A DNA stretch of 64,000 nt from Lytechinus pictus (taxonomy: Eukaryota). The position numbers and the translations under genes are program-made. Location of the stretch: contig NC_087247.1 in the NCBI RefSeq assembly GCF_037042905.1, positions 60,760,001 to 60,824,000 of the forward strand, given 5' to 3'. The notes below the pieces were generated by a model. It ran no database searches, was not told where the DNA came from, and saw nothing but the letters and a program-made list of their open reading frames with translations. Of the stretch, positions 1-64,000 are shown in pieces (the stretch's first letter is position 1; the number at the start of each line of letters is the position of its first letter).

Positions 1-2074
1 GAGTCTGTCACTTCTGCACCATTGATACCGATGTTATTAAGATCAAATTGTAAACACAGAATACAAACACTTTGATATGGAAAGTTATTATGGGATCATG
101 GGAAATCATACTTAATCATTTCACATGTAAATGTAGGGCATGTCAAAGAACAGCATGGTTTGGTTTCAAGTAATGTTTGCATGGAGCATAATGACTAGTA
201 CAAACATCGACGTTTTTAAAAGGATATCACTACCCTCATCTCTGTCCTTCTGATTTGATTTTAATTTGTTTCTTTCTGCATTCATATTTTTCATTACATA
301 ACAAACATAACATATTGATGACTGTTTATAGGTATGAATCACAGAAAATATAAATTTGCAGAAGGATTGTCATAAGCAGATGGGATTTAAAAAAATGACA
401 ACCACTGATTAGTATTGATAATACATTTAAAAAGCAGAATGGACAAATCTTTTTTTTTGGGTTGAAATGTGAAGATGTCGCTTCCTCTTTTTTTCTACCT
501 TATTACCTCTTTCTCTTTCCATGTATACTGTTCAGCAATTCTACTTGTGTATATCATATTCAAAATTTGTTTAATTTAAATGTTATGTCGCTTATTGCTA
601 CTTGGCTCTAGCTTTATGTACTGCTTCTGTATTTTTGTTTTACGCCTTTATACCATTCTCTTTCTTTTGTCCACCCACCTCTCATCCCCTTTCTCCATCT
701 TTCACTGTCTCTCTCTGCTCCATTTTTATATTTGTATCAATTACCAATCATTTCATATTTGAGATATCAAATGATATCCTTTAAATTTCCCACGAGTTGC
801 CAACATACTTGTATTTCTAATTAATCGGACTAGCATTGCAGGTGAAAATACACATGGTTTCGTTTGAATGAGATCAATTCATACCTGAGGGTATTAAGCC
901 AGGTCTGTTAGGTATCATATCAGACAAATTAACCAACAGACGGGATAGAGTATGACTGGTGATAAATATAGGGGAGGGAGTGTTGGATGGGATAAGGTAA
1001 AATATTGAAGAAAAAAAAATCCTCTCCAAATGAGTACTTGTTTTTTTTAATAACTTTTCTTTAGGGTTTCATTCTATGTTTTGATAGTTTCCTATATTCC
1101 TCAATATTATAAGTTAGGAATAAACTTTCACGGAGATATCCAACGACTAGTTTACACCCTTGTAAAGATGTATTATCTACGTGGATATGTGGCGTGTGTG
1201 GGAGTGGGTTGTGTGTATGGTGAATTTAATACACAAAGAGAGGTGTATTCATTTTTCTTGCATGGGTTGTTTAATTGATGGAATGTTGAAACATCAAGGC
1301 ACAGGGAGGGGTATTCAGAAAATGAACTCCAACAGCATTAGGCCTATTTAACAAAATATTCAGACACCATTACTGAAATACTCTTACACCGTACCATGCA
1401 GTTTAATAATGCAGACTGTGTCATCATAATATTACTAGGCCTATATACCTGATTAACAAAATAGCTAAGTTACGATTATAAATAGAAATCAGCGCAATTG
1501 AAATATCAGAGGAGGTGGAAAAGCTTTGAAAGTTTGGGGCTGAATATGCATAAATTCACAATTTGAGGGTCATTCAACGATTTACTGAAAGACTGGGGAT
1601 GGGTGGGAAACTCCCCGCTTCCACGGGCCCTGTATAGCAAGCAACATAAGCATGTGCAAGCAAAATCTATATTTAGATGGATATACAAATGTCCCACCTA
1701 CTTATCAATTAGAGATTAAATATGTTAAATGAGGGGTGCTTTGACAACCATGGTTTCCTTCTAAAATGGTTTCGGTACGTGTGACGTGCAGGAAGAGAGT
1801 ATCTGTTTGGACATAAGGCATGACGTGTCACACCAATTATGTTAATTGATCAAAGGGTATAGGTGACACTTTGGTAGGTTGAATCTATACCGTGTCTCAC
1901 TCTGATCTATATCAACACCTCAAAAATTTCGAAAATCTATGTTTTGCAAATGAATCTCCCATCTGTAAATGTGAAACGATGCAACCTGATCTATGCAAAA
2001 TATTATTGAAATCGCTTTGGAATCGCATCCTTTCGTGTCATCATAAAATGGGACCTATTCAAAGTATCATTAAG

Positions 2075-2548
2075 TAGCAGCAGAAGTAGAAGAAGTAGTA
2101 GCAGTACTAGTAAGTAGTTACATAGTAGCAGCAGAAGCAGCATTAGTAATGAGTGGTAAATGGCTTTCACAATGGCTCCTTCATCAGAGCCTAGAGGGCT
2201 ATCGTGAGCGGTGTAGTACTGTTGTAATAGTGATATTTTTCTTTTTCCTCTTCTTGTTCTTCTTCTGCTTATTCTTCTTATTAGAGTAGACGTACATGTA
2301 GTAGAAGTAGNNNNNNNNNNNNNNNNNNNNNNNNNNNNNNNNNNNNNNNNNNNNNNNNNNNNNNNNNNNNNNNNNNNNNNNNNNNNNNNNNNNNNNNNNN
2401 NNNNNNNNNNNNNNNNNNNNNNNNNNNNNNNNNNNNNNNNNNNNNNNNNNNNNNNNNNNNNNNNNNNNNNNNNNNNNNNNNNNNNNNNNNNNNNNNNNNN
2501 NNNNNNNNNNNNNNNNNNNNNNNNNNNNGCAGCAGCAGTAGCAGTGGT
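2075..2548. repeat. (AGT/AGC/AGA)n microsatellite region interrupted by an N gap
   Basis: agtagcagcagaagtag... runs flanking Ns. Confidence 0.75.
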
Positions 2549-3170
2549 GGGTTGGTGTTANNNNNNNNNNNNNNNNNNNNNNNNNNNNNNNNNNNNNNNN
2601 NNNNNNNNNNNNNNNNNNNNNNNNNNNNNNNNNNNNNNNNNNNNNNNNNNNNNNNNNNNNNNNNNNNNNNNNNNNNNNNNNNNNNNNNNNNNNNNNNNNN
2701 TCTTGTCCCAAATAAGTCGACATGCCAAGTTTCAATAACTCGGTATAATGTCTTCTTGTCCAAAACAAGTAAGATGTAAATGAAATATACAGTAAAAGGG
2801 AGATGGAGAGAAGGTAGTTCATAATACAATGATTTACTTCAGATTAAAGTCAGATTTGAAAGAATAATTGTTATGTTTTTCGGTTGTACTCAGAAGACAT
2901 ACGATATATGGTTGAAAAGATTATGGGCTTTGATATATATTTTCGATTATTTATAATGGAATGTATCACCATGTAACACTTTTATACATTAATTCTTTTA
3001 AATTGACATTAAAATTACTTTTTGGCGATTTCTTACTATTTTTGTAAATCATTGATTATTAAACAACATAAAAAATATAAGAATATACATACATACATAT
3101 ATATAAATATATATATATACATTTATCTGTATGTATATATATATGTGAAAGAAATGAATGAAGAGAACAA

Positions 3171-3269
3171 TGGTAGGCGTAGCTTAAATCAAAAATTGGT
3201 GATGCCGAAAAATTGTCTCTGCAGGGAATCGAACCCGGGCCCCCAGCTAGGAACGCCGGTGCCTTAACC
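3171..3269 (-). mobile_element. tRNA-derived SINE-like fragment (5'-truncated)
   Basis: Minus strand reads GGTTAAGGCACCGG...GGTTCGATTCCC (Pol III B box); no complete acceptor stem. Confidence 0.55.
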
Positions 3270-3305
3270 TTATAATTTCTCACATTTATATGTATATATA
3301 TATAT

Positions 3306-5063
3306 AAAGTAAGTCCCCCCTTAAACAAACATAATTTCCGAACCACTGGGAGTTTTTAATATATTTTTACATGAACGTATAGGTAATTTTATAAGCTACC
3401 CTCTGAAGGAATGTTACGGACGTACTTTATGTCATGCTTCAATGAGCACTGTCAGACGGCAAATTTGTTACTTTTTACAAGCCAAATATCATGACTTTGA
3501 TTCCAGTTTATTGGAACGAATTCCACATTCTCATTATGAAAAGTCATCAGAAACCTTGTAAAAGGTACTTTCTAAAAGACGATGCAAATTTTTTTGCGAA
3601 ATGTCATGGTTGAATAAACGCAAGTACAAATTTGCTATAATTGGATTTTTTTTACACATTTCTATCGATAAAAATGATTGAAAATGATGACAGATATTTG
3701 GGGGAATCGTATCCTCAACAATATTCATCATTTCACAGTTCAATGAACCCTTAATGAAAACAAAAGATACGATTCTCAAATATCAAAGGCAAGTATTGTT
3801 TCATTTTGGGAACTGAAATTATCTCATCGTGTTCATGACCAATTGGAAAAAATGCAATTGCTAACTATGGATATCTGTCACACACCTTCTTGCATAGTTC
3901 ATTTGATTTGATTTTTATGAAATCCCGATGTCTCATGCTTCAGTGAGCACACAATATTCGAAAATTATGCAAAATGAAAAAAAAGTTCAAGGCCTTTGTC
4001 CCACTCTGTGCCGTATCGAATGATTATTTTGGTGTGCGTGCCTTTTGGATAGTGTCACTCTGAAGCCATGTGCGAGGTTTCATGAAAAAAATGTTGGCAG
4101 AAGTAACAAAAACCGTCCATGAAACAAACCCTCATTTCACTTTTGTTAAAATTTTGATTTCTTCTCTCATAGACATTGTGTACACTATGGGTGCATATGT
4201 CTAAGAACAAGCAGCCCCTTAATCAATATGGTGGAATTTTTTTCAAAACTGTCTTTATCAATTTCATTCGGCAGTAATGTTTATCAACCTATGGGCAGAA
4301 TTCTGTGCGAAAATGAAATCGATTTGTTTATTCATGGATGAGTGAGCACGAATCAAAGGGGAAAAATTACATTTTCAATGACACAGACTCATTTTGAGGG
4401 GTTATCAGGTGAATAATGGGGGCAAATTTAGTTCCAAATGTGACTTAATTGATGTTGTTTTTATCATCCATCATATTGATTACCACACACTTTCCGAGCT
4501 TTTTTACACTTTCATGGTTGAGCGAGCACGCTTGAATACTTAGGAATGACTATTCTTTATACTGCATAAATGCATTCTTTTCCTAAACATTTCTCAGGAT
4601 CAGTTGATTTTATGGACAAATCAGTGGTGGATCCAGAATTTCAAAATGGGGAGGGGAGCCACTAACATTTTTCAATTTTAACACATAGAGGATACTATAC
4701 CATAAACCCCTATGATGATACGTCACAAAAAATTGTGCTCACTCAACCATGAACACACGTTATCAAAACTTTGTGTGGAGTGATTAAATGATGGATAGTG
4801 AAACAGCATTAGCACCATAAATTTACCCCAAAAACAAACTTCGCCCAACTTTGTATCTACACATTCTGAAAAATGACTCTAGTGACTTTCAAAAGTGGTA
4901 ATTTTTAGTTCAATCTTTGATTACTTATGCATGACTCAACTGGTCAACATTTTTCTCCAAGAGTTGCTTAATGAGTGTAAAAACCACCTACGTAATATTT
5001 TATCTCAAAATCATTCCGTTCAAAAAAGTTACAGCATTTTTCAGGGGGACTTAATTTTTTTGT

Positions 5064-5065
<2 letters not shown>
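3306..5065. mobile_element. Non-autonomous TIR element (Tc1/mariner-like) between (TA)n tracts
   Basis: Imperfect TIR aaagtaagtccccc / gggggacttaattt; TA runs on both sides; repeated internal TCATG-N7-GAGCAC motif. Confidence 0.6.
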
Positions 5066-5117
<52 letters not shown>

Positions 5118-5118
<1 letters not shown>

Positions 5119-5823
5119 TCCTAAAAAAAGTTTGGAAATCTGACTATGATCGATAATCCCTCCTCATTTGTAGTAAATATCAATGTGTAATTAATATAAT
5201 GAATAGATCATTTATTTGTCATTAAAATGATACCCTACATGATATGATTATGCTTCACATGGAGGTGCAGTGCCTTGAAATGTGGGGCAAGTTGCAAAAT
5301 GACACAGTATTGAAAGTCTCTGTACTTTTTTCCGTGGTGATGAGTGAGTTTCTCAGCGGTTTCTTTTAATTGTTTTCATGCACCTTAACATCAACATTGA
5401 CATGGAATCAAACACACCTCTGCACAAGCAAACACATAACAAACAAACAAACATGCATGGGTATTTCAAACCACGACTCAAACCATGTTATCTCACAGAA
5501 CATTCATTACATAAACCACAACAAAACATAAAAAAATGAAGAAGCAGGGGCTTGATTTGAATGGATTTTCATCTCTATTGACACAGACAAAAAATCATGT
5601 TCTGTATTTACCCTTCATGACTACTTCTACTCGTTTTGCAGCTTTTCAATTCAGACCTCACCCAACACTTTGGAATCCTGCTCTTTTCGTAATGGCATGA
5701 TCATAACAATCATGGTATCATTTTAAAGATAGTTAAATGATCTTTTGAATGTTGGCAAATATGCATTGTTTAAAATTGGGAGTTTGGGAAATTAATGGCC
5801 AAACTCAGATTTCCAAACTTTTT

Positions 5824-5830
<7 letters not shown>
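5118..5830. mobile_element. Tc1/mariner-like MITE embedded in (TA)n
   Basis: About 26-bp TIR ctcctaaaaaaagtttggaaatctga / tcagatttccaaactttttttgagggg; (TA)n at 5066-5117 and 5833-5880. Confidence 0.8.
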
Positions 5831-5880
<50 letters not shown>

Positions 5881-6401
5881 TGTTTATATGTTTATGTGTG
5901 TGTGTCACTATAAGACAGTATAAGTCTTGAATGTTTTGTAACTTTGAACATGTTATACTGTTTTTTGTTTTACGAAGTAAGAATGCTCGTCTGTAAAATT
6001 GTACTTGATTTACATTTTACTTTATATTCTCCTTTTTATTATGTTTTAAATGGAAATGGAATAAAGAATTGAATTGAATTGAAAAACACACAAATGTATA
6101 ATAAAGGGGTCTGATTCTTAATTTGATAATAATTCACGAACACAATAATGATCAAATCTTGCAGGAGTTGAAAAATCTTTTACCTGATTATCAAGTGTTT
6201 GCATGAATTAAACAGATGAACAAGCAAGAACTACCAACATTTATGTATAAATATGAAATATTGTTGTTACCTACTCCCTTTTCAGATCTCTTGAAACATA
6301 ATAATCAAGTTCATAACCACATTACCTGATCTTCAAGTAAATTTCATTTATGGTCTATCAAGACTAGTCATATTTAATGCTAAATCATCGAGTTCTATAT
6401 A

Positions 6402-7245
6402 CAGTGTGTCTCTAAAAAAAGTAAACCCAACTTCAACGGCAAATTTTCAGAAAACTAAAAAATATTTACACATTATTTTTTCATGGTTAGATAGTCCAAT
6501 AAGTCTTCTGTCCAATTACATCACTTAGGTTATCTAACTCTCATGCATGACTGAGCATGATTCAACTAAGTGAACTGGTGTCAAATCATCACTGTGGCAA
6601 GTTATTTCTTGTTATTTTCATGCATTCAAGGCCTATTTGAAGTTAAACTCAGTGGTTCCGTGATCAGCATACTTTCTCACATTGTACCAGATGGCCCTTT
6701 TGTTGGAGGCTGCCTCTCGGGGAACTGCACCCGAAAAACCTCTTGAACTTCCACGAAACTTCTTGTTTCCTGGTATTGAGTTACCAGGAATACTCTCTGC
6801 TCAATTGTCAACTGTACCATGTTTGGAAAGCATGTGAAGTGTGCCTGTGTTAGGAACAACCTTTGCTGAAGTTGTTATGAAATTATAGGCCTAACATGTG
6901 ACCAAAATTTAACTTCAAATAGGCCTTGAATGCATGACAATAGCAAGAAATAACTTGCCACAGTGATGATTTAATCATAGGCCTAACATGTGACAAACAT
7001 TTAACTTCAAATAGGCCTTGAATGCATGACAATAACAAGAAATAACTTGCCACAGTGATGATTTGACACCAGTTCACTAAGTTGAATCATGCTCAGTCAT
7101 GCCTAAGAGTTAGATAACCTAAGTGATATAATTGGACAGAGGACTTATTGGACTATCTAACCATGAAAAAATAATGTGTAAATATTTTTTAGTTTTCTGA
7201 AAATTTGCCATTGAAGTTGGGTTAACTTTTTTTAGAGACACGCTG
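6402..7245 (-). mobile_element. Internally deleted Tc1/mariner element with about 245-bp TIRs and a transposase N-terminal remnant
   Basis: TA|cagtgtgtctct ... agagacacgctg|TA; near-perfect long TIRs; about 92-bp internal tandem duplication. Confidence 0.88.
6650..6820 (-). pseudogene. Transposase N-terminal HTH (DUF4817-like) remnant
   Basis: MVQLTIEQRVFLVTQYQETRSFVEVQEVFRVQFPERQPPTK, then after a 1-nt frameshift AIWYNVRKYADHGTT; truncated at the TIR. Confidence 0.75.
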
Positions 7246-7615
7246 TATAGGACCCAAACAATTTAATATGATTCCTCAAGTAATAAGTATAACTAATTCA
7301 CATGTTTTACTTTCCTTTAGAAAGCAGTATTAAAGTATTGCTAGACAAGTAAAGCTTTATTAATTTTCAGAGCTAATGTAAATGCATTACCTGTGCCACA
7401 TATACCTTTAATTTAATCTAGTCATGCTAGTAGGATTTTTCTTCCTTTGTTGAATTTATTACTGATAGGTGATTTTGTGTTTTATTATTGTTGTTATTTA
7501 ATATTTTGTTTCGCTGTGTTTTGGCGATCCGGCACCTCATGTTTCGTATAACCTTCGTGGAAAGCTAAGCAAATAATTTGGCATTGATTGATATTTCAAA
7601 GTTGTTTTTATCTTA

Positions 7616-10600
7616 TAGTCCAGTAGATATGTGAAAAGGATGCTCGAATCTGGCAGAAAGTGTGAAATTTGGCACACAGGGGTATTTTTGGGCGCTGATT
7701 TCAAAAATTGCCGGCCCCAAGCGATTTGACCTTCGGGTCGGCCGCCATTTTGAAATCCAAGATGGCCGCCATGAAAAATCATTAAATGTCATTTTCTTGA
7801 GTTTTACATGGCATGTTATACTGAAATTTGGCATATAGGGGTATTTTGAGGCACTGATTTCAAATATTGCCGGCCCCCAGCAATTTGACAATTTGGCCGG
7901 CGGCTAAATGGCCGCCATCTTGGAATCCAAGATGGCCGCCATGATATATTATTGCAATCATTTTCTCGAGTTTTATATGAACTGCGGTATTGAAATTTGG
8001 CATATAGGCTTAATTTGGGGTGCTGATTTCAAATATTGCCAGCCCCAAGTGATTTGACCATCGGGTCGGCCGCCATTTTGAAATCCAAGATGGCCGCCAT
8101 GAGAAATCTTTAATGTCATTTTCATGAGTTTTACATGACGTGTGACACTGAAATTTGGCATATAGGGGTATTTTTAGGCACTGATTACAAATATTGCCGG
8201 CCCCCAGCAATTTGACAATTTGGCCGGCGGCTAAATGGCCGCCATGAAAAATCATTAAATGTCATTTTCTTGAGTTTTACATGATAGGCGACACTGAAAT
8301 TTGGCATATAGGGGTATTTTGAGGCACTGATGTCAAATATTGCCGGCCTCCAGCAATTTGACCTCCAGGTCAGCAGCAAAACGGCCGCCATCTTAAAATC
8401 CAAGATGGCCGCCATGAAAGATAATTTGCTCAAGTCTTACGTATGGCCTGTAACACTTTAAATTTGGAAAAAAACTTGATCTTTGCATCCTTGATCAATG
8501 AAAAGAACATAGTAAATAGATGCTATTTTGAATTCCAATATGGTTACCAAGTTTGAATGATGTTCAACATTATAATGGTGAGTAAAACCCATTGCATTGG
8601 CACTGAAAACAAATCCAACACAACCACATCTTTGTCCGTTGCAAGGAATTTGGCATCCTTAATTGCTGATATAGATGTTACGTAAGTATGAAGCACCATA
8701 GATACACAAACCAGCTAGCTTCTTCTGCAGTTACACATTTGAAGTGGCTTTGGTTGAATAATAACCATCCAGAACAATCATTTTCTGTTGAGAGGCTTTA
8801 AATTATTTCTTTGAGTTTTATATGATCTGCATTATTGCACTTTGACAAATCGACGGAGTGTGGGGTGCTTATTTCAAATATTGCTGGCCCTCAGCGATCT
8901 GATCCCGAGTCAGAGGCAAAATGTCAGCCATCTTGAAATCCAAGATGGCTGCCATGAAAAAAGATCATTGAAAAAAAATCACTTTATCTAGTATCACGTA
9001 ACGTATTATTTTAAAGTTTGGCACCTAGGGATATTGAAATTGCCCCCAGTAATCTGTCCAACAGATATGCTGCAAAATGGCCACCATCTTGAAATCTAGA
9101 GAGGGTAGACTGTCATGAAAATTCATTAAAATCATTTTCTTGGTTTTAAACAATTTGAGGCACTGCATTTTAGAAATACAGGCAGGATTTTGGCCCGCTT
9201 GTTTTAGAATATTGCTCCAATAATTGCAATATTTTATTACAAATCAACATGAAGAAAACTGCTCCAGACTTGAAGTACTGATGGTTATATAGTAGTATGA
9301 TGATGATGATGATGATGAAATGAAATTAATATTAATAATGGATGATAAAAATACATATTTTATTGTTCAAAATAGAATTCAGTAACAGAAATGCTCCGAA
9401 AATTTATTTTGCCCATACCCTGTAGATCGTGAGCCCGGCAGCAACTTAGCAGCGCGACATCGGACGTTGCTCTATCCTTTAAAAAGGGAGTTCACCCCAG
9501 AGAAAAGTTTGTTGTAAAAACAAAAGAAAATATGATATAAAAAAGATATTGGTGGATCCATCAAAGATATTAGAATTTTAAGTTTTTGATTTGTGACGTC
9601 ATATAGGCTACTGTACGAGCAGCTTTCCCATTATGTTGTGTGATATAAAATGCATAAATGGTTCATCGTGGGTATTTTTTTTTCTTTCTGGAGCGGGTGT
9701 GAAATCATTAGTTTGTTGATATACTGAGGGTCCAATAAAAAAACATTTTCATTTTTTGAGGAGGCTACATTTCATTGATTTTTGTACTTTAAGAAACATG
9801 GGGGAACTGCTTGAATCTGACGTCTCAAATGCACCAAATGAAATTCCAATAGCTTTTTAAATATTTGATGGAATTTCCTCAAACCTTCAATATTTTTTTT
9901 CATTATTTATTCTGTTATTGTTTCAATAAACTTTTTGTCAGGTTGAACTTCCTCTTTAATTCGTTGACCGCCAAACAGGTTAGAAGCAGCTCCCCTTTTC
10001 TAACATCTTTTGGTCTGATGCTGTCGGAGCTTGAACTCCCGATCTCCCGATTGTGAGGCGAACATGCTCCCATTGTCAGATTGTCGAACACACGATGGTT
10101 ATTCAAAAATGCCAAATTTCAAAATAATACCTACATTATAATTATGATACTTGATTTTTTTTTATGATTTTTTTATGGCAGCCATCTTTGATTTCAAGAT
10201 GGCTGCCATAAATTGGATGAACATTACTGGATTCGAAAGAAGTCTATGGAGATCACAGGAAAATCTCAGTTGTGGGCGATGCCGTCGAACTTAACACACG
10301 TGTAGAAAGCAACTCGGACGCCAAAAGAAAGCTTATTTTCTTTTCTTTTGACTGATGATACATATGTTTACTCACCATTGTAATGTTGAACATCATTCAA
10401 ACTTGGTAACCATATTGGAATTCAAAATAGCATCTATTTACTATGTTCTTTTCATTGATCAAGGATGCAAAGATCAAGTTTTTTCCAAATTTAAAGTGTT
10501 ACAGGCCATACGTAAGACTTGAGCAAATTATCTTTCAAGGCGGCCATCTTGGATTTTAAGATGGCGGCTGTTTTGCTGCTGACCTGGAGGTCAAATTGCT

Positions 10601-11698
10601 GGGGGCCGGCAATATTTGACATCAGTGCCTCAAAATACCCCTATATGCCAAATTTCAGTGTCGCCTATCATGTAAAACTCAAGAAAATGACATTTAATGA
10701 TTTTTCATGGCGGCCATCTTGGATTTCAAAATGGCGGCCATTTAGCCGCCGACCAAATTGTCAAATTGCTGGGGGCCGGCAATATTTGTAATCAGTGCCT
10801 AAAAATACCCCTATATGCCAAATTTCAGTGTCACACGTCATGTAAAACTCATGAAAATGACATTAAAGATTTCTCATGGCGGCCATCTTGGATTTCAAAA
10901 TGGCGGCCGACCCGATGGTCAAATCACTTGGGGCTGGCAATATTTGAAATCAGCACCCCAAATTAAGCCTATATGCCAAATTTCAATACCGCAGTTCATA
11001 TAAAACTCGAGAAAATGATTGCAATAATATATCATGGCGGCCATCTTGGATTTCAAGATGGCGGCCATTTTGCCGCCGGCCAAATGGTCAAATTGCTGGG
11101 GGCTGGCAATATTTGAAATCAGTGCCTCAAAATACCCCTATATGCCAAATTTCAGTGTCACATGCCATGTTAAACTCAAGAAAATGACATTTAATGATTT
11201 TTCATGGCGGCCATCTTGGATTTCAAAATGGCGGCCGACCCGATGGTCAAATCACTTGGGGCCGGCAATATTTGAAATCAGCAACCCGAATTAAGCCTAT
11301 ATGCCAAATTTCAATACCGCAGTTCATATAAAACTCGAAAAAATGATTGCAATAATATATCATGGCGGCCATCTTGGATTTTAAGATGGCGGCCATTTTG
11401 CCGCCGGCCAAATGGTCAAATTGCTGGGGGCCGGCAATATTTGAAATCAGTGCCTCAAAATACCCCTATATGCCAAATTTCAGTGTTACATGCCATGTAA
11501 AACTCAAGAAAATGACATTTAATGATTTTTCATGGCGGCCATCTTGGATTTCAAAATGGCGGCCGACCCGATGGTCAAATCGCTTGGGGCCGGCAATTTT
11601 TGAAATCAGCGCCCAAAAATACCCCTGTATGCCCATTTTTACACTTTCTGCCAGATCCGAGCATCTTGGCCATTTTTTGTCACATAACCGCTCCACTA
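7616..11698. mobile_element. Foldback-type non-autonomous DNA transposon (Academ-like) with long modular inverted arms
   Basis: TTA|TAGT ... ACTA|TTA (3-bp TSD). Arms about 7616-8585 and 10366-11698 are reverse complements built of about 328-bp units rich in GGCGGCCATCTTG / CAAAATGGCGGCC. The superfamily call rests on TAG termini and the 3-bp TSD. Confidence 0.8.
9483..9955. mobile_element. Kolobok-like MITE nested in the foldback spacer
   Basis: TTAA|aaagggagttcacc ... ggttgaacttcctct|TTAA. Confidence 0.65.
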
Positions 11699-13482
11699 TT
11701 ATTGCTGAATAAAGAAATAAAGATTTAAAGAAAGATGAATATATTGTATACCTTTGATGATACAGAAGTTAATCCAGAATTTAATTATGGAATCCAATCA
11801 CACAGTTTTGAAAGTCAATTATTTTTTTCCTTTAGTCGGTTTAAACTGACTGATAGAATATCATATTCAACATGAAATGAAAAATAGATTACATCAGATC
11901 ATTGAAAACGAAGTACACGTTAGTCTGATTAATCAACCAACACTCTATCATGCTAGACGAATATGACGATTTTTCAAGGATACGTTTCAGACAGCCGGAT
12001 CTTGTCTTCCAAAAAGGCAATGATTAGAGATCTTTGCATGGAAAGTATAGAGCTATATTTTTCATAATTTCAAAATATTTGCCTCCATGGTTTTAAACTT
12101 TGTTGCATTTCATTTCTTGTGAAAAGTTTTCGGCAAAGTCTTTGGCTCTTATTTATCTTTTTTTCCATTTAATTCATTAATTGGCGTCATTTCAGAATTT
12201 AGATACGTATAAAAAAATCGACAATACACCTTGTTTTTTCTTTCGTGTCCGACATCTACATAGATCAACTATAGATATTTGACCATGACTTGTCACATCG
12301 CAGATCTCTTGTACGTTTATTTTTAGAGTTTATGCGCAAGTGAATACATTCTTAAATAGTTATTCAAATATTGTGAAAAGCTTGTCCTCAATGCACACAA
12401 TAAGGAAAGTTTTAATACTTTGACCCCATCCTGTTCAAATATGTCTCGGGATATGTCTGCATCCTGATGAAGCAAATGAAAATTTCCCGGTGAAAGATCA
12501 TAATGATAATATTTTGCTAATATCAGCTAGGATCAGCACAAAGTCCTCATAAGCGCTTTACAAAAATATTACAAGCCAGGTTATTGAAATACTGCATTTT
12601 CTCCATTTTATGGGGAGCATTACAACAAGAATGTCAATTTTCGCTTTCGCATCCTTCTGGATACCAATAAACCAGTTTGACATTTGGGTGAAGAGTGGCA
12701 AAGCAGGGAAATGGAAGGGTCCCTCGGTAGAATTTCTAAAGATATTTACGTAATATCTAGTTTATGTTATGAATATGTATTACAAAATTTTGTCAATAAA
12801 ACAAGAATTATATTGTGCACACTTTGTTATTCTCTTTACAATGGTTGCATGCTATGTTATTATTTTGTTATATTTCTTTGTGGAAATGAAATCAATGCCA
12901 ATCTTAATTTGAATATTGATAAAAAAAGGTCGCGATGCAGTTCGACCTCTGATTACAAGGCAAACTTTTTACTTTATTTTAACGTATGTTCTGCTAATTC
13001 TCGACTTCAATATGAATGGCATAAAATGTGTGTGTAATATATGCTTCATCTCATTTTGTTTACTATCCATTTCAAACAAGATAAAATACATCTGTTTGTG
13101 TTGTACATCACGAAAACCAAGTATCAAACAGTGCTTTTATATTTAATATAAACAATTCATAACTAGATTCTCGAAAGAATCATCAGTATCTCCCCTTTTC
13201 ATCAATGTTTGTTACCCCATCAAGACAAATAGAAATCGAAATACCAGTCGGAAATGTATAGTCATTCCGTATACACTCGAAACTCGATGATAATGATGAA
13301 AATCCATTCATTCTCTATAATGACGTAATGAGTTATATTGATTTTATACATGACGTTACAAGAATATCTACCCTGAACAAAAGAAAATACTACGTCATTG
13401 TTGACCAAGACTGACAAAATGACGTAATATGTACATCTTGATTAATTCATCAATAAGTTGTTTATACTTTATTTTTTTTCAG

Positions 13483-13547
13483 GTTGCGGGGACTGTAGGC
13501 TGTGTAAGACATATGTGAGAGCTTGCGATGCGTGTTATTTTGGAATA
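13483..13547 (+). CDS. Internal exon of a putative small Cys-rich peptide precursor (xCGDCRLCKTYVRACDACYFGI)
   Basis: tttattttttttttcag acceptor, gtaagt donor, 65 nt, phase 1-0, 5 Cys in 21 codons. Confidence 0.68.
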
Positions 13548-14785
13548 GTAAGTTTTACTCCTTCTATGTTTATATAAATGGCATAGACCCTATACGATAT
13601 TTCACATTAGGTCTATATCAAATAAGCATGATTGAACAAATGTATCCATTGATTAATACATTAATGTATATAAATCGTCATGTGTATCTCGGTTTATTCT
13701 TTCGCATAATCCCGGCTAAAGCCATGGTAAATTGTAAAAAAAAAAGTGAATTGTACTTGAGTATCATCGACATGTAACGTGTCAATCTTCAAATGAGAAT
13801 GAAACCTTGGGAGAAATTTAACTTGTGTGAAAACAGAATAATCAAAGGTAAGAGAAAAATTGTACAAATAATACGAAAATTGTGAGCATTTGAATGTTGA
13901 CATCACTATCGATGTGGACATTCCCTATTGGCAATGTAATTAAATGTGTGATATCACACTTGTACAACTTCCCTATTACTTTTCTACATATTTTATTTAT
14001 TGATTATTACTTGTATCAAATCAATCCATAAATCAGGATTTTTTCATGGGAGGATATTTAATAGAGGTTCAATAAAATACATCATGGACAAAGAGTTTGT
14101 ACTATCATATAAAATGAGGAAAATAGATGTTTAGGGGTATATTACAAAGGGGAGAGTTATACTTCTGTGATCTTGGTCGCATTGCCAAAGGAAGGATTTC
14201 CATAACTTTAGTGATTTAGAATTTTAGATACCCATAATTCTATGGTTTGTCCAATCGTTCTCAAACTTTATTCTATGGTTTCTATGTTTTCATACAAACT
14301 AACTTGTTCCTATTCTCCTTTAAGAAGTGTAGTCATGGTAGAAGCAATTGATTTTTTTCTACCCCCAATTCTACAGAGAAAAAAAAATCGAATATTCGAT
14401 TCTTATATAATAACCTAGCTCCTTCACAGATTTTATATCACAAAGGAAAAACAAACAAAAAGACGTAGGTTATTTGGATCGGTCACCCGATTGAAATCAA
14501 TTTTTAACGTGAAATGGAAATTAAATGTATTGTAGGAAATACAATAACGTTTCATTTCCTCCACATGGCTTTTTGGGGGGTTTGCACATTTTAATGTAGC
14601 AATGAATTGGAATAGTGATAAACGCATTTCTGCGGATTTATCAAAACTAAAGACAGGCTTTAAATCTTTCTATATTGTCTCTAGACCGATCAGAAACCCA
14701 TGGGCAATGATGTAGAGATAGGAGAGGGGGCTTAAGCCAACCACCTTCTGTCTTCTGTGTATGACACGTTATTTTGACTTCATGT

Positions 14786-14788
<3 letters not shown>

Positions 14789-14838
<50 letters not shown>
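14789..14838. repeat. (TA)n microsatellite
   Basis: direct inspection. Confidence 0.95.
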
Positions 14839-14842
<4 letters not shown>

Positions 14843-14891
14843 TATTTTCTCTTTTCATTTTCTCTTTTCATGATATTTTATATCTTGCTAG

Positions 14892-15056
14892 GCAACGCGA
14901 AAAAGGAATTCATTGATAGAAGCAGCAGACAATGATGGAACAAATGAGCTACAGAGGGCAGCATTACAGACGTCTATTACCGCCAAAAGGCCAACCTGTT
15001 ATCTTGATCAGATATTCAGCAAACTCCCACCTGAAATACAACGCCAGATTGAAGAA
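14892..15056 (+). CDS. Next exon of the same gene (ATRKRNSLIEAADNDG...AKRPTCYLDQIFSKLPPEIQRQIEE)
   Basis: Pyrimidine tract plus tag, gtgagt donor, 165 nt. The phase-0 frame is the only open one, and it is GC-richer than the flanks. Confidence 0.7.
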
Positions 15057-15289
15057 GTGAGTTAGACACACCTTCTTTAGCCCCTCTCCCTCTCACCTTA
15101 ACCCCCCCCCCCTCTCTCTCCCTTTCCTCCCCGCTTTACTCTCCCTCTCGCTATCCACAGAAGTTCCATCATGAATTTATTCAAGTCCTAGACATTGATG
15201 ATGGTTTAAACAAACAAAAAATTGTTTGATTTGCCAAGTTCCTATGACTTCGTGTATTCCATAAATGTCTCAAAATATCCTTTTTCAGA

Positions 15290-17116
15290 TGTGATGGTCA
15301 AAACGTAGGCCTAGATCAGCTAGCGCTGCGCGCTCGCACTTTGATTGATGAGTTATGTATACCTCTTTATCAATTCTATAACAAGCTACTTAAAATCTCA
15401 TTTTCATTACAGATTATAAAACAAAAATCGGCTCGCGATTTGCGTTTGCATCAATGTTAAAATGTATTAACCCATGCGTCCTATTCATAACTACAAAATG
15501 CTTAAAATGTCCCGTTTTCAAGCCTTAATAATCAACAAATTCCACGCTCTCATCAAGCATATTAGATTAATAAATAAGAAAACAATGAATTCCTAATAAC
15601 TATAATGGCCCCTTTTCAGAGTGGAATATTGACAAGATTCATCTCGCTCTTAGGAATAATTTGAAGATATAGTCATAATTTTCATATATGATGACAAAAT
15701 GTGCTTAGAATGTCCCGGTCCTAGGTCAAAATAAAAATTAAAAAATAATATCAGCTGGCGCATCGCGCTCGCATCATTTATCAAGTGTGATCACGGACCT
15801 CTATACTAATAGGTCCATGGTGTGATCCACATCTACTTCCAAATTTTCCTACACAGTGCTTAAATTGACCCCCTTAAAATTTTTTTTTTAGATCAGAATG
15901 TATTTTTTTCAGCTCGCGGCATTATTGATCTTTATGGGTAAAAATGTATACAGAATGTCCAGATTCTAGGTCTAAATCTAAAGCAGGCGCACGGATGTTT
16001 ATCGATATAGGCAGCTTGTTTTTTTTATTTAAAACGTGCTTAAATTATCCAGTTTCTGATCGGAATATCAATAATTTCCTGCTGGCGCTTCACGCTCGCA
16101 TTATTAATGTAGGAAGATACCCAATTACCCATCATTTTCATGATTTACAAAACATGAATAGAGTGTCCCGCTTTTAGGTCTAAAATCTAAATTTTCTTCT
16201 GCTCGCGCTCGCATTAATTGTTTACATTCCCTTCCCTATTCATGATTACGAAATGTGCTTAGAATGACATTTTTTTTTAGGTCGGAATGTCCAAAATTTC
16301 AGCTCGCGCTTCGCGCTCGAATTATTTAATTGTTGAAATATGTATCATCTTTTTTCATGGGTAACTGCAAACTGTCCTCAACAGGTTTTCGATCAGGCCA
16401 GAACGTTTATTAACAAGAGTGTCGCTAAGGGGAGCACATAATACGCCCGTCTGTAACGCGGAAAAGGAGCTATTGGCCAAGCAAGAAAAGTGGAAGATGG
16501 TGACTGAACCTTTGACCTTCTGACCTCAAAATCAATAGAATTGTTAGGATATATACTAGTATCATACATAAAATTCAAATAAAGTTATCACATTAACAAG
16601 GACTTCGGAAGGGTAAGATGAAAACATGTCACTGTGATCTTGACCTTTGACCTTTTGACCTCAAAATCAATAGGCTTCCTGGGATCCATGCTAGTATCAT
16701 ACACACCAAATTATATGAGCATAGGTAAAGTTAAACTGAAGTTATCGCGTTTACAAGGAAAAGTTAACGGACGGACGGACAGACAGACCGGCGGACGGAC
16801 GGACACCGAGCGTGATACCATAATACGTCCCGTCGAGACGGGCGTATAGAAATGTCTGCTCGCGCTTGGCGTTCGCGGTCCCAAACATTGCCTAGAATGT
16901 TAGATTTTCAGGACAAAATGCATGAAAGTTAAAAAAAAAATTAGCTCGCACTTCGCACTTTTTATATAGGGCTAATATGAGATTATTTCACATTTCTGTT
17001 TTTTATAAGAATAAAGCTAAGAAGTAACTGTGAGGACTACCCCTTCCAAAATAAAATCAGCTTTGAGCGGCCGATCGGCCCCACCCCCTATTGGCGAAAG
17101 TTGGATCCGCCCCTGT
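15290..17116 (+). repeat. Degenerate roughly 120-bp tandem repeat (gctcgcgcttcgcgctcgcatt core) ending in a ggatccgcccctg MITE-type terminus
   Basis: Core motif recurs at about 15318, 15430, 15752, 15910, 16080, 16200, 16301, 16857 and 16943. Confidence 0.7.
16412..16848. mobile_element. Helentron-associated (DINE-1/Tsp-like) non-autonomous element
   Basis: aacaag start; subterminal ataatacgcccgtc with partner gacgggcgtat; TGACCTTTGACC core repeats; (GACG/GACA)n; terminal stem-loop. Confidence 0.72.
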
Positions 17117-18030
17117 GACACACACACCAAACACACAGAAAAAAATGTTGCCCCCCATTAAAAAGCAATGACCCACAGTGCCCCCAGGGAAAAAAAAGTC
17201 ATAGCTACGCCACNNNNNNNNNNNNNNNNNNNNNNNNNNNNNNNNNNNNNNNNNNNNNNNNNNNNNNNNNNNNNNNNNNNNNNNNNNNNNNNNNNNNNNN
17301 NNNNNNNNNNNNNNNNNNNNNNNNNNNNNNNNNNNNNNNNNNNNNNNNNNNNNNNNNNNNNNNNNNNNNNNNNNNNNNNNNNNNNNNNNNNNNNNNNNNN
17401 NNNNNNNNNNNNNNNNNNNNNNNNNNCATGGGGAATCGGGGATTAAATGTAAACTCTCTTCGGTTTTAAAGACTACTACAGGGGCCGCGGAACCGGGGGG
17501 CTGGGGGGCTTCAGCCCCCCCCCCCCCCCCACTTTTTCCAAAACCGTGTTCAAAAACGTAAAAATGACCATATGATTGTGATTTTTAGCATGGTCATGTT
17601 TTTTATAAGAATAAAGCTAAGAAGTAACTGTGAGGACTACCCCTTCCAAAATAAAATCAGCTTTGAGCGGCCGATCGGCCCCCCCCCCCCCTATTGGCGA
17701 AAGTTGGATCCGCCCCTGTGACACACACACCAAACACACAGAAAAAAATGTTGCCCCCCCATTAAAAAGCAATGACCCACAGTGCCCCCAGGAAAAAAAA
17801 GTCATAGCTACGCCACNNNNNNNNNNNNNNNNNNNNNNNNNNNNNNNNNNNNNNNNNNNNNNNNNNNNNNNNNNNNNNNNNNNNNNNNNNNNNNNNNNNN
17901 NNNNNNNNNNNNNNNNNNNNNNNNNNNNNNNNNNNNNNNNNNNNNNNNNNNNNNNNNNNNNNNNNNNNNNNNNNNNNNNNNNNNNNNNCGGGGATTAAAT
18001 GTAAACTCTCTTCGGTTTTAAAGACTACTA

Positions 18031-18207
18031 CAGGGGCCGCGGAACCGGGGGGCTGGGGGGCTTCAGCCCCCCCCCCCCCCACTTTTTCCAAAACCGTGTT
18101 CAAAAACGTAAAAATGACCATATGATTGTGATTTTTAGCATGGTCAGCCCCCCACTTTTGGCTCAGCCCCCCCCCCCCCCACTTTGAAAACCGTCCCGCG
18201 GCCCCTG
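18031..18207. mobile_element. Short G/C-run MITE (caggggccgcgg TIRs)
   Basis: caggggccgcgg...ccgcggcccctg; partial copy from 17479. Confidence 0.7.
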
Positions 18208-18884
18208 TACTATATAGTAGAAGTAGTAGTAGTAGTAGTAGTAGAAGTAGTAGTATGGCAAGTTCCCCCAAGTCGCGCAGTCCCCCTTGTCTGCGCACAC
18301 GCGTATCTGCGCGATTCTATATCTAGTAAAAGAAGAACGAGCACGAACTTTACACATGCAATATATAGACAGGTATTCATAAAAAACTCTGACTCAAAAT
18401 GGTGGACAAATAATGAATTTAGGGCATTTCATGTGACGGCCTGAAAATGCAGCCTTTCTCATCAAAATTCCCGAATCGTGTGCAAAGTGAATGAGTGTGC
18501 AGACATGGGGTACCATTTTTTTTTCAATCTGAAAATGAATGCCCGAGGTTTTTTCAAGAAAATTCTATATTTTCTTTCATTTTTTTAATGAGAAATTCGG
18601 TACACTTACTCTTAATGATATAAGGAACATTATTAATAGAAAGATTTTCTGAAATAAGAAGAAATTCATGTTAAATCTTAATTCAAATTGTTAGGTGCGC
18701 AGACTTGGGGCCCACCATCATAGTAGAGTTGTTCATTATATTTTATTGGTATTTTAATTACTGCTGATATGCTTCTGCCATTTCATTAAGAGTTTATAAA
18801 TTTCAATATTGAAACAAAAAATTCAGATATATCGCGAATTCGGAATGTCATTGATGTTGAATAATTTTTTGTATTCCTTTTCAG

Positions 18885-18905
18885 CTTATTTTATCATCGA
18901 TTTGA
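18885..18905 (+). CDS. Candidate last coding exon of the peptide gene (LILSSI*)
   Basis: gtattccttttcag acceptor; phase 0 continues the amphipathic helix to TGA; AATAAA at 19990 and about 20021. Confidence 0.5.
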   Translation, partial: LILSSI

Positions 18906-21396
18906 GATTGAAAGAAGATCCAGAAGGACTCATTTTTTTCTACTGCTGATTGTTTGATGAAGTTTTAAGGGACAAAGAATACATGGATTTTATGACAAAG
19001 GCCAATCAGGAGATTACAATATTCTTCTTCCCATCGATTCTTCGCCAGTTTTACATTACAAATCACATTATTAAGAGGTAACGTCTTTCTTCGATTGCTT
19101 TCTGTTCGTCAGATCATTTTCGGGTGCAATTCATAATCATTTTATTTCTATTAGTTTTAAGTATTGTAAGGAGTGTAAATCAATCTAATTAATTTCATTG
19201 TTGGAATGAAATGAATGAATCCGAGGGTGCTAAAGATTAAATAGTAGCGTTACCAGCATCTGCAAATGATCAAGCATTCAGGAAGATTTGTTTCATGACC
19301 AATTATACACATTTCATGTACTTGAATCTGGACTTTTCCACGATATGGGATGCACATATAAAAATGTGATATATGAAATTGTATTTCTGATTCGACTCTA
19401 ACAAGGAATGCAAAGACATTTTCTGATGTGCTACTGTTTTTTGGATATTTATTTTCCTTTTAAAAGGATAACCAACTCGATAACTGCGTATAGATTTTCA
19501 AGTGATCTTGGGGAAAGGAATAGGGTTCTGTACTTATCAAACCTATGAATGTGATTTTAAGATGAAGATCAGAATATAGATAATCAGGATGAATATTAGT
19601 GTAACCTACATTCCAAATTCCCTATTTATAATCGATCCAAAGAATTGCGACTATATAGTGATTAGTGACAAAGCCACATTTACATTTAAATATAATTTAC
19701 TGTATACAATACAATGTAGCGTTTTGTTTTCTTGTGACAAGTACACTTGTGATAGAGTAAACATTATCATAAGCCCCAATTATTTTTTAGATATCAATAT
19801 GTACCAATATTGTGAACAGTACGTTTGTATTGTATGTCGAATGATTTCATTTAAATGATTAATGTTGACTACTCATACCAATGTCCATTATTGTGTTCGT
19901 CACTTGGTATAGTGATTCTCAATACTTTGATGGCATGGACAAATTGGTTATTGTATTATATGAAAAATGGTCTCATTAATGTTTGTGACAATAAAAATCC
20001 CACCCACACGCACAAAAACCAATAAAATCCCTCTGTATTTTAACAGGTAAATTATATAAACTTCTCTATAATGTTTAATATTCAGACTGAAATAGTCATT
20101 ATGAACTCATGGGCATTGGCGAATTCGTATAATTCATGTATTCATTATTTCTGAGGTATGAAATGTTGTGTGTACTATATGATATGTAAAAACCAACGGA
20201 TTAGACATAAAAACATCTAGCTATGTATACATGATACAGAAAGTTGATGCTGAAGTTACATCAATGAATCAGACTCTAATCCGACCGATGGAACGTCATT
20301 TTGAATCACGTATAGCTTTGATCGATTATTGATGTGACTCCAACATCAATAAGATGAGGAATGTTCTTATTCTATCCTTTTTATAGAAAAGGTGGTTCAG
20401 ATTTTAAAGCTATTTTATTCCTCAAACATATTAATGCTCTCGATTTATATCAATTTTCTCAATTCCATATTCCATATCGATTCCAGTTTGATATTGTTCT
20501 ATTACGGGGTATCGAAGTTTCTATTCAAAAGGAGGCATATAGTTAGCGACTTGTTCATGCTTTAAATCTGATCACCAGTGAGTTCAGTTTTGATAAACCA
20601 GGAACGTGGAAGACCATGCGATAAACTTACTGCAACACTGGTAATCAATGTTAACCTTCTTTTGGGGACCCAAATGTGCAAATATTCATTTTTTTTTCAT
20701 CGTTTAAGTGTAAATCATGATTACTTTGAAGTAAAGAAAGTGGTCAGGGAGAGAGAGAGAGAGAGCGAGGGATGTGGATAATCTTAGGACGCTATTGGGG
20801 GCATTCTACCTGTTCAAGTTCAGTGCCCCTTACAAATTCATGAATGGGCTTGCTAACACAAATATCAAGTTTATAGTACTACGCTAGGAAGACAATCCTA
20901 AATAAATAGATTTGAGAGAGAAACATACAAGAAAATACCTTTTATACCACTATGTCTATAATGCGTGCGAAAAAAAACCTATAAAAATACATTTTAACAT
21001 TAGGTCTATAATTTGGCAGTGAAAATTCTAAAAGCTGATATTTCGGAACATTGTGTACCAAAGCTTGATGTAGTATAAAATGTAGCATACATTGATCCAT
21101 GTTTGTTTAATTTTAGTATCACATCGAAAACAAAATAATCCAACTTCATACCTGGACTTCGTATGATAAAAACACCAATAAATGAGAATATGTAGATCGG
21201 TCGAAATCAGATACTCCATTATGAATCATAACAGTTTTCCAGCAGACAATAAAATCGAAAGGTATATAATTTCCAGACACAACGCCTACAATTTGACCTA
21301 TACGGTTAAAGGCTTTACGCGTGATTTTCCCGGGAGGCGAGAATACATGAGAGGGAACTGGTAATCCATGGAGTATCTAGAGGTGAGAAGAAGTTA

Positions 21397-21634
21397 CATG
21401 GCCCTGGAAAGCGGGGGTGCTGAAGTACCCCCAACATTTTCCCAGGGGGTGATGCTTGTATTATTATACATAGGCAGCACCCCCTGGAGTTCTTGTAGGT
21501 GTGTCGAATTGGAGAATTGTACACTACCTTCATTTTATAGTGAAACCTCTTTTTTTTTTTTTTGGGGGGGGGGGCTTGTCAAATTTTCTTCAGCACCCCT
21601 AGCGAAAAAAAAAAATCGTTTTCACAGGGCCCTG
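21397..21634. mobile_element. Short MITE (cagggccctg-type TIRs)
   Basis: catggccctggaaa ... tttcacagggccctg. Confidence 0.55.
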
Positions 21635-24041
21635 TAATTATAAATGTATGTGCAGAAAGAAAGACGAATAAATATCTTATCTTATCTTATGCTAGGTTTG
21701 TCCTCTTTGAATTTATATTTTTGAATAATATATGGCCTACATTAGGAGAAAATGTCAATAAAACCAAAAGTTGGGCTTCAGACACGCGAGCAGGGGGGGG
21801 GGGGTCATTTGCACGTATATCTGTTGCATATACACGAAAATTTGAAGAAAAAAATTGCGACATCTTTATAATCTGAACTTTCTAGTCATTTATATCCTTG
21901 CAACCTGGCGAAAGTACTCTTTCATACGGTTCTTCTGTCAGTTAGAACTCCATTTTAATGTAAGTGATTTTGAAGCACTATCTGCTGCATAAATTGAGCC
22001 AGTGTCAAAGTGATACATGAGCTGAGATCGCAGGTGCTAAGCCGATAAAATGATAAAATCTTGATCAAATATACGAGCGAAAGAGATTTTGATTCTTAGA
22101 ATATACCTTGTAATTAAACGATCGATCATCACTGACAACCATTAATATGCGAGAGATTTGAAGCGGGGGTGACAGAGACAGGAGGGCAAGAGCATACACA
22201 AGATAACGAAAATTTATACGAATTTATGAATGTATTGTCAGCTAATTATCTCTTTATAAGCTTAAGATAAATCGAGATAGATTTATTGTCTGAGTTTTGC
22301 CATAAATCAATAAATCGAGATAAAATTGGCACTGCAAATATCCCGGACACTGTCAAAGGCGCAAAAAAGCGAGTAATGACTTTTCCCTGATTGCGTCCCT
22401 TATGTAAAATATCAAAACAAAATGGAATGTGCATGATTAGCTTTGATTTATTTTGAAAAGAAACAGAATAAAAGGAATATAAGTTTAGAATTTGCATTGT
22501 TAGTATAATTAATTGGGGAAGGGGAACTGATGTTCGCTTATCTAAATTAACGCATTTATTTGTAACCAACAAGTCATTGAAGCAAATATCAATCTCAAGA
22601 AATAATTCTTGATTGTTCCATGGAAATGTGGAATCAAGTCCTGAAACTTAGTGTTTGACAAAGCAAAACATAGAAACTATTTTAAAAAAATGCACATCGA
22701 ATGCTTTCGAAGTATTCAAGTTTTTGTTTACTCAAAATCAAGCACACATGAACAAATAAATCACATAATGAATGGATGGAAGAATGGACGGACGGGATTG
22801 ATTGATGAGACAGATTGATGAATAAAACAGAGTGTACAATCAACGGAGCCGACCTTCATTATGATTTGATTCATACATTACACTAATTATTATACTTTAA
22901 TAATGGTACCCGATATTCTAAAATCACGAATTGAAATTTTGCACCAATCCCTTTAACCCCATTAGTATGATTAGATTGATTAAGAAGCAAGTTAATAAAC
23001 AGCTATAAACAATACACTCTGCCGAGTTGAAACAATACCAGACAGGAGAAGTATGAAGATGAATAAAATATATAGTATACCAAAGGCAGCTCTATCTGGT
23101 TATTGTGTTGCTGTTTATTCCCCCAAATGTCATCCTTATTTCTATCCACTTTCAACAGCTTTCAAGTAAATTTAAATGACCAATATTCATTTGAATAATA
23201 TGAATTTAAATAGCTTTATTTCAAACATCATCATTCTCGAAGGTGTTTCATTATCATCCTCGAATGTGACACTTGTTTCACTGTTTGATAATTTGTTTTC
23301 TTATTATGTCGAGAGTGAGGTCAGGATCAAGCAATTTCCTATTGATTTGATGGAAAGACCCATGTTCCTCCAAATACAATAAAAGTGGCATCGAAAGAAA
23401 ACTGAACGTCATTTTTCGTAAAGTTTGGCAATACCAATGACAGGCATCAAATACAAAACAAAATGATTTGAGTTGATGACGTAACATACCAATACTAATT
23501 TTGGTATTTGATATAGAATTTCAAATACTTCAGCGTTTCTAAATTTGATAATAAAGAAAATCCCTATTGACTCACAATAAGTTGCAAGGGTTTTAAAATA
23601 ATTTACAATGATAAACCATCTTTTCTCTCTTGGAAGTGAGTGTAGTAACACCTGTGCTTACACACACCACCGCTTCAATTAAGAGGAACAAACCCAAGCA
23701 AATACACCCCATCCCTTTATTTCACATGTGATCCATTTTACACGTATTTGTATATTTCAATCAACTAACTTGGACTTTGGAACATTTACTTTTTTATGTG
23801 AAACCTGGTATTACCATCATTAATTCATAAATCTTGTACTTTCATTCCTTCATGTACAGTACGTCAGGGCCGCGTTACCGTATTTAAGTTATCATTATGG
23901 TAACTTTGCTATCCATAGGTAACTTGTGTGGAATCCTCGATTTTGATTGATTCGTAATCAGCTTATACCACGGTAGTTACCATTGGGTGGTAAAGATACC
24001 ATAAATAGTAACTTTTATGCAACAGGATCCAGATGCCTATA

Positions 24042-25016
24042 CAGTGCGTATCAAAAAAAAGTTTACACTTTGAAAAAGCCCTGGGAATTAAAAAATATAC
24101 AACATGTGGGTAATTTTTCACATATTATCTTGGGTTTGGGTCTCGTCTATCCAATGAATGTAAAGTTTTGACAGAATGTTACACTTGAGTGAGCACTGTC
24201 CATTTTTGTAAAGCTCGCAGAAATCTGTTTGCGCAGAAATGCTCGTTTTCACGCTGTGTCAAGGGGAAAGGGCGAAATCAAACTTACCCTGTGAAACATT
24301 TCTCATAGATTTCCCTTGCGCTTTTAGTCAATTGAAATAAAACGGATACATTCAAGCATTGTGTAACAATTTTGCCACCCAAATTGAAATTTCAACACTT
24401 AGTAAGCAGAACCTTTTACCCCCTTTTTGCCAGCTGGATCTGAGGACATAACTGAATCTGAACAAAAGTTTATATCAGACATCTCCAGCATTTTTTCACT
24501 AAGTTTTTATCATTTAAAGTGGGTTTACATTTCATTTTTCATTTAATCTCCACACTTTTCCCAAGCTTGACAATGATTAACAAAATGAAAATCAAGCCTA
24601 AGCCATGTCATGTAAATCACAGCTCAGTGTAAAGCAAATATCGTCACGGTGGCCTCGGTGTGTGGGGGAGTGGGATGGGGTGCAATGTACTCTTCGAAGT
24701 GTTTTGGGCAAGGAAACAAGTTAAAAAGGTAAAAGATATCTTCAAATCAATTTCACTAGCTAAATTCCACGTGTCCTTCATGTTTAAGGTCTACTTTTAT
24801 TCGCATAACTATTTCAAAGTTCTGCACAAATCATTTTTCACTAACTTTTCAAAAGTAAGTGGTGCTCACTCCAGCGGAAGTATTTTTAGACAGTTATATC
24901 ATCATTTGCTTAAATGGATCTTTACCAATATTAAAATGTGGGAAAATCTTCAGGATATTAAAAATATATAATTTTACAGGATTTTTTCTAAGTGTAATTT
25001 TTTTTTATACGCACTG
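24042..25016. mobile_element. Tc1/mariner-like MITE
   Basis: TA|cagtgcgtatcaaaaaaaa ... ttttttttatacgcactg|TA. Confidence 0.85.
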
Positions 25017-25989
25017 TATTAACTGAAAATAGATGAGATGTAGACACAATGCCCCCATTCTGTTATCTCTACCCATCTCCATTTTCTCTTGGGGTTAATT
25101 TGTGGCTATATGCTGATAGATGTATGAAGATGTTGTGCACACCATCAGGTATCTTTGGTGATAGTACCCTTTCCTTGGCCAATCCATCTTAGGGGTGTTG
25201 CAAGAAACTTGTAATCAATTGCGGGGCATCAATAAGTCTTAAAATCAAACATTAATCTGTAAATTGCTTAGTTGCAATTTATGCCAGTCTGCTTCTTGTA
25301 GCAGAAAGTACAGATTCAGTTTCCTTTGCTGAAAATTAGATTATTGCAATTTGCAAGGATGTGTCAGAATTGCCGCACCCTACTGCTAGTATTGTTCAGT
25401 GTCCCGTTACCTGATATGTCTATTTTTACCATAAAACAACATGAAATATTGATTATAACTCAAGTTAGTACAATATCGTCAGAACGGTAATGACCTGACT
25501 TTTCTCTGGTATAAGCTTTACTAAAAGAGTATTTGAGCTGATTAAAAACATGTTGGTATAAGGAATACTTATTACTGAACTATGTCAAATATCTACACAA
25601 AAATGATGTTAATGTATGATTTTACCCAGTATGGAGAAAAGTGTAATGGGAATGTCATGAATAATGTGTTTTTGTGTCTACTAAGGAGATACTTTGAAAT
25701 AATAATCCATACAATGATGGTTCATCTTTGTATAAACTTGTCATTGCTCTGCTTGGATTCATAAGCGGGCTATCATAATTCTGTAGACTATTGCATAAGA
25801 AATAAACATTTGTTCTTTGCCATTCATAAATATCAATGTTTGTTGTCTTTTGATGAGTATATCATTTAGAACACATGATCTGAACAAGAATGACAGAATT
25901 GAATTAAAGAAATGGAATATATACGCTGCAGGCATTTGAGTATTGAAGTGACTTGCAGATTAGGGGAAGGGGGAGAGAGGGGTGCAGAT

Positions 25990-25991
25990 CT

Positions 25992-26022
<31 letters not shown>

Positions 26023-26080
26023 AAGAAGGGAAGAGAGGGATAAAGAAACAAGAGGGGGAGAAAAAAAGAGAGAACGAAGA
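25990..26080. repeat. (GA)n / purine-rich tract
   Basis: direct inspection. Confidence 0.85.
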
Positions 26081-27139
26081 GGGCTAAAAATGTGGGAGAA
26101 TGAAGCAAGAAAGCAAAAAAGGGAGGGGGGGACAGATTTCATACATGAAAAAATGTGAAAGGAGAGAAGAAAAAGCAAAACCTCCTAATACCAGTAATTC
26201 AAGGGCTGAAATCTCTCCCCAAACGTAGCGGGGACCAGGGGCTGAAAAATTTGATAAGCAAAAAAAAAAGGTTATCACCCCAAAAGTTAGGTCATCTCGT
26301 CCAAAATACATTTTATTTTGATTTTGAATGATGTATTTCTTTCCATCATAAAAAAACAAATATGGTAGGGAGGGACATTTCATATTGTGTCCCCCTACTA
26401 TTTTGGGTAGGGGGACATGTCCCCCCGGGATTTCTGCCCATGCAGTAATTGCATGAGCTATAGAAACGAGCAACAAAAATAAGAAATCAAATGACAATTT
26501 GCTTCCTAATACCCTTTCACCAGTCTTAAAAATGAATGAAGAACGTGGACAGGATGTACTTCATCTGATTCTATCCATTGATAATTCACAACTTTTCACG
26601 CTCTTGGTGAAGAAAGAACACGTATCTATATTGGCAACTGACTCACGACAACCACTATTATATCAGAAAGATATGTGACAAAAAAAATATCTGCCTCAGG
26701 CCGGAGAATCTTTGTCGATTGTAATTGCATTGTACATCATATCTGCCAATATGGGAAGCATAGTAGAATTGACCATGAAAGTGTGTTTACTTTAACATAG
26801 GGAGGTGTCTCACCTTTCTGATTTTAAGAGACTAATTTAGATGTGGGAGGGATTGGTTCTGATCAATGAACAAACTGGGGGTTTGTTTGAATGCCATGAC
26901 ACCCACAATGGTGGTCATTTAGATCTGTTTTGAGCTCAGATATAAATATCCCAGCTTAAATTTCAAGAAGCACCTTGGCATTCACCACATCAAATGTATT
27001 TCAGTAGCTTTTGACATTTGACAGTGACAAATCCCTGACAGTTCTTTTGAAAAGAATGGGGGTTTTCTTTCTAAAGAGCTGGATGCCACCTGGAGTTTTT
27101 ATGTCAGGTGTAAAACCTGTGTGTAGGACAACACACATT

Positions 27140-27800
27140 GGGTGATTTCAAGTACAGTGTTGAAATCTGGTGTTGGTGTTGTGATAACAACAACACCAGC
27201 CACAACACTGTACTTGAAATCAGGCTGGTGTTGGGATTGACCTCGGAAAATATAACGTATTTCCGGCAGTTCGTGTTGAAGGATGGTGTTGAATGTCGTC
27301 TGCTGAACCCAGCACTGCAGCTGGTGTTGACGATCTACGTGCAATTTCCCCATTCACCTACGCCAACCCCCAGAGATTGTGAAAATCATGATTTCAAGTT
27401 CGGTGTTGGTGTTGGCAATCTCAAGCTCGTGAACAGGCGGCGAACACGACGAAACATCCCCTTAAAATTAGCTTTTACAGTTAAGATGAGTACAAAATAT
27501 TTGAGCTTTGTATATTTTGATGAAGAATAATGTTCACTCTTTCGAATGCTTGAATTAATTAAAGGATTGGTATTCTGTACGATGAGAATTTAATGTATTT
27601 CTCTCCAATTTCATTTTCGTCGTCGAGACTTCTGGCGTGAAGTTGAGATGATTTAGCAGCGCAGCACAGAGTCATGACATCATGTGCCATCGATAACACA
27701 ATCGATATCGTTCCTCTAAACCCAGCTCGGTGTTGGAGCTCGGTTCAGCGGCCTTTTTACGATCTCAACACCAACATCAACACCGAACTTGAAATCACCC
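27140..27800. mobile_element. PIF/Harbinger-like MITE
   Basis: ATT|gggtgatttcaagt ... acttgaaatcaccc|ATT (3-bp TSD, GGG..CCC ends). Confidence 0.75.
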
Positions 27801-30710
27801 ATTCATCTCCTAAAGAAAATAAGGGGTTTACAGGGTTCATTAAACCCCTCATGAACTCAATGCAATAATTTATTTACCACATCATTGAGAAATTGAATGA
27901 CATAACCCCAACTCATAAACAAAAATAATATATCAATTGATAAATTTCATAGAGACAAAAAAAAACAGATTTATCTCTTCAAAAACAGACAAGTAATGTT
28001 CTTTAATGATTTGTCAAATGCTATGTCACTTCTAAGCACAGATAATGGAAACATATACACGAAATACAATTTTTTCAAAAATTCTATGCTAGGACAGAAT
28101 AAAAAAGGTTTAATTTTTGTGTGAAATGAACAGGTAGAAATTCAAATTACCTTCATTCCAGGTGTCTTAAAGTCAATCTATCGTGCATTTGGTTATTTTA
28201 AGGGTCTACTCATAAATTCTAAAGGAATATTCCTCAGACGAGGGTAATCAAAGAATGAGAGGATGGTTTGAAAATATTCACAGGAGTGCATTGAAATTGG
28301 GGAAACCCCTTTATTTCTATTTATACTCAGATGAAACATTTTTTTTTTTTGCAATCGAATGACCCCTTTCCAATCTAATCACATATATTTCACTGGTTTG
28401 TAATCAATACAGACTATAGCAATTCCACATGAAGAACAATACAAGTCTAAAATAAGCACACCTGCATAGATTTTGCTCCTTTTCCTTGGGTCTAATATGA
28501 GCTTAATACACATATCACATTAACACATGTAACTTCATTATACTACAACTTAATCTCAACAACAGTATATAAAAGACAGATTCAATTTAAGAGAAGCATT
28601 ACAATTGAATACATTATCAAAATACATTTTTTTATCATTACATTCACAATTTTGTAAAAAAAAAATTGTAGAAAAGATATTCACTGCATAAAGAGGTACT
28701 GATGGTACATTTTGTACTTTGATCTATTAGTTTCATATTTAGAAAAATAGTACATGGGAATACACACAGGCAATCACAATTGTTCTTCCTCAAAATATGA
28801 AAAAAGAAAAGAAAGAAATTTGCTTAATTGAAAGCATCAAGTGTTTTGGTACTTAAATTAAGAATGTGAATAATTGTCAAATGATGTTCATTGATAATAA
28901 TTAGTCATCATCAGCTGATCATGTACACTGGACAGAGTTAAAAAGAAACCACTACCTAACAGATTTTGGGAATACTCAGATAACAAATTCTTCTTGGACG
29001 CTGTTGACAGTGCATCAGCAATACATTGGGCATTGTAGTTCATATACAATACATTGAAATCCTGTAATAGTCACAGCACAGCAAAAGTAAGTGATATAAA
29101 TTCTTTCTATGTTATAGAAAGACAGTTTGTTTATATCCTACCCATTGCATGTTGTTATTACATACCATATGAGTCTATCTTTCAATAAATTGAAATCAAA
29201 TGTATCAGAGTAAAAAAAAATCATGAGAAAGACATATTTAGCAAAAAAAAAACACAAACAAACAAATTATACCGATTGGAAAAATTGTAATTACATCTAT
29301 ATGGTAAATAGATTATGAAAACAATGAGAGACAATTAATGTTCAAAGTTTAGATGATGTGATTTCTATTCTAATTTAAAACTGGATGGACTTGGGGACTT
29401 TGCACAGTTAAAGATGTATGCCTAAACCAATGCCAATTATCATGATATACATGAAGAAAAATAAATGTTAATTATCCATTGGTTCTACAAGTTATTGTGC
29501 AAATGAACTATGACCCCCATGACCTTTGACATTGTGGTGGGTTCATTGCAGAAAGAACTGCAATCAAACACAACCCTAATATACAACACAAATTTTCAAA
29601 TGTAAATCCCTGAATTTATTATTTTCGCATTGAAAAATCTATTTTCAGGTTATCGCATGAGCAAAGTCTGAAAGCGATTTGTCATATAATATATAAGTTA
29701 TTGTGAGAATGAAAATGGTAACAAGGGATGGATGGACATATGACCCCAAGACATAATGCTTTCTGAGACACTTTCAGTGGGTGGAGACATAAAAAGAATT
29801 AATCTAGCATTATTTAGCAAAAATGCATATACACCTGTCTCAGCCTCTGTTTTAATAGCTCCATGGTTTTACTAAACTGCCATAATCAACAACCCAGAAT
29901 TCAAGCTTTCTCAATAGATTACACTCCTACGTATGCAAAGTCATTGATCTTAAAAAAACTCTGTAAATCTTGACCATTAGAAATAATACCACTTCTGAAA
30001 ACAGCATTAATATTCAGTGATTATATCTGGCATTGGAATCAAACTTCAATTCAAAGTCATATTAGGAACTAATACTTTACTACTGTATTTACAAATTCTA
30101 TGTTATAATCAATTATAATGCAACAATTTATTATTTTTTTCTTTCTGAGATCCAAATACCCCCCCCCCTTCCCACACGATAAGAACGTTTAACTCTACAA
30201 GTGATGTGAGTTATTTGTCATAAAAAAAATTACTATTCATTGAATATGGAAGCATGCACAAGCAAAGGATTCCCCTTTTTAAATTACACCTATATTTGGC
30301 TTTAGCTATTTAAAACATTTGATAATAATATTTAAAAAAATTAAGGGAGGAAAAACACCCAATTAGTAAGCACACTTTGGTATTGTTCCTGAATACTTGA
30401 ACTGAATACATTGTATATGAAATAAAGTACACCAGAATTTGTAACAAAAATTGGCTACATACAATACTGAATGTTATCAAGGCAAATGGTTATTTGGTTT
30501 TGCATAGTAGAATGGTAAAGCACACTTAGAACTTTGTATTTACGACATGTTTAATCTTATTAAAATGCAAGATATGGAAGCACTCTTTGTTTTAAATATC
30601 AGAATGATAAAGCACACTTTAAGCCTATAGATGGTGTTTACTATTTGCAAATCAGTCTTTCTTTTTATCATGAAACTAAGTATTTCACAACTGAAAATAA
30701 TATAAGTATG

Positions 30711-31197
30711 TTTATTTTTGGTTACATGATCAACAGTAAGTAAAGGAAGCACACATAGAGAATATGTAACATGCAGAATGCATATCATATAACAAATATA
30801 TTCTTTGATAAACATCTATGTAAATGATTGAAGAAGACACTATACACTTGACACACATATCAAAATATATTTTCTCACTTCATTTACAATATACTTTTTA
30901 ATAATCATTCATGTACAATAGAATTCTCCATGAATAAAAAAAACAATTATTAACATTATAGTACTTTATCATATCATACACTTTTCTCTCACAACTGCAT
31001 TTGATTTGTGTGAACAAGTTAATGCTACATACACTACCAATATAAACATGCATATATGTCAATGAGACGGTATTGATCCAGTATGGAAGACGACAGGAAT
31101 GTTTGAATCAAGCATTGTCCTTTCTGTCGAATATCTCACTTATATGATTAGATGAAGATGCATTGATTGCAGAATGCCAAGCAACGAAAATTACATT
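30711..31197 (-). other. Putative non-coding terminal (3'UTR) exon of cubilin
   Basis: Donor AAG|gtaatt 11 nt after the stop (exon boundary 31887). Long T tract plus cag at 31198-31200. First minus-strand AATAAA that I found downstream is at 30711-30716. Confidence 0.4.
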
Positions 31198-31897
31198 CTG
31201 CCAAAGCAAAGAACAAAAAAAAAAAACATTAATAACAGAATCTAATCAATATTTCCTTCATCTTCCTCTCGCTTCTAGCCACCTACATAATTTTCCTTTC
31301 TCTAATTTTCTTCCATGCTCTACTTCTTCTCTATTCTAATCTGAGTATAAACTTCTCTTTATCAGGTTGAAAGCATAAATTAAATTCAATAGAATTTGCT
31401 CTCTTAATTCTTGTTAAAGAAACATCACCTTTATGTAGATTCCAAGAGGAAAGTAATAAATATAATTTTTCAATTTTTAATAGGATGCACATGTTGCATG
31501 AAATTACAGTATAATGAAATTCAAAATTTGAATTTGAATGTAAGGTTAAATTTGAGCTGTTCATTGAATGAATCAATAATAAAATGTCCATGACTTCATC
31601 ATGAATTCTTCTTCATGTGCTTTTGAAATTTTCCATAATTTTTAATTAGATGAAGTAAATTTTAAGTAACAATCTAATTGATCTGCTGAAAGGATGAAAA
31701 TCAGCTGTTCTTTTCATACACTAGCAATTGATTGATGTCAATGACATTGTAAAAGCATTCTTTTTAATGTCAACCCTAAATGCTGTCAGCTGTCTATAAA
31801 AGAAACATGAATGAATGTTTGAATAGGAGAATATTCGATTCTATTTAGATTTAAACACAAATTACACAATGAGATGAGCAAATTACCTTGAGATTTC

Positions 31898-32017
31898 TCA
31901 GCTGTCATACGTTGCTCTGAATCCTGTATATTGATAATCTCCTGTAGGATTTTGTGCATTGGTTGTAAACCTCACAAAGAGATCTCTGCCTGAAGCAACA
32001 ATGTCAGCAGGGGGTGA
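31898..32017 (-). CDS. CUBN: cubilin last coding exon (SPPADIVASG...GFRATYDS*)
   Basis: cag acceptor 32018-32020, phase 0, TGA at 31898-31900; completes the CUB fold. Confidence 0.9.
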   Translation of the reverse strand, partial: SPPADIVASGRDLFVRFTTNAQNPTGDYQYTGFRATYDS

Positions 32018-35000
32018 CTGAATGAATGAAAAAGAGCAATAAAGCAATCACTTTACAAACAATGTTCAAGTATGGTCAAGCACATCTCAAGCAACTATAA
32101 AGCATTCAATCACTTAAGACCATATTAATAAGCAAAACAAATGAACATCATTTGAAAAATATAAAAAAGTAGATTACAACAAAAGTTAGTGGCAGGGCCC
32201 ATATTCATAAAACATGAAGAAGGCTAGTTATGACCTAATAACATTGGACAATGTACAGACTGTTTTATGAGTATTTTGCTTTAGAAACACAATTTTGAGA
32301 TCTTGAAAAAGTGTGCTCTATTGCACTTCTCACTGGCCCAAATTCTTTGACATCATCTAAGAGCATAGTTGTGATTGCATCCTTATCTAAACTATTTGAA
32401 CATATACACTTCTTGCTCTATTTTAAAAACAATTTCCACAGGAAAATAAGTATAAACTAAAAGAATTTCAAATTAGTGTATCATATATCACTAAAATATA
32501 CTGTTGTTTGGGCTAATTTGCTGCTCACTTGGCATTGCTTTTCACCCATTTATCTGAATTCACATTATACTTTCACCTGACATACTAGACATACAAATAA
32601 GAGGCACACGTATAAATTTTAAAAAAATATGGTGTAGAGCCGTAGGTATCGATTCATTTTAAGCACTCAATTATTCCCAATGTTTTGCATTGTGCAAATA
32701 GTTGTAACAAATTTGTAATTTGGAAACCAAGAAAAGAAAAAAGTCAATTTCTGAAGATGACATTATAGAATCCTGAGCAGTGAAAAGTATAATATAGCCA
32801 ATTCCCCAGGCTCACCTGGTAATCTGTAAAAAATGTATTTGATGTGTTATTTTGTAAATTTTATTTTTACTTACAATAAGGTTCTCAAATACTCATCAAT
32901 GTGTTCTACATGTTTGTAATAAAAAAAATACAACTGTCAGTGTTAAAATGAAATAGTACATTTCACATTGAACCATATTATGCAAATCCTGCATTTCAAA
33001 ATACATGTGCCATGAGTGTTCATTATCATGTGAGGCATCACTCTATTCGATAACTCATGATACAAGAAAGCATGGACTGCAAGTCAGAATTGAAAAATCA
33101 AATATATATTTTATTGAATGATGAGTGGTGTCACAATAAGGTATGTATGTATAACAAAACACCCAGATTCATGTTAATTAGAATTTCATAAATGAAAGCC
33201 ATTTTACATATGGCCTAACATGTTGGTCTTCAGGATTCCATAAGTAACACTTAGGTAAGCAATTAATTGTAGGCTGGGTTTTCATGATTAATTATACACT
33301 GTAGTCAATGCAAGCCCAAGGTAATATGTTTTATCTATTGCCATGTTCTTGATGATAAAATTTGATGAAATTAAATTTACAAAATATAATTTAAAGGAAC
33401 AAAAATAATTGATTGTGATCTGAATGAGTTATGTTTGTGTTAAGGCTCCCAGGTGTTTAAAGGAACAAAAATAATTGATTGTGGTGTGAATGAGTTGTTA
33501 CATTCAAGATTCTGGTAATGTTTTCATGTGCAACAATGGCGATGTATAGAAGTGGTTATTTTAGTGGTCACACGGGCCTAATTACAACTGGCAGGCAAAA
33601 AATATTCATTCAACCCAACCCATTCTCCATTTTTAAATTTGATATTGCTGATTGACAAAAATGAATGAATATGATTGACAATCTGATACTGATTCTAGGG
33701 AGTGTACCTACTGAACTTCCTTTTTCCAAATTGGAAAGATATATCACTACTTTGGAACTATTTTTTTTTACTGGTGGAAGAATTAGGGCCATTTTACTCT
33801 CTCAAGTGATGATTTTGATCCTGTCAGGTGTAGTCTTCATAAATGCCGATCTATTTTTAAAATAGCCGAGCGAGGTACCATTTTCTGGTCAGATATTGTA
33901 TGTCAGATATATATCCTGTCCACTGGTAGTAAACATTCAACCCTCGAATTTCCTCCTTATTTTTTATGAATTTTTTTAAAGTGCCACTTTAACACACGAG
34001 TCTATGGTAAATGAATTAGGCCTGTGATACCTAGTGATTTTAGTAATTAGCAAAAAATATATAAAATCACTGTAGAAATGTTCAGCTCATACAGTATATT
34101 ACAATTCAAAATCTTTTATTTTTGTGCTTTTTTCAAGAATATGAAAATTGTTCTCGTTCCGGAAATTTGTATGGCAGAGATAACTGGCTAAAAGGTGAAC
34201 TTCTAAAATCGAATCGTCATTCTTTGAGTAGGTTGTGAAGAAAATCATCCAAGCTTTGCTATTAAAAGGATTCAAATGGTTTTTCATATATCAGAAGGAA
34301 TGTGGTAATCGTATACATTATACATGTATAAAAAAAGTTTGTTATGGGTTGATTTACAATCAGGGCATATCAAGCTGTCTCATTTGACTAAAAAAATTTG
34401 CTTTGTTTTCCTGAATTTTAGTGTGTGTGTGTGTTATAAACAAGTGATACAATATTTATTTCAAAATGTGAGGCATAAGGTCACCCACATCAGATTCAGA
34501 TTTAGGCCGGGGTATTTTCGGTGATCTCAGTCATCGACTGTGCCAAAGATTGGCACGCAGGTTGTCTGGGACATAATCTACAAAATTGAAAAATAAATTT
34601 ATTTCATGCAAATTGCTCTTGCGCTAATTTATGCGTAATTTGTATTTTTACCTTTTGTTTTTCATTGCTTTTTTGATGAACTTTGTCGGGGACTCTTATG
34701 AGATCATAAAAAGCATAAAAAAACATTCATGACCAGCAAAACTAAAACTAAAAATATATTTATGATTTATCATGGTTGAAAACACAATTTGCATTGACTT
34801 TGTACACGAAATCACGTTTATGAGCAATTTTTGGTCTGACATGCACTCACAAAATGTTGCGTAATGTCAGAAACGCATACCTGGGCATCGCAAATTTGGT
34901 CTCAAAAGATGCGCAAGACTTGAAAGTGAAAAATCTGCGAGCGGTGAGATCAAAAAATTTCGCACAGAGAAAATATTGCGTGCAACGTTGAGGGGGGCCT

Positions 35001-38000
35001 CTGAGGCCACCCCCCGTCCTTAATAGGGTTAAGACTTACGTTTTCTTAATAAGGGGTTCAATCTTTTAATAACACGTTCTGTCAGCTGTTTCATTTTTCT
35101 GACAGGACAGAAATATATTCGACAACATTGAAAGTTTTTTGTCTGAAAAATAAGTGAATGCGGGCAAAGTTTGCTGCATATATATACAAGCGTTCTTGTA
35201 CATAAAAACATTATTATCAATCAAGTAATGTCTTGAGATGAATAAAACACAAATATCAGAGTGGACATTTTTCAACAGAATTGGCACCCATTTGGGTTCA
35301 TAGTCATAAAAAATTGAATATCTGTGGCTTTGGGGTTTCAGTTTTTAAATAATTGCATTTCAATAATCAATTCTGATTGGTAAGACAATGCTAATGATTA
35401 CCAATGATAAAGATGCGAATGCTCGAAATGGAAAACAAGAGAAAAAAATGAGACAGTAATTTGGCCCTAAAATGCCAGATATGGTCAATTTGGAGAAGTA
35501 CATATGAATTTCAATAAAATAAAACATTCTCTTACAGGTTGCTCTAATAGTGCCCAACAGCTTGTCATCACAGTTTCCTTTATGATGCGCAGTAGGCAAT
35601 TTTTTTACAGTATACCCCAATTGTGACAAAGCTCTTATCCGCTCATAAGGCCAATCCACAAACCAAAAATAGCCATAATACTGTATGAAAAATCTTAACC
35701 TACAAACGTTTGATAGAACAAATCACTGACATGCAAGGGACATGTCAGATCACAATTATATATACATGGAAAGATTAGTGGCAAATCCAGAGTGATATTG
35801 GTTTCTAAATCCAAAAATCTTCCTTAATCTGTCATTACATATACATGGGGCATAACTAGCCTTCTAAAAATGAATATTATTTATTTTTAACTTTCATACT
35901 CAACATTACTCTCATAGATATCTAATTGAAAACTGAACATTGAATTTAAACTTCAAAATGCATAATTGAAAAATATTCAATGAATTGAGGATTGTTCAAG
36001 CTTGGCGAGACAAAACTCAGAAAAAAAAAACTTCAATAAAATTGTTTTTAAAAGTCAATGGGATACATGATAACATTTCAAAGTTATGATGGTAATTCAA
36101 CAAATACCCCCAACTTAGCCAAAGTTCACTGACCTAAATGACCTTTGACCTTGGTCATGTGACCCGAAACTCAGGCAAGATGTTCAGTAATACTTCATTA
36201 ACCTTATGTCCAATTTTCATGAACTTGGTCCATATACTTTCAAAGTTATGATGTCATTTCAAACCATCCAAAATGCCGATTGAGAGCTGTGCAACACGTG
36301 CATCTACTCTCTCAGCCTAGGCGAGCAAGCAATGTGTGTTTGTGAAGGTTTGTTTACAATCACATACGAGCTACGCATGTTGGGGATGATCTTTTACATC
36401 TAATTCTAATTTACCTCAACTTTTGCTTCAAAAAAGGTTTTATCGTAATTTAAAAATAGTACTAGGTGTTACTATATTTTTATATAGATAAATAATTCAG
36501 TGACAGTGTGGAGATATTGTACCCTCGCAACAGGTTTTGCATGCAAGTGGAGCTTGACGTGGGAGAGCCAATCATGTCTCTCATACACGTCATCAAATTC
36601 GAGTCAATTCAGAGAGCGATGGGAGGCGTATTTCGGAGAGGCATTTTAGCGCTTTTTAATTGGCGATTTCCACCTTATGTATTACTTTCGTTATTTTTGA
36701 ATGACCAAATGATAATCCCCACATCATGACCTTTCCACTGATATATAATAAGGCCATATTCATAATCAATATATTTCACCTTTAAAACAAAATAATGACA
36801 CCTTGCTCTTTAAGTGCAATATCATTTTTCAAAGTAAAGGATTTTTCATGCAATAATTTTTTGGAGGATTTTTTTTGGCATTTCTATCAAGACATGAACA
36901 AATGACAAAAGTTACAATTTTTGAATTTGGCCTAGATGACCAGTAACTATGAAAAATGATAAATATCAGCAGGTTTGCTCTTACTTAGAAAAGATTTAAA
37001 AAAAAACCTTCTTTTGAAAAAGAAGATAAAATGATTCTAATGAGATCAGAATATGATCTGCCATCAAGAACAAAAATAATCATATGATAGGTATCGAGAA
37101 GTAACATTCCATATCAAATTCAATATAAAGATGAGGGGAAAAACTCACTGTGCCACAATAGCGCCCTCTAAGGGTAGCGGTAGCATCCACACCATCATAG
37201 ACCTCAAGAACATCTTCACTACACACTCCTTCACTACCTTCTATGTTGAAAGTAGTGAATGATAGTGTAACAGGTTGACCTCCTGCTGGTACTGTTATCA
37301 TCCATTCACATGTTTGACTGATAGGATAGACAGCAGGGTGCATAGGACTTGTAAAACTACCATGTCGACCACTTAGTTTACCTCCACACCCTGTAAAATA
37401 TCAATTATCAGGTTGATTATTCTCAATAATTGCAGCTGGACAATATCTGCCAAGGAGAATCATATCGAATTTCAAATATCAATTCATGCATTTTAAGAGA
37501 GTACTATTACTTTAGAAAAATAAAACAACTAAAATGAACAGATTCATTGCTTCTAATACTCCTAATATTTTAAGATTAAACAAGACCAATGCAAAGCAAC
37601 TAAATGCCTTTAATTTACCCAAACATATTGGTAGTGTTACGGAGCTATAGCTTACCACCCCCCCCCCACTCATAAACAAAATAACTTGCAAAACAAAATT
37701 TGACAGAGTATAATGATGGTACTGTTTACTTCTATGACATTGAATTTTATATTCCGCATACTAAGAATCCTGCTATAGGATTGGTCAGATGTCAGTCATG
37801 TGATAAAGGGTAGTTTCCCCATCAATCATCACTCGCAGTGATGGACTTTTCTTGATCGCTGATTTTTTTTCAGCCCATAGGGTCATAAAATTGAAAAATT
37901 GAAGTGTTATGAATTAGTTTGAGTATGCGCAAAATTTGCCATTCAATTTTTTTGGTCCATCATTCTCCATCACCTGCAGTGACGATCACCCAAAATCTAG

Positions 38001-41000
38001 ATGGGCGTGCGTAGTGTACATACGCGCAAAAAGTGCATTGCCCTCTATTGTTTTGACGGTACAATTCCATTGTGAGGTCACAATAAATCTTGCTGGAGCA
38101 TGATCTTTGATGCTGATGCACAGTTTACATACGCGCTAGCATTAAGGACGTTCCACAGTTATGTTTGTGCACATTATGATCTGCGCATAATTTACACTCT
38201 GCGCGCTGACGTCACAATGGATGAACAGGTGATTAATTAGCTGCGGGTATGAGCTGATTTTTCTCATCTTCTGCACTTTAACTGCAGATCCGATGCGTTA
38301 TTTCATGAATATAAAAAATGGAATTATCCCATGGACCAGTCAAAAAAATATTCTCTACAATTTCAAAATACTTTACTCTGCAGTGCTGCCAAGAATCACG
38401 AATATTAGCCCGAGTTTGAATAAATGGTAGAGTGGTTTTGATTTTTTCTTCACATAGATACTAAGCATTCGGCGCATTTTTGGTGTTTTAAAAAGCACAT
38501 TTGCTCTAATAAAAATGGTGATAGTTTAAAAACAAGCACATGAACCCCTATTTTTTAATGTTTGTACCTCTTAGGTATACCTTCCTCTACAACTCTGCAA
38601 ATGTTTGTGAAAATGACATGGATTTTGAATAAAGTGCAGCATTTATTGTACGTTTGTAGTTTGTTATTGAAATTTTACATTTTTTAGATTGGGATTTGTT
38701 ATCTTTTACGCCATTTTTAAGAACTGACAGTGCTGTTAAACTTAAAATTGCAAACAAATAGCACTATAAATATATTCTCCATTCTAACGATACAATTATT
38801 AACTCTCTTTCGAAATTTGATGACTTTTTCATGTATTTTGACTGAGTAATAGAGGTTTAAACTCATTGTAGTAATCTTGGGCGGTCTAAAAATGCCAAAT
38901 TCTTTTGAATGCGCAATTCTTAAAAACATCAATTTGGGTGAACTTTGAAGCTCTATAGCAAAAAATCAAGCACATGGACCTATGTTAATTTTTGCATATT
39001 TCGAATATTAAGGTTCTAAAGTATCTATGTGCAAAGTTTGGTGAAAATGACATGGATTTCACTTTAACTGTGGAACGTCCTTAAAACAAGCATAATCATC
39101 TGTCTCAATTGATTTTTTTTTCAAAGGAAATCTTGATATAAAAAAAATCTTCCTATAGAGACATATTGATATCGGTTTCTTCGTTTATAGTGGTTCTCAG
39201 TGCAGAATATAAAGCATATAATCACCTCTTGATTTCAGGTGACAAGGCAAACTGTCGCTTCCTAGGCAAGCTGGATGTACTCGCTATCTTTCCTCAGCTT
39301 TGCTTTGGAAAGATAGCTATATCCAGCTTGCCTTTTAAGTGATAGTTTGTCCATCACCTTCACTAACAGTGATTATTTGCTTACTAGCAAGGTAAATATC
39401 TATGAGGATGCTCCATCATGATTCATATTATAACATCATTTGAGGTGGTTAGAGCTGATTGTAAAATCAAGTAAACTACCAAAGTGATTTGCTTTTTAAT
39501 CAAGTCCTTACTCCTTGAAACAAAAAATGATACAAATATGGCATCAAACAAAAGATCTAACTTGACAGCTTCTTTTAAAAATCAAATTAGGATTAAAGTA
39601 AACTTGCCTTGTACAGTAGATGATGTGAAAGAGGCATCAAATCCACCACGAGTCACTGAAAGATCTGTTATAAATCTTATGAATAGTTCATTTGAACTAG
39701 CAAAGATTGGAGAAGGAAGGATATCACCGCAGTATGTGCCTATCACAGGAGCATTAGCATCCGAGCCATTATATACCTAAAAATCATAACATCATAAACA
39801 TTACATGAGGTACTTTGTATGAAAATGATCATAATCATATCAGTGTGACTATAGTATAATGAAAGAGAATATCATAAGCAGTTTATCATTAGTTTTTTTT
39901 TTTTTTTGATTGTGAATGTGAGCACACATAAAATAATAAATGTGAAGTTTTGTGGTCTGGTGGTTCTGACTCTCACCTTTAAAAAGTAATTCCTAAAAAA
40001 GCTGTGAGCACTGGAATCAATAAGCTAGCATTTGATGCAGTTACATTTCCCCTATTTGTTTTTATGTATTTCAATGCAAACTCACTAGTACATAACTGTG
40101 ATTTCATATATTAAAACCCATGTCCCTCATATTAAAATGACCATTTCTTAAATGTCTTAAGGCAATCGTAGGAGAAATGTGAATGCTTCAATAGCCAGAA
40201 TAGTATACAAGCACCTTGAGCACTTTACAGATGGATATGTAATATAAATGCCCTATATTAAATAAATTAATAAACAAACAAATATTTTTAATTTAAATAT
40301 GAGTTTATGATTGTTCATATTTTGAGATTACCAGTAATTATAGCTGTAATGCATTCCATTGGATACAACTTCATGAACATTTTATCATGACTGCTTTAAC
40401 CACTTGCATATGAATGTAGCAAATTTGAACAAACATGTTTATATATTTGTGAGGCCCCTCCAAAGATAGGGCACCCCTACAAAATTCACTCAGCTTTACT
40501 TATTCACATATACCATCCATTCATTTTCAGTGTATTATATAACCCGCAATTAGAACACTTGCACACCCCTATTTTATAGTGGAGCAACCCAAAACCTCCA
40601 TCTCAGTTGTCAAGCATGTGGTTGGTCATCATTACCTTGTTGATGCCCATACAAACTACATGTGACTGACAATTGTTTCTCTCTTCATTATTATTTACAG
40701 GTAAGAAAAGATACATTTTTATTACCCAAAACTGTTGTAGAGATATATGCTGTTAATATGATTGTGATGATACTTTTGTTGTATATGTCTTCCTGAAAGT
40801 ATATAGACTGATTGGATAGGATGAACATTATAATTGAGAGTATACTGTTATATATCACTGACATCTCAATACAGAGATATTCACCAATAGTTAGAACCTA
40901 TATATTATTAGCTATAGTTGTTACTGAGCCTTTTGGTATAGAAATAGAAATAGGTATTGATCAGTATATTATTTTGATATTTCTTTCTAAATGTGTACTT

Positions 41001-44000
41001 GAACTGTATATAATATTAGATTCTGTACTAAGAAGTGCATAGGCATATATATACCTGTACTGCATACTCTTGTTCTTTGTTCTTCTCAAGAAAGTATCTG
41101 TTATCAACGTGTTATGTAAATAGGCTCTTCAACTTTCAGCTTGTTACCTTGACTCCTGGAACTTGTGTTTACTTTTAAGATATGTTAGGAGTTAGTGGTA
41201 GATTAGGAGTTATTAAGCCATATAGCATGCTGGAAGACAGTGGTAGTATGTTAGTGTATATTGGTTAGTGATTCCAAGAGTGAGAGAGTTAACTTAGAGA
41301 GAATTAAGGGATCACCTCAGAAATGGCAAGGGATTCTTTTTGGATGTCAGAACAAAGAAAGTTTTCGACTTGTACGTAAAAGTTCCATAAGAATCAGGGA
41401 CCATCTTAACAGTTTAGATCTGAAGCTTTAGGATGTATTCCCCTGTATCCATTGGCCATGTGTTCTCTTATCATTTAGTCTAGTAGTTCAGACTTTATTT
41501 CTTTAATGTTTGGTTATTAGAATTAGAGATTATTAATAAGAATTAGGAGATATTCTAACATGTAATTTAGACTGAATGTTAGACGTTTAGTTGTATTGAT
41601 TAGTAGTTACATTCGTTTATTATCTAAGTATGTTAAAGAACAAGTAAATATAATCATAAGTTGAGAAATTAGTTTGATAGATAATGTATTTCCTTGATAT
41701 TGATTGTTATTTGACATGGTTCTTGTGACATTCTTTTTAATAAACGTATGATCATTACCTTGTTGATGCCCATACAAACTACATGTGACTGACAATTGTT
41801 TCTCTCTTCATTATTATTTACAGTATTACAGTTTAACGCCCATCCCACCCAGGGAGGGGTAACATATTGATAAAATTGTAATAATAAAATTTATCCATTA
41901 CCTAGAACTAAATAAGATTGAAAATAACTGAAAGTGTATATTACTAACATCTGTAAAATAATAACCAGTATGGAATGTGACATACAGAGCAGGATTCATA
42001 GCAAATATCTGAAAAGAACAATTTCATGTGAAAAGATTCAGTGTTCAAGGCATAAACTGATATACCTATCATGTGCCCCTTCATTTTTTCCATCCATAAA
42101 TCTACTTACCGTCACACTATCATAGGCACAGCTTGAATGAGCCTCTACATCGAAATGATTGAAGTAAAGAGATAGGAAAGTTCCTACAGGACTGGTAACC
42201 TGCATGCTACAGTTATGATAGTTACTATACACCCTTGGGTAGCCTGGTGTCATAATCGTGCCATGGGTTTGGTTGTAATTCCGGTTGCAATCTAAGAAGA
42301 AAGGTCATCAAATAGTAATCATAACACTACTTTTACAAACTGAATGTACAGCATAGAGAAAAACAGAAAAAAAGACAATTGTTACAAAATTAAATATTCC
42401 CTCAATTTGAGCTGTAAATTTCACTAACCAGAAAGAACTACATTAAAATAAATCATCTTAAATAAAGGCCTACAATGGCAACAGAAGTTTATAAAAATTA
42501 ACTGACAAAAAACCAGCCCACCATAAATTAGCAACAACTATGTAATCCAAAAAAGTAAAGAATTGAGGTTCTTGAAATAGAATAACTATACAAATAAAGT
42601 AGTAGATACTTGGGTATTGTACTTGTAATAAACTGGAATTGAAAGAATATAGGAAGATATATGGAATGAAGCATGAATCATTCCTTTAATATCTGTGTCA
42701 TAAAGTGATTATTCACCCCACAAAGACTAGTGAACATGCTAAAGGATACATAGGTTCAATAGTACCACTGAGTATCAATGTTTTTTACTTTTTGCTCTGG
42801 TATATACCTGCTATGGAGTAATCCAAAGAGAATCCTTTAGCTGTTGTAGTAGCAGAAGAATCAGAGTAGAAGTAAACCTTGACAGTTTGTCCACTGGAAT
42901 CAAAGATGGGTGGCAGGCTTGACCCACAGTACCTCAAAACTCTACCTTCTAATCCCTGCAAGGAGAAATTATCAGTAATTTTAAAACAAAAGGATTTTAT
43001 ATACCAGATGTATGTACTGTAATTGAGGTAATCCCAAAATAAAACCTATAATCCCACTAGAAATGATTACAAACTTTCACAAGAAGCCACATTATTCAAA
43101 CATATTAACACCTTAAAATGGAATAGTATCTGAATAAAAACTATAATAAAGTATCAAGAAAATATCGACATTAAATCAAATATATAACAGTCACAAGTCA
43201 ACAGAATTAACAAGTTTGAAAATCTTGAAAAAGCATGTCTCATGAATGACCCAGTTTGAGAGAATCATGTTACACAGATTGAAATCCAAAATAAAAAATA
43301 TCTAAATTCAAATCTTTGGGGCAATGGAAGAGTTTCCTAATCAATTATGAATCAATGTTGGCTTCCCAAACTTGCTAATATGCAATTGAATTATAGTTTG
43401 TTTCTTGTAACAGAAAGCGAACTTTCATAGCTATTCAATACATGACTTGCTATTTTTATTGTTTATCTATAAATTACAGATGAACAATTGAAATATAAAA
43501 TCAACTACAAATAAGTAACACCACCTTCATCCTTATGATACACTCACTGAAGAAAACTTACCACAGGCTGATCTCTGAACTCAACATAATCATTGGTGCA
43601 ATCATCTTCAACTTCAACATTGAAATCGGTGGTTTCCAAACGAACTCTATTAGTGGCATTAGTAGCATCAATGACCCAACTACATCGCTGATTTACTGGA
43701 TAGTTATTTGGATAGTTTGGTGTTGTTATCGTCTGTACTAATGTTGTTGCATAGAAGACTCCGCCACATGGTACTGTATATGTAAATTATCAAATCAATC
43801 AATGTTATATTCAATCATCAACAATATTCACTGTAAAAGAGTTACTTACAGTGCTCAATCAATCATTCAAGTCTATTTCTGAGACATCATTGACATACAC
43901 AGTAAAAAGTATGATCAATAATTCCCCCAGTTCTGTTATGCTAGCAGCAAAGCTTATTCTAAAACAAAGTGGACTATGCAGGTCCCACAAACTATTGCAA

Positions 44001-47000
44001 TCATTATAATTTACACCATTTCTCTCCCTAAAAGTAATCTTACTTCAAATCCTGTCCAAATGCAGATTTATGCAAGTGGTACAAACCCATCATTAATAGA
44101 AAGAAAGTCTTCTTCAAAAATATTATATCATTACACATGAACTTTAATCCCTCACTTTGTAAATAGACTATATGATGACACGTTCACTCATTATCATATT
44201 ACATTGACAGTATGAGATTCATCAATGTAAAACAATTCACTAAAAGACTTACTCTAGAATTGCCAGGTATGGAAGGGAAATACAAGATGCAGGATACTTA
44301 CAAGGAACAGATGAATACTGGAGGGTGAATCCTGAGCTAGTTACAGCATCATTGGTATGGAAAACAACATAGGCTTGGTTCCCTGATAACGTTACATCAT
44401 CTGGGACAGAACTACCACAGAAACGACCAACAAGAGGAGATTCTGAACCCACTCCATCATGGATCTATATGGTGATTATCAAGAAAGACAAAGAACAAAG
44501 AGAGAAGAGAGAGAGAGAGTAAGAGGGAGGAAGAGATATGAAGAGAGAGAGAGAGAGAGGGGGGAGACATATGCAGAGACGGCGAGGGGAGAGAAAGAGG
44601 GAGGAATGCTAAACATTCATATTTTTTGATAAATAAATATAGTCACAACAACATCATGATCATAGTTATCAGAACTCTTATCAATGAACATGTACAATAA
44701 AAATAAACAAATAAAAACAAACACATATATACCAACATTTATCAATGAAATAATAAGAGAATAGAAGAGTACTTAATGACAATGAATAGTTTTCCTTTAG
44801 TAGAAATGAAAATGGTACATACCTCTATATAGTCATTGGTACAGTCTGTTGAATCCTGGATATTAAATGAACCAGTGAAGGTGATACGAACAGCCATGTT
44901 GATATCAGGTAAAATAACCTGTGTCTTACAGTCTACAGAGTTCTCATATTGTCCATTATTATCTACATCAAAGTCTGTGATGGTACCTGATGCTGTAGTC
45001 ATTGATCCTCCACATCCCTGACTTGGACCTGAATACAAAGTAGGTTTCAAGTATCCAATCTTTCACAATTATGTTTTTCATAAATTCATTGTTATAAGTT
45101 AATCAAAAGAGATCAAATACCATGACCTTTAGATGTCCTTTGACTGGTCTTAAAGACCCTCTCATGTGTCAAGGAAATATAAACATTCAACCATCCGTCA
45201 AGATATGAGCATACAACCCTGATGAATTAACTCAGTTATCAATTATTGTACTACACCTACTTAGCTTGTTGTACGCGAGCAAATGAGAGGCTGAATCTCA
45301 AACATTTGTACCGTTGCATTCGTACCATCAACAATGTACCGTTGTATGGGTCAGGAAAAAATGACGTCACTATAAAAATATGACTCAATGCAATGCGCTT
45401 AGGTGCAATACGCGTAGGGCTGGGATTACTGGCGCATTGCTGCTGCAGATCAGATGCGCGTTTTAAAGGATTTTCCTTTCGCTTAAAATTTTTTTTTTTT
45501 CTCATTTTCATAGACTTACGTAGGAAAAAAATTATTATTGTTTGTATTTTCGCTAACTTCCGAGGCATTGTACATCACAAATAGCGAATATTCTTATTTG
45601 TGCAATGGTGCGAAATTTTGCTTTCGGTGAAAGAAATAAACACTCTATTCCGAGCATCTTTTTTTCACCTTATGCAAAATCTTGCACCATCGCACTCATG
45701 CCTATTCACCCTTTTTTTTTTACAAATTCAAATTTTCATAAATTTGTTTCATTTTGGCAGATTTTCACTTAAATTCCACTGAAAGTTTTCCTAATATTTA
45801 TGACACAAATTTAAAACCTTATGAAAATTTGAATTTGCAAAAAAAAAAAAATAGTGAATAGGCATGAGTGCGATGGTGCAAGATTTGAAAACTGATAAAT
45901 CCTCCATAACTTTGAAATAGAGCTAACTTACCATAGGTTGCTAGATATGCTCCTGAGAATCCAGCCTGAGTAACGCTTTGGTCAGTAATCATATTGATTA
46001 GCATAGTATTACTGGTACTGTAAAAGAATCCTTGTGGAACGGTTGCACCACATAGAGGTTGAGTAAGGGGTGTACTGAAATCATCACCATCAAACAGCTG
46101 CACATAGTCATACACACATGAACTGTGGTATTCTAAGTCAAAAGTGTTAAATCTAACGTACAAAACAAGAGAAGAATGGATTACAACAATAAGAATAAGC
46201 TTTGTAGCTCTTTTTCTCAATTGATCATATTTTGTTACTTGTACTAATGGTAAGAGGTCCAGTTCTTAGACAGAAAAACGTTTCACGAAAACAATGTCAG
46301 GACACTTTCAAGAATATTATTTCATTAGAAGTTTAACAAAATGTATTCTGACTGCTGGCAAAAAAAAAGACTTGAACATCATGATAGTTGTACAAATAAT
46401 TGTAATGTTAAAATCAGAAATAATGGTTACTTACTTGAATTCAACATTCTTTGATGAATCTACTGTGATGAGCCAAGTACAGTTTTGATCATTCTTGTAT
46501 GATAATAGATGAGGTGGGGTTGATATAAGACCAGAATCAGCTGTAAACTCTCCACCACAACCTGTAAATATCAACAAACATCCATCATACTACCATGCTG
46601 CAGTAAGTTATGAACATTCACTGGAGCTCCCACACCCCCAATGAGCAACTCTACGATGATCTTCCCAGGGTAGCGGACAAGACTGCTGCCCGGAGGCTCC
46701 GTCTTACCGGCCACTGTTTCCGATATCCGGAGCTGAGCACACAGAAGCTCCTACTTTGGGAACTTTCCCATGGAAAAAGAGGTAGAGGAAGGCCACAGAC
46801 GACCTACGTGGAAGTGCTCAAGAGGGACATGGGAGTGACAAGCACCAGCGAGCTGGCGACCTTCATGGGCGACAAGGATGTGTGGAGGACCCTTGTGAGT
46901 TCCCGGCTAAAGCCGCCTCATTAAGCAATAAGCAATGCTCATACAAACAAAATACACTTAAAAAATTAGAAAAATAGAGAATGAGATAAATTAATTTTTA

Positions 47001-50000
47001 TGTGCTAATGGGAGTACATATTTTACAAATCAAATCTTAAGAATTAATTTCTGAATGCATGCAATATTGTTAAGTGGTTAAAGTTAAAAAATGAACAAAA
47101 ATAATCTTATTCCACACACTGTAAACTGATCCTAAACTGCATATCTTGATTTGTTTTGAAAAAAAATCTACAGAATAGATAGATGATTAGCAATGTTTTG
47201 TCCCATTGTCTTTACCAATGGTATATGAAGTAATGATAAAATATATTATGAAAAGTCAAGAATGAACAAGTCTATAGATATTTATATCATTATGGCAGGT
47301 AAAAACAATAAAAAAAGGAAATATAAAGTGAAAACTGAGGAGGGTGTCTACCTTGTTCAAAGTTGAGTTTGAATCCACTTCCAGTAACACTGCTATCAGT
47401 ATAGAAGTTGATGAAGACTGGTCCTGTCACTTCAAAGTCTGATGGTTTAGACGTTCCACAATAGGTACCTAATAGGGTGCCTTGGTCATCACTACCAGAA
47501 TACACACGTAATCCATCATATGCACATGTACCATGACCTAAAACAATCACATACACCAACATTCATTATCAAAAGTGATGAAATATCATTGAATTCATAA
47601 AGAATAGTCATATTATTTTCACAATTCAAAATTCACCCCCCCAAAAAAAACAAAAAAAAAAAAAAGATGGGTTCTTGCCTGCATTTTGTCATCACTCTAA
47701 TATGCATACATGAACCAGGTTAAAGCTGATCCCTCAAATAATTATTAATTTCTCTCAAAAGCAAGGCAATTTAATGCATATAATGACCTCTGTGACCTGA
47801 GACCTCATGACCCCCAAAACTAATCAGATCATTGTCACTCCTGTAAAGAGAGACCAAGCCATAAATGGAATAGAGTGAACATTTATTTCTAATATCATTG
47901 AATAGGTATCAACATGCTCAATATAAAACACATGAAATTGCATGGTCTCAAAATAAATCTATTAAAATTAGTCTACAAAAAAGAAAATCCCAAGCATTCA
48001 AGCAAGCAAACTTGTCACAACATTGTGTAATAAGAGTCTTCAATTAGATAAGAATAATCATATTTAAAAAAAAATTAAAACTTAATTACAATACTTACTC
48101 TCAATATCAAATTGTTCATCAAAATTCATGACAAGAGGTATAGTTGCATCAACAATGATCTTGTAGTCACAGTTCAAACTATTTGAATAATCTGTGTCAG
48201 GATAGCCTGGTGATCGTATGATACCTTCACCAACATCAGTGAATTCTACTCCACAATCTGTAAAATATTAATAAATATATACTTATGGTCCTGACCATTT
48301 AAAATCATAAATTGTTCACATCTACATTCTTCTCTGTTGATAAGTACAAGAGAAAACAAGTTTCAGTGCAGTAAAATTATTCAAAGACAGGTACTTAAAC
48401 TTTCTTTCCCCCAATCATTTTGGATATACATGTATCTCTTGTTCTTTATCACAATGAACAATATTCATAACCTAACATTCTCAAATTCATAACACACACA
48501 AAAAAAAATGAAGATGAGTTAGTTTACGATATATGTCATGTATCAACAGGAATTAATTTCTATTCTTAATATCCACAAAATTTATCAACATTTAAAAGGT
48601 TATAATGGAACTGGGCAGAGCCTGTATTAAACTGATGTAAATGATATAATTAAGTATTCACTGAATGCATACCACTAGTCCATGTAGCCATGAAGCCTAC
48701 ACCTTGAGTAGTGGCATCACTACGGAACTTGACTGTCATCATCTTATTAGTGGAGGATATTTGAGTTGTAGGAGTTGAAGAACTAAACAGCCCTAATGAT
48801 GGGGCCTGGTCATCAAATCCATCAAAGAACTGTTCAGAGAAACAAAACAAAGTCATGGAAACAAATTATATGAGATAGATATCTAATATCTTGAACACAC
48901 TATCGTTCGAGTTAAAAAAGAAGATCAATCAAACACTGAACAGCTAATTATTTACCTGCAATTAAAGAGTAAATCGATAACATAAATATTTCAAGTTAAA
49001 ACTACAACAGTGGCTACATTCAAATGTTTACCGAGTGGAAAGGACAATTAAATAGAGATGGCCTGCATGGAACTTTATGGCTACAGCTCAGTCAGGGGAT
49101 GGGGGGGGGGGGTAGATATAAAGAAAGCATTAGAGTTATACTCATGTAGTTCCATCCACAATTCACACCATATTTCCTCTTCAAATCTCAATTTTCTTTC
49201 CTCTCACCTCAATAGTATCACCAGTGCCAAGTCCATAGGTTGAATCAAAGTTAAGATTAATATGCAAAGAATCCTCGGTTAAGATACTCCAAACACATTC
49301 TGCATTAGCATCATAATTTCTTGGGTAGTTTGGTGTTTGGATGGTCCCAGTGGATCCATGGAAATTACCTCCACATCCTGTAGGATAAGATCATACACTA
49401 GTATTTATATTTAAAAAATGTGTATTCCAATTACCATCATGATATATTACTCTATTGACCTTGTTAAAACATATCATCAAAAACAATCTGGTGACTCCCT
49501 TATGAAATTACACTCCAGAGTTTTTTTTTTTTGCAGGATTTTCTGCATTTATTGGAATATATATAAACAAATTTACAATGCTTGAGACATAATCATAATA
49601 TAGCATAAAGTACATAACCAAGTGACAATCTTATATGTAGTGACTGGAGAAAGACATAAATACAATATATAAAAAATATATATAATAAGTAAAATGCAGA
49701 GGCAAACTATATAAGCAAATATATGCTTGAAGCATAGCAGCCAAAGTCTCATGAATGAAAGTTTTTTTTTAATGTTAACTTTGTAATGAAAGGCAAACTC
49801 AACCACAAAAAAAAAAATATTTCATCAAAGCATGATGTGAAAAAAAGGAAACATGAAATTTAAAATTTTTGCTCATTTCAATGAAACAGTGATATAAGAA
49901 TCATTAGCAGTATGAAAATGTGTGAAGTGTTGAAGTCATTCTTTTGTATTTTTTCTTCAATGATGTAAATATTGATTTAATTCTAATGGGACACATTTAT

Positions 50001-53000
50001 TCAAAATCTTTTACAATTAAACATAGAATTGAAAAAATGGTGACATCATCAGTTCCTCTTTTGCATATCATCCAATATGCACATATAACTGTTTCATGAA
50101 ATTAAGCAAAACTTATATGCTACAACTTCCTATTTCACATCAATCTTTGATGAAATTGTCAGTGCGAGGTTGGTTTTAATTTTCTCTATTTATCAAAATC
50201 AACTTATGGTAAAGGGTGGATTTGGCCTTTAAGGTGGATAATTTTGATATTAAGCATTACCATGATAGGTACAATAAAGTGCAACTTTACCATACTAGTA
50301 ATTTTTTTTCATGTAACAGAGACCAGATCCTCTAGAATTAGAATCAATCTAATAATTGATTGTAACATACATGTAGGCTTACAGAGATTTACTTGAATAG
50401 AATTAAATGACAAACATTTGTAAATTTCTTTCAGTCTTTTTGTTTAATCACAAATAAATATTTCTTTAATACACATCTCTTGATATTTAACTGACCATTA
50501 GTAACGGTTGTCCACTCCATTCGGAATCCTTCACCCGATGAGACTTCATCGGTTTTAAAGATGATGAAGAGCTGGTTACCAGATGATGTGAAGCTACTTG
50601 GAGCTACACTGCCACAGATTGGGTATTGACCAGAGATTTGAGGTGAATCGGGGAATCCCCCATTCCTTATAGACAGGTAGTCATATCCACAGTTAGGATG
50701 AGTCTCAATATCAAATGAAGTGAAGGTGTACTACGAGAGAATCAGAAATAAAAACAAAGACATGTGGAAATGATGTTAATTCTGCTGCCGTATTCTACTA
50801 CACTTCTAACACTAGATGATCACGATCTGCCATTTTGTTTTGTTGGATTACTAATCATGCTGCACAGGGTAGAGAATCCATGGATAGAACATGATCACTT
50901 GCTTCACTGGATCCACTGTTGAAGTAAGAAATTTCTTGAGATTAACATAGAATATCTGCAAGTCCAACTTATCTGCATCAACTAATAACAATTATGTGAC
51001 AAATCTCATGATAAAAATGAATAAAGAGATGAGTGACTTACAGTAATGGTTTCACCAACAGGAGCATCTATCCTCCAAGCACAATAGTCATCATGGTTAT
51101 AATCATTCGGGAAGTTAGGACTGGTAATAACACCAGATGTACCAGATACAATACCACCACAACCTGAAATCAGACAAAAATAATCAGCATTTTTATTATG
51201 TTGAAGAGGTGCATATAACTGTAAATATCAAAACAACGATCTATGTCACATACATTATGTTTCCATAGGCAAGGTTGAAATCCTTTTCAACATTTTTCTT
51301 TTAATGAATGATTGTCAACATGAACAGTATGTATTTTAAGATATGACAAGATAATTTGCCAGACCTCTTATTTGCCCTTCCCCCAAAATCTAAATCTAAA
51401 ATCTTAAATGTCAAGGAAATTATATTGGAGGATCAGAATGAGCAGAAATGGGCACACCTATATTTCTTTGGCCCATCTTTTTTTTTTTTGGAGGGGGAGG
51501 GTTGACATCATACATCTTGGTCACACTGCCAATGCGAGGATCTCCCTAGTATCAGTATTCTTGGCATTTACATGCTAAACACTTTCTTATTTGTACAATT
51601 TTTCTAAATCTTTCACTAATCGTACAGGATTTCAGTCTCCTTGGACTAAAAGAAAATTTGGTCACATGAAATCATTTCATGTTTTTGATTTTTTTATTAC
51701 AGGTTTTAATAAGTAATCTCCTCCAGATACTGCGGGATGATTTAACAGAGAGTATTAAGGGTTACCAACCTGATGCTTGATAGAGCATTCTAAATCCTTC
51801 ACCCACCACACTTCCATCAGTTCTAAATCTCAAGAAAGTTGTTTGAAATGGGATAAAGTATGGATTGGGAGCTGTTCTACCACAGAACCTTTCCAACTCT
51901 ACACCACTGCCATCAGGTCCTATAATCAAAGTATTTAAACACCATTATTAATGCTTTCCAACATTACAAAAATTCAAAACTCATTCATTTCTTTCTAAAA
52001 TAAAATGACACATTTTAACCCTAAAAGGACTGGGCTATTTTAGACGTACCAAGGACTGGTCTTGGATGCTGTTCATGAGATCACACCAAAATTTGGTAAG
52101 CACATTCTTTAACACGTAAACTACAAGCCAGTATAAAATAGAACTATTGAAATAATTATCTTTAATTATCAAATATAAAATATGTAAATTTATTCATGAA
52201 AAACATTATTTGCATATTCAACCCCCACTTTCACTTCAGATTTTCATTTTGTTTTCAGATGTCATCTTTGAAATCTTATTTAAAGGTTTTCACACAAAAA
52301 AAATTGCGAAAGCAAAACTTTTACCTATGTGTTTCTTTGTTTTTCTTGTGTCATTCGTTGTTTTTTTCATCTTTTTTTTTTTTTTTTCATGGGACCATTT
52401 AACAACTAAATTAAATCAATTAATTGAGCAGGCCAATAAAAATGAAATATAGTAACCATTCTAAGAATTTCATCTCCCATAGACGTATACAAAATATAAA
52501 AAATGAGTCATTTTAAAAATGAAATTGTCTCATAAAAAGTTATGTGGCATCGCAATGCTATACTCGTATGTTGCCCCATTTGGTCTCAGAAGTTGCACGA
52601 AACTTCAAAGAAAAAAGTCATAAAATAAGCTCTGGTGCTATCTTTCTGCATTTTGGAAATATTGCATGACACATTAAGAGGGGGGAGGGGGATGTCTCCC
52701 AACAGTCCTATTAGGGTTAATATCCCACTATTTTAGAGACAAGATTAATACACCAATGTATGTCTCAAGTGTTTTTCTTCATCTTCATTGTCTCAATCAA
52801 CATTATCATTGTTATCATCATCATCATCATCATAATCATCACCATCATCAACACCATCATCCTTTTGAAAAAGAACTCCCTTTCAAGTGAACTACTGATA
52901 TCAATATTGCAAAAACACCCCTCCAGGTTAATCACATACATTGATCGATAGAATAAGAAAATGTAAACTGGAAGACAGTAATACCTTCAAAAAGCTGAAG

Positions 53001-56000
53001 GTAGTCAAATGAGCAAGTGCTGTGAGATTCCAGATCAAAACCATCATCAAATGTGAGATAGAGAGAGCTATTTGTGTTTGCTGAGTTTCCCAAGGTCCAT
53101 TCACACATGATGTTGTTTGAATAGTTAGCTATACCATACTGAGGACTGAAGATATATCCTGATCCACCAGGTCCAACTGTGATCTGACCTCCACATACTG
53201 TAACAGTAAAACACATACAAAAAATTACACCATTAATGCATAAATACCGTTCAAAGGAAACCCAAAGGATGATTCGTACAGGCAGTTTGGCTTTATATAC
53301 CAGATTTATTTGATTGTTATTCATTGAGCCCTACGCCCAAGACGACTCATATTGGTGTCCATGAAAAATTTGCACGGTATCAAAATCGAGTTTTGTTTAT
53401 CCGGTTAACTAATATTCATGATATACATGAGAGAAGGACTTTTCCATAAATTCACTTCCTTATCATCTCCACAGTAAACTATGCAAGCACTAGTACATGT
53501 ACGTCACTCAATTGATACAAAGATCTGCTATTATCAACTGACATTTTAAACAGGTTTTAATTTGTAAACATACATATGTAGAATTTAAGTTTAATAAGGT
53601 TCAGTACATCTATAGTAGTTAACGTGGTATAGAGTTATGCCTAGCATTGAACTTTATGGAACATATCTTGGAAGAAATAAAGACTCAAAATAACTGGTCT
53701 AAAATTGGTTTCATGTGATATCAAGCAATCAATCAGTCAATCAGTCCAAAAATAAAGAGTTTTCTTAATCATCCTTACCTGATGCATCATTTGAATCATA
53801 GCGAGCTTGGAACCCTCGACCTGCAATAGAACCATCAGTACTGAAGACCACTCTCATGGTATTTCCACTTGAAGAGATCATATCAGGAGTGTCTGAACCA
53901 CATAGGGTATTCAGCAATGGAGAATTATCAGCTAAACCATTGTATACCTGTAAGAAAGGAACAAACCACATAGGGTATTCAGTAATGGAGAGTTATCCGC
54001 TAAACCATTGTATACCTGTAAGAAAGGAACAAACCACATAGGGTATTCAGAAATGGACAGTTATCAGCTAAACCATTGTATACCTGTAAGAAAGGAACAA
54101 ACCACATAGGGTATTCAGAAATGGACAGTTATCAGCTAAACCATTGTATACCTGTAAGAAAGGAACAAACCACATAGGGTATTCAGTAATGGACAGTTAT
54201 CCGCTAAACCATTGTATACCTGTAAGAAAGGAACAAACCACATAGGGTATTCAGTAATGGACAGTTATCAGCTAAACCATTGTATACCTGTAAGAAAGAA
54301 ACAAACCACATAGGGTATTCAGAAATGGACAGTTATCAGCTAAACCATTGTATACCTGTAAGAAAGGAACAAACCACATAGGGTATTCAGTAATGGACAG
54401 TTATCAGCTAAACCATTGTATACCTGTAAGAAAGGAACAAACCACATAGGGTATTCAGTAATGGAGAGTTATCCGCTAAACCATTGTAATGTATACCTGT
54501 AAGAAAGGAACAAACCATATAGGATATACAGCATTAGAGAGTTATAATTTAAACCATTGTATACCTCTAAGAAAGGAACAAACAACACAGGGGATTTAGC
54601 ATTGAATAGCTATCGGCGAAACCACTGTACACATGTATGAAAGTAACAATGATATACGATAGCAATAAACATGGTTTATTACAAATGATGAAATAATAAA
54701 TGCACTAGCATGAACATAAAAGTTGTCACCAATATAATTATAAAGCTCTTTTAATTAATCCATGCATTCAGAATGAGTCAATTTTTCATCCAGTCCCATC
54801 CAAATTTCCAACAATATTGTGTATCATTCAAGTATAAAAGTAAATCTTTTACTTTACCAATCTTTATTTATCTTAAATCGAATGCAACAACTAATAACAA
54901 TTGAATGTAAACCTACCTTAACTGAGTCATAGGTACAGACTGTAGCATCTTCAATATCAAAGTCATCAAAGTAAAGATTAATAAGATGACCAGTTTGAAC
55001 AGTAATACGCCACTCACAAATCCTGGAGTGTGTGTATTCATTAGGATAGCTAGGTGATGAGAAAGACCCTGTAGCTGATACCAAGTCTCCTCCACATTCT
55101 GAATAAAAAAAATATCAAAATCAAATAACAATACGACCAATTCTGTTTATTTTAACTATAGTTTGAATAATCGACCATGTGGAAGCAATATTTGAGATCA
55201 AGGGTTTGTTGCGGAGAGGGTTGAAATCACATCTACCTCTAAAAATCATATGCAACTTGATTTACAACCAATCAGAAGTCTACATTTCCCATTTTTCTTT
55301 CTTTTCAGAATTGTCTTAATATGCTAAACTATTTGTAAGAAATTTAAGAACATATAAAGCATGCATTGTTTATGTCTCCTAATTCAAACTTTGCTTAAAT
55401 GAAACAAATATCTCACAAAGCATTTTAGTTGGCATATTTGCCTATAAGCTATCTGAAGACAAAGAAAGTTCCACCTGAAATATACTTTAATCCCAATCAT
55501 ATGAAAGAGCTTAATATGCTCTTTCATTTGATACCGAATTCGTCATGGTAGTATTTATATTTCTGAAGATATTTGGCAAGCAAACAAATTTCACTGAATT
55601 CCATGGGTGTATGTAAACTTTCGGCCTAAACTGTATATTCATGTGCTCATTTTACATGTATTAATGTGATTTTGTTATCAGTATGGGGTTAATTATACAA
55701 GCAGTTGTGCTTCCTTTGACCCTTCCACATGTGAAATATATTTTAATGTTAATAATTTGTATATATAATTTTAATTGTGGAAATAAAGGTGAAATTAGAT
55801 TTGAATTTTCATTCAATAGCAAGGTCATAATACATAATCATACATGTACAACTACATAGTTATATTATACTTAATGATCTAGGCCAGTATGACTTTACAT
55901 GTAAAATTATAAAATGTTGGAGGTAACAAAATGACAAAAACTTAACATCAAGAATGAAATATTTTTCTTAAAGATGTAATGTAAATATAACAGTAATCAT

Positions 56001-59000
56001 ATTCAAATATTGAAAGACTTATGATCCTTTCTGGCTATAAATTATGAGATATCTTAGATTTTCCTTCTATGATCATAAAGAGAGTGAATCTCCTACAACC
56101 CAAATGAAACCAAAATATTAAATTTTTACTCATATGCTTATTAAAAATTAGAATTTTAATCTACAAGAATCAGATGTCCATTTCATAAACCGTTACAACT
56201 ATAGTTACTCTGTCACTATGGCAATTACATTAGTGGCAAATCTTAGCAGCCGATCAAAAGGTTTCCATGGTATTTATTATATTTCAACTAGATATCAACT
56301 GTTAACTGCTGCTATAAATGTGAATCAAACTGATTAGATCTGATACCAACCAAGGATTTGTCACTAGTTACAACTTACAAATAGCTTAATTAAACATCAT
56401 CCATATCTACATGTTTCAAAATGACAGCCATCATGTACTGGTAATGAAACAAAACTATAAGAAAATGAACAATATGTTTCAAATTTATTCTCTGTTAATC
56501 AGAATACATTTCATTCATTTTTTTCATAAAGAATACTTGTTTGCTTTGTCAATTTTAAGAAAGACAAACCTTCTTGGCCAGCAGTGAATTGAAGAGAAAA
56601 GCCAGATCCAGTATTAGAATCAGAGTTAGAGGCAAAGACCACATAGACATAAGCATCAGATGAATCAATGGAAGCAGGGATGTTACTGCCACAATAGGTA
56701 GCTAGCACTGGAGCTGAAAGGAAATATTGGGAGAAATATAATTTTTCCATTGCACATAATTCATTAATAAATAGACTTCATATGGTTTTAAATTCTGCAA
56801 CATAGTACAAGGGTTAATTACTTAATCATTACGTTTTTAACTGGCATACAGAGTCCATTGCCTTGTTACAATAATAAGAATAATCTCAAACAAATGCTGT
56901 AGCAGTTATCTGGACCATATATTATTACATATATACATTAATTTCAATTTGAATTATATTTAGTAAATCAAAAATATTTCTTGGCAATATTTTGAAAATG
57001 CTCCATTTGACATGAATATAAGACACAAATCCACACTTAATATCAAGTAAGAATGTTTGGATACCTGAACCATTGCGTCCATCATGTATCCTGATATAAT
57101 CTCCTGTAGAACAATCTCCAGACCCAATTACATTAAAAGCCGAGAAGGAGATGGTTACATAATAACCAACCGGACCAGTGATGTACCATTCACAGTTTGA
57201 AGATGAATCATAGTTATTAGGATAGTTAGGTGAGTTGAACGATCCACTTGTACCCGAGTAGCTACCTCCACAAACAGCTGAATTTAAAACATATTTAGGA
57301 TTATGTTAGGCTCAATATACAAGCATTTCTATTTCTATCCCATCACTCAGATGTACATGGATTTACATGATTATCAACATTAGTTCATATATCACTCCTA
57401 TCAAATAGTAATAATCTTTTCTACTGAACTTCTTCTCACTTAATCATTTCCACATACATGTAAATCTATGGAGACTTCATAATCTTTCTCAACTTTTACA
57501 TTTTTGTGTAATATCAATATACATGGCTTTCAAGCTGTGCTGGTGTCTTGGACAGACACAATACCATTGTCATATTTAATGATCACTTTGATTTCATAAA
57601 ATAGAAGGATACTATCCATGGGAAATATTTTAAGGAATGTCCAAACTAGCAAACTTTTCAGAATATCTTTGAAAACTCTTTCAATGATTTTCATGATATA
57701 TATGTACAAATGAGTCCATACTAAAGTCACCTGTGCTATATGTCATCTTGAATCCAGCATGAGTAACACTAAAGTCTGTTGAGAAGCGAACATACATGGC
57801 ATTTCCTGTTGTTGTGACTGGATTAGGAGCTATATTACCACAGTACTGACCAACAAGAGGAGCATTAGCTGAACCACCATCACGGATCTCAACATAGTCA
57901 AATTGGCAACTAGAAAAAAGAATAGACTTAATATAAATACCTTACTAAAAGTATGAATTCATATCTAGAGTTTGAAATCATTTTTATTCACGACAGTTGA
58001 AGATTGGTGAACAATGAACCTCACTGAATTCCAAAAAACTCAGGAACACAACCAACATGAAAAGAGCAAAAAAATAAAACATTAAAGAGTCAGCTGTGCC
58101 AAACATGTGGTTTCACACAATCTGGCACACTCAGATACAAAGACACCACAATATGTTTCATGAATGTGGGAAAAACTGTCAAGTTAAAAAGGACAGGTCT
58201 TGCTAGACACAAGGGCTATTTACAACCAAGCTAGTCTTTCTATTTAACTCAACAGGGAAATAGCATTCACTGTCTGCAATATTATTCCATCACCTTCCTA
58301 GATTAGTTTTACAAAATACATTGTAAGAGTTGATGATACCTTGAATGAGACTCAATATAGAAGTTACTGTCAAAGACTCCATTAATGAGATGTGTTTGAG
58401 GTCCAGAGATGATCCAGATACATTCTGTATTCTCAACATAGTTATTAGGCCAATTAGTTGATGAGATGAATCCTGTATCACTAGCACTGGTTAGAGTACG
58501 ATGTCCACCACAACCTGCGAAATAACATTTAATCACAGTGAATATAATATCTGTATATAATCGTGAGTGTGACAAGACCCTGCATCTCACATTTTGGGGA
58601 AAATCACTCTATAGATAATTTGTGATGTTAAGTCATGTTAAATTTCCAGCTCTCTATCATAAATAATGAAGTTATTAGTATTACATCATATCAAAGGGAA
58701 CACTTTCCTATTGGATATAGTGTCATCATGTCTGGCCAGTCATTTGTTCCCATTCTCCTCAAGATATAAGGTTATATCATCCCAGTTTCAATGAGATTTT
58801 TCAAAACAAATATGATAATTTGCATAAGGAAAATAAGATCTCACATTAAATTAAAAATTATAAACATTTCTAATAACAACAATCACAATTTTACGAGAGG
58901 AATTCGCTCAATTCTAATGGAATATGTGATGCCACATGAAGGAGTAAATCATCACAAGCATACCACATATCACAATAAACAAACAATTAAAGTTCTTGTC

Positions 59001-62000
59001 CTATCTTCTTTGACTAAGAATTCTCACTATAGTAGCATCAATCTACTTGATATATTGCCAGCTCAAAATTATTTGATTTGAATTATTAAACTGGACTCAA
59101 GGAGAGAAATCAAGGTTTATTGTAAAGAGGGAGCAATCTTACCTGCTGTAACAGTCACATAACTGAAGCTGAATCCACGTCCATTGCCCGAGTCATCTGT
59201 GACCAAGCGTACCCTCAACATGTTACTAGAGGTCTCCAAACCAGTAGGCTCAGTAGTTCCACAGTAAGGACTTGTTCCTAGGGCTGGAGAGGTCTCTGAA
59301 CCTCCATTGTACAACTAAAAAGGTATAACATAAAGACATATGCCAGAAAGTCTAAAGTGTAACAAACAATTAATCACCATTTGCAATTAGAAGGCAATGA
59401 TTTCATCTGTGTCCTATCTTCGAAGATTTTGTGTCAGTTTAACAAGAACTTACAATTATCATGGTATTTTGCCATTATGGTAACAACCATTGATAACAAG
59501 GCCTAGAACCCAATCAAATCTAGGTTTCCATGGAAGTTACCATCATAACATATTTTTCATGAAACGGGCCTCAGATGAAATCCTCCATTGTATGAGATTA
59601 TGAAAAAATACCGAAAGATATTGTATAAGACATATGTTTGTATTTTTTACCGAGAAATCACAATACTGTAACGCTGTTATTTTCGCGCAATTAAATTTTC
59701 GCGATTGGCGGCTTCAAAACATATTCATGGGTTCTTGAATTCACGCTGCAAACTCTATAATCACAAAGTCACTTCCTTTTCCCACATCTGTGAATGGTTT
59801 TAATTAATATTTCAGCGACGAAATTGTATTTTCTGATCATAATTCTAGCTCTAAAGCGGCGTAATTCAGCATTGTTTTGATCCAATCATGAGCTTTTGTG
59901 ACATTTAGCACAACTTTTCTTTGCGGGGCGGACATCGGGGAAGGCAAAATGGAGGCGCTGCTGGCCTAGTATGGATGGCCGAGCACCGGGTAAGGACCGG
60001 GGGGATTACGGCTATTCAAAGTGCATGGGATCAATCAAACCCGGGCGATCGACCCAACGTCTTCTTAAAAACTAAGCAGATCTAAACACTCACCAATCAA
60101 AGTCAAACAGCAAAAACAATTTATACTTCAACCAAAATCATAATTTAAATACCGATCTGATCGCATTGCTTTGGAACAAATTCTAGCGATGCATGTGATT
60201 TTGGAGCTCAAGCTTGCTTGCTTAAATGTCGCCCTCTATAGGTCAAATCATGCAGTCTCTTTGCAAAAACTATACACGCAATTGAACCGCGGTTCGAAAC
60301 TTGCATTAAAATAGATGCTCATAAATTCACGCTCGCCGATCTTGCCGCAAAATCCGCGAAAATTTCCACTTTTACAGTAACTGATTAGAAAGGGTTGATT
60401 ATAATGCACCAGAGTTGGTAGAAGCTAGTAGCTAGAAGTCATGAATATGAATTAGCTAGGAGTCATGTGCATTGCAAAATCATTTTAATACCCAATGATT
60501 TCAGATGTTTTTACAATAATATGAATGTGAGGTTAATCATTTGCAGTGGACCATTTTCTTTGACATTCTCTCTAAATATCATGAATAGACAGAGAAATGT
60601 CACAATATTCGTGTTGTCACAACTTGAATATCACTTTAATAGGTTGATTTCACTTAAGCCCAACTGTCTATAATATTAATGATACATAAAAAGCTGTAAT
60701 GTTACATATGGCCAATGTGGATATGACTCACATATAGCTGATCCTTTCCACAGTTGCTTGAAGATTCAACATCCAATTCTTGGAAGTTAAGTTGTATTGT
60801 TGCTCCAGAGATAGTCTGAATATCATAAGTACAATCCAGGTTGGACGCATAGTTGGCAGGGTAACCCGGACTTGTTACAGTTCCACTCATTGATGTAAAA
60901 TCACCTCCACATCCTACAAAAAATACATTAATCATTTCATTATCATTCTTCACCTGAACTGAAAATTCCTCCTTAAAAAAGAAGACAGTCAGGCCACATT
61001 CCTCTAGAAAAGGAAATTGACATTAATGAGGACCTCATGGCCAGAATTCACAAATGTGGTTTTGAATCCTTGGTTTAAAAACAAATAAAAATGCAGATTT
61101 TTTGCATTGGTAACATTTAATTATAGTAATATAGATTTATAATATAATAATATAGATTTTGTAGACTGCAGAAACAATTCACTTAAGTATATATTCTACT
61201 GCACTATGTAATACTCCTATCATGGTTGTTATTCATGAAGTAGATGAAGTGTTCTAAAATGTTTTTACATTTCAATTCATCCATCCATCCATAATTCATT
61301 GTTCGAAATAGACATCAGAAATGAAATACTCTGAAAATTTGTTTTGCCCAATTGATCGTGGGCCTGGCAGCTGCTGTGCAGCGCTAGATCTACAAGGCTC
61401 TATCCCTTTAATTGTTGAATGCCATACAGGATAGCAGCAACTCCCATCTTTATACGTCTTTTGGTCTGACGTGGCCAGGGTTTGAACCCCTGACCTCCTG
61501 GTTGTGAGACAGACGCTCAAGGGTGTATATTGAGAAATAGTCCAGTAATGAATGTGCAATGATATCACAGCATGCTAAATTGATGCTGGTTATTAAGATT
61601 GCAGCATTATTTCGCCCACTGTTTTAAATCAATGAGACCATTGTTTGCTTTGATTAATTAATATACATAAACAGTAATAACACAATAACCTTAATAACAA
61701 ATATCAATTTAGCTCCCTGCGGCACAAGTATTTATGGTCATTTGAAGTTGTAAACATAAAATTAAAACCTGGGTTAACATTGGAGTTATCACCCAGGGAG
61801 TTTTTCATTAGTGAGTATATTTACCTGACTTGTAGACAGCTACAAATCCTGATGATGTTACAGATATATCTGATGAGAACTCGACTCTCATGGTGCTTCC
61901 TGTAGAGTAAACTGGTGATGCCAACGATCCACAGAACTGACCTAATTGGGTATCACTATTGGTTGCTCCTAAAAAAGTACAACATACCATCAAATCACTT

Positions 62001-63907
62001 TGTATGTCTAAATATTCCTTTTTCTCTCTTCACTTAATGAAAATTTGATTAAAGAAAGTCATTACTGCTGGATGGAGTGAAAATACCTTCCTTTTTATTT
62101 AGCAATGTTGACAAGAACCAGACTTTAAGAAGAAATCAACCAAGTTCAATGTATAGTATATGAATCAAAAGCATAATTTGGAAATGATTGGGCTTCCACT
62201 AAGAGAAAATCAATTATAGAAATTTCTGAAGTAATTAAATGTGATATGGTTTAAAAGTATGGAATTTGTTAAATGGCCAATAAGATTGAAGTGCAATATA
62301 AAGGTAGAGAAAGAAAATGCAAAAGAAACACAAAGTAACTGGAGTCTTGCAATCATGATATCAGATGAACTTACCATCATAGATTCTGACATAGTCAAAG
62401 ACACAGTCTACTCCACCATCTTCCAAGAGGAATGATGTAAAATTGAGAAAGATGGTTCCTCCATCAGATGCTGTAATGAGCCACACACAGTTCTGGTTGT
62501 CAAGGTAATTATTAGGGTAACCAAGAGAGGTGAAGTTCTGCTCAGTACTAGTAGCTGTCAAACTTCCTCCACAACCTGTAGTATAAAAATTGGATAAAGC
62601 GTTCACAAGATGACAATACAATCATTTGAGAATACAATCATATAAGAATATAATCAGTGTGAGAATATATGATGAGTATGATCAGATTTTGAGAATAAAA
62701 TCAAGGGGGAATGATTTGATAAATGGGACATCGAAAGGGTAGAGAGGAAAAATAATTGTAAGATAAGAAGCAAAAACAAATAAAAAGAATAATTTTTAGA
62801 GGATACATATCATTTAGTATTAAACTTAAACCTTAATTTTACAAATTCAGAAAACCACTTGACGTCAATATGAACTAGTCATTCCATATGATCTTGTGTA
62901 ATTCAATAAACTACACTTTTCATCATCAGAACTAAATTGATTGTTAGGTTCAAGCTCCAACTAAATTATATTTCTCCAAACAATTAGACTGATGTAATAG
63001 GAAACATTTGATCTATTCTTTGAGAATGAAATACTATCAATGTGTTTTTTTTTTTGAGTTATTTTATATGGAGGAGGCGCGATGTAGAGCGGGGGTTTCG
63101 TATTCCGGTGGCCTGGGATCGAATCCCAATTGGTGCGCTAGTGTCCTTTGGTAAGCCAAGGCATTTAAATCCTCATTTCCAGGTCTCCCGGAGAGGACCT
63201 TAAGGCGTCGGTCCTCTGGTTGCTTGCTTACAAGCATTCATGCTTTCTTAGCAATCAGGTAAAAAATCACTTCCATTTACCATATCTTTGAGTTCCAAAA
63301 CCGTACTATGAAAAAAATAAAACCAGTGAAAACAGAAGTTTTGTGATAACATACTACCAGGTTCTGCAGTCCCAGGTGCAATGGTGTTACTACCAGATAC
63401 AGCAAGCCAATTAAGCTGGAAACCAGCGCCTGCAATAGAGAAGTCACTGGAGAATTGCACAGAGCCTGTATTCCCTGTAGTCTGGACTGCGCTGGGGATT
63501 TCAGTACCACATGCTGTTTGCAACACTGGTGAATACTCGTACAAACCGTCTCTAATCTGAAAAATAACATCAATACCTCTCTTTTATACTTTGAATGATG
63601 AATATTCACTTGTTATACTTCTGGATTTTTTTAAGACACAACATTCTTTATTCCTCCATATTCACAATTCTTAATATGCTGAAACTAAAAAGAGAGAAAA
63701 TCAATGAAGTTTAACATAAACTCACCTTGACATAGTCATATGAACAGGCAGGGTCATTTTCAATATCCATAACAGTATAAGAGAATAGGATGAGTTCCCC
63801 TGCTGGTACAGTAACTGTCCACATTGTACTGGCATAGTGAGGGTAGCTGGATGGATACAGAGGAGATTCTATAGTCCCACTCATTCCACTCAAATCACCA
63901 CCAAATT
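31898..63907 (-). CDS. CUBN: Cubilin (3' part; 30 coding exons, 15 CUB domains equivalent to CUB13-CUB27; 5' part lies beyond the window end)
   Basis: All exons are bounded by AG and GT (one GC) with compatible phases. Each exon pair sums to a multiple of 3, and the joined CDS is 5324 nt. Repeated CGG..SPxYP..C.W..F.IE..C.YD...DG...YCG...F.SD...GF motifs. The first domain lacks its first Cys pair and is followed by a TIAPG linker, the penultimate domain starts DCNRNY, and the protein ends YDS* with no TM segment. These all match vertebrate cubilin as I recall it. Confidence 0.93.
34500..35028. mobile_element. piggyBac-like MITE, one end truncated
   Basis: Ends ...aataggg|TTAA; similar to the 52019-52716 element. 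Confidence 0.55.
37149..37390 (-). CDS. CUBN: cubilin exon, CUB27 N-part (CGGKLSGRHG...RYCGT)
   Basis: cag / gtgagt. Confidence 0.92.
38146..39080. mobile_element. Kolobok-like MITE
   Basis: TTAA|ggacgttccacagtta ... taactgtggaacgtcc|TTAA (perfect 16-bp TIR). Confidence 0.85.
39608..39776 (-). CDS. CUBN: cubilin exon, CUB26 C-half (VYNGSDANAP...SSTVQ)
   Basis: tag acceptor; non-canonical donor AG|gcaagt. Confidence 0.88.
40448..41864 (+). mobile_element. Solo LTR (Gypsy-like), 1417 bp
   Basis: TATT|TGtgaggcccctcc ... ggaggggtaaCA|TATT; TG..CA ends, short terminal inverted repeat, 4-bp TSD, AATAAA near 41739. Confidence 0.72.
42110..42291 (-). CDS. CUBN: cubilin exon, CUB26 N-half (CNRNYNQTHG...YDSVT)
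   Basis: tag / gtaagt. Confidence 0.92.
42808..42955 (-). CDS. CUBN: cubilin exon, CUB25 C-half (GLEGRVLRYCG...YSIA)
   Basis: cag / gtatat. Confidence 0.9.
43562..43773 (-). CDS. CUBN: cubilin exon, CUB25 N-half (PCGGVFYATT...FRDQPV)
   Basis: cag / gtaagt. Confidence 0.9.
44302..44464 (-). CDS. CUBN: cubilin exon, CUB24 C-half (IHDGVGSESP...SSVP)
   Basis: tag / gtaagt. Confidence 0.92.
44823..45028 (-). CDS. CUBN: cubilin exon, CUB24 N-half (PSQGCGGSMTT...NDYIE)
   Basis: cag / gtatgt. Confidence 0.92.
45677..45886. repeat. Intronic inverted repeat (about 65-bp arms, about 77-bp spacer)
   Basis: aaatcttgcaccatcgcactcatgcctattcac...ttttcataa versus its reverse complement at 45819-45886. 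Confidence 0.85.
45932..46152 (-). CDS. CUBN: cubilin exon, CUB23 C-part (FNTFDLEYHSSC...LATY)
   Basis: tag / gtaagt. Confidence 0.92.
46435..46561 (-). CDS. CUBN: cubilin exon, CUB23 N-part (CGGEFTADSG...NVEF)
   Basis: cag / gtaagt, phase 1-2. Confidence 0.9.
46590..46936 (+). mobile_element. 3' fragment of a non-LTR retrotransposon (RTE-like ORF2 C-terminus)
   Basis: ORF 46610..46924 NIHW...RRLRLTGHCFR...LLLW...GKRGRGRP..TY...W; short taagcaa tail; GC-rich relative to the intron. Confidence 0.85.
47352..47537 (-). CDS. CUBN: cubilin exon, CUB22 C-half (HGTCAYDGL...NFEQ)
   Basis: tag / gtagac. Confidence 0.9.
48099..48257 (-). CDS. CUBN: cubilin exon, CUB22 N-half (CGVEFTDVGEG...QFDIE)
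   Basis: cag / gtaagt. Confidence 0.9.
48673..48829 (-). CDS. CUBN: cubilin exon, CUB21 C-half (FFDGFDDQAP...ATWTS)
   Basis: cag / gtatgc. Confidence 0.88.
49208..49377 (-). CDS. CUBN: cubilin exon, CUB21 N-half (CGGNFHGSTG...GDTIE)
   Basis: cag / gtgag. Confidence 0.88.
49787..50228. mobile_element. Degenerate Kolobok-like MITE
   Basis: aaaggcaaactcaacc ... gggtggatttggcct|TTAA. Confidence 0.4.
50496..50730 (-). CDS. CUBN: cubilin exon, CUB20 C-part (YTFTSFDIETH...TTVTN)
   Basis: tag / gtcagt. Confidence 0.9.
51042..51163 (-). CDS. CUBN: cubilin exon, CUB20 N-part (CGGIVSGTSG...GETIT)
   Basis: cag / gtaagt. Confidence 0.9.
51770..51919 (-). CDS. CUBN: cubilin exon, CUB19 C-half (PDGSGVELERFCG...YQAS)
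   Basis: tag / gttggt (phase 1 required by next exon). Confidence 0.87.
52019..52716. mobile_element. piggyBac-like MITE
   Basis: TTAA|ccctaaaaggactg ... cagtcctattaggg|TTAA. Confidence 0.8.
52985..53197 (-). CDS. CUBN: cubilin exon, CUB19 N-half (CGGQITVGPGG...LQLFE)
   Basis: cag / gtatta. Confidence 0.9.
53779..53947 (-). CDS. CUBN: cubilin exon, CUB18 C-half (VYNGLADNSP...SNDAS)
   Basis: cag / gtaag; the acceptor and exon start are tandemly amplified upstream. Confidence 0.9.
53896..54648 (-). repeat. 68-bp minisatellite spanning the intron/exon junction (11 copies including the real exon start)
   Basis: Acceptor-equivalent triplets at 53948, 54016, 54084, 54152, 54220, 54288, 54356, 54424, 54497, 54565 and 54633. 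Confidence 0.95.
54917..55098 (-). CDS. CUBN: cubilin exon, CUB18 N-half (CGGDLVSATG...YDSVK)
   Basis: cag / gtaggt. Confidence 0.92.
56570..56713 (-). CDS. CUBN: cubilin exon, CUB17 C-half (PVLATYCGS...TAGQE)
   Basis: cag / gtttgt. Confidence 0.9.
57065..57277 (-). CDS. CUBN: cubilin exon, CUB17 N-half (VCGGSYSGTSG...IHDGRNGS)
   Basis: cag / gtatcc. Confidence 0.9.
57731..57909 (-). CDS. CUBN: cubilin exon, CUB16 C-half (CQFDYVEIRDGG...MTYST)
   Basis: tag / gtgac, phase 2-1; not in ORF track, read by hand. Confidence 0.9.
58340..58514 (-). CDS. CUBN: cubilin exon, CUB16 N-half (CGGHRTLTS...IESHS)
   Basis: cag / gtatca, phase 1-2. Confidence 0.9.
59143..59314 (-). CDS. CUBN: cubilin exon, CUB15 C-half (LYNGGSETSP...VTVTA)
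   Basis: tag / gtaag. Confidence 0.92.
59666..60377. mobile_element. TA-flanked non-autonomous DNA element (pogo/Tc1-like ends)
   Basis: TA|ctgtaa...ttttcgcg ... cgcgaaaa...tttacag|TA. Confidence 0.6.
60732..60913 (-). CDS. CUBN: cubilin exon, CUB15 N-half (CGGDFTSMSG...KDQLY)
   Basis: tag / gtgag. Confidence 0.92.
61275..61518 (-). mobile_element. tRNA-derived SINE
   Basis: Minus strand B box ggttcaaacc at the head, GC-rich body, (ggat)n tail. Confidence 0.7.
61825..61968 (-). CDS. CUBN: cubilin exon, CUB14 C-half (ATNSDTQLGQFCG...AVYKS)
   Basis: tag / gtaaa. Confidence 0.92.
62375..62575 (-). CDS. CUBN: cubilin exon, CUB14 N-half (CGGSLTATS...YVRIYD)
   Basis: cag / gtaag, phase 1-1. 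Confidence 0.92.
63070..63280 (+). mobile_element. tRNA-derived SINE (degenerate)
   Basis: ggatcgaatccc B box followed by a gtgtcctt-gg-caaggcattt-atcctcatt core. Confidence 0.6.
63358..63556 (-). CDS. CUBN: cubilin exon, CUB13 C-half plus linker (IRDGLYEYSP...TIAPGTAEP)
   Basis: cag acceptor; donor gtagta. An in-phase alternative donor gtatgt would end the exon at 63355. Confidence 0.9.
63726..63907 (-). CDS. CUBN: cubilin exon, CUB13 N-half (EFGGDLSGMSG...YDYVK)
   Basis: cag acceptor 63908-63910, gtgag donor; ORF 63711..63893. Confidence 0.92.
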
Positions 63908-64000
63908 CTGAGGAGGGAAATATATCATCTCACAAATTAAGTTATTTTTTTCTTAGTCTAAAGGATATTCAAGAATCAATTTTGTGGAACATTTGATTAT

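What the first reader, a model, noticed from the sequence alone, without database searches (positions are those of the whole stretch)
13483..18905. Hidden three-exon gene for a Cys-rich, dibasic-cleaved peptide precursor
Seen: three plus-strand exons, each under 60 codons and so absent from the ORF track, with strong splice sites and matching phases. They join to x-CGDCRLCKTYVRACDACYFGI-ATRKR-NSLIEAADNDGTNELQRAALQTSITA-KR-PTCYLDQIFSKLPPEIQRQIEE-LILSSI*. Established: a Cys-rich peptide followed by RKR/KR convertase sites and an acidic spacer is typical of neuropeptide, toxin and antimicrobial precursors. The C-x2-C-x2-C-x6-C-x2-C spacing does not match any family I can name confidently (not trissin, eclosion hormone or defensin spacing). 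Inference: an uncharacterised secreted signalling or defence peptide. A sixth Cys and the signal peptide would lie in an upstream exon that I could not locate; the split first codon could itself be T|GT.
Basis: partly seen in the sequence, partly recalled or inferred. Interest (0 to 1): 0.75.

Follow-up and report, generated by a model that had tools for sequence, protein, structure and literature searches.

The report
Orphan sea-urchin secreted Cys-rich peptide gene
The three small exons are real, spliced and expressed. Together with a signal-peptide exon 22 kb upstream they encode a 116-residue secreted, cysteine-rich pro-peptide that two sea-urchin species share, that databases list only as "uncharacterized", and that belongs to no known peptide family.

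Summary
Observation confirmed. RNA-seq reads and transcript contigs from four runs join 13547 to 14892 and 15056 to 18885, both GT..AG. Both assembly gaps lie inside the second of these introns and do not touch the coding sequence.

The gene is already in RefSeq as an uncharacterized protein. In Lytechinus pictus it is LOC129255445 (110 aa, 100% identical over the three exons). In Strongylocentrotus purpuratus it is LOC105438197 (118 aa).

I found the orthologous exon in L. pictus 8.7 kb before the window start, 22.1 kb upstream of 13483. It has a Kozak ATG, a GTGAGT donor and the matching phase. The split codon is A|GT (Ser), not T|GT.

The conserved product is signal peptide, a 29-aa six-Cys cationic peptide, RKR, an acidic spacer, KR, and a 28-aa C-terminal peptide. 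All seven Cys and both basic sites are conserved. dN/dS is 0.31, lowest (0.12) in the C-terminal peptide.

No known family fits: not orexin-type, CXXC, F-box or any Pfam family. The L. pictus RefSeq model uses a non-conserved alternative 5' exon (11963-12044) that lacks a signal peptide. Which 5' exon L. pictus transcripts use was not tested. Function is inferred, not shown.

The parts
13483..13547 (+). 'gt' completes the split codon A|GT (Ser); then CGDCRLCKTYVRACDACYFGI, which holds five of the six Cys of the N-terminal peptide.
   Evidence: Sequence. Joint 13547/14892 in contigs and raw RNA reads. 100% match to XP_054749774.1. Single copy in the genome. Orthologous exon L011:32953-33017 in S. 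purpuratus.
14892..15056 (+). AT (14892-14897) ends the Cys peptide. RKR is at 14898-14906, the acidic spacer NSLIEAADNDGTNELQRAALQTSITA at 14907-14984, KR at 14985-14990, and the first 22 residues of the C-terminal peptide (PTCYLDQIFSKLPPEIQRQIEE) at 14991-15056.
   Evidence: Sequence. Both flanking joints in RNA. Single copy. 85% identical to S. purpuratus. Orthologous exon L011:34341-34511.
18885..18905 (+). Coding start of the last exon: LILSSI plus TGA stop (18903-18905).
   Evidence: Sequence. Joint 15056/18885 in RNA. Conserved as LILSTV-stop in S. purpuratus.
18906..19150 (+). 3' UTR, a continuation of the last exon. Transcript contigs run 1265 nt further, to about 20415 if colinear.
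   Evidence: Contig pieces in X1 and X2 cover 18885-19150 without a break and continue beyond it (table 8). The first 250 nt of the 3' UTR are about 70% identical to S. purpuratus.
11963..12044 (+). Alternative 5' coding segment used by the L. pictus RefSeq model (MTIFQGYVSDSRILSSKKAMIRDLCME + A|GT). It has no signal peptide. The donor is A|GTATAG at 12044/12045. If the exon is internal, a good acceptor at 11834/11835 would make it 11836-12044 (209 nt).
   Evidence: N-terminus of XP_054749774.1 maps here. An in-frame TAG ends at 11956. Inserting it between the signal-peptide exon and 13483 stops the frame after 37 codons. No blastn match in the S. purpuratus locus. Single copy. Its use in RNA was not tested here.
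15057..18884 (+). Intron 3 (3828 nt). It holds both assembly gaps (17214-17426, 17817-17988), a duplicated roughly 600-nt repeat unit around them, and dispersed repeats with very high RNA contig depth.
   Evidence: Sequence. Depth table and the GT..AG joint that skips it. The S. purpuratus counterpart is 1151 nt.
13548..14891 (+). Intron 2 (1344 nt), with a (TA)n microsatellite at about 14790-14840, just before the acceptor.
   Evidence: Sequence. Joint that skips 1344 nt. The S. purpuratus counterpart is 1323 nt.

Best explanation
This is a real, expressed, single-copy sea-urchin gene with four coding exons. It makes a 116-residue secreted pre-pro-protein.

The first coding exon lies outside the window at G000:C3:60751253-60751352, which is 8.7 kb before the window start and 22.1 kb upstream of 13483. 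It encodes a 28-residue signal peptide (cleavage predicted after AQA) and the first residues, GCKIR, of the mature chain.

The three exons in the window add the rest:
- a 29-residue cationic peptide with six Cys (GCKIRSCGDCRLCKTYVRACDACYFGIAT; spacing C-x4-C-x2-C-x2-C-x6-C-x2-C);
- an RKR site;
- a 26-residue acidic spacer;
- a KR site;
- a highly conserved 28-residue C-terminal peptide with a seventh Cys and a predicted helix-turn-helix (PTCYLDQIFSKLPPEIQRQIEELILSSI).

Most likely mechanism (inferred): the protein enters the secretory pathway, the six Cys form three disulfides, and prohormone-convertase-type enzymes cut at RKR and perhaps at KR. This would release a disulfide-rich peptide and a C-terminal peptide that act as extracellular signals, of neuropeptide or peptide-hormone type.

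Shown: exon structure, splicing, expression, conservation, purifying selection, and a signal peptide in the ortholog and in the genome. Inferred: cleavage, disulfide pairing, signalling role.
For: - Splicing and expression: both joints appear in raw RNA-seq reads and in contigs from four runs in three studies. About 10% of the sampled words of 13400-15100 are held by 18 RNA-like runs from five studies; the two exons make up about 13% of that stretch.
- Orthologs: an exhaustive HMMER search of 1.84 billion representatives with exon 14892-15056 gave XP_054749774.1 (L. pictus, 100%) and XP_030828757.1 (S. purpuratus, 85%) as the only real hits.
- Signal peptide: the S. purpuratus N-terminus has a basic n-region, a 12-residue window with mean Kyte-Doolittle hydropathy of 2.4, and A-x-A before the cut. 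The L. pictus exon is 85% identical, with gccATGG and a GTGAGT donor in phase 1.
- The region around that exon, including about 350 nt upstream of it, is 77% identical between the species.
- Gene structure is conserved: introns are 22130/1344/3828 nt in L. pictus and 22852/1323/1151 nt in S. purpuratus.
- All seven Cys, RKR and KR are invariant. Indels occur only in the spacer.
- Nei-Gojobori dN/dS is 0.31 overall, 0.35 for the Cys peptide, 0.56 for the spacer and 0.12 for the C-terminal peptide, with dS 0.30.
- Charge pattern: +3 for the Cys peptide, -3 for the spacer, -2 for the C-terminal peptide.
- The nearest clusters in the ESM Atlas feature search are nearly all neuropeptide precursors (NPS, CCAP, GnRH, CCHamide, corazonin, neuromedin B, galanin). 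With the signal peptide removed, the only two clusters listed were NPS and spexin.
Against: - No peptide has been detected, and no tissue or cell type is known.
- The ESM Atlas scores are only 0.75-0.82, a range that shuffled proteins reach a third of the time.
- There is no amidation Gly.
- The second site is KR followed by Pro. From general knowledge of convertase specificity this is a poor P1' residue, so the C-terminal part may stay attached to the spacer.
- An odd number of Cys (seven) in the mature chain is unusual.
- The only L. pictus RefSeq model starts in a different exon and has no signal peptide.
- Expression is low: a few junction reads per 13 million reads sampled from each run.
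- Homologs are known from only two echinoid species.
Confidence: 0.6

Rival explanations
1. Host-defence (antimicrobial) peptide precursor. A cationic disulfide-rich peptide is made with an anionic C-terminal extension that neutralises it until cleavage, as in mussel mytilin and myticin precursors (comparison from general knowledge).
For: The layout is signal peptide, then a +3 six-Cys 29-mer, then a dibasic site, then an acidic remainder of -3 and -2. No neuropeptide family matches.
Against: The gene is single-copy, with no paralogs. Purifying rather than diversifying selection acts on the Cys peptide (omega 0.35). The supposed pro-piece is the most conserved part (omega 0.12). The Cys spacing is unlike what I recall for strongylocins, centrocins or defensins; this was not tested by alignment. 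ESM Atlas neighbours are neuropeptide precursors, not antimicrobial peptides.
Confidence: 0.13
2. A small secreted protein that is not cut at the basic sites. The 88-residue mature chain would work whole, for example as an extracellular binding, matrix or gamete protein. The Cys-rich head and the conserved C-terminal helix would be two modules of one protein, and the seventh Cys would form a dimer.
For: KR-Pro is a poor convertase site (general knowledge). Seven Cys suggests an intermolecular disulfide. The C-terminal segment is the most constrained part. It also resembles LP-turn protein-binding motifs, although below threshold: 2EXR E=0.04, a REV1 chain E=1.2, and repeats in P0004.
Against: The tribasic RKR and the KR are both invariant while the stretch between them takes indels and evolves fastest. 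That is the pattern of a spacer between two products.
Confidence: 0.17
3. In L. pictus the locus mainly yields the RefSeq isoform. The lineage-specific exon 11836-12044 is either the first exon or a cassette exon, so translation starts at 11963 and gives a 110-aa protein without a signal peptide. That product would be cytosolic, or the transcript would be an unproductive substrate for nonsense-mediated decay. On this reading the secreted form is minor or lost in this species.
For: XP_054749774.1 is the only L. pictus protein for this gene in the 5.8-billion-protein collection. Its N-terminus maps to 11963-12044, which has a usable donor and a good upstream acceptor. The 259 and 355 nt that the contigs carry upstream of 13483 would fit exon B (209 nt) plus part of exon A as well as they fit exon A alone.
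Against: The exon has no counterpart in the S. purpuratus locus. The signal-peptide exon is intact in L. pictus, with Kozak context, a consensus donor, a conserved upstream region and omega 0.39. That would not be expected if it were unused. Six tightly spaced Cys make little sense in a cytosolic 110-mer.
Confidence: 0.08
4. A fragment of an intracellular zinc-finger/F-box-type protein. This was my own first guess, from the CXXC-like Cys pattern and the LPPEIxxxI motif.
For: A weak zf-CXXC hit on exon 13483-13547 (E=0.36, 11.3 bits against a cut-off of 26.5). An F-box-like LPPEIQRQI at the end of exon 14892-15056.
Against: The ORF ends six codons after that motif, in transcripts and in both species. 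No downstream F-box continuation exists on the + strand. No Pfam family reaches its cut-off. The ortholog has a signal peptide.
Confidence: 0.02

Closest known systems
Ambulacrarian orexin-type neuropeptide precursors (echinoderm OX1/OX2; Semmens et al. 2016, PMC4772807; Zandawala et al. 2017, PMC5627052)
   Same: Both are small precursors of about 90-160 aa. In both, a roughly 30-37-residue peptide with six Cys follows the signal peptide directly and ends at a dibasic site, and the remainder of the precursor is acidic. They share a local skeleton of C-x6-C-x5-G-[IL] just before the cleavage site. For comparison, L. pictus OX1 reads ...CKILEIRCRDPTIGIQYYG-KR, OX2 reads ...CPLKMSFCGDPSRGLQIVG-KK, and this gene reads ...CKTYVRACDACYFGIAT-RKR.
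   Different: Orexin-type peptides of eleutherozoans start with adjacent CC, have the spacing CC-x5-C-x5-C-x-C-x6-C, and end in Gly for amidation (PMC4772807, PMC9793003). This peptide has C-x4-C-x2-C-x2-C-x6-C-x2-C and no Gly. BLASTP against both L. pictus orexin-type ORFs gives E of about 0.8. Those genes lie on another chromosome-scale contig, C1. In them the signal peptide and peptide sit in one open frame, whereas here they are split over three exons.
Echinoderm orphan Cys-containing precursors Spnp11/Arnp11 and Spnp15/Arnp15 (PMC4772807)
   Same: They are echinoderm-restricted, about 100-110 aa long, and have a signal peptide, one dibasic site, an acidic spacer and a six-Cys polypeptide of unknown function.
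   Different: In those precursors the six-Cys polypeptide is 47-57 residues long and lies at the C-terminus, after the acidic spacer. Here it is 29 residues long and lies at the N-terminus. Motif searches in the supplements of three echinoderm neuropeptide papers found none of this gene's motifs.
RefSeq models LOC129255445 (L. pictus, XP_054749774.1) and LOC105438197 (S. purpuratus, XP_030828757.1 / XP_011664014.1)
   Same: These are the same gene. The three window exons are 100% identical to the L. pictus model. The S. purpuratus model has the full four-exon coding structure.
   Different: Both are named only 'uncharacterized protein', and no paper in the searchable library cites either id. 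The L. pictus model has a non-conserved N-terminus without a signal peptide. The conserved 116-aa form proposed here is not in the collection.

Membership tests
Orexin-type neuropeptide precursor (ambulacrarian form) | Six-Cys peptide directly after the signal peptide, followed by a dibasic site | tested here: met
   The signal peptide ends ...YAQA. GCKIRSCGDC...GIAT and RKR follow.
Orexin-type neuropeptide precursor (ambulacrarian form) | Adjacent CC at the start and spacing CC-x5-C-x5-C-x-C-x6-C (eleutherozoans) | tested here: not met
   The spacing here is C-x4-C-x2-C-x2-C-x6-C-x2-C. L. pictus OX1 and OX2 and the ophiuroid sequences show the canonical spacing.
Orexin-type neuropeptide precursor (ambulacrarian form) | C-terminal Gly (amidation signal) before the dibasic site | tested here: not met
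   The peptide ends ...GIAT-RKR in both species, with no Gly at the end. OX1 and OX2 end ...YYG-KR and ...IVG-KK.
Orexin-type neuropeptide precursor (ambulacrarian form) | Detectable sequence similarity to orexin-type precursors of the same genome | tested here: not met
   BLASTP gives E=0.79 and 0.81. The loci are separate, C1 versus C3.
Orexin-type neuropeptide precursor (ambulacrarian form) | Activates an orexin/allatotropin-type receptor | not testable with these tools
   Needs a receptor assay.
Generic neuropeptide / peptide-hormone precursor | N-terminal signal peptide | tested here: met
   Present in S. purpuratus and in the L. pictus genomic exon at L003:1253-1352. Judged by hydropathy and the -3/-1 rule, because no SignalP tool was available. 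Use of this exon in L. pictus RNA was not tested.
Generic neuropeptide / peptide-hormone precursor | Conserved mono- or dibasic cleavage sites flanking conserved peptides, with less conserved spacers | tested here: met
   RKR and KR are invariant. The spacer has both indels and the highest omega, 0.56, against 0.35 and 0.12 for the flanking peptides.
Generic neuropeptide / peptide-hormone precursor | Processed peptides present in nervous or endocrine tissue | not testable with these tools
   Needs peptidomics and in situ hybridisation. The tissues of the runs are coded and not visible.
CXXC zinc finger (PF02008) | Pfam match above the gathering score; eight Cys in two CGxCxxC clusters | tested here: not met
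   E=0.36, 11.3 bits against a cut-off of 26.5. Only one CGxCxxC is present.
F-box (PF00646 / PF12937) | A roughly 45-residue three-helix motif starting at LPxE | tested here: not met
   Only LPPEIQRQIEELILSSI is present, then a stop. No F-box hit in Pfam. No continuation exon was found.
Cationic Cys-rich antimicrobial peptide with an anionic extension (mytilin/myticin-like layout) | Cationic Cys-rich mature peptide followed by an anionic pro-region | tested here: met
   Net charges are +3, then -3 and -2.
Cationic Cys-rich antimicrobial peptide with an anionic extension (mytilin/myticin-like layout) | Multigene family with fast or diversifying evolution of the mature peptide | tested here: not met
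   Single copy. Omega is 0.35.

The most novel reading that the evidence does not exclude
This gene founds an unrecognised echinoid, and perhaps echinoderm, neuropeptide or peptide-hormone family. It would yield two products: a three-disulfide 29-mer and a conserved helical 28-mer. The more daring version is that it is a very divergent third paralogue of the ambulacrarian six-Cys orexin-type peptides. It keeps their C-x6-C-x5-G-[IL] core and their position next to the signal peptide, but has lost the CC pair and the amidation signal.
Probability: 0.35. Interest if true: 0.6.

Novelty: new member of a known kind. Interest (0 to 1): 0.4.

Why it matters
Catalogues of echinoderm neuropeptides are used to reconstruct how bilaterian peptide signalling evolved. 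They were built mostly by similarity and by repeat-motif mining, so small single-copy Cys-rich precursors like this one are easily missed. Here a conserved, expressed candidate is defined with its full exon structure.

The L. pictus RefSeq protein probably has the wrong N-terminus for the conserved, secreted product. That matters because L. pictus is now a genetic model in which the gene could be knocked out.

In S. purpuratus the first exon is duplicated, giving two isoforms that differ by two residues at the N-terminus of the mature peptide. This is a small natural experiment on which residues matter.

If the gene is not a signalling peptide, it is still a clean example of an orphan secreted protein that has been kept since these two urchin families separated (roughly tens of millions of years, from general knowledge).

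Tried and rejected
- **F-box / zinc-finger idea.** This was my first reading. A scan of + strand open frames from 15 to 45 kb found no F-box continuation. Pfam found nothing above cut-off. The full ORF then ended the idea.
- **De novo search for the upstream exon inside the window.** I looked for an ATG, an open frame and a phase-1 donor. Nothing convincing turned up, because the true exon is outside the window.
- **Bacterial promoter/terminator scan.** Irrelevant for a eukaryote; a wasted call.
- **Word-based search of 5.8 billion proteins with the S. purpuratus protein.** Only the two known models were returned.
- **Other hits of the exhaustive search (P0003-P0005).** These are repeat proteins. 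P0004 carries many copies of an L-x-x-IFSALPPELKKE motif, and P0003 gives no pairwise alignment. I treat them as motif-level or compositional matches, not homologs.
- **AlphaFold2 on the three-sequence alignment.** Mean pLDDT 44.8, pTM 0.22. This is too poor for any fold search, so none was run. The ESM Atlas's own model is also poor and its structural neighbours are meaningless.
- **PDB sequence search.** Nothing below E=0.1.
- **Literature.** Neither LOC id nor an 11-residue string of the peptide occurs in the library. Motif searches in the supplements of three echinoderm neuropeptide papers were blank. The S. purpuratus orexin sequences themselves could not be retrieved, so I used ophiuroid sequences from a supplement to locate the L. 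pictus orexin genes instead.
- **Exact-protein look-ups of P0001 and P0002.** Nothing on record. P0006 gave the S. purpuratus locus.

Full report
**1. What is in the sequence**

The window is AT-rich eukaryotic DNA, about 34% GC. It comes from an 812-Mb assembly and sits at G000:C3:60760001-60824000. The 100% match of the exons to a Lytechinus pictus RefSeq protein agrees with that.

- 13483-13547 follows a T-rich tract plus AG and is followed by GTAAGT.
- 14892-15056 follows AG and is followed by GTGAGT.
- 18885 follows ttttcag and gives six codons and then TGA.

At the window's stop frequency (0.064 per codon), 76 open codons across the first two exons have a chance probability of about 0.007.

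**2. The assembly gaps**

Both N runs (17214-17426 and 17817-17988) lie inside the 15057-18884 intron. They sit within a duplicated repeat unit. RNA reads and contigs join 15056 directly to 18885, so exon order, strand and frame are independent of the gaps. I did not try to fill them.

**3. RNA evidence**

Eighteen RNA-like runs from five studies hold about 10% of the sampled words of 13400-15100. The two exons make up about 13% of that stretch.

I laid two contig runs and two raw RNA-seq runs on 13250-19150:
- Joint 13547/14892 (GT..AG): one contig each in X1 and X2, and 5 and 9 raw reads.
- Joint 15056/18885 (GT..AG): the same contigs, and 4 and 11 raw reads.
- One 2020-nt contig carries the three exons consecutively. 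It has 259 nt further 5' and 1265 nt further 3'. So the last exon continues as a long 3' UTR, and at least one more exon lies upstream of 13250.

Depth is low, so the gene is weakly expressed in these samples. At 13490 the transcripts of X2, X19 and X20 carry T instead of G, a synonymous GGG-to-GGT change.

**4. Identity**

I ran an exhaustive HMMER search of 1.84 billion cluster representatives with the 55 residues of exon 14892-15056. It gave two real hits:
- XP_054749774.1, "uncharacterized protein LOC129255445 [Lytechinus pictus]", 110 aa, 100% identical.
- XP_030828757.1 (and XP_011664014.1), [quoted passage not shown], 118 aa, 85% identical over the exon and 79% over 87 residues.

The other three hits are repeat proteins that match a short motif or by composition. 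A word-based search of 5.8 billion proteins added nothing. All exons are single-copy in the genome. Neither LOC id, nor a string of the peptide, occurs in the searchable literature.

**5. The missing 5' exon**

The S. purpuratus protein begins MGVDGLRAMIASTITLFLLIMCFTYAQA|GCKIRS-CGDC....

A tBLASTn of that N-terminus against the window and the 20 kb upstream of it found one match, 85% identical, at L003:1253-1354. That is G000:C3:60751253 onward, 8.7 kb before the window start. The exon has gccATGG at the start. It ends ...AAA ATA AGA A|GTGAGT, which is phase 1 and complements the 'gt' that opens exon 13483 to give AGT = Ser.

Joining it to the three window exons gives a 351-nt ORF of 116 codons plus stop:

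MGVDGLRAMITTTITTFFIIMCFTYAQA / GCKIRSCGDCRLCKTYVRACDACYFGIAT / RKR / NSLIEAADNDGTNELQRAALQTSITA / KR / PTCYLDQIFSKLPPEIQRQIEELILSSI.

**6. The RefSeq N-terminus in L. pictus**

XP_054749774.1 instead begins MTIFQGYVSDSRILSSKKAMIRDLCMES. That sequence maps to window 11963-12044, with donor A|GTATAG. This segment:
- has no hydrophobic core (best 12-residue hydropathy 0.57, against 1.96 for the exon-A form);
- has an in-frame TAG just upstream of its ATG;
- would be a 209-nt exon if spliced at the good acceptor at 11834/11835;
- would then stop the exon-A frame after 37 codons;
- has no blastn counterpart in the S. purpuratus locus.

By contrast, the region around exon A, including about 350 nt upstream of it, is 77% identical between the species. 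I therefore read 11836-12044 as a lineage-specific alternative or poison exon, or an alternative first exon, and the 116-aa form as the conserved product.

Which form dominates in L. pictus RNA is not tested.

**7. Comparison with the S. purpuratus locus**

The locus (L011, from GCA_000002235.4) has the same four coding exons. Introns are 22852/1323/1151 nt, against 22130/1344/3828 nt in L. pictus. In S. purpuratus the first exon is duplicated 6.6 kb apart. The two RefSeq isoforms differ only in GCKIRS versus GCEITS. L. pictus has one copy.

Nei-Gojobori estimates between the species:

| Region | dN/dS |
|---|---|
| Whole CDS (dS 0.30, dN 0.093) | 0.31 |
| Signal peptide | 0.39 |
| Cys peptide + RKR | 0.35 |
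| Spacer | 0.56 |
| KR + C-terminal peptide | 0.12 |

The counts are small (about 43 substitutions), so the per-segment values are indicative only.

All seven Cys, RKR and KR are invariant, and both indels fall in the spacer. Introns next to the exons are only about 52-61% identical over alignable columns. The exons are roughly 76-86% identical and the first 250 nt of the 3' UTR about 70%.

**8. What it is not**

- *Pfam.* No family reaches its cut-off. The hits are zf-CXXC E=0.36, Chlam_OMP3 E=0.02 (Cys bias) and 2EXR E=0.04 on the LPPEI motif.
- *PDB.* No chain matches below E=0.1.
- *AlphaFold2.* Mean pLDDT 44.8.
- *Orexin-type.* Echinoderm orexin-type precursors are the nearest known layout: a six-Cys peptide right after the signal peptide, then a dibasic site (PMC4772807, PMC6586643, PMC9793003). 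I located the two L. pictus orexin-type genes on contig C1, using ophiuroid sequences from a paper's supplement. They read CC-x5-C-x5-C-x-C-x6-C-x5-G[IL]xxxG-K[RK]. The present peptide shares only the C-x6-C-x5-G-I tail. It lacks the CC pair and the amidation Gly, and BLASTP gives E of about 0.8. It is not a member on any tested criterion. A very remote relationship cannot be excluded.
- *Spnp11/Arnp11 and Spnp15/Arnp15.* These orphan precursors carry longer Cys-rich polypeptides at the C-terminus.
- *F-box / zinc finger.* My initial idea fails because the ORF ends six codons after the motif and the protein has a signal peptide.

**9. What it most likely does**

The protein is small and has a signal peptide. 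Invariant basic sites bracket a fast-evolving acidic spacer between two conserved peptides. That is the anatomy of a prohormone or neuropeptide precursor.

The ESM Atlas feature search independently puts it nearest to neuropeptide precursors. Its neighbours are NPS, CCAP, GnRH, CCHamide, corazonin, neuromedin B, galanin and spexin, but at scores of 0.75-0.82, which are leads only.

Single-copy status and purifying selection argue against a typical antimicrobial peptide. The charge layout (+3 / -3 / -2) would still suit one.

Two features warn that processing may be partial or that the protein dimerises. One is the Pro after KR. The other is the seventh Cys in the strongly constrained C-terminal segment.

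I put about 0.6 on a secreted, processed signalling-type peptide precursor. The remainder is split between an uncleaved secreted protein, a defence peptide, and a mainly non-secretory isoform in L. pictus.

**10. Verdict**

The gene is already modelled in RefSeq but is unnamed and unstudied, and the L. pictus model probably misses the conserved signal-peptide exon. It is a new, family-less member of a known kind, of moderate interest.

Noticed in passing
L011:10001-10100 and L011:16581-16680 (S. purpuratus locus): The signal-peptide exon is duplicated 6.6 kb apart in S. purpuratus. The two alternative first exons give isoforms that differ only at two residues of the mature peptide's N-terminus (GCKIRS versus GCEITS, a charge change of +2 to -1). 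L. pictus has a single copy.
   Followed up: partly
window 11836-12044: The L. pictus RefSeq protein XP_054749774.1 takes its N-terminus from this exon, which is not conserved and has no signal peptide. If the exon is spliced between the conserved first exon and 13483, it introduces a stop after 37 codons. This is a possible poison exon or an annotation artefact.
   Followed up: partly
window 16000-18800: The intron carries dispersed repeats whose copies reach word depths in the thousands in RNA contigs. A roughly 600-nt unit is duplicated around both assembly gaps (16990-17213 resembles 17590-17816; 17427-17590 resembles 17989-18140). There are long C/G homopolymer runs next to the gaps.
   Followed up: no
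window 7500-11730: A large inverted arrangement of a tandemly repeated unit that gives open frames on both strands (MAAILDFKMAAI..., HGGHLGFQNGG...). The minus-oriented copies lie at 7.5-8.7 kb and the plus-oriented copies at 10.3-11.7 kb. It is probably a transposable or satellite-like element inside the 22-kb first intron.
   Followed up: no
window 14790-14840: A (TA)n microsatellite of about 50 nt lies about 50 nt upstream of the acceptor of exon 14892. Read laying skipped it as a repeat.
   Followed up: no
window 42000-64000, minus strand: A long series of CUB-domain exons (motifs such as CGG...SPNYP). This is the cubilin-like gene noted by earlier readers. Its 3' end faces the 3' end of the peptide gene.
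   Followed up: no
G000:C1:25817621-25817740 (L008) and G000:C1:10794982-10795113 (L006): The two orexin-type precursor genes of L. pictus. Each has the signal peptide and the six-Cys peptide in one open frame: DRACCRRTEGCNLRTDCTCKILEIRCRDPTIGIQYYG-KR and QSPCCRRAKGCSFPPGCSCPLKMSFCGDPSRGLQIVG-KK.
   Followed up: partly
window 14991-15056 + 18885-18902: The conserved C-terminal peptide (L-D-Q-I-F-S-K-L-P-P-E-I-Q-R-Q-I-E-E-L) resembles the Leu-Pro-turn helical motifs of intracellular proteins (F-box start, 2EXR, ubiquitin-binding motif of REV1). It also resembles a motif repeated many times in the unrelated protein P0004. All matches are below threshold, so this is probably convergence.
   Followed up: partly
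window 13490: Transcripts of runs X2, X19 and X20 read T where the assembly has G. This is a synonymous Gly codon change. Several indels in the 3' UTR at 18922-18933 also differ between runs. These are allelic variants.
   Followed up: no

Follow-up and report, generated by a model that had tools for sequence, protein, structure and literature searches.

The window analysed here, a stretch of 64,000 nucleotides from Lytechinus pictus, the painted sea urchin, is identical (100%) to the locus of XP_054751040.2, a cubilin-like protein of this species. A preliminary description made from the DNA letters had named the gene as cubilin and placed the feature of interest in its 18th CUB domain (CUB18), and this assignment holds. 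In the protein, EGF repeats precede 27 CUB domains; it is orthologous to named cubilins, with cubilins from urchin to vertebrate as its top matches, and the count of 27 N-terminal CUB halves puts the exon in question in the 18th. The domain is split between two exons on the minus strand. Exon A (54917-55098) encodes the N-terminal half (Pfam CUB positions 1-60, E=3.5e-18), is entered in phase 1 and left in phase 0 with its last codon AAG ending at 54917, and matches residues 2396-2457 of the L. pictus cubilin-like protein P0152 at 100%. Exon B (53779-53947, 169 nt) encodes the C-terminal half (Pfam CUB positions 61-110, E=4.5e-10), is entered in phase 0 and left in phase 1, and its protein is identical between L. 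pictus and L. variegatus.

We scored splice sites with position weight matrices (PWMs) built from cubilin itself, comprising 167 donors and 167 acceptors; in the motifs below, a slash marks the exon border. The donor of exon A, AAG/gtaggt (54911-54916 on the minus strand, positioned by spliced alignment), reaches 10.7 bits and the 78th percentile among the cubilin donors. Exon B is followed by the donor CAG/gtaagg (53773-53778, minus strand), which at 12.5 bits and the 96th percentile is as strong as had been described. According to the locus comparison, the two exons enclose a minus-strand intron of 969 nt (53948-54916). Cubilin introns have a median length of about 606 nt and a minimum of 167 nt, and the exons measure about 150-200 nt.

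The 3' end of this intron is occupied by a tandem array of 11 units of 68 bp on the minus strand, located at 53896-54651 of the window. TRF reported a single array at 53896-54649 with a period of 68, 11.0 copies, 91% matches, and a score of 1190. With head-to-tail copies and a unit within 10-100 bp, the array qualifies as a minisatellite and is a candidate VNTR. Alignment of the units confirmed the composition proposed earlier: on the minus strand each unit reads gtttgttcctttcttacag/GTATAC...CTATGTG, with 19 nt from the end of the intron joined to the opening 49 nt of exon B. When up to three mismatches were allowed, we found the 26-nt junction word GTTCCTTTCTTACAGGTATACAATGG 10 times, always within the array, and never in 100 shuffles. 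The confinement of this word to the array excluded a dispersed repeat or transposon as its origin, as did Blast against other loci, where the orthologous site was the sole match. An Rfam scan of 52500-56000 returned only a sub-threshold snoU30-like match in the next intron, and the plus-strand open reading frames within the array are repeats of 33-61 aa without significance.

In the order of transcription, all on the minus strand, the array begins with the oldest copy, u0 (54584-54651), which retains 74% identity to the true unit and has a destroyed acceptor (acat/G, with no AG). The second old copy, u1 (54516-54583), is 85% identical to the true unit, and its CAG has become GAG (54565). This GAG acceptor scores 5.2 bits (8th percentile), and G at position -3 is found in 0 of the 167 real acceptors; a neighboring TAG/AG, 2 nt upstream, scores 8.4 bits. 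By unit alignment, u2 (54443-54515) is the first decoy with an intact CAG, the G of its AG lying at 54497, and is lengthened to 73 bp by a 5-bp insertion in the exon-derived portion; its acceptor reaches 13.9 bits (PWM) and the 97th percentile. Seven 68-bp decoys follow, u3 to u9 (53967-54442), with 96-100% mutual identity and the G of their CAG at 54424, 54356, 54288, 54220, 54152, 54084, and 54016. The last unit, u10 (53899-53966), is the true copy, in which the final 19 nt of the intron (CAG, with the G at 53948) run into the opening 49 nt of exon B. It can be recognised by its T at +24 and its G at +33, as well as by GTTCAGAC starting at +50.

Could the copy number be an artefact of assembly or have been inflated by repeat misassembly? 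One L. pictus assembly was examined, three of its units are identical (u4, u7, and u8), and look-ups found no independent contigs; exact look-ups of the 68-aa open reading frame over exon B and of the 35-aa frame in the array gave no recorded match. On the other hand, the copies vary in a structured way, through the 5-bp insertion and G/T, C/G, and A/T sites, and the units differ at at least six positions in a non-periodic pattern that includes the 73-bp variant. Neither the window nor the L. pictus reference locus contains runs of N at this place. Because of this structured variation, and because the outer units have orthologues in the independently assembled L. variegatus genome, we regard an assembler artefact as highly improbable.

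The count of eight upstream units with an intact pyrimidine tract and CAG, given in the preliminary description, proved exact. These eight decoys score 13.9-14.7 bits (97-98th percentile of the 167 real acceptors), equal to the true site. Each has a 50-nt AG-free zone and a T(A/T)CTGAA motif at -31, and most units also have CTGAT at -48. At the motif level, each decoy thus comprises a complete 3' splice-site module, with a tract ending in YAG, an AG-free zone, and a branch-like motif 18-50 nt upstream. Between the candidate branch motif at -31 and exon base 23 the nine CAG sites do not differ, and over the first 49 exon bases they are nearly alike. Since they share branch motif, tract, AG, and a near-identical exon start, the choice of acceptor must come from farther downstream.

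Splicing to a decoy would have a uniform outcome, as had been predicted. When the phase-0 donor of exon A is joined to any upstream unit, the reading frame meets a stop within 7-32 codons: each of u3 to u9 gives ...LFLSYRYTMV followed by a stop, and u2 gives a stop after 6 codons. Reading in frame across three units (204 nt) was considered and rejected, because a stop lies already inside the second unit. RefSeq models of both Lytechinus species (P0152 and P0001), which may rest on homology, join DSVK/VYNGLADNSPLL... at the last copy. Clustering at 90% grouped the cubilin protein with only three short Logan fragments, all of which read through into introns, are therefore genomic, and come from other exons; no alternative isoform was among the cluster members. 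Searching with CUB17-19 of the L. pictus protein for fragment-sized entries retrieved no Lytechinus cDNA pieces. Junction reads can distinguish the copies only when they reach at least 24 nt into the exon.

Comparison between species dated the array. There are 11 copies in L. pictus, three in L. variegatus, and one in S. purpuratus. The L. variegatus array consists of u0, u1, and the true unit only, with the same CAT and GAG lesions, and its u0 orthologue is 88% identical. The eight perfect decoys, u2 to u9, are absent from both other species. Since the additional units of L. variegatus are only the old ones and S. purpuratus is single-copy, the eight decoys represent a recent expansion within the L. 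pictus lineage. At 969 nt, the L. pictus intron is longer than its counterparts of 444 nt in L. variegatus and 453 nt in S. purpuratus, and the eight extra units account for the excess. As to how the repeat arose, slippage at a shared TGTGGTT microhomology had been suggested; TGTG belongs to the repeat unit itself, so that only the 3-nt GTT is independent evidence, and the flank that preceded the duplication is no longer recoverable.

Compared with the L. variegatus exon, the true copy shows synonymous changes only, whereas the decoys carry non-synonymous changes (S to C, L to F) and the 5-bp insertion; coding constraint is seen on the last copy only. The proposal that exon definition picks the last copy is consistent with this absence of non-synonymous changes and indels and with the RefSeq joins. 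L. pictus-specific and L. variegatus-specific amino-acid changes number 9 vs 7 downstream of the array and 17 vs 13 upstream, which suggests that constraint on CUB19-27 is not relaxed in L. pictus, although the young age of the expansion leaves this test with limited power. Pseudogenisation of cubilin in L. pictus was excluded by the intact 27 of 27 CUB domains, by a protein identity of 98.4% to L. variegatus vs 86-94% in sampled flanking introns, and by the unrelaxed constraint downstream of the array.

We consider the array to be most likely a tolerated, probably mildly costly, intronic minisatellite that is resolved by exon definition. It arose when 68 bp across the 3' splice site of the second CUB18 exon were duplicated in tandem. 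Such an acceptor-spanning tandem duplication always keeps the last copy contiguous with the remaining exon, so the gene stays intact and each extra copy becomes an intronic look-alike of the acceptor. Two old copies predate the split of L. pictus and L. variegatus, their acceptors having decayed, and the eight recent L. pictus copies are still perfect. Productive mRNA would come from the last copy. The most plausible basis for this choice is exon definition by the remaining 120 nt of exon B together with the very strong donor 169 nt away from the true acceptor, and such a mode suits the architecture of the gene, given its intron and exon lengths and the 96th-percentile donor of exon B. Some splicing probably does go onto decoys, giving stop-containing transcripts that nonsense-mediated decay would remove, and in that case the array would be slightly costly and not a device built for regulation. 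Counting against the preferred explanation, the decoys match the true site on the acceptor matrix and are transcribed earlier. In a human BRCA1 duplication across an intron/exon border, the cDNA kept the duplicated part of the intron (PMC11839443), and by analogy heavy use of the decoys may occur here as well.

The preliminary description had also offered copy number as a rheostat on productive cubilin mRNA, or as the source of a truncated receptor without CUB19-27. In its full form, copy number or splicing factors would tune the amount of productive mRNA or of a CUB1-17 receptor through regulated unproductive splicing. Nine acceptors of equal strength in series, each decoy leading to a premature stop with many exon junctions downstream, would suit such a device, and human tandem-repeat length is reported to be associated genome-wide with splicing variation (PMC10078293). 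The comparison between species nevertheless points the other way: the eight decoys are unconserved, the older units have lost their CAG instead of being maintained, and CUB19-27 is equally constrained in the two Lytechinus species. The cubilin cluster contained no alternative isoform, and equivalent arrays, described below, are scattered over unrelated borders in other species. The claim therefore found no support, and we judge regulation of this kind to be very unlikely.

Another possibility is that the decoys are used in passing. Units u2 to u10 all present AG/GT as CAG/GTATAC, which makes the array dual-specific at the level of motifs. A splice from exon A to a decoy would recreate AAG/GTATAC as a weak donor able to splice onward to a later acceptor, or 68-nt pseudo-exons could be included or removed, and the resulting ladder would mostly resolve into the correct mRNA. 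As donors, CAG/GTATAC and AAG/GTATAC score 7.0 bits (31st percentile of cubilin donors) and 6.3 bits (22nd percentile), within the range of real cubilin donors (minimum 3.1 bits). In the human UBC repeat, AGGT sites serve as both 5' and 3' sites and produce a ladder of isoforms, and expansions of such repeats have been argued to be less harmful because they are removable by splicing (PMC10809524); tandem duplication around AGGT is reported to be able to yield a working intron (PMC3265369). GTATAC, however, lacks the A at +4 and the G at +5, the latter present in 73% of real donors, and the 68-nt unit is far shorter than the shortest cubilin intron of 167 nt. Moreover, a splice at the true junction regenerates this donor too, as it does in S. 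purpuratus, with no known consequence, and GT follows 29% of cubilin acceptors anyway. We therefore regard recursive or dual-specific splicing as quite unlikely. 

Cryptic decoy exons drive intron retention in human erythroblasts. By the same logic, the strong acceptors and weak GTATAC donors could bind U2AF/U2 and U1 unproductively, which would lead to retention of the intron and lower output with no decoy junctions. The 68-nt units do have an acceptor at the 97th percentile on one side and a donor at the 31st on the other, but the decoys are not conserved in L. variegatus or S. purpuratus, and we find this explanation extremely improbable. A broader proposal is competition in cis among the nine acceptors, whether strict exon definition decides it or re-splicing in steps at AG/GTATAC (a 68-nt ladder). 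The number of units would then set the productive fraction, and cubilin dosage would vary heritably with copy number among individuals. We hold this proposal to be unlikely as a whole.

Similar splice-site-bearing minisatellites recur in echinoderm cubilins. We found four further tandem repeats of this kind at other exon borders in the cubilin loci of L. variegatus, Diadema, and Anneissia, including a 191-bp unit in three copies in L. variegatus, a 136-bp unit in three copies in Diadema, and a 50-bp unit in 11 copies in the crinoid Anneissia, the last being a donor array and the mirror image of the L. pictus array. In all four, the annotated protein uses the exon-contiguous copy. Border-spanning arrays are nonetheless about five-fold depleted, with 5 observed (5 loci) vs about 24 expected under random placement, and this argues further against a rheostat. 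Depletion together with recurrence fits the reading of the arrays as tolerated but costly. Gene predictors and short-read junction mappers may place junctions arbitrarily within such arrays. The age of the decoys, the constraint on the last copy, the unrelaxed CUB19-27, the RefSeq joins, and the four additional echinoderm arrays are the new elements of this analysis.

Several known systems resemble the array in part. The dual-specific AGGT repeats of human UBC and VCX3A also carry AG/GT in every unit, so that expansion multiplies the sites, and such expansions are argued to be tolerated because extra units can be omitted from the mRNA (Duan et al., 2024, PMC10809524). The UBC unit, however, is 228 nt long, a multiple of three and a whole protein module, giving isoforms in frame, whereas the alternatives offered by the 68-nt unit of L. 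pictus are all out of frame with a stop, and the last copy alone is coding. Use of the donor is demonstrated in UBC (PMC10809524), while the GT side in L. pictus is a weak candidate donor, GTATAC. Tandem duplications involving AGGT or a border (Hellsten et al., 2011, PMC3265369) and the potato RdRp case (PMC4974935) likewise supply complete splice signals in one step and leave the original mRNA possible. In those cases a new intron arises within an exon, whereas in L. pictus an existing intron grew from 444 to 969 nt and gained signals that are redundant and compete with the original ones. Intronic VNTRs and spl-TRs are also genic repeats with units of tens of bp whose copy number may affect splicing, most known examples acting through an enhancer, a silencer, or spacing (PMC10078293), unlike the L. 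pictus unit, which is itself a 3' splice-site module with candidate branch motif, tract, and AG.

Pathogenic duplications across an intron/exon border in human genes, such as the BRCA1 partial exon 10 duplication, likewise involve a duplicated acceptor and exon start, and beyond the BRCA1 case we found little literature on duplicated acceptors; use of the upstream copy in BRCA1 brings an intron-derived insert, a frameshift, and a stop (PMC11839443). That case is a single 2012-bp duplication in a patient with a demonstrated aberrant transcript, whereas L. pictus has a multi-copy 68-bp array, known from DNA, in the reference genome of a healthy species.

Two well-known classes of splice sites provide a further contrast. 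Ratchet points of Drosophila and vertebrates are conserved sites in very long introns, with a donor half that is strong and resembles GTAAGT. The L. pictus decoys share with them a 3' splice site abutting GT and a donor that would be regenerated after the first splice, but their intron is shorter than 1 kb (969 nt), their donor half appears weak, and neither L. variegatus nor S. purpuratus has them. Poison exons and other forms of unproductive splicing coupled to nonsense-mediated decay are typically highly conserved and regulated. In both poison exons and the decoys, an alternative splice choice brings in a premature stop and would send the mRNA to decay; the decoys, by contrast, are lineage-specific and repeat-derived and give no sign of maintenance, u2 to u9 being specific to L. 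pictus and neither u0 nor u1 retaining its CAG in either Lytechinus species.

A clean choice of the last copy would demonstrate that sequence beyond 49 nt downstream of the acceptor, namely the exon body and the next donor, can override eight upstream acceptors that match the true one in all local signals and precede it in transcription. Were the choice not clean, the array would be a heritable, length-variable drain on the mRNA of a large endocytic receptor. Since L. pictus is amenable to laboratory culture and genetic manipulation, and a series of 1, 3, and 11 copies is at hand in S. purpuratus, L. variegatus, and L. pictus, the question of acceptor choice is directly testable. Should competition in cis prove to be true, the array would imply, together with the crinoid donor array of 11 copies of 50 bp, that echinoderm spliceosomes pick the exon-contiguous copy among many identical sites.

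The gene was identified through a half-domain search, which found a 3658-residue cubilin-like protein of L. variegatus with 27 CUB matches; the cubilins of L. pictus and S. purpuratus are members of its 90% cluster. Across the 1.8 kb that were compared, the window matched the L. pictus locus of XP_054751040.2 with 100% identity, and the relatives range from echinoderm to mammalian cubilins. On its minus strand, the window carries cubilin from CUB13 to the C-terminus, and the domain at the array is CUB18 of the 27. The exon for its N-terminal half (exon A, 55098..54917, minus strand, Pfam CUB positions 1-60) ends in ...GTT AAG in phase 0 and is followed by the donor gtaggt from 54916. The exon for the C-terminal half (exon B, 53947..53779, minus strand, 169 nt, Pfam CUB positions 61-110) is continuous with the last array unit (53966..53899, minus strand) and is followed by the donor gtaagg (53778..53773, minus strand), at the 96th percentile of cubilin donors in a position matrix. 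The introns of this gene have a median of ~606 nt, none being shorter than 167 nt, and its exons measure ~150-200 nt. This architecture is vertebrate-like.

The L. pictus RefSeq model (P0152) is without the first 85 residues of the L. variegatus protein (P0001), a difference probably owed to incomplete 5' annotation; the N-terminus lies outside the window. The four N runs (140-218 nt), at 2311-2700 and 17214-17988, fall outside the gene body analysed. A snoU30-like C/D-box match in the intron after exon B (52743-52829, minus strand) stayed below the gathering score of 45, at 25.7 bits (E=0.13). The match overlaps an (ATC)22 microsatellite at 52796-52861 and is probably due to chance. Downstream of the gene's 3' end, the window has one satellite-like array of 146-170-bp units (GGCCGCCATTTTGAAATCCAAGATGGCGGCC...) at 7740-8391 and another at 10526-11633. 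The two are in opposite orientation and may represent an inverted pair or a satellite derived from a transposon.

Tandem Repeats Finder reported a single array at the junction, at 53896-54649 on the minus strand, with a period of 68, 11.0 copies, 91% matches and a score of 1190. The in-register unit on the minus strand reads gtttgttcctttcttacag/GTATACAATGGTTTAGCTGATAAC.CTATGTG (the slash here and below marking a splice junction) and joins 19 nt of intron end to the first 49 nt of the exon for the C-terminal half-CUB. The preliminary description had given this same composition and was accurate in every detail checked. A 26-nt word spanning the junction occurred 10 times with at most 3 mismatches, 10/10 within the array and none elsewhere in the 64 kb; 100 shuffles gave 0. 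The minisatellite is real, confined to one lineage and built of neatly ordered acceptor modules; it adds an instance to the known class of splice-site-bearing tandem repeats, or border-spanning tandem duplications.

To grade the sites, three urchin cubilin proteins were mapped to their own loci by spliced alignment, and the 167 donor/acceptor pairs so resolved served to build the position matrices. Numbering the units u0 to u10 from 5' to 3' along the minus strand, the true acceptor in u10 (CAG, G of AG at 53948) scored 13.9 bits, the 97th percentile. The eight upstream look-alikes u2-u9 (CAG, G of AG at 54497, 54424, 54356, 54288, 54220, 54152, 54084 and 54016, minus strand) reached 13.9-14.7 bits, the 97th-98th percentile. 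The oldest unit, u0, has CAT in place of AG and is not an acceptor. In u1, a GAG scores 5.2 bits (8th percentile), and 0/167 real cubilin acceptors have G at -3. The same C>G change, at 54566 (minus strand), that converted CAG to GAG also created a TAG/AG site 2 bases upstream (8.4 bits, 40th percentile). L. variegatus has this site too, so tolerance of a medium-strength decoy predates the species split. Whichever upstream unit exon A is joined to, a stop follows after 7-32 codons, mostly ...CGLFLSYRYTMV and then the stop.

Every site is preceded by an AG-free zone of 50 nt, lying within the exon-derived part of the preceding unit. A T(A/T)CTGAA motif in this zone places its A 31 nt from the AG, and most units also have CTGAT at 48 nt, so that at the motif level each unit is a self-contained 3' splice-site module. 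The candidate branch region of the true acceptor is now supplied by decoy u9. Over 23 nt downstream and ~50 nt upstream, the true site cannot be told apart from the neighbouring ones. Both RefSeq models, of L. pictus and L. variegatus, read DSVK/VYNGLADNSPLL...GSDTPDM, with the junction at the last copy. A short junction read can separate the true copy from the decoys only if it covers 24 nt or more of the exon, and such annotation support as exists may be ambiguous.

At the array site, L. variegatus has only three units, corresponding to u0 (same CAT), u1 (same GAG) and the true one, in an intron of 444 nt versus 969 nt in L. pictus; S. purpuratus has one copy and an intron of 453 nt. Between the two Lytechinus species, u0 and u1 are 88% and 95% identical, and the flanking intron 86-94%. 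Within the L. pictus array, u3-u9 are 96-100% identical to each other, with u2 at 89-93% identity to these seven. At a position with G in u0, u1, the true exon and L. variegatus, all of u2-u9 carry a derived A or T. Together, the orthologous units, the unit identities and this derived base point to an old duplication before the species split, the copies of which have since decayed, and a later gain of eight young units on the L. pictus branch. Slippage at a shared TGTGGTT microhomology had been proposed as the origin of the repeat. Of this, only the 3-nt GTT remains as evidence, the TGTG belonging to the repeat unit, and the left flank of the ancestor can no longer be recovered.

A synonymous AAC>AAT is the sole difference between the true copy and L. 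variegatus, and the decoys carry the non-synonymous changes TCT>TGT and TTA>TTT and a 5-bp insertion. Coding constraint acts on the last copy only. The two Lytechinus proteins share 3515 of 3572 aligned residues (98.4%). With S. purpuratus as outgroup, lineage-specific amino-acid changes (L. pictus:L. variegatus) numbered 17:13 upstream and 9:7 downstream of the array, so constraint on CUB19-27 is unrelaxed in L. pictus. A mainly truncated receptor is disfavoured by this result, although the young age of the expansion limits the argument. The earlier idea that copy number acts as a rheostat on productive mRNA, or yields a receptor lacking CUB19-27, found no support: the eight decoys are not conserved, the older units have decayed, and downstream constraint is not relaxed.

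Better supported was the other branch of that proposal, exon definition, although the mechanism itself is inferred. Since local signals are identical, discrimination would have to come from farther downstream. Most likely, judging from general knowledge of splicing and nonsense-mediated decay, the exon B donor would pair across the exon with an acceptor and favour the nearest copy, at 169 nt, over the decoys, which lie at 237, 305 and further distances of up to 718 nt. Some leakage to decoys would produce stop-containing RNA, to be removed by nonsense-mediated decay. A second possibility for resolving the array is that AG/GTATAC serves as a dual-specific site. Its donor score of 6.3-7.0 bits falls at the 22nd-31st percentile of the gene's real donors, and in human UBC, AGGT sites in tandem repeats work as both 5' and 3' sites, expansions of AGGT repeats being argued to be tolerable because they are spliced out (PMC10809524). 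However, GTATAC is weak at donor positions +4/+5, every species carries AG/GTATAC at its true junction, and GT follows 29% of the acceptors of this gene anyway. Exon definition by the exon B donor remains the likeliest mechanism.

Intersecting the TRF output with resolved junctions revealed further splice-site-bearing repeats. In L. variegatus (L001 75995-76566), a 191-bp unit is repeated three times at the acceptor of the CUB23 second exon (first exon bases: true 76533, decoys 76153 and 76344). All three acceptors read ttag/ATT at the 74-80th percentile, and splicing to a decoy brings a stop ~11 codons beyond the junction. L. pictus (L002 56771-56973) and S. purpuratus each have one copy of the unit. 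In Diadema setosum (L004 57256-57665), three 136-bp copies at the acceptor of the CUB18 first exon (true 57659, decoys 57387 and 57523) carry tctag/TTTGTGG, the array ending a few nt into that exon. The crinoid Anneissia japonica (L005 9406-9960) has 11 copies of a 50-bp unit that combines the final 15 nt of an EGF exon with 35 nt of intron. After the true donor at 9420 come six further CAG/gttagt and one CAG/gttaga. This row of decoy donors mirrors the L. pictus acceptor array. In every such array, the annotated protein uses the exon-contiguous copy.

Tandem repeats with a period of at least 10 occupy 3-5.5% of the five cubilin loci (L001-L005), and among 560 resolved exon borders, 5 lie inside such repeats versus ~24 expected at random. 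Border-spanning arrays thus arise repeatedly and can be tolerated, yet are ~5-fold depleted, which fits a mild cost better than a function. The L. pictus array gives no evidence of function, but as a natural experiment in a tractable urchin it is well suited to testing how splice sites are chosen.
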